Assembly: GCA_021157605.1 (NCBI GenBank)
Contig: JAGGWG010000006.1
Location: forward strand, 2,387-66,386
Source: a bacterium
GTDB lineage: Bacteria; Patescibacteriota; UBA1384; JAGGWG01
DNA length: 64,000 bases
Direction: 5' to 3'
This document shows positions 1 to 64,000 of the stretch, piece after piece (the first letter of the stretch is position 1; each line of letters opens with the position of its first letter). The notes under the pieces are model-generated. The model did no database searches. It saw nothing but the letters and a program-made list of their open reading frames with translations, and was not told the origin of the DNA. The translations under genes were made by a program, and so were the position numbers.

Positions 1-1463
1 ATAACTGTTAAACCCAACCAATACTTTCTTGCTCTTTTCGCGAGCGCGTAAATAAATTTAGCTGAGTCTTCATGTTGCATCATTAACCATGCCTCATCAA
101 TAATCATTAATCTTTTCTTAAAATTTTGTTTTACCATATTCCAGACATAACCTAAAATCATATACATTGCGATTGGTCTTAGTTCTTCCTCTAAATTTTT
201 AATGCCAAAAACAATAAAGTTTTTGTCCAAATCAACATTGGTAGGGTTGTTAAAAAGTTGGGCAAAAGTTCCCCGAGCATATTTGTCTAAAAGTGTTGCC
301 AGACGCCCTCCCCCCTCCATACTGGCTAAAACCTTTTGCAGGTCTGAGATTAAGGGGGGAGGGTTTTTGTGGCTGGAGACATCAGGACCAATATCTTTTA
401 AAGCATAGGTTTCAAAAAGAGCTTTTTCCAAAATGCCTTCTTCTTCAGCACTAAGTTTTCCACCCACCATTAAAGCAATCAGTCCTTTTATTCTAATAAT
501 AGCTTCTCTTAAAATGTTTTCTCCTGATTCTTTGGTGTTTTGGGGCAAATCAAAGGGGTTGATATGGTGAGGAGATTTCAAACTAACATCAACAAAGGTG
601 CCGCCAGCAGCGCCAGCTAAATTTTTATACTCACCTTCAGGGTCAAGAACAATTATGTCTGTGCCCTGGATAAGATAACGCAAGGCTTCTAACTTGGCTA
701 AGTATGATTTTCCTGAACCCGAAGTGGCAAAGATAATTGAGTTTGCATTGGGTAGTTTAAAGCGATCAAAAATCACTAAAGACGAATTAAAGGAGTTTAT
801 GCCATAAAGAATGCCTGAGGTAGAGGTGATATTTTGGGAAACAAAAGGGAAAAAGGTGGAAAGAGAACCAGTATCAAAATTGCGCCATACTTGTAACTCG
901 TCTATATTAAGAGGCAGAGAAGAGTTAAATCCTTGCAGGTTGCGGAATATAGCTGGTTTAGTAATTATCATTTTTCCTCCTAGATCTGATTCTATTTCTT
1001 CTCTGAAAAGCTTGAGTTTTTTTAGACTTCGGGAGTAGATAGTGATGTAAAAACCGACAAGAAAAAGTTTTACTTCTCCTCTTTGCAGAGAAAAACGGAT
1101 TTCCTCAATATCTTGGAGCGCGGTTTCTAATTCTGGATCAGAAACAAGCCCTTTTTCTTTTTCCATCCGCCAAGTAGCCTCTAGAGAGGCTAAACGGTGT
1201 CTTAATTCTTTTAAAATCTGAGCGTTTTTTTGAGGATAAACAAAGATAGAGATGTCTAAAACAGAGTCTTTGTTAATAATGGAGTTAAACCAGCCGGGAG
1301 AGAGATAGCGGGGAAAGCCAAAAGCAAAAAGAGTAGTGATATAAAACTCATTAATTTTTAAGTAATTATTGCTTAGGCGCACAAAAGAAGGGGCAATAAT
1401 ATCTTGTAAAGTTATCTTCCCTTTTTCCAATAGTTTTTTGGCTTGTTTATCTGGTTTTTTCAT
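1..1463 (-). CDS. VirB4/TrbE-family type IV secretion ATPase, ATPase (C-terminal) portion. The 3' end runs off the window start.
   Basis: Not in the ORF track because it is truncated. Reverse translation from an ATG at 1463 gives ...IIFATSGSGKSYLAKLEALRYL (Walker A) and ...RLMIIDEAWLMM (Walker B). This is a typical VirB4/TraC ATPase core. Confidence 0.8.
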   Translation of the reverse strand, partial: MKKPDKQAKKLLEKGKITLQDIIAPSFVRLSNNYLKINEFYITTLFAFGFPRYLSPGWFNSIINKDSVLDISIFVYPQKNAQILKELRHRLASLEATWRMEKEKGLVSDPELETALQDIEEIRFSLQRGEVKLFLVGFYITIYSRSLKKLKLFREEIESDLGGKMIITKPAIFRNLQGFNSSLPLNIDELQVWRNFDTGSLSTFFPFVSQNITSTSGILYGINSFNSSLVIFDRFKLPNANSIIFATSGSGKSYLAKLEALRYLIQGTDIIVLDPEGEYKNLAGAAGGTFVDVSLKSPHHINPFDLPQNTKESGENILREAIIRIKGLIALMVGGKLSAEEEGILEKALFETYALKDIGPDVSSHKNPPPLISDLQKVLASMEGGGRLATLLDKYARGTFAQLFNNPTNVDLDKNFIVFGIKNLEEELRPIAMYMILGYVWNMVKQNFKKRLMIIDEAWLMMQHEDSAKFIYALAKRARKYWLGLTV

Positions 1464-2142
1464 TATTTTTCTTTAGTGATGTCCAAATGCTTTCCAAGTC
1501 TTCCAAAGCTTCACCGTTTCTTACTTGGGCACCCGGGTTATAACAAGAAAAGAAAAGCTCTATTAGTTCAGGGTTAGTGAGTTGCGCTACCTGCAAGCCT
1601 ATGCCAGCCAGACCAGAAGCAGCTACTTTGGTTCGTTCAAACAACTTTCTTTTAGCTTCTTTATAGCGACGCAAAACTATTTCTTGTGGCGGACCTGATA
1701 TTTGAAAACTTAGTTTTTGCCAAATACTTTTTGGGTGTATGGGTATAGGAGCATATCCTATAATTACATAAAAAGATTTATCCATAAGAGTGCCTAGGCG
1801 TCCTAACTGTTGGATAAAGTTAATGTATTCATAAGTTTCTATTCTTAGGGCATCAGTGGGTTGCTGGGGAGCTAGTGTTTTTAGTTTTTCCAGATAGGGA
1901 TCCAGGTTTACTGGTCGAGATTGAATTAAAATTTGGATGGGAAAATCCAAAGCATTAAGAAAGGTTTGAAAAGCATATAAAATTTGTTCTTTTTCGCGAT
2001 TAGCGTAGAGGTCAAAGTTGATCCCCGAAACCTTTAAAACTGCCCGCAGTTCTCCGTTTTGGAGAACCACTAAATTATCCCTAATGTCAGCAATAGGGAT
2101 AATTTGTTGTGTTGCTAAAGCTGAAGGTGTTTTTTTAACCAT
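1447..2142 (-). CDS. VirB4/TraC N-terminal domain (CagE_TrbE_VirB-like) as a separate 231-aa ORF, out of frame with the ATPase ORF. It is either a frameshifted pseudogene, a sequencing error or a genuinely split VirB4.
   Basis: The motif IIPIADIRDNLVVLQNGELRAVLKVSGINFDLYANREKEQILYAFQTFLNALDFPIQI matches the VirB4 N-terminal domain pattern. The TAA stop at 1447-1449 lies 14 nt from the ATG of the downstream ATPase ORF, a +2 frame offset. Confidence 0.6.
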   Translation of the reverse strand: MVKKTPSALATQQIIPIADIRDNLVVLQNGELRAVLKVSGINFDLYANREKEQILYAFQTFLNALDFPIQILIQSRPVNLDPYLEKLKTLAPQQPTDALRIETYEYINFIQQLGRLGTLMDKSFYVIIGYAPIPIHPKSIWQKLSFQISGPPQEIVLRRYKEAKRKLFERTKVAASGLAGIGLQVAQLTNPELIELFFSCYNPGAQVRNGEALEDLESIWTSLKKNNEKTR

Positions 2143-2166
2143 CTTTTGCTGTTTATTATACCACTT

Positions 2167-2748
2167 TTATTTTTTGTTTTTAGATAAAATAGAGTTTTGG
2201 GAGTGGGGTGTTGCTAGAAAAGTAGAAGGAACCTCTTGCTTTTCTTTTTGCGGCAGGTTTTTAAAAGGTTTTATTTTTATTTTTATATTTAATTTTTTCT
2301 GTCTGGCAACAATCCTTTTTCTGCTTTTCTGCGTTGGTATACCGTATATAGATATTTCTTCATGGAGATTTTGCAGACGGCTGCTCAGGCTTTTGGGGGT
2401 AGAGAATTTGTGTCTTTTTTTCTTTTTGCTTAATATTTTGACTCTAGGGGAAACAATTGTTGTTTTCCAAATAAATATCTTTGGACTGCGAAAAAAGCTC
2501 AAAAAAGCAACAATGATTTGGTCCATGTTTTGTTCTTGGAACTTGCCAAAAGCCAGAAATGAGGCTGAAAGCCATAGAGGCAGGGTCAAAATTATGCCCA
2601 CAAATATGCTTAGACCAAATATTTCTAAGGTTTTAATAATAATAATAGCGGGGATGCCGCCAGCCAGCAGATAGAGAAATTGGCGGAAGGTTAAAGGGCC
2701 AATAACTTTGTCTTCTAGATTAATTTTTTGTGGGACTTTATAAAGCAT
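2167..2748 (-). CDS. PrgI/VirB3-like small membrane protein of type IV secretion systems
   Basis: The N-terminus MLYKVPQKINLEDKVIGPLTFRQFLYLLAGG is followed by two TM helices, as in the PrgI family. It sits immediately upstream of VirB4, which is the canonical order. Confidence 0.5.
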   Translation of the reverse strand: MLYKVPQKINLEDKVIGPLTFRQFLYLLAGGIPAIIIIKTLEIFGLSIFVGIILTLPLWLSASFLAFGKFQEQNMDQIIVAFLSFFRSPKIFIWKTTIVSPRVKILSKKKKRHKFSTPKSLSSRLQNLHEEISIYGIPTQKSRKRIVARQKKLNIKIKIKPFKNLPQKEKQEVPSTFLATPHSQNSILSKNKK

Positions 2749-2763
2749 AAATTGTTATCTTGG

Positions 2764-5325
2764 TTAATCTTGTTTAGGTTTTTTCATTTCATATTGTACA
2801 TATTTATCCCTTCCTTTATCTATTTGTTGATAGTATTCATTTCGACTTTGGGGTAGGGGGCTTGATGAAGGTTTAGATTCTGTTTGGGGAGGAGGCAGTT
2901 GGGCTTTGGATTGTGCCTCTTTAACAACACCCTGAACAATCTGTCTTAGTTTTTGTTGTTCTTGATCAGAAAGAGGAGAGACTGATTCTGGGGTTTGGCC
3001 TTGGGCTATTTTTTGAATATCATTAGAGCTTAAAGAGACGCCCCTTTTACCGGTTATCCTATTGACTATACGTCTTGTTTCTTCATTAATGGTTCTGTTT
3101 GTGATTTCTATTTTGTAGTTATGCATAGCTTGTTGTTCATCTTTTTCTTTGGCAGAACTCTCTAAAAAGAGGAGTGCTTTTTCTAAAATTTCATCCGGTT
3201 TCTTGGCAGCAGGAAGATGATAGTTTTGCATTATACTAACAGCATCTTCATAATCACCCCTGCTTAAAAGATCTCTAGCCATTTCTAACTCACTTTTTAT
3301 AGTACTAATAGCTTTTTCCCTGTTGCCTAGGATTGTTTCTCTTTGACCAATAATAGATCTTATTTGATTTCCCAGAATTTGAGCCTTTCCTATTTCAATG
3401 TTGATTTTATCAGCTATTTTATCTCCTAATTCTCTAATTGATTCTGGATTAACAGAGACTGCTTGGGGATTTTCAAACTCCTCATTTGTTTCTTCAATAA
3501 TTTTTTGCACTTGGGGTTGGTCTGCTACTGGAGAATCAGGGCGAGGGGCAGTTTCTTTGGGCATATTGAAGGTTCTTAAATCAGTCATTAAGAGTTGATC
3601 AGAAGTGATATTTGCCGTGCTTGCCAATTCCCCCAGTGCTTTTTCGGCATCATTTTTTTCCTTGACATTAAAGCTTGAAAGCTTTCTGATCAAAGCACTC
3701 ACAACAGCTCTGATCTCGCCAATGTCTTCTGGTTTGACATCACGCAGTAGTGTTTCGTCACCGTTTTTGATTGCTTCAAATAGTTTTCCGGCATTGAGTT
3801 GTTCGAGCCTCTTGGACAAAAAATCAACGGGTTGAGAAGCATAGTCAGAAGCTTTGGCTAAATCTTCGCCACCACTGCGTTTAATAGCATCTACCAAAAC
3901 AGGATCAATGGCTTTTACATTGCCCTTATTTTTAACTAAAGCAGTGAGATAGCGTTTTTCTCTAAATTCTTTGTCTGTTTGTTCTATTTGTTTGGATAGG
4001 CCCTCTTCTAATTCTTTATCTTTACCTATAAGATTATACCTCATTATACCCATTGTTTTTCTGACCTGTGGTTTTTGCAAAAGCCCATAGGCCCCTTTCC
4101 GCAGGCTTCTTTGCAGTCCGCTGTATTTATAGGCTTTTTTGCCTATATCTTTTAATGGTCCAGTTATTTGTCCCATTTCATTTAATAAGCCGCTAGCCAT
4201 ACCAAAAGGCACCACTACAGCCAAAAGGCTAATAAGAAAACCCAAGCCAAAAGCAAAGTAATCTAATTTATGGGGTGTTTGTTTTGGTTCAAGAGTTCGG
4301 ATATTAATAATATTGCTGCTGCCTGTTTCTGTATTAGCAGACTCGCTGCCAGAGGATTCGTTTTGGGTTGATTCTTCTGTAGTTGGGGCTTGTTCTTCAT
4401 TATTTTCCTCTGCAGCTTGGGCTGTTTTTAGCTTTAGGGGAAATAGTGTAGACACTTCTTTGCTGAACTCTCTAGTTTTATTTTGGATTTTGGCTATAGC
4501 TGGTTGTTTAATCTGCTGGCTCATTAATCTGCCTCTGGCGGCATTGTTGAGCATAAAGCCAACCCAAAATATCGCAAAAATTATGGGGCCAGTGATAAGC
4601 CATCTAATAAACCAGTCCATCCATTTTTGAGAGAGAGAACTCAAGCCCGGTATTTCCAGTTTGAAAAAATAAAGGAAAAAGGCCAAAGGAGAAAATATCA
4701 CCAAAGCCAAGATTATATAAGCTCTGGTCCAAAGGATAATACCTACAGCCAAAAGCAAAAGTACGGGTAAGAGAAAAAGTAAAAGGATAAAGAAAACAAT
4801 AGCTATATCTAATGGCGCTACTATAATAGAAAAAGCACCTGCTCCTATTGCGCCAATCCCACCCAAATACCAGAGCCAGCTGTAAAGATCAACCATATTT
4901 TGGATAAACTTTTCTGGAGTGCCAATAAAAAGATTGGTTAAATTTTGGGCAAAATCAATAAAAAAGAGACAAATAGAGTAGCTGAGATTGGCTAAAATAA
5001 TTCCTACAATCAAACCGGGCAAAACTTTTTTGATTTGGTATTCTTCGTATTTAATATGGAAAATATTAGCTAAAGCAAAAACAATAAAGGCAATAAACAC
5101 CAAAATATCAAGTATGCCAACTACTGACTGCCAAGCGGTTTTAAAAGCCTCTCTTCCTTTAATAAAGTCAGCCAACCGGTATTGTTCTACTCTTTCGGGC
5201 ACAATTTCAAATACCTTATTTTCGTTTGGCTGATTTTCTTCTTGTGCGCGAACCGCAGCTGGCAGGAATAAACACCCAGACAATAACAGAATGGCAACAA
5301 TGATTAAACCTATTTTTTGGTTCAT
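2764..5325 (-). CDS. Large polytopic membrane protein with signal peptide, possibly a VirB6/TrbL-like T4SS channel component
   Basis: 853 aa. There is an N-terminal signal-like segment, at least 8 hydrophobic helices in the C-terminal third, and a long charged coiled-coil-like middle region. It is adjacent to PrgI-like and VirB4 genes. Confidence 0.4.
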   Translation of the reverse strand: MNQKIGLIIVAILLLSGCLFLPAAVRAQEENQPNENKVFEIVPERVEQYRLADFIKGREAFKTAWQSVVGILDILVFIAFIVFALANIFHIKYEEYQIKKVLPGLIVGIILANLSYSICLFFIDFAQNLTNLFIGTPEKFIQNMVDLYSWLWYLGGIGAIGAGAFSIIVAPLDIAIVFFILLLFLLPVLLLLAVGIILWTRAYIILALVIFSPLAFFLYFFKLEIPGLSSLSQKWMDWFIRWLITGPIIFAIFWVGFMLNNAARGRLMSQQIKQPAIAKIQNKTREFSKEVSTLFPLKLKTAQAAEENNEEQAPTTEESTQNESSGSESANTETGSSNIINIRTLEPKQTPHKLDYFAFGLGFLISLLAVVVPFGMASGLLNEMGQITGPLKDIGKKAYKYSGLQRSLRKGAYGLLQKPQVRKTMGIMRYNLIGKDKELEEGLSKQIEQTDKEFREKRYLTALVKNKGNVKAIDPVLVDAIKRSGGEDLAKASDYASQPVDFLSKRLEQLNAGKLFEAIKNGDETLLRDVKPEDIGEIRAVVSALIRKLSSFNVKEKNDAEKALGELASTANITSDQLLMTDLRTFNMPKETAPRPDSPVADQPQVQKIIEETNEEFENPQAVSVNPESIRELGDKIADKINIEIGKAQILGNQIRSIIGQRETILGNREKAISTIKSELEMARDLLSRGDYEDAVSIMQNYHLPAAKKPDEILEKALLFLESSAKEKDEQQAMHNYKIEITNRTINEETRRIVNRITGKRGVSLSSNDIQKIAQGQTPESVSPLSDQEQQKLRQIVQGVVKEAQSKAQLPPPQTESKPSSSPLPQSRNEYYQQIDKGRDKYVQYEMKKPKQD

Positions 5326-5343
5326 TTTAACTCTTTAATTGGT

Positions 5344-6780
5344 TTATAAAGGCGCGGAAGCAATTACCCCCCAAGTGATACGCAAAAGGGCGGTAAGCAG
5401 GTTGCGGATAGTATTTTTTACATAATCCAGTATTTTGTGGAAAAAGCCACTACCAGAGTCAAATTGGTCGTATCCTTCCTGTATTCCTGTGTTAAGAGCG
5501 CTTATTTCTCCCTCAATTCTGTTTTTTTCTCGTTCGATCTTGTCTCTTAAGTCCTTAGGAAGGTCTTGGTAGTTTTCTTGTTTTTGTAAACAGTCAAGAT
5601 AGTCATAAAGTTTGGCTTCGTAGTAAAGGGCAATTGCTGCTCGAGTGAAAGCTTTAGGTAGGTTGGTGCCTGTTATGGCTCTGGCTATTTTATTAATTGC
5701 TGATGCGCCCAAACCACAAGCTATTCCTCCTCCTACAGCGCCCCAAGGTCCTGCGGCTAGGCCTGATGCTATGGCTCCTATAAGGCAGCCTTTTATTTGT
5801 TGCTCTGAGACTGTTTCAATGTCTGTTTTGTTCCACATTTGTTGTATAGCACTCCCTAGTTGGTCAAGAACTTCACTTATCGCATTTCTTCTCAAGGAGG
5901 ATTCAGCGACAGGTTCAGCCGGGTCTTTAGGGATAATGCTTCTGAAGAGACTGTTGTTTTCTTGGCCAAAATTTGCTACCGGCACTTTGTTGGTGCTGTT
6001 TTCGTTTTTGGCATAGGTTTCATTCCAAGTGTCAAAAATTTGTTTTACATCTGCCGGAGGGTTGTTTAGATCAATAGGATTATCAGGCAATTTGTTTTGG
6101 CAGTTTTTAACTATTTGTGGTGTTACCCGTACATAAGAATCAATGCTTGGATCAGATAAATAGCCAACCTCGATATTAAATCTCCCATTAGCGGATACAT
6201 ATTGGCTGTATAGATTTTTATAAGGGGATAGCATAGAGTCAGCGATTTCTTGTGTTATGGGCACAAAAAATGATCTACTATTCTTTTCTCTTTTTAGAAA
6301 GAAAATACTGGTGTTGTTTCGGGCAACTTCTCTTTTGGCTTCTTCAAGACTACCAGCAAATAAAGTTCCTATCCTGGCAATTTCGCCATAGATATTATCA
6401 GCTTCAGAGGGGGTTACTAACAAAGACATTCTTTTCTCTACAGGGATAGAGCCACTGAGACGGAATAGTTCAGCTTTTTTTTCTGAACATACTTCTTGCA
6501 CGCTTGTGCTTATGCCTTCTGGATCAGGGTTATAAAGCAAATAACAAAGTTTTCCTGACGTGCCTGTACTTGTCTTAAAAATAAAGGTTGTGTCCCCCTT
6601 TTTTGTTTCTATTGTTTCTGTTTTTTTGTTATAAAACCATTTTACTGTAGTTGGGGTTGGGGTTAGGTCAGCTGCTTGGGGTTTGTGATAACGATTAAGC
6701 ACAGCAATGCCGCTAAACATAAAAAGTAGTAAAACTATTAGGACTAGAGAAATAACCTTTGTTTTTTTGCTTAAATACAT
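5344..6780 (-). CDS. Membrane-anchored or secreted hypothetical protein with a C-terminal glycine-zipper segment
   Basis: 478 aa. It has an N-terminal TM/signal segment (VISLVLIVLLLFMFSGIAVL) and a C-terminal GxxxG-rich helix (GAIASGLAAGPWGAVGGGIACGLGASAI). It overlaps the downstream TPR gene by 10 nt. Confidence 0.4.
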   Translation of the reverse strand: MYLSKKTKVISLVLIVLLLFMFSGIAVLNRYHKPQAADLTPTPTTVKWFYNKKTETIETKKGDTTFIFKTSTGTSGKLCYLLYNPDPEGISTSVQEVCSEKKAELFRLSGSIPVEKRMSLLVTPSEADNIYGEIARIGTLFAGSLEEAKREVARNNTSIFFLKREKNSRSFFVPITQEIADSMLSPYKNLYSQYVSANGRFNIEVGYLSDPSIDSYVRVTPQIVKNCQNKLPDNPIDLNNPPADVKQIFDTWNETYAKNENSTNKVPVANFGQENNSLFRSIIPKDPAEPVAESSLRRNAISEVLDQLGSAIQQMWNKTDIETVSEQQIKGCLIGAIASGLAAGPWGAVGGGIACGLGASAINKIARAITGTNLPKAFTRAAIALYYEAKLYDYLDCLQKQENYQDLPKDLRDKIEREKNRIEGEISALNTGIQEGYDQFDSGSGFFHKILDYVKNTIRNLLTALLRITWGVIASAPL

Positions 6781-7538
6781 AGACTAAATGTTTGCTGATA
6801 GGTTTTTAGTTTTTCCCAAACTTTTTTGTTTTTGTCTTTCAGCTCTTTTACTAATTTGCATCCTGTTTCTTCTTGCCCGCTTTTTATCCACCAATAAGCC
6901 AAAAAGGCTTTTTTAAATACAGGATTTTTGGATTGGTTGTAGGTTTGGATGATTTTTTGGCTTTTTTTGAATTTAACCATTTTTATTTTATCAATTTTTT
7001 CTACAAAAAGCATTAACAAGGTGTAGACAACTTCATAGTTTTCTTGTTTGTCTTTAATTGAGGCGAGTTTTTCTTCTGCTATATCCCATTTTTGAGAATC
7101 AATAGCTAAGCTGGCTTCTAAAAAGGCAATTTCAGGGTGTGCTGGTTCAGTGAGTTTGGCTTTATTGAGTGTTTTCTGGGCAATTTCAGGTTTTTTTTGT
7201 TTAATTTGAGCTTTGGCTAGCCAAAGATAGGTTTCAATGCTGTTTTTGTTAAGTCTTGTAGACCAGATAAAAAGATTTTCAGCCTGATCGTATTTTTTGT
7301 TTGCTAAAGCGATTTTGCCTAATTCTAAATAAGGAGCGTATGAGGCGGGAGTAAGGGCTAAGGCTTTAGACAAAAGGATAGCTTTTTCCTTTTTGGGGGC
7401 AGCTTGGGCTTGGCTGAGAAAGTATTTAGCCCATTGGTGACGAAAATCACGCAATACAAACCAAATAATAAGAACAAGTATTAAAAATACCAGCAAAAGA
7501 AAAAAGAGAATCTTTAAAACTTTCCTTGTTTTTTGCAC
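6771..7538 (-). CDS. Membrane-anchored tetratricopeptide (TPR)-like repeat protein
   Basis: It has an N-terminal TM helix followed by repeated A/L/K-rich helical pairs (LALTPASYAPYLELGKIALANKKYDQAENLF...). Confidence 0.45.
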   Translation of the reverse strand: MQKTRKVLKILFFLLLVFLILVLIIWFVLRDFRHQWAKYFLSQAQAAPKKEKAILLSKALALTPASYAPYLELGKIALANKKYDQAENLFIWSTRLNKNSIETYLWLAKAQIKQKKPEIAQKTLNKAKLTEPAHPEIAFLEASLAIDSQKWDIAEEKLASIKDKQENYEVVYTLLMLFVEKIDKIKMVKFKKSQKIIQTYNQSKNPVFKKAFLAYWWIKSGQEETGCKLVKELKDKNKKVWEKLKTYQQTFSLCI

Positions 7539-7558
7539 AAGACTATTGTATCAAGATT

Positions 7559-9664
7559 TTAGTTGATTTGGGGCCAAGGCTGAACAATGAGTTCGTTATC
7601 AGGTTTAATATAGGTTTTTTTCTTAAGAGCTAAAAAAGCGGCTTCAGTGACAAAAGGCATAAAAGGGTGAAGCATTTTTAGAGAATTAACTAAAAGAAAA
7701 ACCAAAAACAATGAAGTGGTTTTGTTTTTGTTTTTAAAAGCTTCTTTATTTTCCTCAATGACCTTGTCGCAGAAATAGTGCCAAAAAAAGGTGTAAGCGG
7801 ACTTAAGAGCTAAGTCAAAACGAAAACTCTCAATATTTTTCTCTACTGACTTAAGAGTGGTTTTAAACTCTTTTAAAGCTTGTTTTTGAGAAGGAGAAAG
7901 CTTGAGTTGTTTAATCTCTTTATAAGATAAAACCTTACTTTTTTGAAGATTAAGAATAATAAAGCGGGTGGCGTTCCAGATTTTGGTGGCAAAATTGCGG
8001 CCAGCAGTATAATCTTCTTCTTTAAAACGAATCTCTTGGCGCCAACCTGCTTTAATAGCCAGACCAAAACGAACTCCATCAGCTCCGAATTTTTCCCATA
8101 GTTCTAAAGGATTAATTCCTGTGCCAAGAGATTTGCTCATTCTTTTGCCCTCAGGATTAAGGATTGTGGAATGAATATAAACTTGGCTAAAAGGAATTTT
8201 CTTTTTAAAGAAGAGGCCAGAAAAGATCATTCTGGCTACCCAGAGATAGATAATATCTTTGGCTGTAAATAAAGACGAGGTGGGGTAGAAGTTCTTAAGG
8301 TCTTTGTTTTTAGCATCTTTTTTAGGATTTCCTGTCCAGCCCAAAGCAGCAAAGGACCAGAGAGCAGAAGAAAACCAAGTGTCTAAAACATCGTCCTCAC
8401 CTTTTAAAGGTATTTTATGCCCCCACCAGATTTGGCGGGAGATGCACCAATCCTTAATGTTTTTCATCCAATCAAGATAGACTTTTTTATAGCGCTTGGG
8501 GATAAACTCTATTTCCCCTTTTTCCACTACTTGGGAGGCCTTTTTGGCCAAAGGCTTCATTTTTACAAACCACTGCTTAGACAGTAGGGGTTCAATTTTG
8601 GTTCCACAGCGATAACAAAAAGCAACATTGTGTGAGTAAGCTTCTTTTTTGGCTAAAATCTTTTCTTTTTTAAGATCAGCTTCAATTTTTGCTCTAGCTG
8701 TTTGGATATCAAGGCCCTTGTAAGGAGTGGGCTTTATAATTTTTGCTTCCTCATTAATTACTTTAATAGCTTTTAATTTATGAGTTTTGGCAATCTCAAA
8801 ATCTAAAGGATCGTGGGCTGGTGTAATTTTTACTGCGCCAGTGCCAAAATTTATATCTACACGTTTATCAGCAATAACGGGGATCTTGCGGCCAACAAGA
8901 GGTAAAATAATCTTTTTACCAACTAATTTTTGGTATCGTTTGTCTTTAGGGTTAACAGCTACAGCTGTATCTCCCAGCATTGTCTCTGGTCTGGTGGTGG
9001 CTACAGTAATAAATTTAGTTTTGCCCTCAGGTTTAACTAAAGGATAGTTAATATACCAGAGAAAATTTTTTTCTTCTTTGTATTCTAGTTCAATATCAGA
9101 GAGAGCGGTTTGGCATCTTGGACACCAATTAATTATGCGTTCTCCTTGATAAATCAAGCCTTTTTTAAGATATGCTTTAAAGGCGTTTTTTACTGCTTCT
9201 TGGTAGCTGGGGTCAAGAGTAAAGGTTGTTCGGCTCCAGTCACAGCTTGCTCCTAAAATTTTGAGCTGGTCTAAAATAATCTCTCCATATTTTTCCTTCC
9301 ACTCCCAGATTTGTTTGATGAATTCGTCTCGTCCCAAATCTTGGCGCTTTTTTCCTTGTTTTAAGAGCTCTTTTTCCACTACATTTTGGGTAGCGATCCC
9401 AGCGTGGTCAATACCTGGGACCCAGAGAGTTTTAAACCCTTTCATTCTTTTATAGCGGACAACAATATCTTGGCAGGTAGCGTTAAGGGCATGCCCCATA
9501 TGTAAAGAACCAGTGATATTAGGAGGCGGAAGCATTACCGTGTAAGTTTTTTTGCGGGCTAGAGATTCAGGTAGTTTGTCAGGATTAAAATAGCCCTTCT
9601 TTTCCCAAAGGTTGTAGATTTCTTTTTCTTGATCTTTTTCAAAACGAGATGGGATTTTATTCAT
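7559..9664 (-). CDS. valS: Valyl-tRNA synthetase (short form, 701 aa)
   Basis: It has the class I motifs PPPNITGSLHMGHAL and KMSKSLG, plus the ValRS-typical WVPGIDHAGIATQ and WCPRCQTALSDIE. Confidence 0.8.
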   Translation of the reverse strand: MNKIPSRFEKDQEKEIYNLWEKKGYFNPDKLPESLARKKTYTVMLPPPNITGSLHMGHALNATCQDIVVRYKRMKGFKTLWVPGIDHAGIATQNVVEKELLKQGKKRQDLGRDEFIKQIWEWKEKYGEIILDQLKILGASCDWSRTTFTLDPSYQEAVKNAFKAYLKKGLIYQGERIINWCPRCQTALSDIELEYKEEKNFLWYINYPLVKPEGKTKFITVATTRPETMLGDTAVAVNPKDKRYQKLVGKKIILPLVGRKIPVIADKRVDINFGTGAVKITPAHDPLDFEIAKTHKLKAIKVINEEAKIIKPTPYKGLDIQTARAKIEADLKKEKILAKKEAYSHNVAFCYRCGTKIEPLLSKQWFVKMKPLAKKASQVVEKGEIEFIPKRYKKVYLDWMKNIKDWCISRQIWWGHKIPLKGEDDVLDTWFSSALWSFAALGWTGNPKKDAKNKDLKNFYPTSSLFTAKDIIYLWVARMIFSGLFFKKKIPFSQVYIHSTILNPEGKRMSKSLGTGINPLELWEKFGADGVRFGLAIKAGWRQEIRFKEEDYTAGRNFATKIWNATRFIILNLQKSKVLSYKEIKQLKLSPSQKQALKEFKTTLKSVEKNIESFRFDLALKSAYTFFWHYFCDKVIEENKEAFKNKNKTTSLFLVFLLVNSLKMLHPFMPFVTEAAFLALKKKTYIKPDNELIVQPWPQIN

Positions 9665-10667
9665 AAAGAAGAGAGTTTTCTGCTAATGCTTTTACACTAT
9701 ACCAGGGGACTTGATGTTTTTTCAAGAAATAGCCAGCCAAAGCAATAATAGAGGCATTGTCTCCAGCGTATTTTTTTTCACAAAAAAGAATCTCTTTTTT
9801 GGGAAGAGCTTTTAGTAATTTTTGGTAAAGAGCGTCTCTAAATGCCTGATTAGCAGCTACCCCGCCGCCCAAAAGAAAACTCTTTGGCTTATATTTAGCG
9901 ACCGCTGAAAATGTTTTCTCTACTAAGGATGTAATTATAGCGTCTTGAATAGCTTTAGCTAATTCTTTTTTATTTTCCGCAGTAATTTTTGTCTTTTGCA
10001 CAGTCCGTACCACCTCAGTTTTTAAGCCTGAAAAAGAAAAGTCAAAATCTCCTGAGTTAAGCATTGGTGGAGTGAAATGAAATCGGCTTTTTTTAATTTT
10101 AGCAGCTTCTTTTTCAATAGCTGGACCTCCGGGGTATCCCAATTTAATCAGGCGGGCTGTTTTATCAAATGCTTCACCGGCAGCATCATCGCGGGTAGAG
10201 CCAATAACTTTAAACTTATCTTTCGCGTTCGCTAAAATTAGTATTGTGTGTCCCCCACTCACTACTAGCCCTAAAATTGGGAACCTGAGTGTTTTTGTTG
10301 GTTCAGAAAGTAAAGCAGAATAAAAGTGAGCAATGAGATGGTTAACTGGTATAATAGGTTTTTGCCCCAAAAAAGCTAACGTTTTGGCAAAATTGACTCC
10401 TACAAGTAATGAGCCAAGCAAGCCTGGAGAGTGGGCAACTGCTAAAGAGTCAATTTTCTTGATATTAATTTTTTGTTTGAGTTCGTGGATCATTATTGGC
10501 AGTGTTTCTGCGTGGATTCGTGAAGCTACCTCAGGGATTATACCTGAGGTTTTTTGGTGAATTTTGATTTGGGTGGCTGTTTTTTCCCAGATTATTCTTT
10601 TTTGGGAGGAGTCAAAAACTGCCACTCCTGTTTCATCGCATGATGTTTCTATCCCCAATATTTTCAT
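9657..10667 (-). CDS. tsaD: tRNA N6-adenosine threonylcarbamoyltransferase TsaD (Kae1/Gcp)
   Basis: The N-terminus MKILGIETSCDETGVAVFD and the SGGVAANQ-like segment are typical. It has the right length at 336 aa. Confidence 0.9.
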   Translation of the reverse strand: MKILGIETSCDETGVAVFDSSQKRIIWEKTATQIKIHQKTSGIIPEVASRIHAETLPIMIHELKQKINIKKIDSLAVAHSPGLLGSLLVGVNFAKTLAFLGQKPIIPVNHLIAHFYSALLSEPTKTLRFPILGLVVSGGHTILILANAKDKFKVIGSTRDDAAGEAFDKTARLIKLGYPGGPAIEKEAAKIKKSRFHFTPPMLNSGDFDFSFSGLKTEVVRTVQKTKITAENKKELAKAIQDAIITSLVEKTFSAVAKYKPKSFLLGGGVAANQAFRDALYQKLLKALPKKEILFCEKKYAGDNASIIALAGYFLKKHQVPWYSVKALAENSLLYE

Positions 10668-10761
10668 AGGTTTTACTTAAGATTTTAAGATAAGGAAAAG
10701 AGAAGAAAAAAGCAATCTTTAAACTTGAAGACTCTTTGTTTTTGCCTTAAGCTTAATCAAA

Positions 10762-11796
10762 ATGAAGGTGGAATTTGTAGACGAAAGATGGAGAAAAAAA
10801 TGGGATCTCTTGCTTGCTGGTTCAAAGGGATCGTTTTTGCAGTCGTTTGCTTGGGGAGAGTTTAAGAAGGCTTTGGGGAAAAAAGTTTTTAGATTAGTGG
10901 TTTTAGAAACTACATCCAAAGCAGAATCTCCTTTTGAGGGTTCTACTAAGGTTTTGGCTTTAGCTCAAGTAATAAAGGAAGAGTTGCCTTATTTGGGGAG
11001 TTTTCTCTATATCCCTCATGGTCCTGTTTTTTTTAGTGCAGACAAAGAAAGAGTTTTTGAGAAGATAAAAGAAAAGGTATTTGCTCTTGCTCTTAAGGAG
11101 AAATCGTTTTGTGTGAGGTTTGAGCCAAAGGAGTCTTTGGATTTTGCTTGTAACCTTAAACACTATCGGAGTTCAATTCAGGCTCTTTATACCCTAAAAG
11201 TTGATTTAAAACCTTCTCTGGAAGAGATAATGGCTTCTTTTAAACAAAAAACCCGTTATAATGTGCGTTTGGCTACACGTAAAGGAGTAAGAGTAAAATT
11301 AGGCAAGGATAAAGACTTGAGGGAATTTCTGCGTCTTTTAAAGATTACTTCTAAAAGAGATGGTTTTAGTATTTATACAGATGAGTATTACCAAAGGCTT
11401 TATAAGGTTTTTAAAAAAGAAGATATGGTAGAGCTTTTGGTTGCTGAATACCAGAATGAAGTCTTGGGTGTGTTTTTTTGTGTTTTTTTTGGCAAGGAAT
11501 CTACTTATTTGCATGGAGCTACAAGCAACAAGTATCGCAACTTAATGGCTCCTTATGCTTTAATGTGGGAGGCAATAAAGAGAGCCAAAGAAAGGGGCTG
11601 TCGGGTTTTGGATCTTTGGGGAGTGGCGCCGGAAAATGAGATTAACCATCCTTGGTATGGGTTTACTCGTTTTAAACGTGGCTTTGCCCCCAAAGATCCT
11701 GTTGTTGCTTATCCGGGAACCTACTTTTTAGTTGTTAACAAACTAAAATTTTGGTTTTATCTTTGGCAAAAAATAATCAGGGGCAGGAGGATATAG
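10762..11796 (+). CDS. FemAB-family peptidoglycan interpeptide aminoacyltransferase
   Basis: 344 aa, with the FemAB-type N-terminus ...LLAGSKGSFLQSFAWGEFKK and the two-lobed GNAT-like organisation. Confidence 0.7.
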   Translation: MKVEFVDERWRKKWDLLLAGSKGSFLQSFAWGEFKKALGKKVFRLVVLETTSKAESPFEGSTKVLALAQVIKEELPYLGSFLYIPHGPVFFSADKERVFEKIKEKVFALALKEKSFCVRFEPKESLDFACNLKHYRSSIQALYTLKVDLKPSLEEIMASFKQKTRYNVRLATRKGVRVKLGKDKDLREFLRLLKITSKRDGFSIYTDEYYQRLYKVFKKEDMVELLVAEYQNEVLGVFFCVFFGKESTYLHGATSNKYRNLMAPYALMWEAIKRAKERGCRVLDLWGVAPENEINHPWYGFTRFKRGFAPKDPVVAYPGTYFLVVNKLKFWFYLWQKIIRGRRI

Positions 11797-11800
11797 ATAT

Positions 11801-13063
11801 ATGAAAGCAGTGAAAAAGATTTATTGGCATCTTAAAGCTTGGGTGGCTAATTTGATTTTTGGTTATCCGGCAAAGTCTTTGAAAATTATAGGGGTTACTG
11901 GGACTAATGGGAAAACTACCACCTGTTTTTACCTTGATAGTATTTTGCAAGCAGCTGGTTTGAGCACTGCCAGAATGACCACAGTTGATTATCACTTAAA
12001 TGATTCCCCAAAGGTAAATCCGGTTCATTTAACAACTTTTGACGCCTTTAGATTGCAGCGGTTTCTTAAGCAAGCCAAACAGAAAAAAATTAATTGGGTT
12101 GTTTTAGAACTTTCTTCACATGGCTTGGCTCAAGATAGGGCTTTGGGGATTGAATTAGAAGGCGGGGTAATTACCTATGTTTCCCGTGAGCATTTGGATT
12201 TCCATATTTCTTTGGCTGATTACTTTAGAGCTAAGGCCAAGATACTGGCAATGATAAAGCCGGAAGGATTTGCAGTTCTTAATCGTGATGATCGTAACTT
12301 TAATTACTTTAAATCTCGCCTAAACGGAAAAAAGCTTCTTACCTTTGGCCTTTTGCGAGGGGACATCAGGGCTGATAGGGTTAAATATCAGGCTGACGGC
12401 GTAGATTTTCTTTTGGTTACCCCTTTAGAAAAATTAAGAGTCAAACTCAAGTTGCCGGGGAGGTTTAATCTTTATAATGCTTTAGCTGCTTCAGCTGTTG
12501 CTTATGGTTTGGGTATTAAAGGAAATGATATTCGTAAAGGGTTGGAAAATTTGGACTATGTGCCGGGAAGAATGGAGGAGATAAAGGTAAAAAATCAGCC
12601 TTTTAGGTTAGTGGTTGATTATGTGCACACACCTGACGCTTTGGCTTTAGTTTTGGAGGAAATGCGTCAATCTGCTAAGGGGCGCTTAATTATTGTTTTT
12701 GGTATGCCCGGAGAAAGAGATCCCAGCAATCGCCCATTAATGGGCGAGGTGGCGCAAAGAGCAGACATTGTTATTATTACTAATGAGAATCCTCGTTCAG
12801 AAAAACCTGAAGATATTATTAACCAGATTGCTTCAGGGGTAAAAAATAAACAGGAAGGTAAAAACTTGTTTAAAATTGTGGACAGAAAAAAGGCTATTAA
12901 AAAGGCTATTGAACTTGCACAAGCAGGAGATCTTATTTTAGTGGCTGGCAAGGGACCGGAGAACTATATAGAGACCAAAAAAGGGATGATTCCTTGGGAT
13001 GATCGTTTAGTTTCCCGTCAGCTTATTAAAGAACATTTGGCTCAGCAAAAAGATTTTTCATGA
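11801..13063 (+). CDS. Mur ligase family protein (MurE-like UDP-MurNAc-peptide ligase, no N-terminal domain)
   Basis: It has the GVTGTNGKTTT P-loop, the DYVHTPDAL motif and a C-terminal Mur ligase domain. It is adjacent to FemAB-like. Confidence 0.75.
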   Translation: MKAVKKIYWHLKAWVANLIFGYPAKSLKIIGVTGTNGKTTTCFYLDSILQAAGLSTARMTTVDYHLNDSPKVNPVHLTTFDAFRLQRFLKQAKQKKINWVVLELSSHGLAQDRALGIELEGGVITYVSREHLDFHISLADYFRAKAKILAMIKPEGFAVLNRDDRNFNYFKSRLNGKKLLTFGLLRGDIRADRVKYQADGVDFLLVTPLEKLRVKLKLPGRFNLYNALAASAVAYGLGIKGNDIRKGLENLDYVPGRMEEIKVKNQPFRLVVDYVHTPDALALVLEEMRQSAKGRLIIVFGMPGERDPSNRPLMGEVAQRADIVIITNENPRSEKPEDIINQIASGVKNKQEGKNLFKIVDRKKAIKKAIELAQAGDLILVAGKGPENYIETKKGMIPWDDRLVSRQLIKEHLAQQKDFS

Positions 13064-15771
13064 AAAGAAAAAAATTTATTTTAATTGATGGGCATGCTTT
13101 GCTTCATCGAGCTTTTCATGCTTTGCCAGAACTGACCACTTCCAAAGGAGAATCAGTCAATGTGGTTTATGGATTCTTTTTAATTTTTTTAAATGCTATA
13201 AAAGAGATTAAGCCAGATTATATTGCTGTTTGTTTTGATCGGCCAGAGTTAACTTTTAGACATAAAAAGTTTAAGGCTTACAAAGCGCATCGTCCCAAAA
13301 CCCCTGAGGATCTTTTGCAGCAGATTCCTTTAGTTAAAGAGGGCTTGGAGGTTTTTGGGGTGCCGGTTTTAGAAAAAAAGGGTTTTGAGGCTGATGATTT
13401 AATCGCTTCTTTAGTGCGTTTGATTAAAGAGAAGTATCCTTGGATAGAGGCGATTATTGTTACCGGAGATTTAGACACTTTGCAAGCAGTGGGCAAAGGG
13501 GTAAAGGTGATGACTCTACGTAAAGGGATCACTGATACTGCTGTTTATGATGAGGCTGCAGTAAGAGAGAGGTTTGGTTTTGCTCCCAAGCTGTTGGCTG
13601 ACTACAAGGCTTTGCGAGGTGATCCTTCTGATAATATTCCGGGGGTAAGAGGCATTGGAGACAAGACTGCTAAAGAGTTGGTACAAAAGTATGGTTCTTT
13701 GGAGGAAATATACAAACATTTACAAAAAGGCACACTGAATGTTCAGGATAGAATTTTAAAACTGCTTCAGGAACAAAAAAAAGAGGCATTTTTAAGCAAG
13801 GAGCTGACTCTGTCTCAAGACAACTTAAAAATTGATTTTGGTTTAAAAGATTTTGCTTTTAAGGGGTTTAGTCAGGAAAGAGTTTTTCGCTGGTTCCAAA
13901 AAATGGAGTTCAAGTCCTTACTAAACAAGATACCTCATTTCAAAGAACAACCTTCCTTGTTTGGGGAAAAGAGTCCTGAGAGTGAAAAAGAGTGGGAATT
14001 GGTTGTTTTAGAACCATCTTCTCTTAAGAATTTTTATCAAAAGCTTAAAAAACAAAAAAGGTTTGTTTTTGATGTGGAGACATCATCTTTAGACAGGGAT
14101 TTGGTAGGTATTTCTTTTTGTTTTTCTAAAGACAGAGCTTACTTTTTACCTTTAGCTGATTTTTCTGATTTTAAATTTAAAAATAAAAAGAAGGTTTTTT
14201 ATTGGCTGAAAAAGATTTTTGCTCTTAAGATACCTAAAATCGGTCACAATCTTAAGTATGATTATAAGATTTTAAGACGTTATGGGATTGTAGCTAAGCC
14301 TCTTTTTTTTGACACTATGATTGCTTCGTGGCTTTTGGATCCGGAGACAAGAAACCATAGCTTAGATAGACTTAGTTTTGTGGAGCTCGGGTATCAAAAA
14401 ATTAATAAGGAAGAGTTTTTTGCTAAGGGCAAGAAGTTTGATCTGCGTCAACTTCCTCTTAGCAAAATCGCTGCCTATTCCGCTGAAGACAGCTGGGCAA
14501 CTTTTACCCTTTATCGCAAACTATACCCAAAAATTAAGAATTTAAATTTAAAGTTTGTTTTTCAAAAAATAGAGATGCCTTTGGTTGAGGTTTTAGCTTT
14601 AATGGAAGAATGGGGCATTAAAATAGATGTTGGTTTTCTAAAAAAGTTGGAGAGAAAAGTTGATAATCAGATTGAAAAAATTAAAAAAGAGGTTTTTCAT
14701 TTAGTTGGACAACGTTTTAACCTTAATTCCCCTTTACAGCTTCGGGAAATTTTGTTTCAGCGTCTCAGGTTGGATAGCACGAGAATCAAGAAAACAAAAA
14801 CAGGGCTTTCTACCGCTGCTTCTGAGCTTGAAAAAATGAAAGGAGAGCATAAGGTCATTGATTTGATTTTGCGTTATCGCGAATTAGCTAAACTTAAAAA
14901 TACTTATTTAGAAGCTTTACCTAAAATGGTTGATTCTTCCCAAAGACTTCATACCAATTTTAACCAGACAGTTACTGCTACCGGCAGATTAAGTTCTTCT
15001 GAGCCGAATTTGCAAAATATACCTGTGCGGACAAAATTAGGATGTTTGATTAGAGAGGCTTTTGTGGCTGACAAAGGTAAGGTTTTGGTTGGGGCTGATT
15101 ATTCCCAAATTGAATTGCGCATTGTTGCTCATTTGTCCAAAGATCCTAATATGATTAAAGCCTTTTTAGCAGATGAGGATATCCATACCGCCACAGCCTC
15201 TTTAATTTATAAAGTGCCTGCAAAAAAGGTAACTTCAGAAATGCGTCGGGTAGCCAAAACAGTTAATTTTGGTGTTATCTATGGTATGAGTCCTTATGGT
15301 TTAGCACAATCTTTAGGTGTGTCTCAACAGTATGCTCGCCGCTTTATTAAAAAGTATTTTATCTTTTTTCCTAAAGTCAAGGCTTATACAGAGAAAACAA
15401 TTAAAAAAGCAAAGAAATTAGGTTATGTTGAGACTTTGTTTGGGCGGCGGCGCTATTTGAAGGATATTAATTCGCGCTTACCTGATTTAAGAGCAGCGGC
15501 TGAGAGAGCGGCTATAAATATGCCTGTGCAGGGTACGGCTGCTGATATTATTAAGTTAGCAATGATAAAAATTTTTCGAGATAAACGCCGTTTTCCCTCT
15601 TTAAAAATGCTCCTTCAAGTGCATGATGAATTGGTTTTTGAGGTGGACAAAGCTGATGAAAAAAAAGCCAAACAATGGGTTAAGGAAATAATGGAAGATA
15701 TAGTGAAGCTTTCAGTGCCGCTAAAAGCTGAAATATACTCAGCTTCTTCTTGGGGAAAGATGAAAAAATAA
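13060..15771 (+). CDS. polA: DNA polymerase I
   Basis: 903 aa. It has an N-terminal 5'-3' exonuclease, a central 3'-5' exonuclease-like region and a C-terminal family A polymerase domain with the motifs RRVAKTVNFGVIYG and VHDELVFE. Confidence 0.95.
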   Translation: MKRKKFILIDGHALLHRAFHALPELTTSKGESVNVVYGFFLIFLNAIKEIKPDYIAVCFDRPELTFRHKKFKAYKAHRPKTPEDLLQQIPLVKEGLEVFGVPVLEKKGFEADDLIASLVRLIKEKYPWIEAIIVTGDLDTLQAVGKGVKVMTLRKGITDTAVYDEAAVRERFGFAPKLLADYKALRGDPSDNIPGVRGIGDKTAKELVQKYGSLEEIYKHLQKGTLNVQDRILKLLQEQKKEAFLSKELTLSQDNLKIDFGLKDFAFKGFSQERVFRWFQKMEFKSLLNKIPHFKEQPSLFGEKSPESEKEWELVVLEPSSLKNFYQKLKKQKRFVFDVETSSLDRDLVGISFCFSKDRAYFLPLADFSDFKFKNKKKVFYWLKKIFALKIPKIGHNLKYDYKILRRYGIVAKPLFFDTMIASWLLDPETRNHSLDRLSFVELGYQKINKEEFFAKGKKFDLRQLPLSKIAAYSAEDSWATFTLYRKLYPKIKNLNLKFVFQKIEMPLVEVLALMEEWGIKIDVGFLKKLERKVDNQIEKIKKEVFHLVGQRFNLNSPLQLREILFQRLRLDSTRIKKTKTGLSTAASELEKMKGEHKVIDLILRYRELAKLKNTYLEALPKMVDSSQRLHTNFNQTVTATGRLSSSEPNLQNIPVRTKLGCLIREAFVADKGKVLVGADYSQIELRIVAHLSKDPNMIKAFLADEDIHTATASLIYKVPAKKVTSEMRRVAKTVNFGVIYGMSPYGLAQSLGVSQQYARRFIKKYFIFFPKVKAYTEKTIKKAKKLGYVETLFGRRRYLKDINSRLPDLRAAAERAAINMPVQGTAADIIKLAMIKIFRDKRRFPSLKMLLQVHDELVFEVDKADEKKAKQWVKEIMEDIVKLSVPLKAEIYSASSWGKMKK

Positions 15772-15778
15772 TTTTTTT

Positions 15779-16681
15779 ATGTCTGTTTTAATTTTTCTTG
15801 GTGAAGACGAATTTTTAACCACAGAGTTGGCTCGTTCAGTGGCAGAAAGATTTAAAGCAGACAGGGTAATAGTTGAAAGCGAAGAGGATTGGGCTGGTTT
15901 TAATTTGCGTCAAGAGGGCTTATTTGCTCAAGGGACAAAAAAGGTAGTTTTTATTAAAAATCAATTGCGCCGGAAAAATAAAAAAAGAATAGAAAACTTA
16001 AAAAATAGTTTAGATTCCAATCATTTTATTTTTATTGAAAATGAAAAGAAGAAATTTTTTTGCCCTCGCTTTATTAAGCAAAAAGCCAAACTTTTTAATG
16101 TTGATGTTTTGAGTCGTCGGTACTCTTTTTGGAAAAAGGTTGCCGGCAAAATGGGTGCAACTTTAAGTTATGCTGAGTTTCAGGAAGCAGTAAGTTCTTT
16201 GGGCGGCAACCTTTCTTTGCTTTGGACATTATTAGCGCAAAAGGCGCTTATTGGTCGGCCTTTGTCGTACTTATTAAAAAGTTGGTCTTGGGGCAATGTT
16301 TTTGCTTTGATAGAGGCTTTTCACCAAGGATCTTTAGTCCGGGTTTTGCAAGAAATAAGATCACTGAGGCTTAGTGAAGCAGATCCTTTGCAGGTTTGGT
16401 ATTTGCTGGCAAGTGAATTTGTTCGTCTTTATCAATTCAAAAACGGGGTTCCTCTTACTGTCCATCCTTTTGTTAAACAGAAATTGAAACAAACAATAGG
16501 TCTTTATAGTTTAGAGCAATTAGAAGATATTTTGGGCCAACTTTATGAGACAGATCTAAAATTAAAAACCGGCTTTTTTGCCGGGTCTTCTTCCCAAAAA
16601 CATAACTGGGAAGTTATTTTGAGTTTTGTTTTTTGGTGGTTTTTTTCTTTTGATTCAAAGAAGTATTCAGCCAGATACTGA
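15779..16681 (+). CDS. Probable DNA polymerase III delta subunit (HolA-like)
   Basis: The N-terminus VLIFLGEDEFL is delta-like. It is ~300 aa and sits immediately after polA. Confidence 0.4.
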   Translation: MSVLIFLGEDEFLTTELARSVAERFKADRVIVESEEDWAGFNLRQEGLFAQGTKKVVFIKNQLRRKNKKRIENLKNSLDSNHFIFIENEKKKFFCPRFIKQKAKLFNVDVLSRRYSFWKKVAGKMGATLSYAEFQEAVSSLGGNLSLLWTLLAQKALIGRPLSYLLKSWSWGNVFALIEAFHQGSLVRVLQEIRSLRLSEADPLQVWYLLASEFVRLYQFKNGVPLTVHPFVKQKLKQTIGLYSLEQLEDILGQLYETDLKLKTGFFAGSSSQKHNWEVILSFVFWWFFSFDSKKYSARY

Positions 16682-16916
16682 TCCTTTTTTTAAGACGGGA
16701 TCCTTTGTTGCGGTGAAAAACCTTTTCTTTGACCGCTTTATCCACGTATTTGTAAAAGAGTTTTAAGCTTTCAGTTGCATCTTTTTTCTTTTTCTTGGCT
16801 AAAGCTTGGCGTATCTGTTTCCTCAAGAGGCGAATTTTTTTCAAATAATAAAGGTTTTGTCTACGATTGCGTAGGGATTTTTTCAGAGCTTTTTTAGCTG
16901 ATTTTGTTTGTGGCAC
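16614..16916 (-). CDS. rpsT: 30S ribosomal protein S20
   Basis: It has KSAKKALKKSLRNRRQN...HRNKGSRLKKRIS, the S20 signature. The basic C-terminal tail is extended. It overlaps the holA-like 3' end on the opposite strand by ~68 nt. Confidence 0.8.
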   Translation of the reverse strand: MPQTKSAKKALKKSLRNRRQNLYYLKKIRLLRKQIRQALAKKKKKDATESLKLFYKYVDKAVKEKVFHRNKGSRLKKRISIWLNTSLNQKKKTTKKQNSK

Positions 16917-17037
16917 AGAGATATTTATTTTTGAACAAAGCTATCTTAAAGAAAGATTAAACAAAAATCAAGGTTTTTAAATTTGCCCCTAATTTTTATT
17001 GATTAAAAATTATGTTTAATATATATTAAAAGCGCAT

Positions 17038-18135
17038 ATGGCTATTGAGGCGAAACAGGAGGTAGTAAAGATTTTGCAAGAGAAAGACAACTTTTTGATT
17101 TCCACTTGTGAAAGCGGACGAATTAGCGCTCTGGCTTCTATTTTAGCTTTGGGGCAAATTTTAAAACAATTAGGCAAACGCTATATCCTTTTTGTGCCAG
17201 AGTTACCTAATAAAAAGATAGATTTTTTGCCTTATTACCAGGAACTCAAAACAGAGATTGTTAGTGAAAATTTAGTTGTTTGGCTGGCAGAAAAAAAAGC
17301 CAGATTAAGAAAAATTGTTTGGGAGAGAAAGGATAAAAGACTAAAGCTGGAACTTGTTCCTTTAGAGGGGCAGTTCACTCCTCAAGATGTTTCTTTTGCT
17401 TATAGCAAACCAGATATTAACTGTTTGTTTTTTGTGGCTTCACCGCGTTCCTGCGCTTTTAAAGAGATTGAAAAGTTTAAAGAAAAATTAGTGGTTAACT
17501 TGGACTATCATCAAGACAATGACTTTTTTGCTGCCCTTAATTGGGTTGATAAAAAAAGCGTTTCTATGGCTGAAATGATGGTGGCTTTAATTGAGTCTTT
17601 AGAGTCAGCAACCAAAAAGACTATTCATAGTCCTGATATTGCCACCTTGCTTTATTTTTCTTTGTATTGGGCAACCAAAGGTTTAAAGGGAAAGATTCCA
17701 GCCAAAACTTTTTCTGTTGCTGCTCAGCTGATTTCCTGGGGGGCGGAAAAAGAAAAGGTGGAAGAAAGTTTTGAAAAGAGGTGGCCAGCAGATTTTTTCT
17801 CTCTTGTAGCTCGAATTTGGCAAAAAGGAAATTGTCAGAATAAACGTTTTGTGGGTTCTTTAAGAATTAAGAACAAAGATGAGGTTGCCTTGTGGGAGAA
17901 GCACCAGAAACATATTTTAAGAGAAATCCGAAACAAAACAGCAGAGATAGACGAGGTTTTTTTAGTGGTAAAAAACTCAGGACAAACTGAGCTTTGGGTA
18001 TATTCTCAAGACGACCCTCAAAAGTTTATTTGTTTAGAGGCAGATTGGATTTTTAAAAAGCCCCCTTTATTCCGTGCTCAACTCAAAGTGCCTTTTGAAA
18101 AAGCAGCAGAGAAATTAAGCAAAAGCTTATTTTAA
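17038..18135 (+). CDS. DHH/NrnA-like protein with degenerate catalytic motifs
   Basis: The overall N-terminal layout matches NrnA (KILQEKDNFLISTCESG...ALASILALGQILKQLGK). The HxxPDGDAxGS and DHH motifs are replaced (STCESGR; DYHQDN) and no GGGH is seen. Confidence 0.35.
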   Translation: MAIEAKQEVVKILQEKDNFLISTCESGRISALASILALGQILKQLGKRYILFVPELPNKKIDFLPYYQELKTEIVSENLVVWLAEKKARLRKIVWERKDKRLKLELVPLEGQFTPQDVSFAYSKPDINCLFFVASPRSCAFKEIEKFKEKLVVNLDYHQDNDFFAALNWVDKKSVSMAEMMVALIESLESATKKTIHSPDIATLLYFSLYWATKGLKGKIPAKTFSVAAQLISWGAEKEKVEESFEKRWPADFFSLVARIWQKGNCQNKRFVGSLRIKNKDEVALWEKHQKHILREIRNKTAEIDEVFLVVKNSGQTELWVYSQDDPQKFICLEADWIFKKPPLFRAQLKVPFEKAAEKLSKSLF

Positions 18136-18666
18136 ATTATAAAGCGGGACCCAGGTAAAACGGCGTCTATTTAGTGGCCAGAAAACAAAAGAGAGTTTGC
18201 CAATAATAAATTTTTTAGGCAGAGGTCCCCAGATGCGTGAATCATTGCTTGCTGGCCGATTATCTCCTAAGACAAAGTATTCGTCTTTCCCTAGTTTGAT
18301 CTTTTGAAAACCAAAGCTGGGAATCTCGCCTTGGTAATAAGATTCACCTAAAAGTTGATTATTGATGTAGATTTTATTTTCTTTTATTTCTATTGTTTCT
18401 CCGGGTAGACCAATAACTCTTTTAACGTATAAATCCTGTCGGGTGCCGGGAAAGCGGAAAACTACCACTTCTCCCCTTTTGGGATTTTGGAAAAAATAGC
18501 TTGTTCTGTCTATCCAAGCGAATTCATTGTTTTCAAGATTTGGATACATACTTTGACCGCTAATTGCCATTGGTGCTCCCACAAAAAAATAAACAAAAGC
18601 TAAAAAGCTGAAACCTATACTTATTCTCTTGATAATACCCCAGATGATAATTGTCTTTTTGTTCAT
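18127..18666 (-). CDS. lepB: Signal peptidase I
   Basis: It has the S26 motifs GQSMYPNL, VKRVIGLPGETI and GDNRPASNDSR. Confidence 0.85.
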   Translation of the reverse strand: MNKKTIIIWGIIKRISIGFSFLAFVYFFVGAPMAISGQSMYPNLENNEFAWIDRTSYFFQNPKRGEVVVFRFPGTRQDLYVKRVIGLPGETIEIKENKIYINNQLLGESYYQGEIPSFGFQKIKLGKDEYFVLGDNRPASNDSRIWGPLPKKFIIGKLSFVFWPLNRRRFTWVPLYNLK

Positions 18667-20192
18667 AAGCGGCTGACTGAGTTAATAAACTCCCCTAACT
18701 TTAGTGATGCTTTAATAACTTTTTCAACTTTCTGATAGGGTAGCTCCAAAGTGTTAAGACTGATTAAAAAAGGAGGGTTTCGGGGTGGTGCTACTTTCAA
18801 AAGCTCAATGAGTTTTTTTTCTTCTTGGAAAAAAATAAACCAAGGAAGTGTTTTGTATAGAGACTGCCAACTAGGTTGTTGTTTTAATATTTCTTTTTGC
18901 TTCTTTTGTAGTTGGTGTCGTCCAGCCTTTCCCAGTCTGGTAAAAAAGGTTAGAACCGGAATGCGTTCTCCCAAAAATACAAAAACAAGATTAGCAACAA
19001 TGGCTGGAAGAACTAACCACGGTAAGTTGCTAATCCAGGCAGAGATAGCCAAAAGAATAAGAGAAGCAAGACCAAGAATTGCAAGAATTGTTCTGGTATC
19101 CAGAAAACCTATTTTTGCCTGTTTAAGATATCCTTGGTTTTGCATTTCTAATAAAAGAAGGTCCTTAAGTCGCAAAAGAGAATGGGGGATTATTTCTTTC
19201 TCTGCTTGTTTTTCTATCTTTTCAAGATTAACTCTATTTTGGTTAGCAAAGAGGAAATCCCAAAGAATTTTTTCTGGATAAGTCAGCGAAGGGTCGCTTT
19301 TGTTTTTGCCAATAATGATTTTGCCTTCTCTTTCTATGAAAATAACAAGATTTTTTTGGGCCCAGTCAGCTAAGGTGGCGGCAATAGCTTCTGGGGTAAG
19401 GCGTTTATAATAAAGATAGCTGTTGGCTAAAAAAGATTGGGGTATTGAGGTGCCATAAGAGGAAGAGGGATAGAAGTAGTGTCTCCAAAAAAAGATTGCT
19501 GTTCCCAATAAAAAGATTAACAAGAGGGCTGTGTAAAGATAAAGGTACTCCTGAATAGTATTGACAAGTGTTTGGGTAAAAGGAAGATGGAAATCAAAAT
19601 CGCTTTTTGCTTCCCAAGAAAGAGAAGAATAGGGTTCAAGTGAAGCCTGGGCTTGGTAGGTGTTTTTGGTTGTCTTTTGAGAGTGTATAGAGCCGCCATG
19701 AATAAGGTAGAGACGGGGTTTTTTGATTGTAGCTTGCTGGGGCAAAATAATAGAAAGATCAAGGGTGGGAATATAGGTGTGGGGTTCTTTAGTGAGGGGA
19801 ACAAATATTTCCCAGAACTTTTCTTTATCTTTTTGAGAGGTGAGTCTGGTTTTATAACTTAAAGATAAATTAGGGAGATTGGGAAATAAAACTATTAGGC
19901 GGTCTTTTTGATGAATTAGGTTAAACTTGGTTTTTCCTTGAGCGGTGTTTACCGAGACATTAAAGGCATCTTTGGGTATAGACCAGCTTAACGCTGGTAA
20001 ATTACCTGGTACTTCAGAAATCTCAACTTTTGTTTCTGTTTCAAAATTATCTTTAATCTTGACTTCTATCTTGACTTTATTTATGATTGAAAAAACTCCA
20101 GAAAGGTTTTGAGCGTTAACTATTTGAGATTTAAGAAAAAAGATAACTATCAAAGGTATTAAGAAAGCTAAAGTGAGTTTTGACTTGATCAT
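18663..20192 (-). CDS. DUF2207-like membrane protein (signal peptide, extracellular N-domain, central and C-terminal TM helices)
   Basis: 509 aa. Topology is inferred from hydrophobic segments only. Confidence 0.35.
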   Translation of the reverse strand: MIKSKLTLAFLIPLIVIFFLKSQIVNAQNLSGVFSIINKVKIEVKIKDNFETETKVEISEVPGNLPALSWSIPKDAFNVSVNTAQGKTKFNLIHQKDRLIVLFPNLPNLSLSYKTRLTSQKDKEKFWEIFVPLTKEPHTYIPTLDLSIILPQQATIKKPRLYLIHGGSIHSQKTTKNTYQAQASLEPYSSLSWEAKSDFDFHLPFTQTLVNTIQEYLYLYTALLLIFLLGTAIFFWRHYFYPSSSYGTSIPQSFLANSYLYYKRLTPEAIAATLADWAQKNLVIFIEREGKIIIGKNKSDPSLTYPEKILWDFLFANQNRVNLEKIEKQAEKEIIPHSLLRLKDLLLLEMQNQGYLKQAKIGFLDTRTILAILGLASLILLAISAWISNLPWLVLPAIVANLVFVFLGERIPVLTFFTRLGKAGRHQLQKKQKEILKQQPSWQSLYKTLPWFIFFQEEKKLIELLKVAPPRNPPFLISLNTLELPYQKVEKVIKASLKLGEFINSVSRL

Positions 20193-20237
20193 TTAGGTTT
20201 ATTATACTAAAAACTCTGCTAATTTAATTTTTAACTT

Positions 20238-20501
20238 ATGCCCCAGACCATTTTCGAGAGATTAAAAAAGAAGTATCAGAGAAACAAAGAAGATACTGGT
20301 TCCCCAGTAGTACAGATAATTGTTATTTCAGAAAAAATTCAGGATTTGTCACAACACCTTAAAAAACATCCTCATGATATTGACGGGCGTTTAAGTTTGC
20401 TTAAGTTTTTAGCCAAAAGAAGAAGGCTTTTGGCTTATCTTTCTAAATTCGAAACTAATGTTTATAAAAAGGTTGTTAAAGATCTGGGCCTTAAGGCTTA
20501 A
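20238..20501 (+). CDS. rpsO: 30S ribosomal protein S15
   Basis: It has HLKKHPHDIDGRLSLLKFLAKRRRLLAYL, the S15 signature. It is upstream of pnp, the conserved rpsO-pnp arrangement. Confidence 0.9.
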   Translation: MPQTIFERLKKKYQRNKEDTGSPVVQIIVISEKIQDLSQHLKKHPHDIDGRLSLLKFLAKRRRLLAYLSKFETNVYKKVVKDLGLKA

Positions 20502-20509
20502 AGTTTTAT

Positions 20510-22627
20510 ATGAAGCAAAAAACGTACTCTAAAGAGTTTGACTGGAAGGGTAAAACTCTAAAACTGGAAACAGGCAAATTGGCTCATTTTGCTGATTCAG
20601 CAGTGCGGATAGATTTTGGCAAAACCACTGTGCTTTGCACAGTAGTGGTCAGCAAAGAGCCGCGTGAAGAAGCTGACTTTTTTCCTTTACTTATAGATTA
20701 TGAAGAAAAATACTATGCTTCAGGAAAGATCTCAGGGAGTCGTTTTATTAAAAGAGAAGGTCGGCCTTCTGAGGAAGCAGTTTTAAACGCCCGTTTGATT
20801 GACAGGCCTATTAGGCCTCTTTTCCCTAAATACTATCGCAATGATGTCCAGGTAGTGGTTACTGTTCTTTCTTATGACCCCCAATGCCCGCCGGAAATAC
20901 CTTCTATAATTGGTACTTCTTTGGCTCTTTCAATCTCCCAAGCTCCTTTTCAAGGTCCAGTAGGGGCAGTCAGAGTAGGGATGAAGAATAATGAAATAAT
21001 ATTGAATCCTTCTGATGAGATAGAGGGATTAGAGCTTGATCTTAAAGTGGTAGGAAACCGGGAAAGAATTTTAATGGTTGAGGGTTGGGCTAAAGAGATT
21101 TCAGAAAAAAGGATGCTGGAGGTACTGCGTTGGGCTCATAAGCAACTTCAATTTGCCATAAAGGTTCAAGAGGAATTTTTAGCTAATTTAGATATTAAGA
21201 AAGCCGAGTTATTAATATCTGAATCTGATATCCATGTTAAACTTTCTAGTTTGTTGGGTAGTAAAATTAAAAAAACACTCCAGCTTAAAAACGAAGAAAA
21301 ACGTCAAGAAGAGCTTAACCGGTTTGAGGAAAGAGTCCTTAAAGAGTTTGAAGGGGATTATAAACAGATAGAGATTCAAAATGCTTTTAATGATCTTATC
21401 AAAAAAGAAACCCGCCGCCTAATTATTGAGAAGGGATTCCGCCCTGACGGAAGAAAATTAGATGAGATTAGACCACTTAATATTGAGGTGGGCGTTTTGC
21501 CGCGTACTCACGGCAGTGCTCTTTTTTCTCGTGGGGAAACACAGGTTCTTAGCATTACTACCTTAGATTCTCCAGCTAAAGAGCAGTTGGTGGAAACAAT
21601 GGAAGAAGAGAGATCCAAACGCTTTATGCACCACTATAACTTCCCCCCTTATTCTACTGGAGATATTCGGCCATTGGGTTCTCCTTCGCGCAGAGAGATT
21701 GGTCACGGTGCTTTGGCAGAAAAGGCTTTGCAAAATATTATTCCTGACAAAACCTTTTTTCCTTACACTATTCGTGTTGTTTCTGAAGTGCTTTCTTCTA
21801 ATGGCTCAACTTCTATGGCGGCAACTTGCGCTTCCACTCTTTCTTTAATGGATGCTGGTGTGCCAATCAAAAGTCCTGTTGCTGGAATTGCTATGGGTTT
21901 AGTTACTGAAGAAAAAGATGGCAAGATTACAAACTATAAAGTACTGACCGATATTCAGGGGGTAGAAGATTTCTCCGGAGATATGGATTTTAAAGTAGCT
22001 GGCACCAAAAAAGGAATTACTGCTATTCAGCTTGATGTTAAAATTTCAGGTATTAGCTTTGAGATAATAGAAGAGGTATTTGTCCGTGCCAAAAAGGCTC
22101 GCTTGTACATTCTTGAAGAAATGGCAAAGGTTCTTCCCCATTATCGTAAACAAGTTTCTCCTTTGGCACCAAGAATTGAGGTGTTAAAGATTGATGCTGA
22201 AAAAATTAGAGATGTAATTGGTCCAGGCGGAAAGACTATAAGAGAGATTATTGCCCAGACTGGTGTTGAGATTGATATTGAACCAGACGGTACAGTCTAT
22301 ATCTCTTCTGAATCAGACAAAGGCAATATCAAACAGGCAAGAGAGTGGGTAGAGAATCTAACTCGCGAAATTAAGGTGGGCGAGATATTTAAAGGCAAGA
22401 TAACTCGGATAGTAGATTTTGGTGCTTTTGTTGAAATTTTACCCGGTCAAGAGGGTTTAGTGCATATTTCTGAATTTTCTGAAAAGCGCATTGACAATAT
22501 CCGCAATTTAGTTAAGGTTGGTGATATAATTCCAGTTAAGGTAATAAAAATTGACGAATTAGGTCGGATAAATCTTTCTGTTAAGGCTTTGCCTTCTAAT
22601 TTAAAAAAAGGTTTGCCTTTTAGCTAA
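20510..22627 (+). CDS. pnp: Polynucleotide phosphorylase
   Basis: 705 aa with two RNase PH domains and C-terminal KH and S1 domains (GKITRIVDFGAFVEILPGQEGLVHISE). Confidence 0.95.
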   Translation: MKQKTYSKEFDWKGKTLKLETGKLAHFADSAVRIDFGKTTVLCTVVVSKEPREEADFFPLLIDYEEKYYASGKISGSRFIKREGRPSEEAVLNARLIDRPIRPLFPKYYRNDVQVVVTVLSYDPQCPPEIPSIIGTSLALSISQAPFQGPVGAVRVGMKNNEIILNPSDEIEGLELDLKVVGNRERILMVEGWAKEISEKRMLEVLRWAHKQLQFAIKVQEEFLANLDIKKAELLISESDIHVKLSSLLGSKIKKTLQLKNEEKRQEELNRFEERVLKEFEGDYKQIEIQNAFNDLIKKETRRLIIEKGFRPDGRKLDEIRPLNIEVGVLPRTHGSALFSRGETQVLSITTLDSPAKEQLVETMEEERSKRFMHHYNFPPYSTGDIRPLGSPSRREIGHGALAEKALQNIIPDKTFFPYTIRVVSEVLSSNGSTSMAATCASTLSLMDAGVPIKSPVAGIAMGLVTEEKDGKITNYKVLTDIQGVEDFSGDMDFKVAGTKKGITAIQLDVKISGISFEIIEEVFVRAKKARLYILEEMAKVLPHYRKQVSPLAPRIEVLKIDAEKIRDVIGPGGKTIREIIAQTGVEIDIEPDGTVYISSESDKGNIKQAREWVENLTREIKVGEIFKGKITRIVDFGAFVEILPGQEGLVHISEFSEKRIDNIRNLVKVGDIIPVKVIKIDELGRINLSVKALPSNLKKGLPFS

Positions 22628-22629
22628 CA

Positions 22630-23208
22630 ATGACTCGCTCTTGGGATAAGTTGAAAAAAGAGGTTTCTGTTTGTCAGCAATGCGGTCTTTACAAAACAAG
22701 AACCAAAGTTGTTTTTGGTGAAGGAGGTTTTGAGAAAAAGGTTGTTCTTATTGGTGAAGCCCCTGGCAAAAATGAAGATTTACAGGGTCGTCCTTTTGTG
22801 GGTTCAGCTGGCAGGGTTTTAGACAAAATGTTGGGGCTAGCAGGTCTTTCCCGCAATGATGTTTTTATCACTAATGTAGTTAAATGTCGGCCGCCGCACA
22901 ATCGGGATCCTTTGCCAGAAGAGATAGAATCCTGTTTTCCTTTTTTGCGAAGGCAGCTGTTTTTAATTAAGCCAAAATTAGTTATTACTCTGGGTCGGTT
23001 CGCTTTGTCTCGGTTCAGTTCAGGCTTAATCAGTCAAGTGCATGGAGTGCCAAAGAGGGTAAAGTGGAGGTTTAAAAATAAAGAAATTAGTTTTATCCTT
23101 TTTCCTGTTTTTCATCCGGCGGTGGCTTTGTACAGGGGAGAATACCACAAGATGTTGGTCCAAGATTTTAAAAAAATAAAACGAATTATTAATTTAACTA
23201 AAGAGTGA
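22630..23208 (+). CDS. Uracil-DNA glycosylase, family 4
   Basis: It has GEAPGKNEDLQGRPFVGSAGRVLDKML, ITNVVKCRPP and HPA. Confidence 0.85.
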   Translation: MTRSWDKLKKEVSVCQQCGLYKTRTKVVFGEGGFEKKVVLIGEAPGKNEDLQGRPFVGSAGRVLDKMLGLAGLSRNDVFITNVVKCRPPHNRDPLPEEIESCFPFLRRQLFLIKPKLVITLGRFALSRFSSGLISQVHGVPKRVKWRFKNKEISFILFPVFHPAVALYRGEYHKMLVQDFKKIKRIINLTKE

Positions 23209-23227
23209 TTTAAAACTAAAAATTATT

Positions 23228-24958
23228 ATGAGTCAAATTCAGGATTACCATCCAAACGGGCAAAACAACCAAAAGACAGTTCTTAATTTTGAGGAAATGG
23301 ACGTATTGCGCATTATTCCTTTGGGCGGCTTAGGAGAGATTGGCCGCAATATGTTGGTTTTAGAGTATGGCAATGACATTATTATTATTGATGCCGGTAT
23401 TATGTTTCCTCCGGAGGAAATGTTGGGTATAGATTTTATTATTCCCAACACCCGTTATCTTGATGACAAAAAAAAGAATATCCGCGGTATTATTATTACC
23501 CATGGGCATGAAGATCATATAGGAGCTTTACCCTATGTTTTGCCTCGTTTGGGAAACCCAGTGATCTATACTGCTCCTTTAACCAAAGGTTTAATTGAGG
23601 TTAAGTTGAGCGAGTTCAGTTTGCAGGCACCCCGGATCGAAGTTGTTAAACCGGGTCAAAAGATAAAATTAGGAGTTTTTGAGGTTGATCCTTTTGAAGT
23701 TAATCACTCTATCCCCGACACTTTAGGTTTGGCCATTGATACTCCGGTAGGTCTGCTAATCCATTCTGGTGATTTCAAATTTGATTTTACTCCTGTGTCT
23801 GGTTCACCTATTAATTTGGCCAAATTGGCTGAATTGGGCAAAAAGAATGTTTTAGCTTTATTTTCAGATAGCACAAACGTGGAAGTTCCGGGCTACACCT
23901 TGAGTGAAAAAACTGTGGGTGAGAACTTTTTCAATATCTTTAGTCAGGCAGAAGGAAGGGTTATTGTTTCCAGTTTTGCCTCCCTAATTAATCGTATCCA
24001 GCAGGTATTTGACGCCTCCAAGCGTTTTAATCGCCATGTTTTTCTCTCTGGAAGAAGTTTGATTGGCAACGTAAAGGTAGCTTTAAAACTTGGCTATCTT
24101 AAAGCTCCAAAAGATCTTTTAATTGACGCTCATCAATTAAAACAACTTCGTGATGATCAGGTAACAATTATGTGTACTGGTTCTCAAGGGGAAATGTATT
24201 CTGCTTTAGTGCGTATGGCTTCTGATGATCACCCCCATATTAAGATTAAACCCGGTGATACAGTAGTAATTTCTGCTTCCCCCATACCCGGCAATGAAAC
24301 AGCGATTAACAGAACAATTAATAATCTTTTTCGGCGAGGAGCAAAGGTTATTTATGGTCGCGAACTGGATATCCATGTTTCTGGACATGCTGCCCAGGAA
24401 GAGTTGAAGATTTTTTATGAGATAGTTAAGCCCAAGTATTTTATACCTGTACATGGTGAAGATAGGCATCTGATTTTGCATTGCCGTTTGGTTCAAGATA
24501 TGGGTCATAGCCCCAATGCTGCTTTTGCTTTAGAAGATGGTCGGGTTTTAGAAATTGATAAAAACCAAAATGCGAGATTGCGGAAGGAGGTGGTTCCTTC
24601 TGGATATGTGCTTGTGGACGGATTGGGAGTTGGCGATGTGGGTGATGTTGTTTTGAGGGATAGGCAGGCAATGAGTAAGGAAGGAGTTTTTATGGTAGTT
24701 TGTATTGTTAATAACCGCACTAAAGAATTAGTCAGCAGTCCAGATATTATTTCTCGCGGTTTTGTTTATATGCGCGCTCACGAAAAATTAATTCAAGAAG
24801 CTAGAGGCAGGGTGCGAAGTATTATGCAAAAGTACAGCCAAAAACATCGTGGAGATTGGAGCCATGTCAAAAACGAACTAAGGGACAGAATAGGTGAGTT
24901 TTTGTTTCAAAAAACTAAGCGCCGTCCTTTGGTTCTGCCAGTGATTATTGAAGTTTAG
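23228..24958 (+). CDS. rnj: Ribonuclease J
   Basis: It has the metallo-beta-lactamase motif ITHGHEDHIGALP followed by beta-CASP and a C-terminal domain. It is 576 aa. Confidence 0.9.
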   Translation: MSQIQDYHPNGQNNQKTVLNFEEMDVLRIIPLGGLGEIGRNMLVLEYGNDIIIIDAGIMFPPEEMLGIDFIIPNTRYLDDKKKNIRGIIITHGHEDHIGALPYVLPRLGNPVIYTAPLTKGLIEVKLSEFSLQAPRIEVVKPGQKIKLGVFEVDPFEVNHSIPDTLGLAIDTPVGLLIHSGDFKFDFTPVSGSPINLAKLAELGKKNVLALFSDSTNVEVPGYTLSEKTVGENFFNIFSQAEGRVIVSSFASLINRIQQVFDASKRFNRHVFLSGRSLIGNVKVALKLGYLKAPKDLLIDAHQLKQLRDDQVTIMCTGSQGEMYSALVRMASDDHPHIKIKPGDTVVISASPIPGNETAINRTINNLFRRGAKVIYGRELDIHVSGHAAQEELKIFYEIVKPKYFIPVHGEDRHLILHCRLVQDMGHSPNAAFALEDGRVLEIDKNQNARLRKEVVPSGYVLVDGLGVGDVGDVVLRDRQAMSKEGVFMVVCIVNNRTKELVSSPDIISRGFVYMRAHEKLIQEARGRVRSIMQKYSQKHRGDWSHVKNELRDRIGEFLFQKTKRRPLVLPVIIEV

Positions 24959-25010
24959 ATTTTTAAAAGTTTGGTTTGAGTTAAAATAACAAAAAAGCTA
25001 TAATAAGCAG

Positions 25011-27077
25011 GTGGCAAGAAAGAGAAGGAAGAAGAGTGAAGAAAAAGAAATAAAGTCTCTCGAGTCCCAAAGAGAACTTTTTGGGATTATTCTTTTGGCT
25101 TTAGCTCTTTTCTTTTTGTTTTCTCTTTTGAATAAAGCTGGTATAGTTGGCTATTACTTTAATCAAATCCTTTTCTTTTTGGGCGGCTGGGCTGCTTGGT
25201 TGTTGCCTTTTTTGCTGCTCCCTCTTATTTATATGCTATTGCGCAAAAAAGAGGTTTCTTTAAATATCCTCTTGGGCGAGCTATTTATATTTCTTTCCGC
25301 AGCTTCTTTGCTTTCTCTTTTAGGTATGGAGAAAGCTGTTATTAATTGGCAAGGATTAGGAGGGACTGTTGGGGGAGTTCTGGCTTTTGTGTTTTTTAAG
25401 CTTTTTTCTTTTTGGTTTAGTTTTTTCCTTTTGGTTCTTTGGTTTTTGGCTGGGCTGATTTTGAGTTTTAACTTTTCTTTGAGTTCTCTGGTTTCAAAAT
25501 TTAAGCCTGTAACAAAGACTGAAAGAGAAAAGAAGAAAACAGAGGAACCTGTGGTGGCTTCTTCCCCTTTTCAAAAAAGAGGCCTTACTCTTTTTCCTTT
25601 TGCCAAAAAGCAGACCGAGACAGAGGGAGATAAAGAAGGCAAATACAGTATTGCAGTAGTAGACAAAGATTGGAACTTTCCTCCTATTGATCTTTTGGAT
25701 GTTGAAGAAAAGAAACCTGATGGCGGTTCAGTTGAAAAAAGAGCTGAGATTATTAAAAAAACTTTGGCTGATTATGATATTGAGGTGGAAATGGGGGAGA
25801 TTAGTGTGGGCCCAACTGTGACCCAGTTTACCCTAAAGCCTAAGACTGGGGTCAAGTTGAGTCAAATTGTTTCCCGGGCTGATGAAATCGCTTATGCTTT
25901 GGCTGCTCATCCTATTCGTATTGAGGCTCCTATCCCTGGCAAATCAGCTGTCGGCGTGGAAGTGCCTAATCAAGAGCAGGCAATTGTCAGGTTGCGCAGA
26001 TTATTACAATCCAAAGAGTTTGCTCAGCAAAAATCTCCCCTAGCTTTTCCTTTGGGCAGAAATGTGGCTGGCAAGCCTTTTATAACTGAGCTTACGCGTA
26101 TGCCTCATCTTTTGGTGGCTGGAGCTACTGGCACAGGTAAGAGTGTATGCTTAAATAGTATTTTGACTACTTTTCTTTTTCGTAATTCACCCAAAACTTT
26201 TAGATTGATTCTGGTTGATCCTAAACGGGTGGAATTTACTCTTTATAATGATATTCCCCATCTCTTGACCCCAGTTATTTCTGAAGTTGATAAAACCATT
26301 AGTGCTTTTAGATGGGCCACAGAAGAGATGGACAGACGCTATGTTCTTTTACAAGAAAAAGGCAAGCGGAATATTTTAGAGTTTAATCGTTCTGCCAAAC
26401 CTGATGAACGTTTGCCTTATATTGTAATTATTATTGATGAGCTGGCTGATTTGATGGTTCAGGCCAGACGCGAGGTAGAAGCTTCAATTGTGCGTTTGAC
26501 CCAGATGGCTCGGGCTACAGGAATTCATTTGATTTTAGCTACTCAGCGTCCGAGTACAGATGTTATTACTGGTTTAATTAAAGCCAATATTACTCACCGT
26601 ATTGCTTTTCAAGTCGCTTCCCAAATTGATTCCCGCACAATTTTGGATCAAGGAGGGGCGGAGAAACTTTTGGGTCGGGGAGATATGCTTTATCTTAGCG
26701 CTGATTCGCCTAAACCAAAGAGGCTTCAGGGTCCAATGGTTACAGAAGAAGAAGTACGCAGAATAACTAATTACCTCAAAGAAAAAGGATCGCCTCACTA
26801 TCAAGAAGAAATTACTTCTGCCAAGCCTCAAAGTGTTGGTTTAGGTAGTGATGGAGATGAATTGTTGGAGCAGGCGATTGAAGTGGTTTTGCAGGAGCGC
26901 AGAGCTTCAGCTTCATTGTTACAAAGGCGGTTGCGTATAGGTTATGCTCGCGCCGCTCGTTTAATTGATCTGCTGGAAGAAAAAGGAGTTGTTAGTCCCC
27001 AAGAAGGTTCTCGTTCGCGTCAAGTTTTAATTGATGAGCAAACCTTTCAAGATATGAAAGAAAAAGGTTTGTTTTAA
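25011..27077 (+). CDS. ftsK: DNA translocase FtsK/SpoIIIE (GTG start)
   Basis: It has N-terminal TM helices, the GATGTGKSV Walker A, DELADLM and a C-terminal gamma (winged-helix) domain. Confidence 0.9.
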   Translation: MARKRRKKSEEKEIKSLESQRELFGIILLALALFFLFSLLNKAGIVGYYFNQILFFLGGWAAWLLPFLLLPLIYMLLRKKEVSLNILLGELFIFLSAASLLSLLGMEKAVINWQGLGGTVGGVLAFVFFKLFSFWFSFFLLVLWFLAGLILSFNFSLSSLVSKFKPVTKTEREKKKTEEPVVASSPFQKRGLTLFPFAKKQTETEGDKEGKYSIAVVDKDWNFPPIDLLDVEEKKPDGGSVEKRAEIIKKTLADYDIEVEMGEISVGPTVTQFTLKPKTGVKLSQIVSRADEIAYALAAHPIRIEAPIPGKSAVGVEVPNQEQAIVRLRRLLQSKEFAQQKSPLAFPLGRNVAGKPFITELTRMPHLLVAGATGTGKSVCLNSILTTFLFRNSPKTFRLILVDPKRVEFTLYNDIPHLLTPVISEVDKTISAFRWATEEMDRRYVLLQEKGKRNILEFNRSAKPDERLPYIVIIIDELADLMVQARREVEASIVRLTQMARATGIHLILATQRPSTDVITGLIKANITHRIAFQVASQIDSRTILDQGGAEKLLGRGDMLYLSADSPKPKRLQGPMVTEEEVRRITNYLKEKGSPHYQEEITSAKPQSVGLGSDGDELLEQAIEVVLQERRASASLLQRRLRIGYARAARLIDLLEEKGVVSPQEGSRSRQVLIDEQTFQDMKEKGLF

Positions 27078-27086
27078 ATAGGTATT

Positions 27087-27758
27087 ATGGAAGCAAAATT
27101 TTCTCGCCGCACAATTGAGACACCCAAGAGTTTGGGTCGGACCTTGCGGAGCAGACGTCTAAAAAAGGGGATAACTCTCAAGGAGGCGGCTCAAAAAACA
27201 ATGGTGCGCAGGCACTATCTTTACTATCTCGAGACTAATCAATTTAAGCTTTTGCCTCCAGAACCTTATGGTTCTTATTTTGTTAAGCGGTATGCTGATT
27301 TTTTGGGACTTAACACTGAGGAAATAATGGTATGGTATCAGCAGGAGATTGGTGCCAGACAGAAAGATTCTGGCATAGTTAATCCTCCTGAGGAAGTACG
27401 TTTTTCAGTTCTTGGCTTTTTCCGCCAGCGTTTACGTTATTTTATTTTAGGTGGCTTGGCGATTTTGCTTTTGAGTTCTTTTTTGGCATATGAAGTAGTA
27501 GGTTTTACTCAAGGTCCCTACCTAAATATTGTTGCTCCCGAGCAAGAGGAGATAAGCACTAAGGAAGTTTTATTTACTATTAGAGGGGTAGCTGACAAGG
27601 AGTCATCTTTAACTTTAAATGGTGAGCTGATAGAGCTTGATTCGGGTGTATTTGAGAAAGAGGTAGTTCTTAAACCGGGGCAAAATCGCTTTGTTCTTGA
27701 GGCTCAAGATAATTTAGGGAAGAAAACCAAAAAGGAAATTGTTATTTGGCGTCTTTAG
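27087..27758 (+). CDS. RodZ-like helix-turn-helix membrane protein
   Basis: It has an N-terminal XRE-type HTH (ITLKEAAQKT), a single TM helix and a C-terminal beta-rich domain. Confidence 0.5.
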   Translation: MEAKFSRRTIETPKSLGRTLRSRRLKKGITLKEAAQKTMVRRHYLYYLETNQFKLLPPEPYGSYFVKRYADFLGLNTEEIMVWYQQEIGARQKDSGIVNPPEEVRFSVLGFFRQRLRYFILGGLAILLLSSFLAYEVVGFTQGPYLNIVAPEQEEISTKEVLFTIRGVADKESSLTLNGELIELDSGVFEKEVVLKPGQNRFVLEAQDNLGKKTKKEIVIWRL

Positions 27759-27817
27759 TTTGACGAGCTACTTGGCTCTGCTCTAAAATTAAAGTTAGAA
27801 AAACATAATTTTTAACT

Positions 27818-28804
27818 ATGCGAGACAAACGCAAGGAAGCGATTAAGATGGCTTTAGAACAAATTGAGCGCAACTTTGGCAAAGGCGCAATTATGCCTTT
27901 GGGCGCCAAAGAGGCGTTGGATGTAGCCACTATACCCACCGGTTCTCTTTCTTTGGATTGGGCTTTGGGAGTTGGGGGTTTGCCGCGAGGAAGAATTGTC
28001 GAGATTTATGGCCCTGAGTCTTCAGGAAAAACAACTTTAGCTTTGCATGTAATTGCTGAAGCCCAAAGAAAAGGAGGTTTAGCTGCTTTTATTGATGCTG
28101 AACATGCTTTTGATCCAGAGTACGCCAAGCGTATAGGCATTAACCTTGAAGATCTTTTAGTTTCTCAGCCTGATACTGGTGAGCAGGCCTTGGAGATTGC
28201 TGAAACATTAGTGCGTTCCAATGCTTTAGATGTCATTGTGGTTGATTCTGTAGCTGCTTTAGTGCCTCGGGCAGAAATTGAGGGTGAGATGGGTGAGTCG
28301 CAAATCGGTCTTCAGGCGCGGCTTATGAGTCAGGCTTTGCGCAAATTAGCTGGAGCTATTTCCAAATCAAAGACTATGGTTATCTTTATTAACCAGATTA
28401 GAATGAAGGTCGGGGTTTTGTTTGGCAATCCTGAGACAACTCCGGGTGGTTTGGCTTTAAAATTTTACTCTTCAGTTCGTTTAGAAATTAGACGTATTGG
28501 TCAGATTAAAAAAGGAAATGAGATTATTGGTAATCGTATAAGGGTTAAGGTGGTTAAAAACAAAGTGGCTCCTCCTTTTAAAACCGCTGAGTTTGATATT
28601 CGTTACGGTCAGGGTGTTGATAAAGTAAGTGAAATTTTAGATGTAGGCGAGGAAACAGGAGTTCTTTCGCGCAAGGGAAATACTTATTATTTCGGCAAAC
28701 AAAAATTAGGCGTTGGTCGTGAAAAAACGTTGGCATTATTAAAGGAAGATAAGCGTTTGGCTCAGCGTATCAGGAAAGAAATAGTGGCAAAAATGGAAAA
28801 ATGA
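27818..28804 (+). CDS. recA: Recombinase A
   Basis: It has the GPESSGKTT Walker A, VVDSVAAL and RecA L1/L2 loop regions. Confidence 0.95.
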
Positions 28805-29382
28805 AATGGTCTGTTAAGAAGAGAGGGCGTTTTTGGTTGGTTCAAGGGGGTAGAGAAAAGTTTTGGCTAACACCGTATTTTTTTAAAAAGCTTTCTCCTT
28901 ATTTTAAACAAGGGGTTGGGGCTGAAAAGATAAAAGAGCTTATTCTTTCTTTGCTCAAAGAAAGAGTGATTTACTTTTTGAGCCTTAGGGACAGAAGCGA
29001 GTTTGAAATTAAAAACTATGTTTTTAGATTGCGGCAGGAAAAGTTTTTACCCCAAATTATCAAATGGCTTAAGCATTTAAATCTTCTTAATGATTATAGT
29101 TTTGGTTTAAAGTTTGTTGACTATCAAAAACAGCGGCTTTTTGGCCCTTTTTATATTGCCCGCCAGCTTAAGAACAGGGGGTTGAATGAAAAACTTGTTG
29201 AGGAAGTTTTGTTAAAGAGCTATACTAAAGAAGAAGAGAGAAAAAAAGCAAGAGCGTTGTTTAAAAAATACAGCCCCAAGAAGCGGCTTAAAAATATCAA
29301 AGAAAAGGCAAAAATGCTGCGTTTTTTCTCTGGCCGGGGTTTTAGCAGAGAAATAATTTACGAACTAATGGAGGATTTATGA
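28801..29382 (+). CDS. recX: RecA regulator RecX
   Basis: It has a 4-nt ATGA overlap with the recA stop and is a ~190-aa all-helical repeat protein. Conserved recA-recX synteny supports the call. Confidence 0.6.
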
Positions 29383-29714
29383 ACAAAGAGATTAAAGAAA
29401 AAATATACGCTTCCCTTTATTATCTTGGTGGTTTGGGTATTATTTGTTTTTTGAAGAGATCAACTTCTTTTGAGAAGTTCCATGCTGTTCAGGGTTTGAG
29501 TTTATTTTCTTTTTTCAGTCTTTTGGTTATTTGGCTGTTTGTATCTTTATGGTTAGTGCCTATTTTATCCTTTCTTTCTATAATAGGATTTTTAGGGGTA
29601 ATATTTTGGCTAGGTTATGGTTTAAGTTCAGTTTGGCGCGGTCAAAAACTTAATCTTTCAGGATTGGAGTTTGTATCTCGTCCCTTTTCTTCTCGTTTGA
29701 TCGAGGAGGTTTAG
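29379..29714 (+). CDS. Small membrane protein (DUF4870-like)
   Basis: 111 aa with three hydrophobic helices and an N-terminal HAVQ-containing segment. Confidence 0.35.
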   Translation: MNKEIKEKIYASLYYLGGLGIICFLKRSTSFEKFHAVQGLSLFSFFSLLVIWLFVSLWLVPILSFLSIIGFLGVIFWLGYGLSSVWRGQKLNLSGLEFVSRPFSSRLIEEV

Positions 29715-31103
29715 ATGAAGGTTAAAATTGTTGCCACAATTGGTCCTGCCTCTGGAGATTTAGAGGTGCAAAAAGAAATGGTGGAGGCCGGGCTTTCAGT
29801 AGCACGGTTTAATTTTTCTCATGGTCAAAGAGAAGAGTTTAAAGAGTGGGCACAAAACTTTAGGTCCCTAAGCTCGCAAACAAAACAACCAGTAGCTATT
29901 TTACAGGATCTTCAGGGTCCACGATTAAGATTAGGAGAGTTAAAAAAAGAAAAAACTCTGTCTTTAGGGGAGGTTCTAAAAGTGGGTGTGCGTCGTTCGG
30001 GCAATGATTTGGTTTTAGATAATCCTGAAGTATTTGCTGATATTAAGCCTAAAGAACGCATTTTAGTTAATGATGGAGTAGTGGTTTTGCGGGTAAAAAA
30101 GAAAAAAAACCATAGTTTGGTTTGTGAGGTGGAAAGAGCAGGCAAAGTTAGAAGTCATAATGGAGTTAATCTGCCTGATTCCAAAATTTCTTTCCCTTCT
30201 TTAACTGAAAAGGACAAGGAAGATGCTTTGTTTGGTTTAGAACTCAGAGTTGATTACATGGCTTTATCTTTTGTTCGCAAAGCTGATGATATTAGACAGT
30301 TCAAAAAATACCTTGGTCATCGTAGTAATTTTAGGCCTCTTATTATTGCTAAAATAGAAAAACGAGAGGCAGTTGAAAATATAGAGGGAATTTTAAAGGT
30401 AGTTGATGGAATTATGGTTGCCAGAGGCGATCTTGGTATTGAGATGCCGCGAGAGGAAGTACCCTTGGTGCAAAAAGAGCTAATTAAAAAAGCGATTGCT
30501 GCCGGCAAAGCAGTGATTACAGCTACGCAAATGTTAGAGTCAATGGTTAAAAGACCTTTGCCAACGCGGGCAGAGGTAAGTGATGTTGCCAATGCAATTT
30601 TAGACGGGACAGACGCGGTAATGCTTTCAGAAGAAACTTCTATTGGCGATTATCCAGCGGAGGCTCTAAAAGAGATGGTTAAAGTGATTAAGGAGGTTGA
30701 GGAGGCTTATGATAATAACAGGTCAATTGGCCAAAAGCTTATTTCTGAAGTAGATGTTTTGGGTGAAGCAGCTTGTCGAATGGCTCAGGAGGCAAAAGCC
30801 CGTTATATTGTCTCTGTTACTAATTCAGGCCACACTGCCAGAATGATTGCTAAGCATAGACCAAAGACTCCTATTTTGGCTCTTACTCCTTACGAAACAG
30901 TGTGGAGACAGCTTAGTTTGGTGTGGGGAGTTACGCCTTTGCTTCTGCCAATGTTTCATACTACTGATGAGTTAATTTATCAAGCGACTAATTTGGTTAA
31001 AACTAAAAAATTAGTGAAACCTAAAGATAAGATAATAATCGTTGCTGGTCATCCAGCTGGCAAAAGAGGGCGGACTAATCTTTTGAAGCTTCAAATTGTA
31101 TGA
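29715..31103 (+). CDS. pyk: Pyruvate kinase
   Basis: It has MKVKIVATIGPAS, MVARGDLGIE and a C-terminal allosteric domain. Confidence 0.9.
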   Translation: MKVKIVATIGPASGDLEVQKEMVEAGLSVARFNFSHGQREEFKEWAQNFRSLSSQTKQPVAILQDLQGPRLRLGELKKEKTLSLGEVLKVGVRRSGNDLVLDNPEVFADIKPKERILVNDGVVVLRVKKKKNHSLVCEVERAGKVRSHNGVNLPDSKISFPSLTEKDKEDALFGLELRVDYMALSFVRKADDIRQFKKYLGHRSNFRPLIIAKIEKREAVENIEGILKVVDGIMVARGDLGIEMPREEVPLVQKELIKKAIAAGKAVITATQMLESMVKRPLPTRAEVSDVANAILDGTDAVMLSEETSIGDYPAEALKEMVKVIKEVEEAYDNNRSIGQKLISEVDVLGEAACRMAQEAKARYIVSVTNSGHTARMIAKHRPKTPILALTPYETVWRQLSLVWGVTPLLLPMFHTTDELIYQATNLVKTKKLVKPKDKIIIVAGHPAGKRGRTNLLKLQIV

Positions 31104-33334
31104 GAAACAAAATTATTTTTTGGTTTCCGGAAATTTCTCGTCGGGATATATCTTTGGTTGGGGGCAAAGGGGCAAATTTAGGAGAATTGAGTCGAGCCAA
31201 CTTTCCTGTCCCTGAAGGTTTTTGTCTTTCCACTAAAGCTTACTTTGATTTTATTCGCCAGTATAAAATTGACGAAATTATTGAGGAAGAGCTGACAGCT
31301 CTTAATTATGAAGATAGTGAATTATTGCACAAAGCTTCTGCTGTTATCAAAGAAGCGATTTTAGATGCTCCTTTACCCAAGAAAATTGAGGAAGAAATTA
31401 TCAAAGCTTATGAAAAAATAGACAATAGTTTTGTAGCCGTACGTTCTTCAGCTTCAGCTGAGGATTTGCCAGAAGCATCTTTTGCTGGTCAGCAAGCTAC
31501 CTTTTTGAATGTTAAAGGAAAAGATAAGCTTCTTGAAGCTGTTAAAAAGAGTTGGGCTTCTCTTTTTGAGGCAAGGGCGATTTACTACCGCTTTGTAAAT
31601 AATTTTGATCATCTTAAGGTTGGCCTCTCAGTAGTGGTACAGCGAATGATTCAATCTGAGGTTTCAGGAGTGATGTTTACTGTTGATCCTCTAACAAATA
31701 GAAAGGATCTAATTTATATTGAAGCAGCCTATGGTTTAGGAGAAGTAGTTGTTTCTGGTGCAGTTAGACCTGATCGTTATTGGGTTAAAAAACGTTCTTT
31801 TACTATCAGTAAAAAAGATATTTCGCGGCAAAATTGGATGCTGAAAAAGCAGGGTTTGGGGGACAGGCGGGTACCAGTAGCTTGTTCTTTGCAGAATCAA
31901 CAAAAACTTGCTAATGAACTAATTATTCAGTTAGCCCGCTTGGGAAAAAAGATTGAAAAACATTATGGTGTGCCTCAGGATATTGAGTGGGCAATGGAGA
32001 AGGAGAAACTCTACATTGTTCAGGCTCGTCCTGTTACCACATTGGAAAGAGGGAAAAAACAAAAGGAGGTTAAGGCTAAACATATTTTACTTAAAGGTCA
32101 GGGTGCTTCCTCGGGCCAAGTTTCTGGCAAAGTGGTTATTATCTCTTCACCAAAAGAGCTGAATAAGGTCAAGAAAGGGGATATTTTGGTGGCAAAAATG
32201 ACTAATCCCAGTTATGTGCCAGCAATGAGAAAAGCTGCCGGTATTATTACTGATGAGGGTGGAGCAACCTCCCATGCCGCTATTGTTAGTCGGGAGTTAG
32301 GTATTGCTTGTGTGGTGGGCACAGAAAAAGCTACAAAAGTGCTTAAAAACAATGAGTTGGTTACTGTTGATGGAGAAAGGGGGTTGGTTTATGCCGGTGA
32401 TGCTGTAATTAACAAAGAAGTTTCGGTAATAAGCCACAAAAAACTCCCTAAAACAAAAACTAAAATTTATGTCAATTTGGGCGAAGTGGCAGCTGCCAAA
32501 AAAGTGGCTAAACTTTCTGTTGATGGGGTCGGGCTTTTGCGGGCTGAGTTTATGATTGCTGAAATTGGAGTTCACCCCCGTTATATGTGGGAAAAGGGGG
32601 AAAGTGGGAAATTTGTTAAGCGTTTAACTGAAGGAATCAGGGTTTTTGCTCAAGCTTTTAACCCCCGGCCAGTGATTTATAGAGCGACAGATTTTAAAAC
32701 CAATGAATATCGCAATTTAAAAGGGGGGGAGAAGTATGAAAAAACAGAATCTAACCCAATGCTTGGGTATCGAGGGGCAATGCGCTATATTCAAGAGCCG
32801 GATCTTTTTGGGTTAGAGCTGGAAGCTTTAAAGAGGGTTCGCCGTCGCTACAAAAATGTTTGGTTAATGATTCCTTTTGTGCGCACTGTTGATGAGATGA
32901 AAAAAGTTTTGTTTTTGCTCAAAAAAGCAGGTTTAAAACGCAGCCAAAGTTTTAAGGTTTTGGCTATGTGCGAGGTTCCTTCTACCGTAATTTTAGCTGA
33001 TAAATTTATGGAAACTGGCATTGATGGTTTTTCTATTGGCTCCAATGATCTCACCCAGTTGCTTTTAGGTTTAGATAGAGACAATGAAAGATTAAGTTTT
33101 GAATTTGATGAGAGAGACCCGGCTGTAATCTGGGCAATTAGGAGAATTATTCGCTTAACGCATCGCAAAAAAGGCTTAGTTTCTATCTGTGGTCAGGCTC
33201 CTTCTCGGTATCCGGAGTATGTTAGATTCTTAGTTAAAGAAAAAATTGATTCAATTTCAGTTAATCCCGATGCAGTGGAAAAAACTAAAAAAATGGTGGC
33301 TGAAATAGAAAAAGAGCTTAAAATTAGCAAATAG
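31100..33334 (+). CDS. ppsA: Phosphoenolpyruvate synthase (PEP-utilising enzyme family)
   Basis: It has the N-terminal ATP-grasp motif LVGGKGANLGEL, the central phosphohistidine motif GGATSHAAIVSRELGIACVVG and a C-terminal PEP-binding TIM domain. Confidence 0.8.
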   Translation: MRNKIIFWFPEISRRDISLVGGKGANLGELSRANFPVPEGFCLSTKAYFDFIRQYKIDEIIEEELTALNYEDSELLHKASAVIKEAILDAPLPKKIEEEIIKAYEKIDNSFVAVRSSASAEDLPEASFAGQQATFLNVKGKDKLLEAVKKSWASLFEARAIYYRFVNNFDHLKVGLSVVVQRMIQSEVSGVMFTVDPLTNRKDLIYIEAAYGLGEVVVSGAVRPDRYWVKKRSFTISKKDISRQNWMLKKQGLGDRRVPVACSLQNQQKLANELIIQLARLGKKIEKHYGVPQDIEWAMEKEKLYIVQARPVTTLERGKKQKEVKAKHILLKGQGASSGQVSGKVVIISSPKELNKVKKGDILVAKMTNPSYVPAMRKAAGIITDEGGATSHAAIVSRELGIACVVGTEKATKVLKNNELVTVDGERGLVYAGDAVINKEVSVISHKKLPKTKTKIYVNLGEVAAAKKVAKLSVDGVGLLRAEFMIAEIGVHPRYMWEKGESGKFVKRLTEGIRVFAQAFNPRPVIYRATDFKTNEYRNLKGGEKYEKTESNPMLGYRGAMRYIQEPDLFGLELEALKRVRRRYKNVWLMIPFVRTVDEMKKVLFLLKKAGLKRSQSFKVLAMCEVPSTVILADKFMETGIDGFSIGSNDLTQLLLGLDRDNERLSFEFDERDPAVIWAIRRIIRLTHRKKGLVSICGQAPSRYPEYVRFLVKEKIDSISVNPDAVEKTKKMVAEIEKELKISK

Positions 33335-33353
33335 GAGCCGAATTTCAAAAGGG

Positions 33354-33665
33354 TTATTTAGCAGCAGAAGCGCTGCTTTTTTTTGTGTTCGTGGGGATAA
33401 CGCTGACAAAGGTTTTTAGACGAGTTTTTCCGTAAAAATTGCTTTTCTTTTTTTTAAAAAACTTCACCCGGCCCTGTTTAAGAGCAAAAATGGTAAAATC
33501 TTTACCTAAAGCAACGTTCTCGCCCGGGTTATATTTAGTCCCTCTTTGGCGGATAATAATTTCTCCAGCCTTAACTATCTGGCCGTCAGTGCGCTTAACG
33601 CCCAGCCTTTTGGATTCGCTGTCTCTACCCAGCCTAGTTGATCCTTGCGACGCCTTATGAGCCAT
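33354..33665 (-). CDS. rpmA: 50S ribosomal protein L27 with a ~20-aa C-terminal basic extension
   Basis: It has [25 protein letters not shown]...[10 protein letters not shown]. The ORF track starts 18 codons upstream at 33719, but the conserved MAHK start is at 33665. Confidence 0.85.
33360..33385 (+). terminator. Rho-independent terminator after ppsA
   Basis: AGCAGC-agaagc-GCTGCT forms a 6-bp stem. It is followed by TTTTTTTT. It overlaps the codons of the rpmA C-terminal tail on the opposite strand. Confidence 0.5.
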
Positions 33666-33809
33666 AACCAAATTTAGTTTAGACAAAAAAACAATAAAGG
33701 GGAAATCTCTTTTTGTCAAGAGTTTTATCAGGGTATTTTAAAACTATTTTTAGTTTTAAGATTCCCCACTTTGTTTTGTTTTTAACTTTTTGTTAAATTT
33801 AAATACAGT

Positions 33810-36800
33810 ATGGCTCGACCTGAATTTGTTCATCTTCACGTGCACTCGCATTACTCTATTTTAGATGGATTAGGCAAAATTGACTCATTGGTAGAGAAGG
33901 CAAAGAAGCTAAAACAGAAAGCTGTGGCTTTAACTGACCATGGCGTGATGTATGGAGCGGTGGAATTTTTTCTTAAAGCTAAAGAAGCGGGTATTAAACC
34001 AATAATTGGTTCTGAAGTTTATCTTGCCCCTAAGTCAATGGAAGATAAAAGCAGGGAGGACACTAACCCTTACCACCTTGTTCTATTGGCTAAAAACGAA
34101 GAGGGCTATAAAAATTTGATGCATCTTTTAACTTTGGCTCATCTTAAAGGGTATTATTATAAGCCGCGCATAGACAAAAAAACACTTAAAAAATATGCTA
34201 AAGGATTAATTGCCCTTTCTGCCTGTTTGCAGGGGGAAATCCCCCGTTTAATTTTAAGCGGCGCTCAAGACAAGCTCAAAAAGTCTTTGGATTTTTATCA
34301 AGAGGTTTTTGGCAAGGATTTTTATTTAGAGATACAGCACCATCCTAATATTGAGGAACAAGCTAAAGTAAATCAGGAAATAGTAAAAATAGCCAAAAAG
34401 TTAGGTATCAAGGTTGTAGCCACTCAAGACGCACACTACCTTGATATTGAAGACAAGGAGGCGCATGAAGCGCTTCTCTGTATTCAGACAGGCCGTTTTC
34501 TTTCTGATAAAGACAGAATGTCAATGGCTGAGGATAATTTTCATTTGGCTTCTACTGAAGAAATGGCAGAGGCTTTCAAAGAATATCCTCAGGTTTTAAA
34601 AAATACGCTGGAAGTGGCAGAAAAAATCGAGTTGGAGATCAAGCCTTCTGGAAAATTGCTTTTGCCCAAATTCCCTCTTCCTAAGGGATATACAGCAGAA
34701 AAGTATTTACGGGAGTTGGCTTTAAGGGGTTTGCGTTGGCGTTATGGCAGCTGGTCGCGCGAAAAGGCTCAAGCCTCTGAATCAAATAATTTTGAGGTTT
34801 CTAAAGAGGTTATGGACAGGTTGAATTATGAGCTTTCAATTATTGAAAAAACAGGTTATGCTTCCTATTTTTTGATTGTTGCTGACTTTATCAACTTTGC
34901 CAAGAACAAAGGCATAGCTGTAGGGCCGGGTAGAGGAAGTGCTGCTGGTAGTTTGGTTTCTTATCTTTTGGGTATTACTGACATTGATCCCTTAAGATAT
35001 GGTTTAATTTTTGAACGTTTTCTTAACCCAGAAAGAGTTTCCCCGCCTGATATTGATATTGATTTTGCTGATGATCGACGAGATGAAGTTATCCAGTATG
35101 TTCGTCACAAATATGGCGAGGATAAGGTGGCCCAAATTGCTACCTTTGGTAAAATGGAGAGTCGTCAGGTTGTCAGAGATGTAGCCAGAGTAATGGGTTT
35201 AAGTTATTCTGACGGAGATCGAATTGCTAAAGCTATTCCTTTTGGCAGCAAACTTGAAGAAGCTCTAGAGGTTTCACCAGAATTAAAAAAGATGTATGAG
35301 AGCGAAGATCAGGTGCAGAAGGTTGTTGATTTGGCTAAGCGTTTGGAAGGGGTAGTGCGTCAGACTGGTATTCACGCTGCCGGAGTAGTTATTGCTCCTG
35401 AAGAGTTGCCTAATTTTACCCCTCTTCAGCGTGCGCCCAAAGGCGATCTTTCTATTACCACCCAATACTCAATGTACGATATAGAAAAGCTTGGTTTGGT
35501 AAAGATGGATTTTTTGGGTCTTTCTAATCTTTCCATTATTCAGCAAGCTTTAAGGGTAATCGCCAAAACCAAAGATACAAAAATCGATATTTCTAATTTG
35601 CCCCTAGAGGATAAAAAGACATTTAAACTTCTTTCTCAAGGTTATACAGTTGGTGTTTTTCAGCTTTCCAGTGAAGGGATGAGGCGTTACTTAAAGCAGC
35701 TTAAGCCTTCCCAGTTTGAGGATTTGATTGCTATGGTTGCCCTTTACCGTCCGGGGCCAATTGAGTTTATTCCCCAATATATTGCTGGCAAACATGGCGC
35801 CGAAGTCAAATATTTACACCCAAAACTTGAGTCAATTCTTCAAGAAACCTACGGGATTGCTGTTTATCAGGAACAGGTGCTTGAAATTGCTCGTCAGCTT
35901 GGAGGTTTTACTTATGGTGAAGCTGATATTTTAAGACGGGCAGTAGGCAAAAAAATCAAAGAGCTTTTATTAGAACAAAAGAAAAAGTTGATTAGCGGTA
36001 TGCTTAAAAATGGGGTGAATAAGGGAGTAGCTAAAAAAATATGGGAGTTTATCCAGCCTTTTGCTCGTTATGGTTTTAATAAATCTCATGCTGCTGGCTA
36101 CGCTATGATTGCCTACATCACCGCTTACCTAAAAGCTAATTATCCATCAGAATTTATGTCCGCTCTTTTAACTGCAGATCAGGAGGATTTGGATAAAATT
36201 GCCAGGGATATCGCTGAGTGTGAAAGAATGGGGATCAAGGTTTTGCCGCCTGATGTCAATGAGTCATTTGTTGAATTCGGCGTAGTTAAGGATACAGGAG
36301 ATATTAGATTTGCTTTAGCGGCAATTAAAAACATAGGGGAGACACCAGCTGAGGTGATTGTGGAAGAGCGGAAGAAAAATGGTGCTTACAAAACTTTAGA
36401 GGATTTTCTTAAAAGGCTTTCGCCAATAATAAACAAAAAAATTTTGGAAAGCTTAATTAAAGCTGGAGCGCTGGATAGTTTTGCCGAAAGGCAACTTCTT
36501 TTGCACAATTTGGAAAAACTACTTCGGTATGCCAGCTCCTTTGCCCGACGTAACCAGAGTAATCAGACAGATCTTTTTGGTATGAGTGAAAAACCGATTT
36601 TAAAGGAAAATTTAGATCTTGAGCCGGTAGAACCAGCTAGTGAATCGCAAAAGATGAGCTGGGAGCGGGAACTTTTAGGTATTTATCTTTCTCTACATCC
36701 TTTAGATAATCATAAAAAACTTCTCAAGTCTCTACCTTATCAGATTAAGGATTTAGCACAAATGCCAGAGAACAAACAGGTTATTGCTGTGGGTGTTATT

Positions 36801-37298
36801 ACTGAAATTCAAAAGATATATACCCGTTCTCAAGAACTTATGCTTTTTGTCCGTATTGAAGACAAAACCGCTTCAGTTGAGGCTTTAGTTTTCCCAAAAG
36901 TTTTGCAGGAATTTGGCGATGTTTTCCAAATGGATAGTGTCATTGGGATCAAAGGGCGTTTAACTTTTAAGGAGAGAGGAGAAAGAACAACAGAACCTAA
37001 AATTATTGTGGAAAAAGCCAAAAGAGCTGAACACATTCAGATTAAGACAAATGCGAAAAAATTGGACACACCTCAGCGTCAGGCGCTAATCCTAAAACTC
37101 TCCCATTACTCTCGTCCCTTGATGGAGTCCTTGAAAAATATCATTACTTCCCAAAAAGGAGATCTCCCTGTTTATTTAGTAGTTAGGGAGAATGGGATTG
37201 ATAAAGAGATACGTCTGCGTCAGGGAGTTAATTGTTCCAAAAAACTGCTAAAAGAGATGCGTTCTCTTTTGGGTAAAGAAAATGTTTCTTGGCGTTAA
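33810..37298 (+). CDS. dnaE: DNA polymerase III alpha subunit
   Basis: 1162 aa with the PHP domain HLHVHSHYSILDG, a polymerase core and a C-terminal OB fold. Confidence 0.95.
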   Translation: MARPEFVHLHVHSHYSILDGLGKIDSLVEKAKKLKQKAVALTDHGVMYGAVEFFLKAKEAGIKPIIGSEVYLAPKSMEDKSREDTNPYHLVLLAKNEEGYKNLMHLLTLAHLKGYYYKPRIDKKTLKKYAKGLIALSACLQGEIPRLILSGAQDKLKKSLDFYQEVFGKDFYLEIQHHPNIEEQAKVNQEIVKIAKKLGIKVVATQDAHYLDIEDKEAHEALLCIQTGRFLSDKDRMSMAEDNFHLASTEEMAEAFKEYPQVLKNTLEVAEKIELEIKPSGKLLLPKFPLPKGYTAEKYLRELALRGLRWRYGSWSREKAQASESNNFEVSKEVMDRLNYELSIIEKTGYASYFLIVADFINFAKNKGIAVGPGRGSAAGSLVSYLLGITDIDPLRYGLIFERFLNPERVSPPDIDIDFADDRRDEVIQYVRHKYGEDKVAQIATFGKMESRQVVRDVARVMGLSYSDGDRIAKAIPFGSKLEEALEVSPELKKMYESEDQVQKVVDLAKRLEGVVRQTGIHAAGVVIAPEELPNFTPLQRAPKGDLSITTQYSMYDIEKLGLVKMDFLGLSNLSIIQQALRVIAKTKDTKIDISNLPLEDKKTFKLLSQGYTVGVFQLSSEGMRRYLKQLKPSQFEDLIAMVALYRPGPIEFIPQYIAGKHGAEVKYLHPKLESILQETYGIAVYQEQVLEIARQLGGFTYGEADILRRAVGKKIKELLLEQKKKLISGMLKNGVNKGVAKKIWEFIQPFARYGFNKSHAAGYAMIAYITAYLKANYPSEFMSALLTADQEDLDKIARDIAECERMGIKVLPPDVNESFVEFGVVKDTGDIRFALAAIKNIGETPAEVIVEERKKNGAYKTLEDFLKRLSPIINKKILESLIKAGALDSFAERQLLLHNLEKLLRYASSFARRNQSNQTDLFGMSEKPILKENLDLEPVEPASESQKMSWERELLGIYLSLHPLDNHKKLLKSLPYQIKDLAQMPENKQVIAVGVITEIQKIYTRSQELMLFVRIEDKTASVEALVFPKVLQEFGDVFQMDSVIGIKGRLTFKERGERTTEPKIIVEKAKRAEHIQIKTNAKKLDTPQRQALILKLSHYSRPLMESLKNIITSQKGDLPVYLVVRENGIDKEIRLRQGVNCSKKLLKEMRSLLGKENVSWR

Positions 37299-37819
37299 AC
37301 ATTGTGTCTTAGCCAATATTCTTTGAGATTTAAAATTTGGCGCTTGAGTTTTTCCGGGTTAGCTACTTTTTCTAATTTAATTTTGCCGCCCGGTGTTTTA
37401 ATAATTAGGTCTCCAAAACCAAGTATAGATGCTTTTAAGCCTTTGATTTTATACTCTACCTCTAAAATATCTTTGAGGGCAGTCTCTTTTACTTTAGTTT
37501 CAAAGGCTCCTTTTTGGGTTTTGGACCATAATCTTTTATTGGTCAAAAAAGCTTGATTGCGGTAGAAACGAGAATAGCTAAAGATGGCGTAGGTTCCTAA
37601 AACGCCAACACAGATTAAAAAAACAACAAAGAACCAAAAAGAAAATCCTGCTTTAGCTAAAGTAAAAGCTAAAAGAAAAAAAGCTAAACTGAGAGACCAG
37701 AAAAGCGGCCAAACTAAAAAATAAGAATGAGGAGTGATTTCCAGAAGTATTTTTTCATCTTCGTCCAGATCAAACATAGTTTTAATGTATAAAATATGGC
37801 AAAAGAAGACCCAAAGCAA
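37295..37819 (-). CDS. Bacterial PH-domain (YdbS/YdbT-like) membrane protein
   Basis: It has two N-terminal TM helices, then a PH-like domain with NQAFLTNKRL. Confidence 0.45.
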   Translation of the reverse strand: MLWVFFCHILYIKTMFDLDEDEKILLEITPHSYFLVWPLFWSLSLAFFLLAFTLAKAGFSFWFFVVFLICVGVLGTYAIFSYSRFYRNQAFLTNKRLWSKTQKGAFETKVKETALKDILEVEYKIKGLKASILGFGDLIIKTPGGKIKLEKVANPEKLKRQILNLKEYWLRHNV

Positions 37820-37851
37820 CTATGACAATAATAACAATCCAGATAACGCGC

Positions 37852-38865
37852 TTAAGTTCTTTCATTGTTTCTTTTTTCTATTATATCTAAAACTGCGAAA
37901 AAAATGAGGCAGACTCCAGAGAGAATAACTAAACCAAAAAATTTAATTTGGGTTGAAGCAGGAATAATCAGCAATCCAAAAACAAGCGATATTAGCCAGA
38001 AGAAAAAAGTTGTCTGTTTTTCGCTTAGTCCCAATCTGAGCAGGCGGTGATGGAGGTGGCGCTTGTCTGCCAAAAAGATATTTTTTTTGCCTTTAATCCT
38101 TTGCATTATCACCCATAATCCGTCTAGTATAGGCAGACCCAAAACTAAGAATGAGGTTGCTAATTTGGAGCCGCCCAAGATAGAAGTAAGGGCTAGCATA
38201 AAGCCCAAAAAATTGCTGCCTGAATCACCCATAAAAATTTCTCCTTTAAGAAAATTGTAAGGCAAAAAGGCTAAAAGGATACCGATTAAAATGCTAGCCA
38301 AAAGTACAGCAGGAAAGGCATTTACCCAAGGTAGAAAGGCGGTGTAAATAATAGCTAAGAAGGCAATAATGCTGACTCCGGCAGCTAAACCGTTCAGCCC
38401 GTCCAGCCAATTAAGGATATTGATAAGCAGAACAACCCAAAATATAGTAGCAAGAGCTGAAAACCAAAAATTAAGAGTAATCATGCCCAGCAAAGGGATA
38501 TTAATAACTTCTATTCTAATGCCTAGTGCTACCAACAGCCCGGCGCCAAGCAGTTGTCCCAAAAGTTTAATTTGTGGAGAGAGATTAAAGATATCATCCA
38601 AAAGTCCAACAACAAAGATAATCAAAGCCGGCAGAAAAATTTTTCCCAAAACAGCTAAACTAAGATAAGAAAAGTGAGAAAAAAAGGAAACAGCAAGTAA
38701 AACAAGCCAAAAAGCAGAAAAGAAAATAATTCCTCCTGTGCGGGGAACAGGTTGTCGGTGGATTTTTCGTTTTGCTGGCTGGTCTAAAATCTGAATTCTT
38801 TTTGCCAGCGGGTAGCCCAGCAAAGAGGCAAAGAAGCTGGCAATTGAAGCAAGGATATAAATCAT
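37852..38865 (-). CDS. Glycosyltransferase family 4 polyprenyl-phosphate sugar-phosphate transferase (MraY/WecA family)
   Basis: It is polytopic and has the DDxxD-type motif VGLLDDIFNL and RKIHRQPVPRTGG. Confidence 0.75.
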   Translation of the reverse strand: MIYILASIASFFASLLGYPLAKRIQILDQPAKRKIHRQPVPRTGGIIFFSAFWLVLLAVSFFSHFSYLSLAVLGKIFLPALIIFVVGLLDDIFNLSPQIKLLGQLLGAGLLVALGIRIEVINIPLLGMITLNFWFSALATIFWVVLLINILNWLDGLNGLAAGVSIIAFLAIIYTAFLPWVNAFPAVLLASILIGILLAFLPYNFLKGEIFMGDSGSNFLGFMLALTSILGGSKLATSFLVLGLPILDGLWVIMQRIKGKKNIFLADKRHLHHRLLRLGLSEKQTTFFFWLISLVFGLLIIPASTQIKFFGLVILSGVCLIFFAVLDIIEKRNNERT

Positions 38866-38869
38866 ATTT

Positions 38870-39340
38870 TTAGGATAGATCCTCTTTAGAATAAAGTATA
38901 TTCCAATCTATCCGTTCATAAGGGAAAAGCTCTCTCTTTTTAAAGAAGCGCTCTATCTCTTTTTTGGCTGTTTCAGGTGAGTCTGAGGCGTGGACCACAT
39001 TGTGAGATATTGAGATGGCAAAATCCCCCCTGATTGTGCCCGGAGGTGCTTCAACACCAAAAGTAGGCCCAGTAATTTTTCTCACTACTGAGACCGCTTC
39101 ATTGCCCTCCAAAACTATCAAAATTGTAGGAGAGAGTTTCATAAAATCCACCAAATCTTTGAAAAAGGGCTTGCCGCGATGGTGAGCATAATGTTCGTGC
39201 AATACCTTGTCTTTTAGATGGACCATTTTTAGACCAATGATTTTTAGCCCTTTGCGCTCAAAGCGGTGGATGATTTCGCCAATCAGCCCGCGGTTGACAG
39301 CATCAGGTTTGACAATAACCAGCGTTCGTTCTAAAGCCAT
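38870..39340 (-). CDS. ndk: Nucleoside diphosphate kinase
   Basis: It has ERTLVIVKPDAV and the NVVHASDS active-site region. Confidence 0.9.
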   Translation of the reverse strand: MALERTLVIVKPDAVNRGLIGEIIHRFERKGLKIIGLKMVHLKDKVLHEHYAHHRGKPFFKDLVDFMKLSPTILIVLEGNEAVSVVRKITGPTFGVEAPPGTIRGDFAISISHNVVHASDSPETAKKEIERFFKKRELFPYERIDWNILYSKEDLS

Positions 39341-39343
39341 AAT

Positions 39344-40630
39344 TTATTTTATTTTCTGAATTAATTCTAACAGGCCTTCTTTTTCTTTCAAAGGTCCTAA
39401 AAGAGTAAGAGCTGTGTTTTGGGGTTTAATTAGTTCTCTAAGGACCCTGTCCATGTCTTTTTTGGTGATTGCCTGAGTGGTTCTTTTTATTTCCTCTATG
39501 GATAAAGGACGGTTAAACAGCCTGATGCCTTCTAAGGCAAAATGAGCAATAGTTTGAGGGTTGTCTAAGCTTGTCTCTAGTTCTCCAAGATTGCCTTTTT
39601 TTGCCTCCCTGAGTTTTTGCTCGTCAATACCAGAAGTTTTTAGTTTTTGGAAAATCTTTCCCATTTTCTGGATTGCTTTTTTTGTTTTTTCCGGGGCAAA
39701 GCCGCCAGATACAGAAAGAAGCTGAAAACTTTTAAAGTCAAAACTATGGGCACTAATGTCATAGCTTAGGCCAAGTTTTGTTCTGATTTCAGAGAATAAA
39801 ATCGAATTCAGACCTTGCCCCAAAATTTTTGCCAAAAGTTGTATAGCAATGTTTTCTTTGAGGTTTGCTGGCTTTACTCTTTCAAAAAGCCAAACAAGGT
39901 TAGTCTGCTTAATTTTTTTGTAATGCACAGCAAGGCGTGGTTTTTGGGGAGAGACGTAAGTGGGGATAGAACGTTTCCGCTCTAGCGGCTTTTTGTTGGG
40001 AATAAGTTTTTCTACTTTTTCAGCGAATTTATGTGTCCCGGGGCCAGAAAGAGTTATAACGCAGTTTTGGGGAAGATAGTTGTTTTGCCACCAATTTGTA
40101 AGTTTTTTTTTATCAATGCTTTTGATTGTTTTTTGGTAGCCAATAGTTGGTTGCGAAATTGGATGGTTAGTATTTAAATTTTTATCTGCCAGTTCATCTA
40201 CATAGCTGTCCGGCCTGTCTTTATACATTTTTCTTTCTTCTAAAATTACCTGTTTTTCTTTTTCTATCTCTTCTCTTTTTTTGATTGCTAGGGGATTGAA
40301 GACAACATCAAAAAGCACAGGGAGGGTTTTTTCAGTGTATATTTTTGGGCTAACTAACCAAAAAATAGTGCGTTCAGCGCTGGTAAAGGCGTTGATTATT
40401 CCCCCGTATTTTTCTACCGCAGCTCCTATTGCTTGTTCGTTAGGGTGTTTTTTACTTCCTTTGAAAACCATATGCTCTAAAAAATGGGATATGCCGGCTT
40501 CTTTTTTGTTTTCCAAAAACGATCCCACCCAAAAATTAATGTTTAGAGCCAGAGAATGCAGATGGTTTAATTCAATACTAATGATTTTGGCACCTTTTGT
40601 TTTTTTTAGCCTGAATTTTATTTTAGACAT
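39344..40630 (-). CDS. M16-family (insulinase-like) zinc peptidase
   Basis: It has the inverted zinc motif HFLEHMVFKGS and is 428 aa. Confidence 0.75.
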   Translation of the reverse strand: MSKIKFRLKKTKGAKIISIELNHLHSLALNINFWVGSFLENKKEAGISHFLEHMVFKGSKKHPNEQAIGAAVEKYGGIINAFTSAERTIFWLVSPKIYTEKTLPVLFDVVFNPLAIKKREEIEKEKQVILEERKMYKDRPDSYVDELADKNLNTNHPISQPTIGYQKTIKSIDKKKLTNWWQNNYLPQNCVITLSGPGTHKFAEKVEKLIPNKKPLERKRSIPTYVSPQKPRLAVHYKKIKQTNLVWLFERVKPANLKENIAIQLLAKILGQGLNSILFSEIRTKLGLSYDISAHSFDFKSFQLLSVSGGFAPEKTKKAIQKMGKIFQKLKTSGIDEQKLREAKKGNLGELETSLDNPQTIAHFALEGIRLFNRPLSIEEIKRTTQAITKKDMDRVLRELIKPQNTALTLLGPLKEKEGLLELIQKIK

Positions 40631-41096
40631 AACTAAGAGTTAGTTGTTTGCCTATTTTGAGACTCAAGACAATAAGGACTGCTTGGATTATAAGTCCCAA
40701 AAAAATTAAAAACAAGGATGTGCTTTTTTTAGGATTAAAAAGATAAGCAACTAAGCCTGCTGTATAACTCCCTCCTATGATAGGTATGGGTACAGCAGCA
40801 AGAAGAAAGATTAACCCCAGTCCCAGACGGCGAAAGTTTTTCTCGTGTTTTTGCCGGGTATAGAGAAAAATCTTTTCTTTTATTTTCTTTAAAAAAGGAA
40901 TAAAGTCAATCAGTTTTTCTATTTGCCCCAAAAGCAAAATTGTGATCAACCCCCCCAGCCAAGCACCAATAATGCTGATTGTCATTGCCGCTAAAAGAGG
41001 GAGATTGTATTGAAGTAAAGCCAAAGGGATTGAGCCTCTCATCTCAACTACAGGGGCAAAAGCCAGAAAAAGTATTTTTAGGTATATTGCTAACAT
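40623..41096 (-). CDS. Small membrane protein, putative small multidrug export family (COG2426-like)
   Basis: It has PVVEMRGSIPLAL at the N-terminus and four TM helices. Confidence 0.4.
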   Translation of the reverse strand: MLAIYLKILFLAFAPVVEMRGSIPLALLQYNLPLLAAMTISIIGAWLGGLITILLLGQIEKLIDFIPFLKKIKEKIFLYTRQKHEKNFRRLGLGLIFLLAAVPIPIIGGSYTAGLVAYLFNPKKSTSLFLIFLGLIIQAVLIVLSLKIGKQLTLSYV

Positions 41097-41099
41097 TGG

Positions 41100-41861
41100 T
41101 TAAATTAAAAAATAGATTATTATCCCTGAAGCGACCAAAAAGCGCCAGATAGCGAAGGGCCAAAGGCGGTGATGTTCTAAATAGCGGAGGAGCCAGGCTA
41201 CAACTAAATAGCTAAAGGCAAAGCTGGTTAAAAAGCCTATTAGATAAGGCACAAGAAAAGAGTGGTTTAAGGAAATAATTTTTGGAGCTTCTAAAAGAGT
41301 TGCCCCCAGTATGGCTGGTGTGGCTAAAAGAAAGGAGAACTTGGCTGCTTCTTTTCTTTTTAGACCTAAAAATAGGGCTACAGAAATTGTAATGCCTGAA
41401 CGGGAAACACCCGGGAAAAGGGCCAAAGCTTGGGCTAAACCAATTAGCAAAGCATCTGTTAAAGTAAGCTGTTTTGCTGTTTTTTCTCCGGTTTTTTGGT
41501 CTGCCCAAATCAGAATCAAGCCAAAGAAAATAAGATTAAAGAGAGTCAGACTGGTTATGCGCCAAAACGATGGCTGGGTTTTTTCCAGAACAATACCTAA
41601 AACCGTAGCAGGGATTAAGGCTAAAAAGAGTTTGAAAATTAAGGAAGAAGACAGGGGGCGTTCTTTAAAAAGAGCTGGCCACTTTTTAGCAAAATAAACA
41701 ATTAGAGCTAAAGCAGAACCAAAGTGGATAAAGACATCAAAGCTCAAGTCAAAAGAAAGATGAAATAATTTTTCAGTTAAAAAAAGATGGGCTGAAGAAG
41801 ATATAGGTAGAAACTCAGTTAAAGCTTGGATTAAAGCTAAAATTACTGCCTGAATACCCAT
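41100..41861 (-). CDS. uppP: Undecaprenyl-diphosphatase
   Basis: It has ALTEFLPISSSAHL and SRSGITI, the BacA/UppP motifs. Confidence 0.85.
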   Translation of the reverse strand: MGIQAVILALIQALTEFLPISSSAHLFLTEKLFHLSFDLSFDVFIHFGSALALIVYFAKKWPALFKERPLSSSLIFKLFLALIPATVLGIVLEKTQPSFWRITSLTLFNLIFFGLILIWADQKTGEKTAKQLTLTDALLIGLAQALALFPGVSRSGITISVALFLGLKRKEAAKFSFLLATPAILGATLLEAPKIISLNHSFLVPYLIGFLTSFAFSYLVVAWLLRYLEHHRLWPFAIWRFLVASGIIIYFLI

Positions 41862-41982
41862 TACTTAGATATCATACATTTTTTAAGAGATAAAATTCAA
41901 GTTTCTCTTGATGAAAATAAATTTTTTATTTAGTTTAAAAATCACTTTGACAAGTTAGTGTTTGACGAAGGAGGGGACACAC

Positions 41983-42543
41983 ATGGCGGTTTTGGATCGG
42001 GCTGTGATTGTCGCCGGCAGGAGGATTCTGGCCGGGGACAAGAGGGTACTAATCAACAACCTCGTTATTTTCGAGAAAGGATCAAAGGGGTGGCACTTTG
42101 ACCCCAGCGGCTGGTTGCTTGCTGGGGAGGCAGGGGTGACGTCAGACGAGCTCTGGCACATACTCACCCATCCTCCATTCAATTTTCCTTTAGATTCCTG
42201 CTGGGACAACAAAAAATGCTCGGAGGATAAGTGTTGTAAGATTCCTCCGGGGCTGACAGAAAAAGAGTTCACCTCTTTTTTGGAGGCAGGCTACGATTGG
42301 GACCTTTTTGACTTTAGGACTTACATGGTCCGTCCTAGGAAAGGCGAGGACGGCTACTGCATTTTTCACAATTCAGAAGGAGGTTGCCAGCTCTTTGGCA
42401 GCCCCTTGCGCCCCCAGCAGTGCCGTTGGCGTTACTGCTGGGATGACGTTTTAGACAACGGGCCGGATCTGTCCCGTTACATTTTGAGCTGGTACCCACC
42501 GGCACCCTCAGATAGGGTGCGCCAGCGCTATAATCTAAGGTAA
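41983..42543 (+). CDS. YkgJ/UPF0153-family Cys-rich (CxxCxxCC-type) putative metal-binding protein, encoded in a G+C-rich patch
   Basis: The Cys pattern CWDNKKCSEDKCCK...GYCIFHNSEGGCQLFGSPLRPQQCRWRYC matches the YkgJ consensus C..C..CC ... C.IY..RP..CR..P. The preferred start is the ATG at 41983, which has a GAAGGAGGGG Shine-Dalgarno sequence 7 nt upstream. The track uses a TTG at 41962. Confidence 0.55.
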   Translation: MAVLDRAVIVAGRRILAGDKRVLINNLVIFEKGSKGWHFDPSGWLLAGEAGVTSDELWHILTHPPFNFPLDSCWDNKKCSEDKCCKIPPGLTEKEFTSFLEAGYDWDLFDFRTYMVRPRKGEDGYCIFHNSEGGCQLFGSPLRPQQCRWRYCWDDVLDNGPDLSRYILSWYPPAPSDRVRQRYNLR

Positions 42544-42578
42544 CCAAAGCAAAAGACCCTGCTTATTAGCAGGGTCTT

Positions 42579-43118
42579 TCAGTTTATTGATATTTCTGAT
42601 AAGTGCTCTCCCAAATTAACCACTGTATTAGCTTCTATCTCCAGCCAATAGTTAACAGGAGAGACAGAAGGTTCGGGTGAAGAGGATACATATGGAAATG
42701 GCAGATAAAACTCTGGAATTACTATTTCTACATTTGGATTGATGTTTTTGACCTCTTGAACACTTTCAACAAAATCGCCGTCCCGCGACATAAGAGCCAA
42801 CTTCTCTCCTTTAGACAGGGTTCGCCCCTTTTCTACAATTAGCTCTTTTATTTTTTGATCTACCCACGCATCTTTTTTTTCAAAAATAATAGAGTCCCTA
42901 TCTTTGAGAAAGGTTATAACACGTGGGTCACAAGAGATAGCATAAACAAAGCTCTTGTAAGCTTCACTTATAGGTTCTAAGGAAACATATAAGAACTCAA
43001 ACTTTTTTCCTACCAACAGTTCTGCCACCTTAATTATATCTAAGTTGCAGCCGCAGGTCTCCATTATCTCCCGCCGCCAGTAGTTCCAGTTGGGTCCGTC
43101 CACAATAACAACATTCAC
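42579..43118 (-). CDS. NYN-domain (LabA-like) predicted ribonuclease
   Basis: It has an N-terminal VVIVDGPNW and an MSRDGDFV (SxDxDF-like) motif. Confidence 0.55.
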   Translation of the reverse strand: MNVVIVDGPNWNYWRREIMETCGCNLDIIKVAELLVGKKFEFLYVSLEPISEAYKSFVYAISCDPRVITFLKDRDSIIFEKKDAWVDQKIKELIVEKGRTLSKGEKLALMSRDGDFVESVQEVKNINPNVEIVIPEFYLPFPYVSSSPEPSVSPVNYWLEIEANTVVNLGEHLSEISIN

Positions 43119-43372
43119 TTTTATCTACCGCCTTCTGCCTTGTTTTGAATGTCCTAATGTTGTATCAGTTTTAGCACTTTTTATATTTTTGTCAATGTTT
43201 ATTTAAAAAATAAAAGCAAAAATAAAGCAAAACACTTTAAAAACACAGATGCTTAAACCTAATTTACAAGTTTAAAACTTTTTGCTTTAGCTGTTTGAAA
43301 ATTTTTAAATAGTTTATTTTTTTAGTTTTTGTTTTTTGTTATGCTATTTTTAAAGACAAATTAATTTTTATT
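43119..43372. promoter_or_regulatory. 254-bp AT-rich intergenic spacer, a likely promoter region for the yfiH-like-dnaG-rpoD operon
   Basis: It is the longest non-coding gap in the window and is very AT-rich, with TTGAAA and TATGCT-like hexamers. No ORF or structured RNA was evident. Confidence 0.3.
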
Positions 43373-44245
43373 ATGGCAAGTAAAGAAACAGGGATGATTT
43401 CTGAAAGTTTGACACATGAGCGCGAACGGGAGGAGCGAATAAAAGATGGGGTTTGGCGGCCAAAGATTTTAGCCCCTTTTAGAGAAGTGGTTTGCGGTGC
43501 TTCTACAAAGAGTTTTCCGGGTTTAATTTATCTGCGAAATCCTGATCGTTTTAAGGAGCCTTTAACAGAACCACAAAAAGTAAGGGCAGCCAAGAGTTTG
43601 ATTTCTTTTATCAGAGCTCTTGATCCTGATCTTGATCCTAAAAAAGTTGCTTATCCAGAGCTTAGCCATTCAACTAATATGGTAGTTTTAGATGAACAAA
43701 CAGCAAAAAGACACGTTGAACCAAGAATAAAGATTGAAAATACCGATGGTTTAATTTCTCAGCTTAAAGGCTACACCTTAATGATTTTAGGAGCAGATTG
43801 TCCTTCTATAGCTCTTTTTGATCCTAAAACTCACTCTGTGGGTGTTTTTCACTCAGGTTGGCGGGGAACTGCTCAAGGCATTGTAATTGAAGGGGTAAAG
43901 AAGATGCAGGAAGTTTTTGCTGCTAATTCTAGTGATTTTTACGCCGTAGTAGGTCCGGGCTACAGCCGCAATTATGAAGTTCGCGAAGATGTACTGGAGG
44001 CATTTAGAGCCAGCCAAATTTTTTCAGAAGAAGAGCTGAACCGCTTTTTTGTTCGCAAAGACGAAGAACACTTTAATTTAGATCTTCACCAGGCTTTAGC
44101 TCTTGAGCTCCAAAAAGCAGGTGTCCCTGAAAATCAAACAGAGATAACCTCTTTGCGAACAGATTTAGATAATGATCTTTTTCCTTCTTATCGTTTGGAA
44201 AAAGATCAAGCTGATCGTTTTGCCTTTGCTATTGCTTTAAAATAA
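43373..44245 (+). CDS. YfiH/PgeF (DUF152, laccase-domain) family protein
   Basis: It has GADCPSIALFDPKTHSVGVFHSGWRGTAQGIV and an extra ~60-aa N-terminal region. Confidence 0.7.
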   Translation: MASKETGMISESLTHEREREERIKDGVWRPKILAPFREVVCGASTKSFPGLIYLRNPDRFKEPLTEPQKVRAAKSLISFIRALDPDLDPKKVAYPELSHSTNMVVLDEQTAKRHVEPRIKIENTDGLISQLKGYTLMILGADCPSIALFDPKTHSVGVFHSGWRGTAQGIVIEGVKKMQEVFAANSSDFYAVVGPGYSRNYEVREDVLEAFRASQIFSEEELNRFFVRKDEEHFNLDLHQALALELQKAGVPENQTEITSLRTDLDNDLFPSYRLEKDQADRFAFAIALK

Positions 44246-44284
44246 CTTTACAAGCAAGTTTTTTGTTTTTACTCTTAAAGGGCA

Positions 44285-46036
44285 ATGCCAGATCCCTTAG
44301 AGGAGATTAAACAAAAAGTTGATATTGTTGATTTAATCTCTTCTTATATTTCTTTAAAAAAGGCAGGTCGCAACTATAAAGCCCTTTGCCCTTTTCATCA
44401 GGAAAAAACCCCTTCTTTTATGGTTTCCCCGGAAAAACAGATTTGGCACTGTTTTGGTTGTGGTCGCGGAGGTGATGCCATTTCCTTTGTTATGGAAATG
44501 GAGGGTTTGGAGTTTTATGAGGCTTTAAAGTTTTTAGGGGAAAAAGTGGGGGTAAAAGTAGAGCCCCTAAACCAAGAGGCTTATTCAGAGAAAAAGCGCC
44601 TCTATGAGCTAAATGAGATAGCGGCTAAGTTTTTTCAGTATGTTTTATGGAAAACTGCTCCCGGCAAGAAAGCACTGAAGTATTTGCGTGATCGCGGACT
44701 AAAAGATACAACTATTGATGAATTCCACATAGGTTATGCTCCTAATCAAAAAGATGCTTTAAGCAAATTTCTGCTTAAACGTAAATACCCTGTTCCACTT
44801 TTGGTAAAATCAGGTTTAGTTATTAAAAAAGATAATCCGTCTCCAAAAGAAACTCCTATTTTTGATAGGTTTCGCGGTCGCGTAATCTTTCCTGTATTTA
44901 ATCAGGGGGGTTCAATTGTGGGTTTTTCTGGAAGAATTATGCCTCATTTGGAAAGCGACAATTTAGCTAAATATCTTAATTCTCCTGATACCCCTGTGTT
45001 TAATAAAAGTTTTGTTTTGTATGGCTTAAACTTTGCCAAGCAGGCAATTATGAAAAAGGGTTTTGTTGTTTTAGTAGAGGGACAGATGGATGTTATCTCT
45101 GCTCATCAAGCAGGCTTTTTAAACACAGTGGCTTCTTCTGGCACTTCCTTAACTGAACCTCAGCTTGATTTGCTCCGCCGATTTACTAATAAGATATATT
45201 TTGCCTTTGATCAAGATTCAGCTGGGCAAGTTGCTACTGAAAGGGGGATTGAGTTAGCTCTTAAGAAAGGTTTTTTGGTATATGTAGTGTTTATTCCTAA
45301 GCCGTATAAAGATGTAGATGAGTGCGTAAAGTCTAACCCTAAAAAATGGGAGGAAGCCTTATCTAAAAAGCGCAGTATTATTGAATACTTTTTTCAGATT
45401 TATGCCAAAGGGGCCAAGACTATTGAGCAGCGCAAAGAAGCAGCAGAAAAAGTTTTGCTTTGGATTAAAGTGATCCCTGACCCGATCTTACAGGGAGAGT
45501 GGATGCAAAAGCTGAGTTCTGCTCTTGATATTGGAGAACCCTATCTTTATGAGGCTTTACAGAATCTCTCTAAAGATAAAGTTAAAACTCAACCAGTCGG
45601 GGGAGACAAAGCTAAATCTTCTTTTGGCAAAGAGGAAGTAAAAAAACGAATTGTGGCTTTTTTGTTTGTTTTTCCTTCATTCTATAAAAGATCAAAATCT
45701 AAACTAAATAGACTTTTGAAGCAAAACAAACTTTACAATCTTTGGTTTAAATTCTACAATCAGAAAGATAGAGTTAAAGATAGTTTTTTGGCTCGTCTTA
45801 AAAGCCCAGAGTTGCCTTTAGCAGTACTGGAAGTGGAGAATGATTATGATCAGGGTGACAAAAAGTTGGCTTGGCAGGAATTTAATGATTTAGTGCAGTT
45901 TTTATACAGAGAAGCAAAAGAGATGCAGATTGCTAAGCTTCAGCGTCAGATTAAAATCTGTGAGAAGAAAAAAGATTCCCTTCATCTTAAAAAACTTCTT
46001 AGAAAATTGCAAGATTTAATTATGGATAAACAATAA
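44285..46036 (+). CDS. dnaG: DNA primase
   Basis: It has the CHC2 zinc finger [30 protein letters not shown] and a TOPRIM domain ([12 protein letters not shown]). Confidence 0.9.
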
Positions 46037-46043
46037 AATTTTT

Positions 46044-47174
46044 ATGGTTGATCCCAATGTTTTACGTTTTCATCCAGAGAATCTTCATGATGTCCCCCCG
46101 CGCTTTCAGGAATTGATTGAGAAAGGGGATAGGGACGGTTTTGTTTCTGCTAAAGAGATTTTAAACCTTATCCCTAATCCTGAATCTCGGCTTAAAGATG
46201 CTGACTATCTTTTTCTTTTATTGCAAGAAAGGGGAATTGAAATGATAGCCGGAGAACCAAAGCGAATTTTGGACAGATTTATGGAAGATGAAAAACGGGA
46301 GGAAGAGGAAGCTCTTTCTTCAATACGCATTAATGATATCTCTGATTATATTGATGACTCTGTTAGGCTTTATCTGCGGGAAATAGGTAAGGTTTCTCTT
46401 TTGACGCCTGTGTCTGAAAAAGCTTTAGCCAAAAGAGTGGCTTGGGGAGATGAGGTAGCCAAAAGAAAATTAGCGCGAGCGAATTTGCGTTTAGTTGTTT
46501 CTATTGCCAAAAAATATATTGGCAGAGGTTTGGGTTTTTTGGATTTAATTCAAGAGGGCAATATTGGTTTAATGCGCGCGGTCGAGAAATTTGATTGGAA
46601 AAGAGGTTATAAGTTTTCTACCTATGCTACTTGGTGGATTAGACAAGCAATTACCAGAGCCATTGCTGATCAGGCGCGTACTATTAGAATTCCTGTACAT
46701 ATGGTGGAAACAATCAACAAAATCCATAAAGCCCAAAGGATGTTGGTTCAGGAATTAGGTAGGGAGCCCCTGCCTGAAGAGATTGGAGCTGAGATCGGTT
46801 TGCCTGCAGAAAAAGTTGAACAGATTTTAAAAATGACCCAAGATACAGTTTCTTTAGAGGCTCCTGTGGGTGAAGATGAAGACTCAATTTTAGGAGATTT
46901 TATTGAAGACAAGCAAGCTGCTACTCCTGAGGATGCTGCCTCCCAGCAGTTTTTACGCCAACAGATCAGAGATATTCTTAAATATCTGACTCCGCGGGAA
47001 CAAAAAATTTTAAGGATGCGTTTTGGCCTTGAGGACGGGGAGACTCATACTCTTGAAGAAGTAGGAAAAGAGTTTGGGGTAACCCGTGAAAGAGTGCGCC
47101 AGATTGAAGCCAAAGCCTTGGAAAAGCTAAGAGAGATGAAGGTTCATCGTCGTCTAAAAGAATACTTGCACTAA
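46044..47174 (+). CDS. rpoD: RNA polymerase sigma-70 factor
   Basis: It has [47 protein letters not shown] and a region 4 HTH. Confidence 0.95.
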
Positions 47175-47178
47175 GTTT

Positions 47179-48204
47179 TTATTCTTCTGTCCATCTTTTT
47201 TTCAGCATTTCTCGAACATCTTTTCTTTTGCCAAAATGGTCATCCTCATCAGCCCAATAGCCAATAAAGACACCTGAAAAGTTGTGCTTTTTTAAAATAT
47301 CAAGTCCTATACTAATAGCTTGGGCATAGATTTGAGCATCAGGCAGAGGGCTGTGTTCAGCGCTTCCTTGCCAGTAATCCAAACCCATAGGTACTGCTAA
47401 CTTACAAGAGATGTTGTATTTTTTAGCTAATTTGTCAATGGTTGTTGTTTCTTTTTCAATATAATCTCTGACGTCTTCAAAGCTTCTAATATCGCTTATG
47501 CCGTCATACTCTTTACGCGGATAAAAAGTAAGGCCCAAACAGTCATAGCCCCAAAAAGACTGGCTTTTATCTAGGATTTTCCATCTTTCTGCGTCATAGT
47601 GTTCAGCAGTAATGACTTTGCCGCTGTAAATTTCTCTTATTTGAGGCAGGATTTCTTTAAGCCACCTGCCTGATATTTTTTCATCTAAAATAAGGTTCAT
47701 CTCTACTCCCGGAGCAAACATTTCCACCTCATTTTCTTGGGCAAACTTAGCCCAAGTCAGCACTGTCTCTGTCCAAATATCTTCAGAAAGCCGCCATTTT
47801 TTATTAACCCAATATTCTCTGGATTCTACATATGGCACAAGAAAAATTTTAAAGCCTTTTTTATGGGCTTCGTTGATTGCTTTTTTTAGAACTCTTTGGG
47901 CTTTTTCTGTATTGCCTTCAAGGCCGCCATCTGGGGTGCCGTTGTAAAAAGCTCTTATTAATAAAAAATTGGCTCCTGTATTTTTAGCTTTGTTTAAAAT
48001 GCGTTTATTGGACAAAAAGTTGTAGCCTTGTTTATAAATAAAGGGGTTGTAATAATAAGAATAGGTGCGCCAAGTTAGTCCTTGGATATCAAACTCTTTT
48101 TTTATTTGGACGGTTGGTTCTTTTTGAAAGTAAAAGTAACTAGATGTTGCTATTAAAACGAGGGCAACAAGAGTTAAAATAATCCAAATCCAGATTCTTT
48201 TCAC
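47179..48204 (-). CDS. Membrane-anchored putative glycoside-hydrolase-like (TIM-barrel) protein
   Basis: It has an N-terminal TM helix, and the ENEVEMFAPGVEMN region resembles a GH acid/base segment. This is a weak call. Confidence 0.3.
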   Translation of the reverse strand: MKRIWIWIILTLVALVLIATSSYFYFQKEPTVQIKKEFDIQGLTWRTYSYYYNPFIYKQGYNFLSNKRILNKAKNTGANFLLIRAFYNGTPDGGLEGNTEKAQRVLKKAINEAHKKGFKIFLVPYVESREYWVNKKWRLSEDIWTETVLTWAKFAQENEVEMFAPGVEMNLILDEKISGRWLKEILPQIREIYSGKVITAEHYDAERWKILDKSQSFWGYDCLGLTFYPRKEYDGISDIRSFEDVRDYIEKETTTIDKLAKKYNISCKLAVPMGLDYWQGSAEHSPLPDAQIYAQAISIGLDILKKHNFSGVFIGYWADEDDHFGKRKDVREMLKKRWTEE

Positions 48205-48240
48205 TCTTCTATTATAGATTTTAAATATTTAAATGTCAGT

Positions 48241-48861
48241 TTGGATTCTTTTTGGTTCTCAAGAAGGGTTATGTTATTATTGAGGCAGAAAATAAAAGTA
48301 ATTATGAAAACTAACAAGGTGCTTATTTTGGTCTTAGTGATTGTGGGTGTTTTGATTTTAGGTAGTTTATTGTCTTTTGTCTTTATGGGTCAGATGTTTT
48401 GGGCACGTTTTGTTCCAATACTTTCGCATTCAAGCAAGCAATCAGTAAGTTCAGAGCAACAGAGTTCTGAAAGTAGTGAGCAATCTGCGAGCCAAACAGA
48501 AGAAAGTTCTTCTTTTTCTTCAGCCAATGAGGTGACGCCCACAGGTTCAGCTGTTAGCTGGGATAGTGAAGTGAAACCTATTATTGAATCTGTTTTTGGC
48601 GGAGCCAGTTTGATTGAGTTCACTACTGCTAAAGGTCAGAATGCTTACTTAAAGTATGCTATCCCGCGTCGCGCCAGCTCAAGTGATTTAGCCAAAATTT
48701 TAAGCTTATTTAAACAAAAAGGATACAGCGAAGTAGTTTCCGGATCTAACAGCGGCACCAACACAGCCATTATGAGCAAAGGCGATACTCAGGCAGTTGT
48801 CACTTTTGAAGATAATAGCGACTACGTAGAGGTGACAATTGCTGAGACCCCTTCTTATTAA
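48241..48861 (+). CDS. Membrane-anchored hypothetical protein with a Ser/Glu-rich linker. The likely true start is the MKTNK codon at 48304.
   Basis: It has a TM helix LILVLVIVGVLILGSLLSFVF, then the low-complexity stretch SSEQQSSESSEQSASQTEESSS, then a ~100-aa domain. Confidence 0.35.
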   Translation: MDSFWFSRRVMLLLRQKIKVIMKTNKVLILVLVIVGVLILGSLLSFVFMGQMFWARFVPILSHSSKQSVSSEQQSSESSEQSASQTEESSSFSSANEVTPTGSAVSWDSEVKPIIESVFGGASLIEFTTAKGQNAYLKYAIPRRASSSDLAKILSLFKQKGYSEVVSGSNSGTNTAIMSKGDTQAVVTFEDNSDYVEVTIAETPSY

Positions 48862-48894
48862 AGCCTCTGTTTTTAAATTAATATTGTTAGTCTA

Positions 48895-49629
48895 TCAGTA
48901 TCTTTCTATTTCTCCTGCTTTTTGGCGGTATTGGCAGTATTCGCAAGTTGTTTTTGGCTTAGGGAGTTTATCGCTTTGCAGTATTTTTTTGATTTCTTTT
49001 AGTGTTGGCTCTATCCAAGAGGTTGAGCCTTTATAAGGCAGAAGCTTAACATCAAACTCCAGTTTGCCGTCAAAAGCTTTGCGGTCACGCTTGGCATTAA
49101 CATAGACAAAGTAGGCAGTGTCTGAAACCTTAAAGCCATTGTTTCTAAAAAGCCATTGATAGATTTCCAGCTGTCTTTTGTATCCTTCTTTCCATTCTCC
49201 GTCTAAGGTTACCTCCCCGTTAATACTCGTAGCTTTATAATCAACCACAATCAGCTCTTCTTTTTTGCTGATCCAAATGTCGTCAATAGCTCCATAAACC
49301 AAAAAATTAGTTTCAGGATCATGGTACTGAATACCTTGCCTGAAATTACGCCAGTTTTCCAATTCTTGATGCTGAAATGGTACTGCCTCTAAGCCGTAGT
49401 TTTTGAGTAGGGGGTGAGTGGAGTTTTTAGCGCGATGAATATCAAACTCTTTTTTAAGCAAATGATCAACAGCGCTGTTAAGAGTGAAAGCCGGCCACGA
49501 GGGTCGTCTGATGCCTAGTTTTACATCTAGGTAGAAACATCTTGGACACTCCACAAACAACTCAATTTTTGACCGACTGAGTTTGAAGGGGCTTTTTGGT
49601 TTTTGAAAGAAAAGATTTTGCTGCGGCAT
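48895..49629 (-). CDS. Cas4/RecB-like PD-(D/E)XK nuclease (orphan, no CRISPR array or cas genes nearby)
   Basis: It has SKIELFVECPRCFYLD at the N-terminus, a core IDDIWISKKEELIVVDYK (D...D/ExK) and the C-terminal Cys pair CEYC. Confidence 0.55.
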   Translation of the reverse strand: MPQQNLFFQKPKSPFKLSRSKIELFVECPRCFYLDVKLGIRRPSWPAFTLNSAVDHLLKKEFDIHRAKNSTHPLLKNYGLEAVPFQHQELENWRNFRQGIQYHDPETNFLVYGAIDDIWISKKEELIVVDYKATSINGEVTLDGEWKEGYKRQLEIYQWLFRNNGFKVSDTAYFVYVNAKRDRKAFDGKLEFDVKLLPYKGSTSWIEPTLKEIKKILQSDKLPKPKTTCEYCQYRQKAGEIERY

Positions 49630-49880
49630 AGTTTTAATTAGTGGTAATTTTTATATCCTTTTTTACTTTTTCGGGTTTGCTTTTGTATTATTTTGCGTTG
49701 CGGATTTTTTGTCAAAGCCTAGAACCGCTTGGACCAATCATCTCAAGGGTGAGCAGAACAACGAGAATAATAAGAATTTTTATCATCCTTCTTTTTTATT
49801 TTCTCTTTTATTGTATATTTCCATCTTGACTTTTGGGACAAATAGTTACAGAGAGAGGATTTGTTACGTCTTTTGTCTTC

Positions 49881-50612
49881 TTAAATCCTTTTTAGGTATT
49901 TTTCTATTCTTTGTATTTTTTTATCATCCAACTTATCAATTTTCTCCAGTATATATTTTAGTAAATAATGTAGTTTGTGGCTTAAGGCATTTGAGTCAAT
50001 TCCTATTTCATTTTTTCTTGTTAATGCGAATACATCTCGACTTTGATAAAAGAGAACAATAGAACGGAAGTCAGCTTTTGGCATAAAAGGCAGACCTGCG
50101 GCCGGTATATTTTTTGGTGTAAATTCATGTACGAGACTATTCCTTACTCTTAAAAGCTTTTCAATTTCTTCATCATTTAAATTTGTCAGTCTTTTCGTCG
50201 CCTTGAGGAGCTTTTTAATTTTTTTGTGCGTTCCTACCTTTAATTCTCCTTCTTTTGGCATCTGGCCAAAAGGTCTTAATAAGAAATCTGTTATCCATTT
50301 TTTACTTCTGCTTCTATATAATTTTGTTATTTTTATTTTTGCTTCTTCTAATTCTTTTATTTCTTTTTTGCTCCAAAAATCTTTTTCTTTGCTTTCTACA
50401 ATTGCGTTAACTGTTCCAAGAAACTCGATAGTTGCCAAGGTAGATAAAAGAACTGTGAAGTTGCCCCCTCCGATTGGTATTTCTCGGCTATCTTTCTCAA
50501 TGGTGGATACACATTTTGTGTATAGAAAGGTATTGCTGTCAGCAATGGAATAGCTTACTATTTTTGCGATTTTTTTGCTTACCTTATTTTTGAGAATCTT
50601 TTTTTTATTCAC
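49881..50612 (-). CDS. Hypothetical protein with a HEPN-type R-N-x3-H motif (predicted RNase-like effector)
   Basis: It has EIEKLLRVRNSLVHEF (Rx4-6H with N after R) in a helical context. It is 243 aa and overlaps the upstream gene by 8 nt. Confidence 0.4.
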   Translation of the reverse strand: MNKKKILKNKVSKKIAKIVSYSIADSNTFLYTKCVSTIEKDSREIPIGGGNFTVLLSTLATIEFLGTVNAIVESKEKDFWSKKEIKELEEAKIKITKLYRSRSKKWITDFLLRPFGQMPKEGELKVGTHKKIKKLLKATKRLTNLNDEEIEKLLRVRNSLVHEFTPKNIPAAGLPFMPKADFRSIVLFYQSRDVFALTRKNEIGIDSNALSHKLHYLLKYILEKIDKLDDKKIQRIEKYLKRI

Positions 50613-51561
50613 AGACTTCTTTTTTTTTAATACTCAAAGGGAAAAATATAAGTTTGAGCAAAAAGGTTATGATGAAAATTATGCTTAGTATAGCTAACGT
50701 AATTAGAGATAGTGTAAGTGGTAGCCAGGGAATTTTGGCAAGCAAAAAACCTAGATATGCAAGGCTAGCAGGGAATAGTTGCCGGATTAATAACAATATA
50801 CCGAGACAAATTATGATCCATGCTGATAACAGAAAGAATTTGTAAGTCCAGTATGGCCATTTATCCTTCATCAGTTTTTCTCCGCATACAATTTTGGTAG
50901 TTTCCCAAATAACCTCTCCCATTAGCAGTCCTTCTTTAGTTATGAGTATGCCATCGCGTGTGTCTTGACCATTTGCGAATTTGGCAAATCCGCGCATAAC
51001 TAAATTTTTTAGGATTCTATCTCTGCCGATCTTGTCTACTTCTTCCTGTTTGATTTTCATATCGTCTAGTTTTGGAGAATAACTATCTATATCGGCTTGT
51101 TTTAAATTGACTATAAGATTAGAAATTATCTTTTCTTTTGCTTCGGCAGGCAGTCTTTTTTCATCTGGTGGCAACCGGTCTTTGTCATTTCTAAGCTGTT
51201 TTTCTAACTTTCTTATATCTTCCAAAAAAATCAGCCAACTCTTTTCCAATACATCCAAAACAGCCTCGGCAAATTGTTTCTCTTCCTGTGTATCGAGATC
51301 CTGGTTTAGTTTTTCGCGCTGTGCGAGTAGATGGTGTTCGTATTTCTTTTTTCTTGCCTCTATGGTTTTGGCTTTTTCAAAGAGATCAAATTCAAATATA
51401 GGACTGCCCAGATGTTTATGTCCCCAATAAGTCCACCGTAAGATTCTTTTTTCAATAGGCCAAAGGCTTTCTTTTTGGTGGTCTGCTTGGGCATTTAATT
51501 GTTGGAGGGTCTGGAAAAGTTCCAATTTTTTGTAAAATTTAATAGTAAAAGGCAGGTTCAT
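50605..51561 (-). CDS. Hypothetical protein with a soluble charged coiled-coil N-domain and 2-3 C-terminal TM helices
   Basis: 318 aa. The C-terminal segments FFLLSAWIIICLGILLLI and LTLSLITLAILSIIFIITFLL are hydrophobic. It is translationally coupled to the HEPN-motif gene. Confidence 0.4.
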   Translation of the reverse strand: MNLPFTIKFYKKLELFQTLQQLNAQADHQKESLWPIEKRILRWTYWGHKHLGSPIFEFDLFEKAKTIEARKKKYEHHLLAQREKLNQDLDTQEEKQFAEAVLDVLEKSWLIFLEDIRKLEKQLRNDKDRLPPDEKRLPAEAKEKIISNLIVNLKQADIDSYSPKLDDMKIKQEEVDKIGRDRILKNLVMRGFAKFANGQDTRDGILITKEGLLMGEVIWETTKIVCGEKLMKDKWPYWTYKFFLLSAWIIICLGILLLIRQLFPASLAYLGFLLAKIPWLPLTLSLITLAILSIIFIITFLLKLIFFPLSIKKKEVCE

Positions 51562-51684
51562 GCTGTATTTATTTTACTACAAATACTAATCTGTCAAAGT
51601 TAGAGCTAGTTCCGCGTAGCTTTTCCATCTGCTGTTACTTTACAAATCTGCCTCCGAAGTCTGCTATCTCTTTAAAATGTTTGC

Positions 51685-52488
51685 TCAACAATCCTCTCTA
51701 GCTTCCTGGCCCAACAGCCATTTTTCTTTCTTCAGAACTGCCTCGTAGGTTTTTTTGTGCCAATAGAACAGCCTTTTGTCAAGTTCATCTGATATATGAT
51801 AAAAATGAAGATGGGCATACATTTCGGTTAATTTTTTTGCAAAAATCTTTTCCTTAGGTTTAAGCTCTTGAGGTTTTTTCAGCTTCTTCAACCACTGTCG
51901 GGCTTCAACATGCTCCGGCACATTGAGTTTTAGATGTAATACTATATTTTTATACGCATCGCTGCTAAATTTAAATCTCCGGATTTCTTCCAATGTGTTG
52001 TTAAAACTTCGAATTTCTTGATTAAGTCGTGCAAGATATTCATTAATTTTGGGGCCCAGTTTCGCGGTTCCTGGCAATAAAAGTGTTTGTCCAAGCACTG
52101 TATGAACATCAGGATTAAAGATATTATAGAAAGGATTGCCCCACTCTCTCAGCTTGCTGTCCGCTGTTCTTGCCATGTCGTACCGGTGATATCCCCCTTC
52201 TTCATATTTCGTCCAGCTTCCCAGAATCTCTAATTGTTTCTTCAATAGATTAATCGCCTGCATTTTTTCTTCGAAAGTTTTTTTCTCATAAAGGTAAAAA
52301 GCTACCTCCACAGAGAGTCCAGGTATAAGAGCAGGAATAATACCTGAAAGAATATTCTGCAATGAAAAAATATATCCAGTTTTCACCCATCTTGCCCATC
52401 CAAGAGCTAGTATCAAGAGGACTAGGAGTGTGGCAAACCAAAGAGTGGCTGGGTAATTTCTCAATGTTTTCTTCCACAAACTGCACAT
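51685..52488 (-). CDS. Hypothetical protein with two N-terminal TM helices and a soluble C-domain
   Basis: 267 aa. The N-terminus ATLWFATLLVLLILALGW and IIPALIPGLSVEVAFYL is hydrophobic. I recognised no catalytic motif. Confidence 0.4.
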   Translation of the reverse strand: MCSLWKKTLRNYPATLWFATLLVLLILALGWARWVKTGYIFSLQNILSGIIPALIPGLSVEVAFYLYEKKTFEEKMQAINLLKKQLEILGSWTKYEEGGYHRYDMARTADSKLREWGNPFYNIFNPDVHTVLGQTLLLPGTAKLGPKINEYLARLNQEIRSFNNTLEEIRRFKFSSDAYKNIVLHLKLNVPEHVEARQWLKKLKKPQELKPKEKIFAKKLTEMYAHLHFYHISDELDKRLFYWHKKTYEAVLKKEKWLLGQEAREDC

Positions 52489-52584
52489 AGCGACTTTTAG
52501 CTTGCGTTTTTGCTGACAAACCTCTACTGGTAATTCATCTAATCTATCATATCTCTTGGGCCTAGGTCAATAATAGTATTTTTT

Positions 52585-52612
52585 ACAAAAAAGGGGCTCT
52601 GCCGAACCCCTT
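52585..52612 (-). terminator. Rho-independent terminator downstream of hsdR
   Basis: On the minus strand, AAGGGGUUCGGCAGAGCCCCUU forms a hairpin. It is followed by a U-run, which reads as the plus-strand A6 at 52587-52592. Confidence 0.5.
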
Positions 52613-52666
52613 ATTCTTATTCTTATCTTTCTCACTTCATCCTCTCCGCCACCACTTCGGCGAATT

Positions 52667-55663
52667 TTAATCTGAAGAACCAGCATCTTCAAACAAAAAT
52701 TGAGCTTGTTTTAAAGTAACCTGAGCAATGGGCTCAGCCTCCTGTGGCGGAATTCCCGATCGATAAAGAATCCTTTTAATTTTGCCTCTAATCCTAGCAA
52801 GCAACACGTCATTATTCGTCCAATCTACCGCCAGATCTTCTTTAATTGCCTGTACCACTTCCTTTGCTAACCGTCTCAATTCTTTATCCTCTTTTATATA
52901 CTTTTTCCCTTTTGTCAATGCGTCATAAAAAGCTAACTCTTCCTCACTCAAGCCTAATTTTTGCCCCTTTCTCTCTTCTGCTTTTATCTCCTTTGCCAAG
53001 TCAATCAACTTATCAATAGTTTCGGCAGAATCTATAAATTTCTTCTCATATTTCTCAATTACCTCTTCCAATCTTTCTCTAAGAGAGTCATACCGCACTA
53101 TATTTTTCCTTAATCGCGAATTAATTTCATCACTTAGCAATTTTCTTAATACTTGAATCGCCAAATTGGGGTAGGCCATCTGCTTTAGTCTTTTCAAAAA
53201 TTCTTCATCAAAGATCGAAACCTCCGGCTTTTTCTTGCCTTGCATCTCTAAGATATCTATTGGTTTGTCAGCTGCAATGCTCTCGGCAATCAGCTCTTTA
53301 ACTGTAGTTTCTATTTTCTGCTCCACCGTTAGTGGCCGAACAATTACTCTTTTAACAATATTTTTCTTAATCGCCTGAAAGAACTCTACTTCTTTTTGAA
53401 TTTTATCTGCTTCGGGATGGGGCCGAATAAAAGCCCACAATTTAAACAATGCTGTTGCCTCTTTTATAAAACGTTTTTGTTTTTCTTCATCAATTCTCCC
53501 TGTTTCTTCATCAGTAATAACTTTGTTAATCGCCCGCTGAAAGAGTCGAGCCAATTTCCTTCCTGGTAGCTTGTGCCAGCTTTTGTATCTCATCCCAGCA
53601 AAATAAGAACGAACGATATCGTATTTCTCGTGCATTCTCTCAATTAACTCCTCTAGAGGGATCAAGGCTTCTTTGACCTCTTTTTCACTATAGATGTTCA
53701 ATGCTTTCCTCAAATCATCCGCAATCCCAATATAATCAACGATTAAACCTCCCTGCTTATCCTTAAAAACCCTGTTCACTCTCGCAATCGCCTGCATCAA
53801 AGTATGGTTTTTCAAAGGCTTGTCCATATACATTGTGGCCAAGCAAGGCACATCAAACCCCGTCAACCACATATCGCAAACAATCACCATTTTGAGCGGA
53901 TCATCTGGATCCACAAATCTCTCTTTTAGCTGTTCCACATCCAAATCATCCTGAACCTTTCCTTTAAAATCAGTCAACCCGGAAACAGCCACTGCACACT
54001 CTGGAGCCTCAGGGTTTTTAGAAATTAGTTTATACATCTTGACCGCTACTTTTCGACTAATGGTCACCACCATCGCTTTTCCTTCAACTGCCCGATGGTT
54101 GAAATGCCAGACGATATCTCGGGCGATTTTCTCTAGCCGGTCAGGGTCACTGATCAGCTTTTCTAATCTGGAATACCTCTTCTTAAGTTCTTCTTTTGCC
54201 TCTGTATCTAAATTCGCCGTAAGATGGTCAAAATCTTCATCTATAAACTCGTTTGTTAAATGCAAAGGCACAAGTCTTCCTTCGTAATAGATAGGAACGA
54301 CTGCTTTATCTTCCACCGCTCTATCGATAGGATAAACACTAATATAATCTCCAAAAACCAACCTCGTATCTCTATCCCGAAGGCTGATTGGAGTCCCAGT
54401 AAAACCGAGAAAAGAAGCATTGGGCATTGCCTGACGAGCATTGCCTGCAAGTTTTGCGTATTGCGATCGATGAGCTTCGTCAGCAATAACAATTAGATTA
54501 TGCTTCTTAGAGAGAAGAGGGTATTTTTCTTCTTCACGCTCGGTCTCAAATTTTTGAATTGTGGTAAAGATTATGTCTCCACTTGCTCTTTTAAGTCTCT
54601 CTCGTAAATCTCTGATTGACTTTGCCTGTTTAGGAAAGAGGCCACACCTTTTAAACTTCTTAAAAAGTTGGTTGTCAAGATCGTTTCTGTCAGTCAAAAA
54701 TACAAAAGCTGGATTTTTAAGTTCTTTAAGTTGTCGTACTTTGTTCACATAAAAAATCATTGAAATAGATTTTCCCGAGCCTTGCGTGTGCCAAAAAACT
54801 CCAATGCGACCATCTCCTTTAGGCTTAACTTTTGTCTTTGTGGCTTCAATCGCTTTGTTCACCCCAAAGTATTGGTGATAAAGGGGCATCTTTTTGACAA
54901 AAGTGCTCCCTTCTTTCTCAAAAATGATGAAATTTTGAACGATATCTAAAAAACGAGCCTTGTGGAAAATGCCTTTAATCAAAACCTCAAGTTGGTTCAC
55001 TCCTTTTGTTTTTTCGTTTTCATTCTCAATTTTTTTCCAAACCGAGAACCATTCGCGGGTAGAACTAATTGTACCGTGCTTAGCTTCTAAAAGATCAGAA
55101 ATAACAATGACTTGATTGTATTTAAAGATATCGGGGATATCTTTTTTGTAACCTTTCATCACTTGATCGTAAGCATCATCGATTGTGGCATTTTCTGTAG
55201 CCGGGTTTTTGAATTCAAAAAGAGCCAAAGGCAAACCATTTACAAAGACTATGAGATCGGGCCGCCTTACTTTTTCTGTGCCTTGAACGGAAAATTGGTT
55301 AACGATTAAAAAGTCATTTCGCTCCGGCTGCTCAAAATCAATTAGCTTAACATAATCCCATTTTTCTTCGTCAATCTTGAGCGGTACACCCTGAATAAGC
55401 AGTCGGTAAAAGTTCTTGTTAGCAATTATAAGGTCCGGATGTTCGATTCGTTGAATTTCCTCAATCGTTTCTTCTATTGCTGCTTGAGGAATTCCCGGAT
55501 TCAAATTTACCAAAGCCTCTTTGAGCCTTCTTTCTAAAATTACCTGGCGATAATCTCTTCGTTCCAATACCAAATCTTTTGGACCAAAGGCATAATCATA
55601 CCCAAGGCTTTTAAACCACTCAATTGCTGGTTGTTCTGTTAGGGTTTGTTCGATTAGTTTCAT
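52667..55663 (-). CDS. hsdR: Type I restriction enzyme R subunit
   Basis: 998 aa. It has an N-terminal PD-(D/E)XK region, an SF2 helicase motif I (FWHTQGSGKS) and motif II VIADEAHRSQ. The C-terminal half is helical. Confidence 0.9.
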   Translation of the reverse strand: MKLIEQTLTEQPAIEWFKSLGYDYAFGPKDLVLERRDYRQVILERRLKEALVNLNPGIPQAAIEETIEEIQRIEHPDLIIANKNFYRLLIQGVPLKIDEEKWDYVKLIDFEQPERNDFLIVNQFSVQGTEKVRRPDLIVFVNGLPLALFEFKNPATENATIDDAYDQVMKGYKKDIPDIFKYNQVIVISDLLEAKHGTISSTREWFSVWKKIENENEKTKGVNQLEVLIKGIFHKARFLDIVQNFIIFEKEGSTFVKKMPLYHQYFGVNKAIEATKTKVKPKGDGRIGVFWHTQGSGKSISMIFYVNKVRQLKELKNPAFVFLTDRNDLDNQLFKKFKRCGLFPKQAKSIRDLRERLKRASGDIIFTTIQKFETEREEEKYPLLSKKHNLIVIADEAHRSQYAKLAGNARQAMPNASFLGFTGTPISLRDRDTRLVFGDYISVYPIDRAVEDKAVVPIYYEGRLVPLHLTNEFIDEDFDHLTANLDTEAKEELKKRYSRLEKLISDPDRLEKIARDIVWHFNHRAVEGKAMVVTISRKVAVKMYKLISKNPEAPECAVAVSGLTDFKGKVQDDLDVEQLKERFVDPDDPLKMVIVCDMWLTGFDVPCLATMYMDKPLKNHTLMQAIARVNRVFKDKQGGLIVDYIGIADDLRKALNIYSEKEVKEALIPLEELIERMHEKYDIVRSYFAGMRYKSWHKLPGRKLARLFQRAINKVITDEETGRIDEEKQKRFIKEATALFKLWAFIRPHPEADKIQKEVEFFQAIKKNIVKRVIVRPLTVEQKIETTVKELIAESIAADKPIDILEMQGKKKPEVSIFDEEFLKRLKQMAYPNLAIQVLRKLLSDEINSRLRKNIVRYDSLRERLEEVIEKYEKKFIDSAETIDKLIDLAKEIKAEERKGQKLGLSEEELAFYDALTKGKKYIKEDKELRRLAKEVVQAIKEDLAVDWTNNDVLLARIRGKIKRILYRSGIPPQEAEPIAQVTLKQAQFLFEDAGSSD

Positions 55664-55672
55664 TTTGCCTCA

Positions 55673-56911
55673 TTAGAAAAAATAAAAATACATCCCACTA
55701 ATCCAACACCTCTTTTGCCCTTCAAAATCTGGGCCGCAAAAAGGAAGGGTTCGAGAAGTGCTGTCATTCAAAAGAAAGGGTTTGGTAGGATAACGTAGTC
55801 CCGTCCCAATATTAGCCTCATTTTTGTAAACATTTGCTATATCATCACAGATCACCGCTAAAAAAGAAGCGAAGACAGTGTCATTATGAATCATTTTGTT
55901 TTTTTGGAAAATCTCAAAAAAAGTCTCTCCCTTTTCATTCTTTAAAAATTTCGACGCTTCAACACAAATGGTCACTCTGAAATCAGCTTGAAAATCTGCT
56001 TGCAATTGCTGCTGATACACAATGTTTGCTTTTCTCAAAATGGTTTTTAAAAGTCGGGGAGACATTGTTTGGGGAAATTCTTGAAAAAGGGCCATAAAGA
56101 AAGAAGCAAGTTGATCTTTGGCGGGCTTATATTCTTCATTTTCTAAAAAATCAGGATCAAAAATTTGTTCGATAAACTCTTCAAAATGTGAGATTTTGGG
56201 GTAGAAAAACTCTGCGTAGTCCAAAAACTTTAAATATCTCTGGGTCTCTTTCTGGAAGTTTTCACTACCTATGAGAGCAATGACTATAAATTTCTTTTTT
56301 AGATTTTCTCTGCACAAAATGTTTCTGATAAAGTAACTAAGAGTTTCGAGGAAAAAGAGTCCTTCTTCTCCTGAACGATCAGCATCTTCTATTATCAAAA
56401 AGAAATCTTGCCGCTTCAAAAGTTTCTTCGACCCTTCTAGGAACAACTTTTGAAATTCAACCATAGCTTCCGGGGGGAGTTCGCGAAACAGATCCAATAG
56501 TCCAGTTAATCCACCAAGACGGGCAGAAGACAAAATGGCTTTAAAAAGTTCAATAGCGAAATTTCGGCCACTTTTCCCTTTCATCTTCTTTTCCAAAAAA
56601 GATAACTCCGAAGTCTGTTGAACCATCTCTAACAACAGCCCCTCCCATAAAAGTTTTCTGTTGGGATAACTCCAAGCCTCAAACTTTATCCATTTTTCCT
56701 TTTTCGACCTTTTTCTTTTGTCCATTATTTGGTACAACATTGTGCTCTTACCTATACCATAAGGACCAATAAGACCTACTAGAGCTGGCTTATCGATTGA
56801 AGACAATTTTTGCTCAAAGGATCTGATATATTCTGAAAAATTTAAAAGATCCGGCACCTCGGGTGTCTCTTGAAGCAGTTTCAAGTTTTTAATAAAACCT
56901 TTTGTCTTCAT
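55673..56911 (-). CDS. KAP-family P-loop NTPase embedded between hsdS and hsdR
   Basis: It has the Walker A motif LIGPYGIGKST, the KAP-typical FEAWSYPNRKLLWEGLL and the Walker B motif FFLIIEDADRS. It starts 2 nt after the hsdS stop and stops 9 nt before hsdR. Confidence 0.6.
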   Translation of the reverse strand: MKTKGFIKNLKLLQETPEVPDLLNFSEYIRSFEQKLSSIDKPALVGLIGPYGIGKSTMLYQIMDKRKRSKKEKWIKFEAWSYPNRKLLWEGLLLEMVQQTSELSFLEKKMKGKSGRNFAIELFKAILSSARLGGLTGLLDLFRELPPEAMVEFQKLFLEGSKKLLKRQDFFLIIEDADRSGEEGLFFLETLSYFIRNILCRENLKKKFIVIALIGSENFQKETQRYLKFLDYAEFFYPKISHFEEFIEQIFDPDFLENEEYKPAKDQLASFFMALFQEFPQTMSPRLLKTILRKANIVYQQQLQADFQADFRVTICVEASKFLKNEKGETFFEIFQKNKMIHNDTVFASFLAVICDDIANVYKNEANIGTGLRYPTKPFLLNDSTSRTLPFCGPDFEGQKRCWISGMYFYFF

Positions 56912-56913
56912 GG

Positions 56914-58137
56914 CTATACCCTTATTTCCCCACTCATTAATTTAGGCAAAAGTAAATCGCGAAGAGACGATAAAAGTTGGTTTTCTTTTACATTCCGGAT
57001 AAGTTGTTTATAAAGGGGGAAGCACATTTTTTCGAAATGATTAAGCAGCTTCTTTGGAGGGAGAACAAAAGGCATTCTGCAAAGATCATCCCATTTTACC
57101 ACAGGCATCTTGGTCCCCGATGCGCATTTGGAAGCGAATTCTATTGTAGAAGCAGAGAATAAGAGAGAAATTGAAAATGAATATAACTCTCGCTTTCTAG
57201 GATAAATCACAAAAACTGATTGATTTGTGACACCATCGAAAGGTGCTATAACTACCTTGTGAAAATAAGGCCTTACGGCTCCGAAAAGAATATCCCCTTT
57301 GTAAAATCTAAATGCCGATGTCTTAATCTCTGCACCCTTACCAAAAGTGGAAACACTCAGACTTCGCCGAGGAAACCTCCCTAGATCAAGTAACTTTTCT
57401 CTCTTCCACTCCTCAAAGGTTTTAATTCTCTCCCTCCGTCGCTCTACGATCTCTCCCAACCTCTCTACTCTCCATCCTTCCGGAATTTTGCCTAATTCGC
57501 TGTCAACAAATTTCACTTTTTCCCAACCCGGGAATCTAAATTTCACAAACCACTCTTCAAAAATCGCCTGCGCCATTTCCTCCAGTGTCTGGTTAATCTT
57601 GTTGTTGAGCTCAATCTTCTCATCAAAAGCAGAAAGAATATCCGCAATGCGCTTTTGTTCGTTGAGGTCTTGGGGGATTGTTATTTCAAAGTTCTCAAAT
57701 TTGGATTTAGAAATATTCGTGTATACCGACCCACTATATTTTAACAATCGAGGTTTCACGTATTTAAAACAGTAATAAAGGAATTCGGGTAGAATTTTAT
57801 CTATATCGCAAATTACAGAATTGATTTGTTGATTAGTAAAGCTTTCCCTGCATGTTATTCCGACTTCTCCTACAGTAGCCAAACACGAAACCACAACAGC
57901 TTTGGGTGGCAACTTTAAATTTCTCATCGATTGTGCCCCTTTTTCTGAAAGAGTTCGCTCTGTTTTCTCTATGTAGCGCTGATTTTTTAGATCGGGAATG
58001 GTAATAAATGGGTAACGACCGCCGAAATTTCTTGGATCAGTAGTAGAAGGAGTTTTGCCTGTTATAACCTTCCCGATTTCTTTAATTTTCACGCTTTTCC
58101 ATTTTTTACTCTTGGAAAACATCTTTTCGTCCTCCAT
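56914..58137 (-). CDS. hsdS: Type I restriction-modification specificity subunit
   Basis: It has two target-recognition domains separated by conserved helical spacers (e.g. the IFEEWFVKFRFPGW and LRDLLLPKLMSGEI repeats). An alternative start at the MFSK codon (58122) has a better GGAGGA Shine-Dalgarno sequence. Confidence 0.85.
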   Translation of the reverse strand: MEDEKMFSKSKKWKSVKIKEIGKVITGKTPSTTDPRNFGGRYPFITIPDLKNQRYIEKTERTLSEKGAQSMRNLKLPPKAVVVSCLATVGEVGITCRESFTNQQINSVICDIDKILPEFLYYCFKYVKPRLLKYSGSVYTNISKSKFENFEITIPQDLNEQKRIADILSAFDEKIELNNKINQTLEEMAQAIFEEWFVKFRFPGWEKVKFVDSELGKIPEGWRVERLGEIVERRRERIKTFEEWKREKLLDLGRFPRRSLSVSTFGKGAEIKTSAFRFYKGDILFGAVRPYFHKVVIAPFDGVTNQSVFVIYPRKRELYSFSISLLFSASTIEFASKCASGTKMPVVKWDDLCRMPFVLPPKKLLNHFEKMCFPLYKQLIRNVKENQLLSSLRDLLLPKLMSGEIRV

Positions 58138-58169
58138 TTTTAATTTTTAACTTTATCCTCCACCAATTT

Positions 58170-59075
58170 TTATTTAAAAAGCTCCTCCAAGAAAATCCTA
58201 ATTTTAACTGCTGCACCTTCCACGTCTGACAATTGAATATTGATCGAGTATGAATGTTGAGCACTATCAATTAAAATTTTGTAATTCATTACCTCTTTGT
58301 AAATTCTTTTGTTGGAAAGCAACCTTTCCGCTTTCCCCAAGAGATTTTTTGTCTCTAAATACTGCCCCTTTTCATCTTTGACTTCTGACTCTTTGTTTAT
58401 TTGCTGGAACTTCCTCACAATAGAAAGAGGCAAAATTCTTCTTAAAATTAATATAGATGCTATTGGTCTTTTGTTGGCGAAATTAAAATTAAAATCATCA
58501 CACAATATTTTCAAATCTGGAGGTAGCTTTTTCACCAAGCTGTTTGGAAATAAATCTTTCTCAGTTCGACTGCTTCTTATTGTTGGTTTATCTTTAGTTT
58601 TGCTAATCGTCCAATCAAGAAGCTTATCACGCACAGCCTCTAAAACTGAAACTATCTGGCTTTGAGGGAAAAACATTGCAAACTCTGTCCGCATCTTAAC
58701 TGCTTGTGCAAGCATTTCTTGCATGGGTGGTGGATATTTAATTTGCAAGTAGTCTTCACTTTTATCAAGCAGGTTCTCAAGTTCGGGAATTGACTCAAAG
58801 ATGTGTTGTCGAGAAAGCAAATCTTGAGTTTTGTCGTCTTTGGGAAACATCACGGGTATCCATCGACCCAAAACAGGATTAAGTGCCTTGGGCTCACCTC
58901 TTATCAACCTATAGCTAGGTGGTTTGCCTGAACTGTAACCATTCATTTCGCGATCAATCCATTTTAAAAATTCTTTATCGCCCAATTCACTCGCCAGGAT
59001 CTTTGCCTTCCTTAATAACTCCGAAACTTTTGCTTCAGATTTAATGATCTCGTTTTTAAATTCCTGGATATCCAT
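58170..59075 (-). CDS. Hypothetical ~300-aa protein embedded between hsdM and hsdS (possibly Abi-like)
   Basis: I prefer the MDIQEF start at 59075 with a GAGGG Shine-Dalgarno sequence. The track starts at 59117 and would overlap the upstream gene by 32 nt. The N-terminal segment LKWIDREMNGY resembles abortive-infection (AbiTii-like) N-domains, but this is unverified. Confidence 0.4.
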   Translation of the reverse strand: MDIQEFKNEIIKSEAKVSELLRKAKILASELGDKEFLKWIDREMNGYSSGKPPSYRLIRGEPKALNPVLGRWIPVMFPKDDKTQDLLSRQHIFESIPELENLLDKSEDYLQIKYPPPMQEMLAQAVKMRTEFAMFFPQSQIVSVLEAVRDKLLDWTISKTKDKPTIRSSRTEKDLFPNSLVKKLPPDLKILCDDFNFNFANKRPIASILILRRILPLSIVRKFQQINKESEVKDEKGQYLETKNLLGKAERLLSNKRIYKEVMNYKILIDSAQHSYSINIQLSDVEGAAVKIRIFLEELFK

Positions 59076-59085
59076 ACTTCCCTCT

Positions 59086-59379
59086 TTATCTGATAACGAA
59101 AAATTTATAAATCTCAAAAAGCAAACTTGCTATAGCAATTAGCATTCCAATGCCCGCTATGATAACACCAGCTAAAGTGATTTTATTTAAGGCTTTTGTT
59201 AACTTCTCTGAAGAGGCGGTGGCCTTCTCGATATTCGAATTAAGGTTTTTTAGCTCTTCCTTAATCCTTCCCACTGTACGAAAAAAGCCTGAAGGCCAAG
59301 GTCTCACAGAGAAATAGGAAGTCAAAGTGTCCAAAAATTTCCGGATTTTTTCATAATCTTCTTCCTTAAATCTCATCAT
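59086..59379 (-). CDS. Small tail-anchored membrane protein (97 aa)
   Basis: It has a soluble helical N-terminus and a single C-terminal TM (ITLAGVIIAGIGMLIAIASLLF). There is a 4-nt ATGA overlap with the GIY-YIG stop. Confidence 0.35.
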   Translation of the reverse strand: MMRFKEEDYEKIRKFLDTLTSYFSVRPWPSGFFRTVGRIKEELKNLNSNIEKATASSEKLTKALNKITLAGVIIAGIGMLIAIASLLFEIYKFFVIR

Positions 59380-59681
59380 TTTCCTTTCTGTTCTTTATTA
59401 AATGGCGGTTTTCTTCTCCTAACAAGAAAAGTCTCTAGCCTTTTGGCTTCTTCTACAGAGTTAGTAAGAATCACTCCAAACTTTACCGCTTGCTGTTTCT
59501 GCTCTCGAATCTCCCGCACACTTTCCAAAATTCTTTTTGGCAAACGTCCTCTTTTCGCTCGCCCCACTTTTTGAAGTCGACCAGAACGAGTGAAGATCCC
59601 GTATACCCCCGGCTTGTCTTTGGGCAATTGTTTGAGAGTGACTTTGGTGATCTTTTTGATTGAAACAAATTTTTTACGCAT
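59376..59681 (-). CDS. Small stand-alone GIY-YIG nuclease domain protein (YhbQ-like, 101 aa)
   Basis: It has KPGVYGIF...GRLQKVGRAKRGRL...ILESVREI...VILTNSVEEAKRLETFLVRRRKPPFN. This places the GIY / Y(K)VG / Arg / Glu / Asn catalytic pattern in order. It overlaps the hsdM stop by 8 nt and has a GGGAG Shine-Dalgarno sequence. Confidence 0.6.
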   Translation of the reverse strand: MRKKFVSIKKITKVTLKQLPKDKPGVYGIFTRSGRLQKVGRAKRGRLPKRILESVREIREQKQQAVKFGVILTNSVEEAKRLETFLVRRRKPPFNKEQKGK

Positions 59682-61278
59682 TTTGTCTCCCTAAACGCTT
59701 TAAGTTATGCTTAATTTTTCTTTCTAGCTTCCTCGACTCCTTGAAATATTTTTCTAATTGCTTCGTCAATTTTTTCATCTTCTTCTCAAACGGTATGCCG
59801 TCGTCTTCTTCGGGCTTAATACCCACATATCTTCCCGGCGTCAAAACATAACCTGCTTTTCTAATTTCTTCGATAGTGACTGCCTTACAAAATCCTGGCT
59901 CATCCTTGTATTTTCCGGCTCCCTTTTCTCCCCGCCAAGCTCTAACAGTATCAGCGATTTTCTGAATCTGCTTGTCAGTGATCACATATTGTTTTCTGGA
60001 AATTGGCTCATACATTTCGCGCGCATCAATAAACAAAGTTTCACCACGACGGTCTCTAAATCTTTTATTTCTTTTGTCTTTGGTCAAAAACCAAAGAGAG
60101 ACCGGCAATGAAACGTTGTAGAAAAGTTTGGGCGGACAGGCAATAATTACGTCTACCAAATCATCTCTAATAATTCTTTTTCTAATTTCGCCTTCTTTGC
60201 CTCCCACAGCCAGGGCGCCATTTGCCATCACAAAACCAGCTACTCCGCCGGGAGCCAAGTGGTAAACAAAGTGCTGGATCCACATAAAGTTTGCGTTGCT
60301 GTTAGGAGGAAGACCATATTTGATCCTTGGATCTTTCTGAATTCTATCTGCGCCCCAATCTGAAAAGTTAAAGGGGGGATTGGAAATTACAATATCTGCT
60401 CGGAGATCAGGGAATTTGTCATTGTGGTAAGAATCGCCTTGTTCAACGTGGGCGATGATCCCTCTAATTGCCAAATTCATTTGGCAAAGCCGCCAGGTGG
60501 TTGAGTTTTTTTCTTGGCCATAAAAGTTTATTTTGCTGGGATCTTTTTTGTGCATTTCAATAAATTTTCTGCTTTGGATAAACATACCTCCGCTTCCGCA
60601 GGCTGGGTCAAAAACCCGACAGTTTTCATAGGGCTCCAAAATCTCTATCAGTAACTTTACTAAACATCGAGGCGTGTAGAATTCGCCACCTCTTTTGCCC
60701 TCTGCAGAAGCAAACTGACCAATGAAATACTCATAGATTCTTCCCAAGAGATCTTTGTCTTTTTCTTTTTGTTCTTGAATCTTGCTAAAGAGATTGATCA
60801 GCTCGCCTAGAATTCTGGGTTCTAAATCTCTGACTCGCGTGTACTCCACAAAAATTTTAGGCAGAACACCTTTTAGTTGAGGGTTTTCTTGTTCTATTAA
60901 TTCCATTGCCTTGTCTAGCTTACGAGCAATATCAGAGGAGGTAGCGTTTTCTTGAAGATAGGACCATCGGGCTTCTGGGGGAATATAAAAAATGCCCTGG
61001 CTAAGGTAAGAATCTTTGTCTTCAGTAATAGCTTCTCGAGCTTGAGGCGTAGGGGCGTAATAGGGGCTGTTTTTGTCTTGGGTGGCTTTTTCGAGAAATC
61101 TCTTTCGCTTATCAAAAGCCTCAGAAATGTATTTTAAAAAGATCAATCCCAAAACAATATGTTTGTATTCAGAGGCATCCATGCTGCCTCGCAGCTTGTC
61201 AGCTGCTTGCCAAAGTTGGTTTTCAAAATCGATGTCTTTCATTTCTGCTATCTTAGCAGATTTACCCCTAAAAATCAA
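59674..61278 (-). CDS. hsdM: Type I restriction-modification N6-adenine DNA methyltransferase subunit
   Basis: It has an N-terminal HsdM_N helix domain, the motif I region FDPACGSGGMF and motif IV NPPFNFSDW. Confidence 0.9.
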   Translation of the reverse strand: MIFRGKSAKIAEMKDIDFENQLWQAADKLRGSMDASEYKHIVLGLIFLKYISEAFDKRKRFLEKATQDKNSPYYAPTPQAREAITEDKDSYLSQGIFYIPPEARWSYLQENATSSDIARKLDKAMELIEQENPQLKGVLPKIFVEYTRVRDLEPRILGELINLFSKIQEQKEKDKDLLGRIYEYFIGQFASAEGKRGGEFYTPRCLVKLLIEILEPYENCRVFDPACGSGGMFIQSRKFIEMHKKDPSKINFYGQEKNSTTWRLCQMNLAIRGIIAHVEQGDSYHNDKFPDLRADIVISNPPFNFSDWGADRIQKDPRIKYGLPPNSNANFMWIQHFVYHLAPGGVAGFVMANGALAVGGKEGEIRKRIIRDDLVDVIIACPPKLFYNVSLPVSLWFLTKDKRNKRFRDRRGETLFIDAREMYEPISRKQYVITDKQIQKIADTVRAWRGEKGAGKYKDEPGFCKAVTIEEIRKAGYVLTPGRYVGIKPEEDDGIPFEKKMKKLTKQLEKYFKESRKLERKIKHNLKRLGRQNA

Positions 61279-61346
61279 TCTTGATTTTTGGAATAAATAT
61301 TGTGTAATTTGGGCTGGTTTTGGGGGTGAAAGTAGTGTTAGGGCTT

Positions 61347-61378
61347 AAAACAAAAACCTTCGCAAAGTATTGCGAAGG
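61347..61378 (-). terminator. Rho-independent terminator separating the zinc-ribbon genes from the hsdM operon
   Basis: A perfect 9-bp stem CCTTCGCAA / TTGCGAAGG with a 4-nt loop is followed on the minus strand by a U-rich run (plus AAAACAAAAA). Confidence 0.6.
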
Positions 61379-61391
61379 TGAATTGATTGGG

Positions 61392-61559
61392 TTAATCCTC
61401 TCTGCTGCTAGTGAGCTGCCCCCATTCTTTTTCTCCATAAACGACTTTTCCGCAACGGGGACAGCGGTAAACCACTGTTGTCAGGTTGTCCCTGACAGTA
61501 GTGGTTCCCCCTTTTTGGAGGAGAGTTTCACAATTTGGGCAGTGGTCATGATGATCCAT
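61392..61559 (-). CDS. 55-aa zinc-ribbon protein (CPNC...CPRC), not in the supplied ORF track
   Basis: My hand translation gives MDHHDHCPNCETLLQKGGTTTVRDNLTTVVYRCPRCGKVVYGEKEWGQLTSSRED. It lies in a G+C-rich patch and is the first of three tandem zinc-ribbon ORFs. Confidence 0.35.
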   Translation of the reverse strand: MDHHDHCPNCETLLQKGGTTTVRDNLTTVVYRCPRCGKVVYGEKEWGQLTSSRED

Positions 61560-61578
61560 ATCTTGCCTCCCCGGACTT

Positions 61579-61935
61579 TTAGTCTCCCGGCAGAAAAGGA
61601 TGGTTGCCTTTTTCTTCCACGGTCTCGATCAAAGTGATAATGATGACTATTGGTAATAAGAAGAGGTAAAGGCACATTCCTCCAAATTTCTGCAGAGCGA
61701 ATCTTATTCGCCATTCTGCGGGAGCAATGAGTCTGTTCCAAAAATACAGGCTCGCGCTGTAGCGAATTACTTGTTCCGGAGGTATTGCGAGTATTCTTCG
61801 CTCTATGACTTCCACGAAATGATGACACCGGTTACAAAAATAACGATTTACTTTGGTGTCTCCTGATTCTAGTATTGGTTCTACGAACTGCAAAAAGTTA
61901 TTGCACCGTTCACATCTTATTTCAGCACCTCTCAT
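61579..61935 (-). CDS. Zinc-ribbon protein with a hydrophobic C-terminal region (paralog A)
   Basis: It has CERC...CNRC, then LYFWNRLIAPAEW, then a C-terminal TM (LYLFLLPIVIIITLI). Confidence 0.45.
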   Translation of the reverse strand: MRGAEIRCERCNNFLQFVEPILESGDTKVNRYFCNRCHHFVEVIERRILAIPPEQVIRYSASLYFWNRLIAPAEWRIRFALQKFGGMCLYLFLLPIVIIITLIETVEEKGNHPFLPGD

Positions 61936-62282
61936 TTTAATACCTCCTCTTCTTCGTAATCGTTTTCGCGCGAGATGAGATCCATAACATAATCAACTGT
62001 AAACAAAGGCACAATGATAGAAAGGAGACCCAACTCCCTTATTTCTTCGAGGGCGAAAGATACCCCCCATGCCAAAGGAGCAACCAGCTTTCTCCAAAAA
62101 TAAAGTGTTGGGCCACACCTTTTTTGCTCTGTGAGAGTAAGATTGAGACCAGGATCGTACCACGATATTACCTCAACATATTCATTGCAATTGCCGCAAT
62201 AATAACGCTCAATGTCTTTGTCGTCGAGACTGAGTATAGTCTCGACGAATCGCAGTAACTTCCCGCATTTGTCGCACTTCAT
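61932..62282 (-). CDS. Zinc-ribbon protein with a hydrophobic C-terminal region (paralog B)
   Basis: It has CDKC...CGNC, then LYFWRKLVAPLAW, then a hydrophobic helix. It aligns colinearly with paralog A and overlaps it by 4 nt. Confidence 0.45.
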   Translation of the reverse strand: MKCDKCGKLLRFVETILSLDDKDIERYYCGNCNEYVEVISWYDPGLNLTLTEQKRCGPTLYFWRKLVAPLAWGVSFALEEIRELGLLSIIVPLFTVDYVMDLISRENDYEEEEVLK

Positions 62283-62355
62283 TATTGTGATACCCCCTTT
62301 TGGTAAAGTGCTTTTCTCACCATAGGAGAAACAGGGACAAAATGCAAGTTTATAG

Positions 62356-63165
62356 TCAGCTGGCTATATCCCGTTTAGAAAAAACTATAATGGCCAAGAG
62401 GGTAAAAAGTATTGCTACTCCCAGAAAAACCCAAACAGCCAAGTTTTCAATCTGATTATTAATTAGAGCTTGGCTGGGATCGTAATAATGGAAAAAAGAG
62501 AAGTATTTTGTCTTGTTCCATTCGTTTTTTAGGGAAGAGACAATGTTGACTACATACATTGCTACAATAATAGCTACAGAGACAAAATAGACCTTTCCTT
62601 TTTCAGAAAATAAAGCAGAAAAAAACATAGCTAAACTAAAGGTTGCCCAACCTAATAAAAAGCCAACAATAGCCAAACTTAAATAATGGGAAGTTTGGAA
62701 CTCTATATTATAAAGAGAGGCCAAAGGGATAGCTGAAAAAATAGAAATAGCGGTAAAAACTATCAGGGCTGAAATGCCTGATAAGTATTTAGCCAAAAAG
62801 ATTTTGAGGCGGGATATGGGCTGGGATAACAAAATCTCAATAGTCTTTTTTTCTATTTCTCCGGCAATTGAGGAGCCTGCCCAAGAAATAGTTAAAGCAA
62901 AGAGCATTATCGGCCAAACAAAGCTAAACTGCTCTACAGACAGAAAGTTTTCCAGCTTGGTAAAAGAAAGCTCAGGAGATTCAATATCAAAAGCCTTAAG
63001 TAAGGATTCCGGATAAGTCTTCATTAGTTCTTGCAACTGTTGCGCCTGTTCCTTGATCGAGGGAAAGAGAGCGACATACATCCATAGAAGGAGAATTCCG
63101 GCTAAACAGTAAGCCAAAATAGTGTATTTTCTATCTTTAATTGTGCGCCAGAATAAAGCAAGCAT
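62356..63165 (-). CDS. ABC-2 family transporter permease
   Basis: 269 aa with six hydrophobic helices. It is adjacent to an ABC ATPase. Confidence 0.55.
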   Translation of the reverse strand: MLALFWRTIKDRKYTILAYCLAGILLLWMYVALFPSIKEQAQQLQELMKTYPESLLKAFDIESPELSFTKLENFLSVEQFSFVWPIMLFALTISWAGSSIAGEIEKKTIEILLSQPISRLKIFLAKYLSGISALIVFTAISIFSAIPLASLYNIEFQTSHYLSLAIVGFLLGWATFSLAMFFSALFSEKGKVYFVSVAIIVAMYVVNIVSSLKNEWNKTKYFSFFHYYDPSQALINNQIENLAVWVFLGVAILFTLLAIIVFSKRDIAS

Positions 63166-63166
63166 T

Positions 63167-64000
63167 TTATTTTTTATTTTTGTAAAATTCTAAAAATATC
63201 TCTTCCAGTGAAGCTTGAGCAATCTCTATATTTTTCAACCGATAACGGGCGAGTTTTTTAAGCAAAGGGTTGATGTCTTCTTTGATTTGCAAAATCAAAC
63301 TCTCTGAATTTTGGTGAATAATTTTTGTGTTTTTCAGCTGAAAGTCCTCTTTCTTAAAGGTTGAATCAAAATTAATTTTTGCCTGATAGATTTTCCTTTT
63401 CTTCAAATCAGCAATAGTTTCTGTAGCAATAAGTTTCCCTTTTTTAATAATTCCTACCCGCGTGCAGACATTTTCTACTTCATGAAGGTTGTGGGAAGAC
63501 ATAAAAATTGTGCTTCCATTTTGTTGGAGTTCTCTTAAAATTCCGTAGATTGTATTTTGCAAAAGAGGGTCAAGACCGGCTGTCGGCTCATCTAAAATGA
63601 TTACTTTTGGCTGGTGCATTAAAGCGAGAATGAGGTTTAATTTTTGTTTGTTGCCAGTAGAAAGAGTTTTGACTTTAGGTAAAGGATTAAAATCCAATTT
63701 TTTTATCAGCTTATCGCGCAGAGGCGCTTTGCCTTTAATTTTTTCCAAAAGATTGATGTGTTCATAGCCGTTCCAATTGTCATAAAGCTCGGCTTCACTT
63801 GATAGATAACCGACATATTTTTTAAGTTGGACAGATTCTTCTTGGGCGTCGTAATTTAAAATTTTAATAGAGCCTGCAGTGGGAGAAACAAAATTCATCA
63901 TACACCTGATAGTGGTAGTTTTGCCTGCTCCATTTGGGCCCAGAAAGCCGAAGATCTCTCCTTTTTTAACAACAAAAGAGATGCCGTCTATTGCTTTGAT
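63167..64000 (-). CDS. ABC transporter ATP-binding protein (5' end beyond window)
   Basis: The Walker A motif GPNGAGKTT is found by reverse translation of 63925-63951. The signature LSTGNKQKLNL, the Walker B motif VIILDEPTAGLD and an H-loop are present. The C-terminal ~90 aa form an accessory domain. Confidence 0.85.
   Translation of the reverse strand: MKAIDGISFVVKKGEIFGFLGPNGAGKTTTIRCMMNFVSPTAGSIKILNYDAQEESVQLKKYVGYLSSEAELYDNWNGYEHINLLEKIKGKAPLRDKLIKKLDFNPLPKVKTLSTGNKQKLNLILALMHQPKVIILDEPTAGLDPLLQNTIYGILRELQQNGSTIFMSSHNLHEVENVCTRVGIIKKGKLIATETIADLKKRKIYQAKINFDSTFKKEDFQLKNTKIIHQNSESLILQIKEDINPLLKKLARYRLKNIEIAQASLEEIFLEFYKNKK

Follow-up and report, generated by a model that had tools for sequence, protein, structure and literature searches.

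Near one end of a 64,000-nt stretch of bacterial DNA, which was analysed here at its full length and is referred to as the window, three short reading frames are found on the minus strand between an ABC-2 transporter and the restriction-modification gene hsdM, raising the questions of whether they are genes, how they are related to one another, and which role they may play at this site. The original prediction had described them as three tandem zinc-ribbon paralogs of 55, 118 and 116 amino acids (in the following C, A and B, respectively), and had named anti-sigma-like or membrane-tethered zinc-finger regulators as well as toxin-immunity-like pairs as possible readings. All three frames are present where they had been placed. 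B, A and C are three real, translated protein genes and constitute an orphan small-protein cassette, which is a modest finding rather than a new system. In the reading that we favour, and to which we attach moderate confidence, the three are a co-expressed, lineage-restricted cassette consisting of a membrane-tethered pair of zinc-ribbon adaptors (A and B) and a soluble, ribbon-only partner (C); as part of the same explanation, this cassette would have an SdpI-like/ABC-2 exporter operon on one side and, on the other, the promoter that serves an exchangeable restriction-modification island.

In the direction of transcription, the cassette starts with B (116 aa; 61932..62282, minus strand), the stop codon of which overlaps the start codon of A (118 aa; 61579..61935, minus strand) in the sequence ATGA. 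C (55 aa; 61392..61559, minus strand) starts 19 nt past the end of A and is preceded by a Shine-Dalgarno sequence, GGGGAGG (61566..61572, minus strand, read from the sequence), which is located 6 nt 5' of the ATG and is kept in L005, a relative from a JGI assembly that is 93.6% identical to the window over 2770 nt. The three genes are tightly packed and have strong ribosome-binding sites. The adjoining ABC-2 transporter, which had been noted earlier, is encoded on the same strand by a permease gene (62356..63165; Pfam ABC2_membrane_2, E=8e-18) that ends 73 nt 5' of B, and by an ABC ATPase gene (63167..64000) with an intact Walker A motif that continues past the window end. No terminator-like site is contained in the gap between permease and B (62283-62355). 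The sole terminator is an intrinsic one 3' of C (61346..61379, minus strand), composed of a 10-bp stem (61356-61379) and the T-run TTTTTGTTTT, which is identical in L005; it separates the cluster from hsdM, in line with the insulation that had been proposed, and closes the B-A-C transcript, of which the ABC genes are probably a part. Beyond this terminator, hsdM starts at about 61242, with a putative promoter that is read from the sequence (61240..61278, minus strand; TTGATT, a 17-nt spacer and TAAGAT) and leaves 7 nt to the hsdM ATG. The case for translation of all three genes is based on purifying selection on A and B, an in-frame indel in B, and codon-clustered conservative changes in C.

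The paralogy of A and B was borne out, and so were the features ascribed to both of them, namely ribbon, LYFW(N/R)(R/K)L(I/V)AP segment and a hydrophobic helix at the C-terminus. The two proteins are 29% identical across 109 aa (BLASTP, E=1e-22), and segment and helix are common to both. The cysteines are found at positions C8, C11, C34 and C37 of A, C3, C6, C29 and C32 of B, and C7, C10, C33 and C36 of C, so that the spacing CxxC-x22-CxxC is identical in all three and within the range of about 15-30 residues between the knuckles of zinc ribbons. The AlphaFold2 model of A (pLDDT 77.9) comprises strands at residues 16-24, 27-34, 39-46 and 54-60, followed by helices at 61-83 and 87-111, with a pLDDT of 87-93 over residues 11-40, and corresponds to a predicted zinc-ribbon beta-fold. 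The first helix, which is basic as well as moderately amphipathic, contains the invariant residues P72 and W75 (P-x-x-W); the second one is hydrophobic. In B, the x22 ribbon is followed by the LYFWRKLVAPLAW helix and by a C-terminal helix that is weakly hydrophobic and precedes an acidic tail. A C-terminal hydrophobic helix is a feature of all family members, with a hydrophobic peak at residues about 80-103 of 112-131 and KD19 maxima of 2.55 in A, 1.80 in B, which is marginal, and 2.65-2.95 in the distant members. As a predicted architecture, this is a layout of the tail-anchored type, with a single hydrophobic helix near the C-terminus and a soluble N-terminal domain, and the membrane-tethered reading of the original prediction is upheld at this level. 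A and B may, thus, be viewed as zinc ribbons tethered to the membrane via a juxtamembrane helix and a C-terminal anchor, with a ribbon domain that is presumably cytoplasmic. Membrane insertion is predicted, and topology is uncertain, since A and B end in acidic tails and the distant members in basic ones. Searches for fold matches returned none that were informative, and a search of the literature on tail-anchored zinc-ribbon proteins returned nothing relevant.

To judge from dN/dS values of about 0.16-0.20, A and B are under purifying selection. The individual values are 0.20 for A and 0.16 for B in comparison with L005, and 0.16 for A in comparison with a second allele (L002); moreover, the tail of B in L001 contains a 6-nt indel that keeps the reading frame. 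In the NCBI protein set, B is present as MCD6194736.1 (“hypothetical protein J7K05_00815 [bacterium]”), while the exact sequences of A and C were not found there. When 1.84 billion representative proteins were searched in full with a HMMER profile, three further relatives of 112-131 aa were obtained, P0005, P0006 and P0008, the first of which is listed with 171 aa owing to a TGA that is read through, the real protein having 114 aa. Two eukaryotic repeat proteins that were also matched in this search were rejected as false positives. Word-indexed homology searches with A, the A/B profile and the C profile recovered the same lineage and L005 only, and pattern scans of GTDB genomes, JGI metagenomes and IMG/VR for A/B or C recovered no relatives. 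Across the eight family members, ten columns are invariant (C8, C11, L15, E19, R31, C34, C37, E42, P72 and W75). The distant relatives are single genes, the neighbours of which are a HAD hydrolase and an AsnC regulator, or DnaG, with neither ABC nor defence genes adjacent; because they are single and placed in unrelated contexts, the trio arrangement is not a property of the family. Judging by these searches, A and B belong to an extremely rare, unnamed family of proteins of ~115 aa, which is moderately novel: the fusion of ribbon, P-x-x-W helix and membrane helix has only 5 occurrences among the 1.84 billion representatives. If the architecture is true, an uncatalogued and extremely rare family, combining ribbon, P-x-x-W helix and membrane anchor, is added to the small zinc-ribbon proteins of uncultivated bacteria, probably of the Patescibacteria type.

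Assignment to a named family, for which HMM searches had been suggested, was not achieved. With Pfam, NCBIfam, PHROG and PADLOC on A, B and C, and with Pfam on all eight members, none of the matches reaches its cut-off, the best Pfam/NCBIfam scores being 19.7-20.2 bits for C (cut-offs 24-29) and 15-17 bits for A and B (cut-offs 25-27). The sub-threshold matches are all generic zinc ribbons (Zn_ribbon_3, DZR, and the TFIIS/NrdR/Ogr-Delta type), in which two CxxC knuckles flank a beta-hairpin or a three- to four-stranded sheet, as is the case here, and all weak sequence and fold matches of the three proteins are of this type. Unlike these generic ribbons, the ribbon of A and B is fused to the P-x-x-W helix and a membrane helix. 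The LITAF-like model PF10601 matches C with 19.7 bits (cut-off 23.8) over residues 24-41 only; the segment between the knuckles is polar (TLLQKGGTTTVRDNLTTVVY), in contrast to the hydrophobic, membrane-inserting segment of LITAF-type proteins.

As far as its sequence tells, C is a mini-protein that is soluble and consists of the ribbon only (CPNC...CPRCG), its N-terminus being rich in His (MDHHDH). The conservation in a relative that the original prediction had called for is found in L005, its only informative relative, where C is 91% identical and ORF length as well as all four cysteines are kept. C is also called as a gene in ENA and JGI assemblies. Ten nucleotide changes separate the two versions, which fall into 5 codons (H4Y, D5S, R35K, V39I and V40I), and in the codon of R35K, CGT to AAA, three bases are altered; when 10 substitutions are drawn at random, only 0.3% of the sets leave ORF and cysteines intact at as low a BLOSUM cost. 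C illustrates that a conserved, real gene of 55 aa can escape length cut-offs as well as at least one public annotation. With regard to kinship, the pairwise alignment that had been proposed as a test was significant for A and B, while C against A or B was not significant by BLASTP (E=0.08-0.09). At the profile level, the relation became visible: against the eight-member A/B profile, C reached an hhalign probability of 85% (E=6e-6) over 38 gapless columns with all four cysteines aligned. In none of 300 shuffles of C with fixed cysteines was the real score reached (mean 13.9, sd 3.6, versus 33.2), which argues that the similarity to A/B exceeds the cysteines; part of the likeness may be due to features that are common to all zinc ribbons. 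The model of C, which is of low confidence (pLDDT 62.8), has the strand pattern of A. C is a ribbon-only relative of the N-terminal domain of A/B, and it is plausible that it arose by duplication and domain loss. Of the tandem duplication with domain loss that had been suggested, the tandem paralogy of A and B stands, while the loss in C keeps the rank of a plausible step. The trio is also a clear natural case in which a ribbon-only paralog and its presumably membrane-anchored relatives are encoded side by side.

The G+C-richer stretch that had drawn attention to C is real, with a G+C content of 0.505 over 61392-61591 versus 0.381 for the window, corresponding to the 99.4th percentile of 200-nt windows. 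It is simply the coding sequence of C, on which codon choice superimposes a strong hairpin. The patch is present in three ENA assemblies from different samples, which are identical, and in one JGI assembly (94% identical); on this assembly-level evidence from four independent assemblies, it is not a chimera. The hairpin is located within C (61470..61506, codons 18-31, GTTTVRDNLTTVVY) and consists of two 16-nt arms, complementary at 14/16 positions, and a 5-nt loop; the inverted repeat of the original prediction, thus, exists and is near-perfect, while the perfect stem and the position given for it (61476-61508) did not stand. Folded as RNA, as had been recommended, it has an energy of -27.1 kcal/mol (z=-5.5) and is the most stable 45-nt window of the whole 64 kb. 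In synonymous-codon shuffles, which kept both the protein sequence and the codon usage of C, the 42-nt minimum energy was -12.4 +/- 1.9 kcal/mol versus -23.1 observed, and 0/100 were as stable, so that the hairpin is imposed by codon choice and not by the peptide. All 39 nt of the hairpin are identical in L005, compared with 10 changes in the 129 nt that make up the rest of C, and this sparing, with an estimated probability of about 0.05, is at most suggestive. The simplest guess is an effect on the RNA, where the hairpin probably influences how stable the transcript is, how it is processed, or where ribosomes pause.

Comparison with L005 also places the cassette in its genomic context. In L005, the order is SdpI/DUF1648 protein, ABC ATPase, ABC-2 permease, B, A, C and terminator, and the homology extends from the window end to 61235, stopping exactly at the hsdM start, so that the putative promoter is the last stretch common to both before the islands diverge. 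Past 61235, AbiTii and a KAP-type NTPase are interspersed among the genes of a type I restriction-modification system in the island of the window, while that of L005 contains a type III system, DUF3800 and a Shedu-like SduA_C gene; the order B-A-C is kept despite the different downstream island. Nucleotide identity to L005 amounts to 82.7% for A and 92.4% for B, versus 96-97% for the ABC genes; dN is 0.04-0.10 for A/B versus 0.012-0.013 for the ABC genes, and dS is 0.65 for A and 0.21 for B versus 0.10-0.15. Of the rapid evolution that had been proposed, the elevated dN of A/B over the ABC neighbours is, therefore, confirmed, whereas positive selection is contradicted by the dN/dS of 0.16-0.20. 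The L002 contig equals the window through the permease end and B and falls to 88.7% from the first codons of A; it shares its sample with a near-identical A allele, which means that two A alleles, 11% different, are found within one sample, with the breakpoint at the B/A junction. As judged from these sequences, the divergence of A and B points to recombinational mosaicism beside an island-exchange hotspot and not to positive selection, the excess at synonymous sites and the sharp breakpoint being the reasons to assume allele exchange by recombination. What looked like hsdM variants, namely a 132-nt deletion and a split gene seen in L001 and L003, turned out to be runs of N from scaffolding and was discarded.

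How could such a cassette work? According to the explanation favoured here, A and B would sit together in the membrane with their ribbons at the inner face, where a protein or nucleic-acid partner would be bound by them; C would pair with A/B or compete for their partner, and the trio would serve as a small membrane-sequestration or adaptor module. Membrane topology, interaction among the three proteins and partner binding are inferred in this scheme. For the tethering of a cytoplasmic partner, a precedent exists. In haloarchaeal CdpC, zinc fingers and an amphipathic helix anchor FtsZ1 to the membrane (bioRxiv 10.64898/2026.07.16.738847). A and B may share this principle, namely the tethering of a partner by zinc ribbon plus amphipathic helix, as a functional analogy and not as homology; CdpC is much larger, possesses a disordered linker and a second zinc finger, and is without a transmembrane helix. 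C resembles the CPxCG zinc-finger mini-proteins (Halobacterium Brz, the Haloferax HVO_2753 family and cyanobacterial NblD), which are soluble, at most 70 aa in length, carry CPxC/CPxCG knuckles only, and bind a partner protein or nucleic acid (Brz, PMC2253796; NblD, PMC7865187). To these, C has no significant sequence kinship (NCBIfam HVO_2753, 14.9 bits, cut-off 80), and, unlike the mini-proteins named, it is bacterial and encoded in a trio with predicted membrane-anchored relatives.

Several other explanations deserve to be weighed against this one. A, B and C could serve the neighbouring SdpI-like/ABC-2 exporter as accessory or regulatory subunits, co-transcribed with it and acting on the permease, for which their common strand, the distance of only 73 nt, an intervening gap devoid of a terminator-like site or strong promoter match, and the order from SdpI-like gene to C kept in L005 would speak. 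Yet such a role would lead one to expect the genes with other exporters of this kind, and among 83 loci with orthologous permeases (37-60% identity, mostly Patescibacteria and Saccharibacteria MAGs), a homolog of A/B or C is encoded at none; where the sequence continues for 700 nt or more past the permease, as it does in 55 loci, no comparable small zinc-ribbon gene is present. The make-up of this set of loci is also the ground for regarding the bacterium as probably of the Patescibacteria type. The distant A/B homologs are without ABC neighbours, and the cassette, with a G+C content of 0.42-0.49, exceeds the window mean of 0.381. The trio is found beside the transporter only in the window and its near relative L005; the co-occurrence of homologs with ABC-2 transporters that had been put forward was, thus, not seen, the ABC-2 association is specific to one lineage, and we consider the subunit role unlikely. 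On the island side, the cassette might be part of a defence hotspot, be it as a small membrane effector or sensor, as a toxin-antidote set, or with C as a Com-like regulator of restriction-modification. That cassette, terminator and promoter are kept up to the first base of the type I (window) and type III (L005) islands is consistent with this, as are the mosaic, elevated divergence of A/B with two A alleles in one sample, which island exchange via flanking recombination also predicts. Phage Mu Com is a zinc-finger protein that binds a stem-loop in its target mRNA, that of the modification gene mom, and activates translation; it is, like C, a small four-Cys protein encoded beside a DNA methyltransferase gene, with a Cys spacing of x16 as compared with x22 in C. 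The Com model PF10122 matches C with 17.4 bits (E=0.0031), which is below the cut-off of 22.9 and one of 53 similarly weak zinc-ribbon matches, and a PHROG “translational regulator” is matched weakly as well (E=0.0012). Unlike Com, C is parted from hsdM and its promoter by the terminator, and it stays constant while the type of the neighbouring restriction-modification system changes. PADLOC models match neither A nor B (0 families), and the single match of C is sub-threshold (13 bits, E=0.004) and falls on the zinc-finger tail of a model with 845 positions, so that the toxin-immunity idea gained no positive support from this comparison; the distant homologs are not near defence genes, and no viral relatives of the trio were found. 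Taken as a whole, a place in the defence hotspot appears rather doubtful. Improbable, too, is a more elaborate scheme in which the trio is a small regulatory or defence module of the island hotspot, with A/B tethered and C as their free antagonist, a nucleic-acid or protein target being sequestered or released, the hairpins of C and B acting as RNA operators, and the output being exerted on whichever restriction-modification or defence cassette is plugged in after the conserved promoter.

Two further objections concern the nature of the genes themselves. C could be non-coding, the G+C-rich patch then being a structured 3' region or a plus-strand terminator with a chance ORF. The exceptional stability of the hairpin, which in its plus-strand reading is terminator-like with the tail CCCCCTTTTT, would fit this view, as would the absence of the exact C sequence from the NCBI protein set and a nominal dN/dS of 0.79, a value that means little with only 10 changes. 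Against it stand the strong GGGGAGG ribosome-binding site at ideal spacing, the two canonical CPxC knuckles, the retention of ORF length and cysteines in L005 together with the codon-clustered, conservative character of the changes, the resemblance to the A/B ribbon profile beyond the cysteines, and the lack of any Rfam match; a non-coding C is, on balance, quite improbable. Finally, A and B might be membrane-bound zinc-binding (ZAS) anti-sigma factors, a reading raised by the original prediction, with which they share only the general layout, a zinc site at the N-terminus and a membrane helix behind it. Motif, fold and genomic partner of the ZAS (zf-HC2) class are all absent: the H-x3-C-x2-C motif (HxxxCxxC) is lacking, zf-HC2 gives no match even at E<=1, the N-terminal domain is predicted to be all-beta and not helical, and sigma-factor Pfam families are absent among the genes called within 10 kb on either side in L005, the upstream side of the window ending at 64000. 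This makes an anti-sigma function hardly credible, and the adaptor cassette described above is the reading that we retain.

With respect to nucleic-acid structure, the locus contains a second element beside the hairpin of C. Searches of Rfam returned no family match, either at the gathering score over the whole window or at E<=1 over 61200-62400, and one sub-threshold match to a plant miRNA was rejected. In the window and the loci compared, the palindrome of C and that of the promoter each occur only once and are, therefore, neither members of a repeat family nor repeats that flank the island. In the distant homologs, the corresponding gene positions showed no hairpin beyond what synonymous shuffles lead one to expect. 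The hairpin of C is a tidy case of a nucleic-acid structure that is set on a coding sequence by synonymous codon choice. The second element is a perfect hairpin within B (62221..62248, codons 12-21, FVETILSLDD) with an 11-bp stem and a 6-nt loop. Perfect stems of 10 bp or more number just four in the window, this one included, but it is marginal in comparison with synonymous-codon shuffles (3/100 in the window and 10/100 in L005).

The locus beside the restriction-modification gene hsdM is a hotspot for the swapping of defence islands, as seen when window 52667-61278 is set against positions 11085-20387 of L005, a JGI relative carrying the zinc-ribbon genes B, A and C in the same order. The two sequences share 93.6% identity as far as the first codon of hsdM, beyond which they have nothing in common, and this comparison places the island boundary at 61235-61242. 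In the window, AbiTii and a KAP-type P-loop NTPase are interspersed among the type I restriction-modification genes hsdM, hsdS and hsdR, whereas the island of L005 carries DUF3800 and a Shedu-like SduA_C gene alongside a type III system. The flank common to both terminates in a promoter-like TTGATT-17-TAAGAT arrangement and the palindrome CTGCTAagaTAGCAG. Only 7 nt separate the -10 element from the hsdM ATG in the window, where the gene, judged from its sequence, looks leaderless. The opposite boundary of the defence island was not found in this comparison.

On two further contigs with this locus, hsdM is seemingly disrupted, being shortened to 490 aa in L001 (1758-1767; window about 60091-60232) and split into 380 and 161 aa in L003 (about 3020; window about 60215). 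Both were rejected as real variants, since they are caused by scaffolding runs of N.

Exchange is also indicated within the zinc-ribbon cluster itself. Across 978 nt, covering the 3' end of the permease gene, the following gap and B, contig L002 matches the window without a difference; identity then falls to 88.7% precisely where A starts (L002 975-1328; window 61579-61935), with a dN/dS of 0.16. The B/A junction is a sharp recombination breakpoint. The metagenome sample ERZ23499504 is the source of both the L002 allele of A and the L001 allele, which is 99.7% identical to that of the window; one community harbours divergent A alleles side by side.

B contains a perfect 11-bp hairpin (62221-62248; codons 12-21, FVETILSLDD), located at a roughly equivalent position within the ribbon as the hairpin of C. 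It exceeds the expectation from synonymous codons only marginally and is retained in L005, where a C-to-T change converts a G-C pair to G-U. The ribbon-only protein C begins with the His-rich stretch MDHHDH (codons 1-6; 61542-61559) immediately ahead of its first CPNC knuckle; its L005 counterpart starts with MDHYSH, retaining H3 and H6, and these N-terminal histidines may serve as additional metal ligands.

Elsewhere in the window, the highest G+C content (0.58 vs 0.38) coincides with a Cys-rich ORF of ~186 aa on the plus strand (41984-42543), which has a strong GGAGG ribosome-binding site, is followed by a terminator with a perfect 12-bp stem (42552-42579), and gave no match in Pfam or Rfam. 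This ORF, to which no function is assigned, may have been gained by horizontal transfer.

B alone of the trio exists as an NCBI protein (MCD6194736.1), exact matches to A and C coming only from the gene calls of ENA and JGI. It seems that the MAG's public NCBI record either lacks an annotation for C, and possibly for A, or assigns different boundaries. For P0005, a distant A/B homolog (L011 260-775), the database length of 171 aa includes readthrough of a TGA codon. Under the standard bacterial code, the protein ends after 114 aa, with a terminator-like hairpin downstream of the gene; the surplus of 57 residues is artefactual and stems from the genetic code that the gene caller applied.
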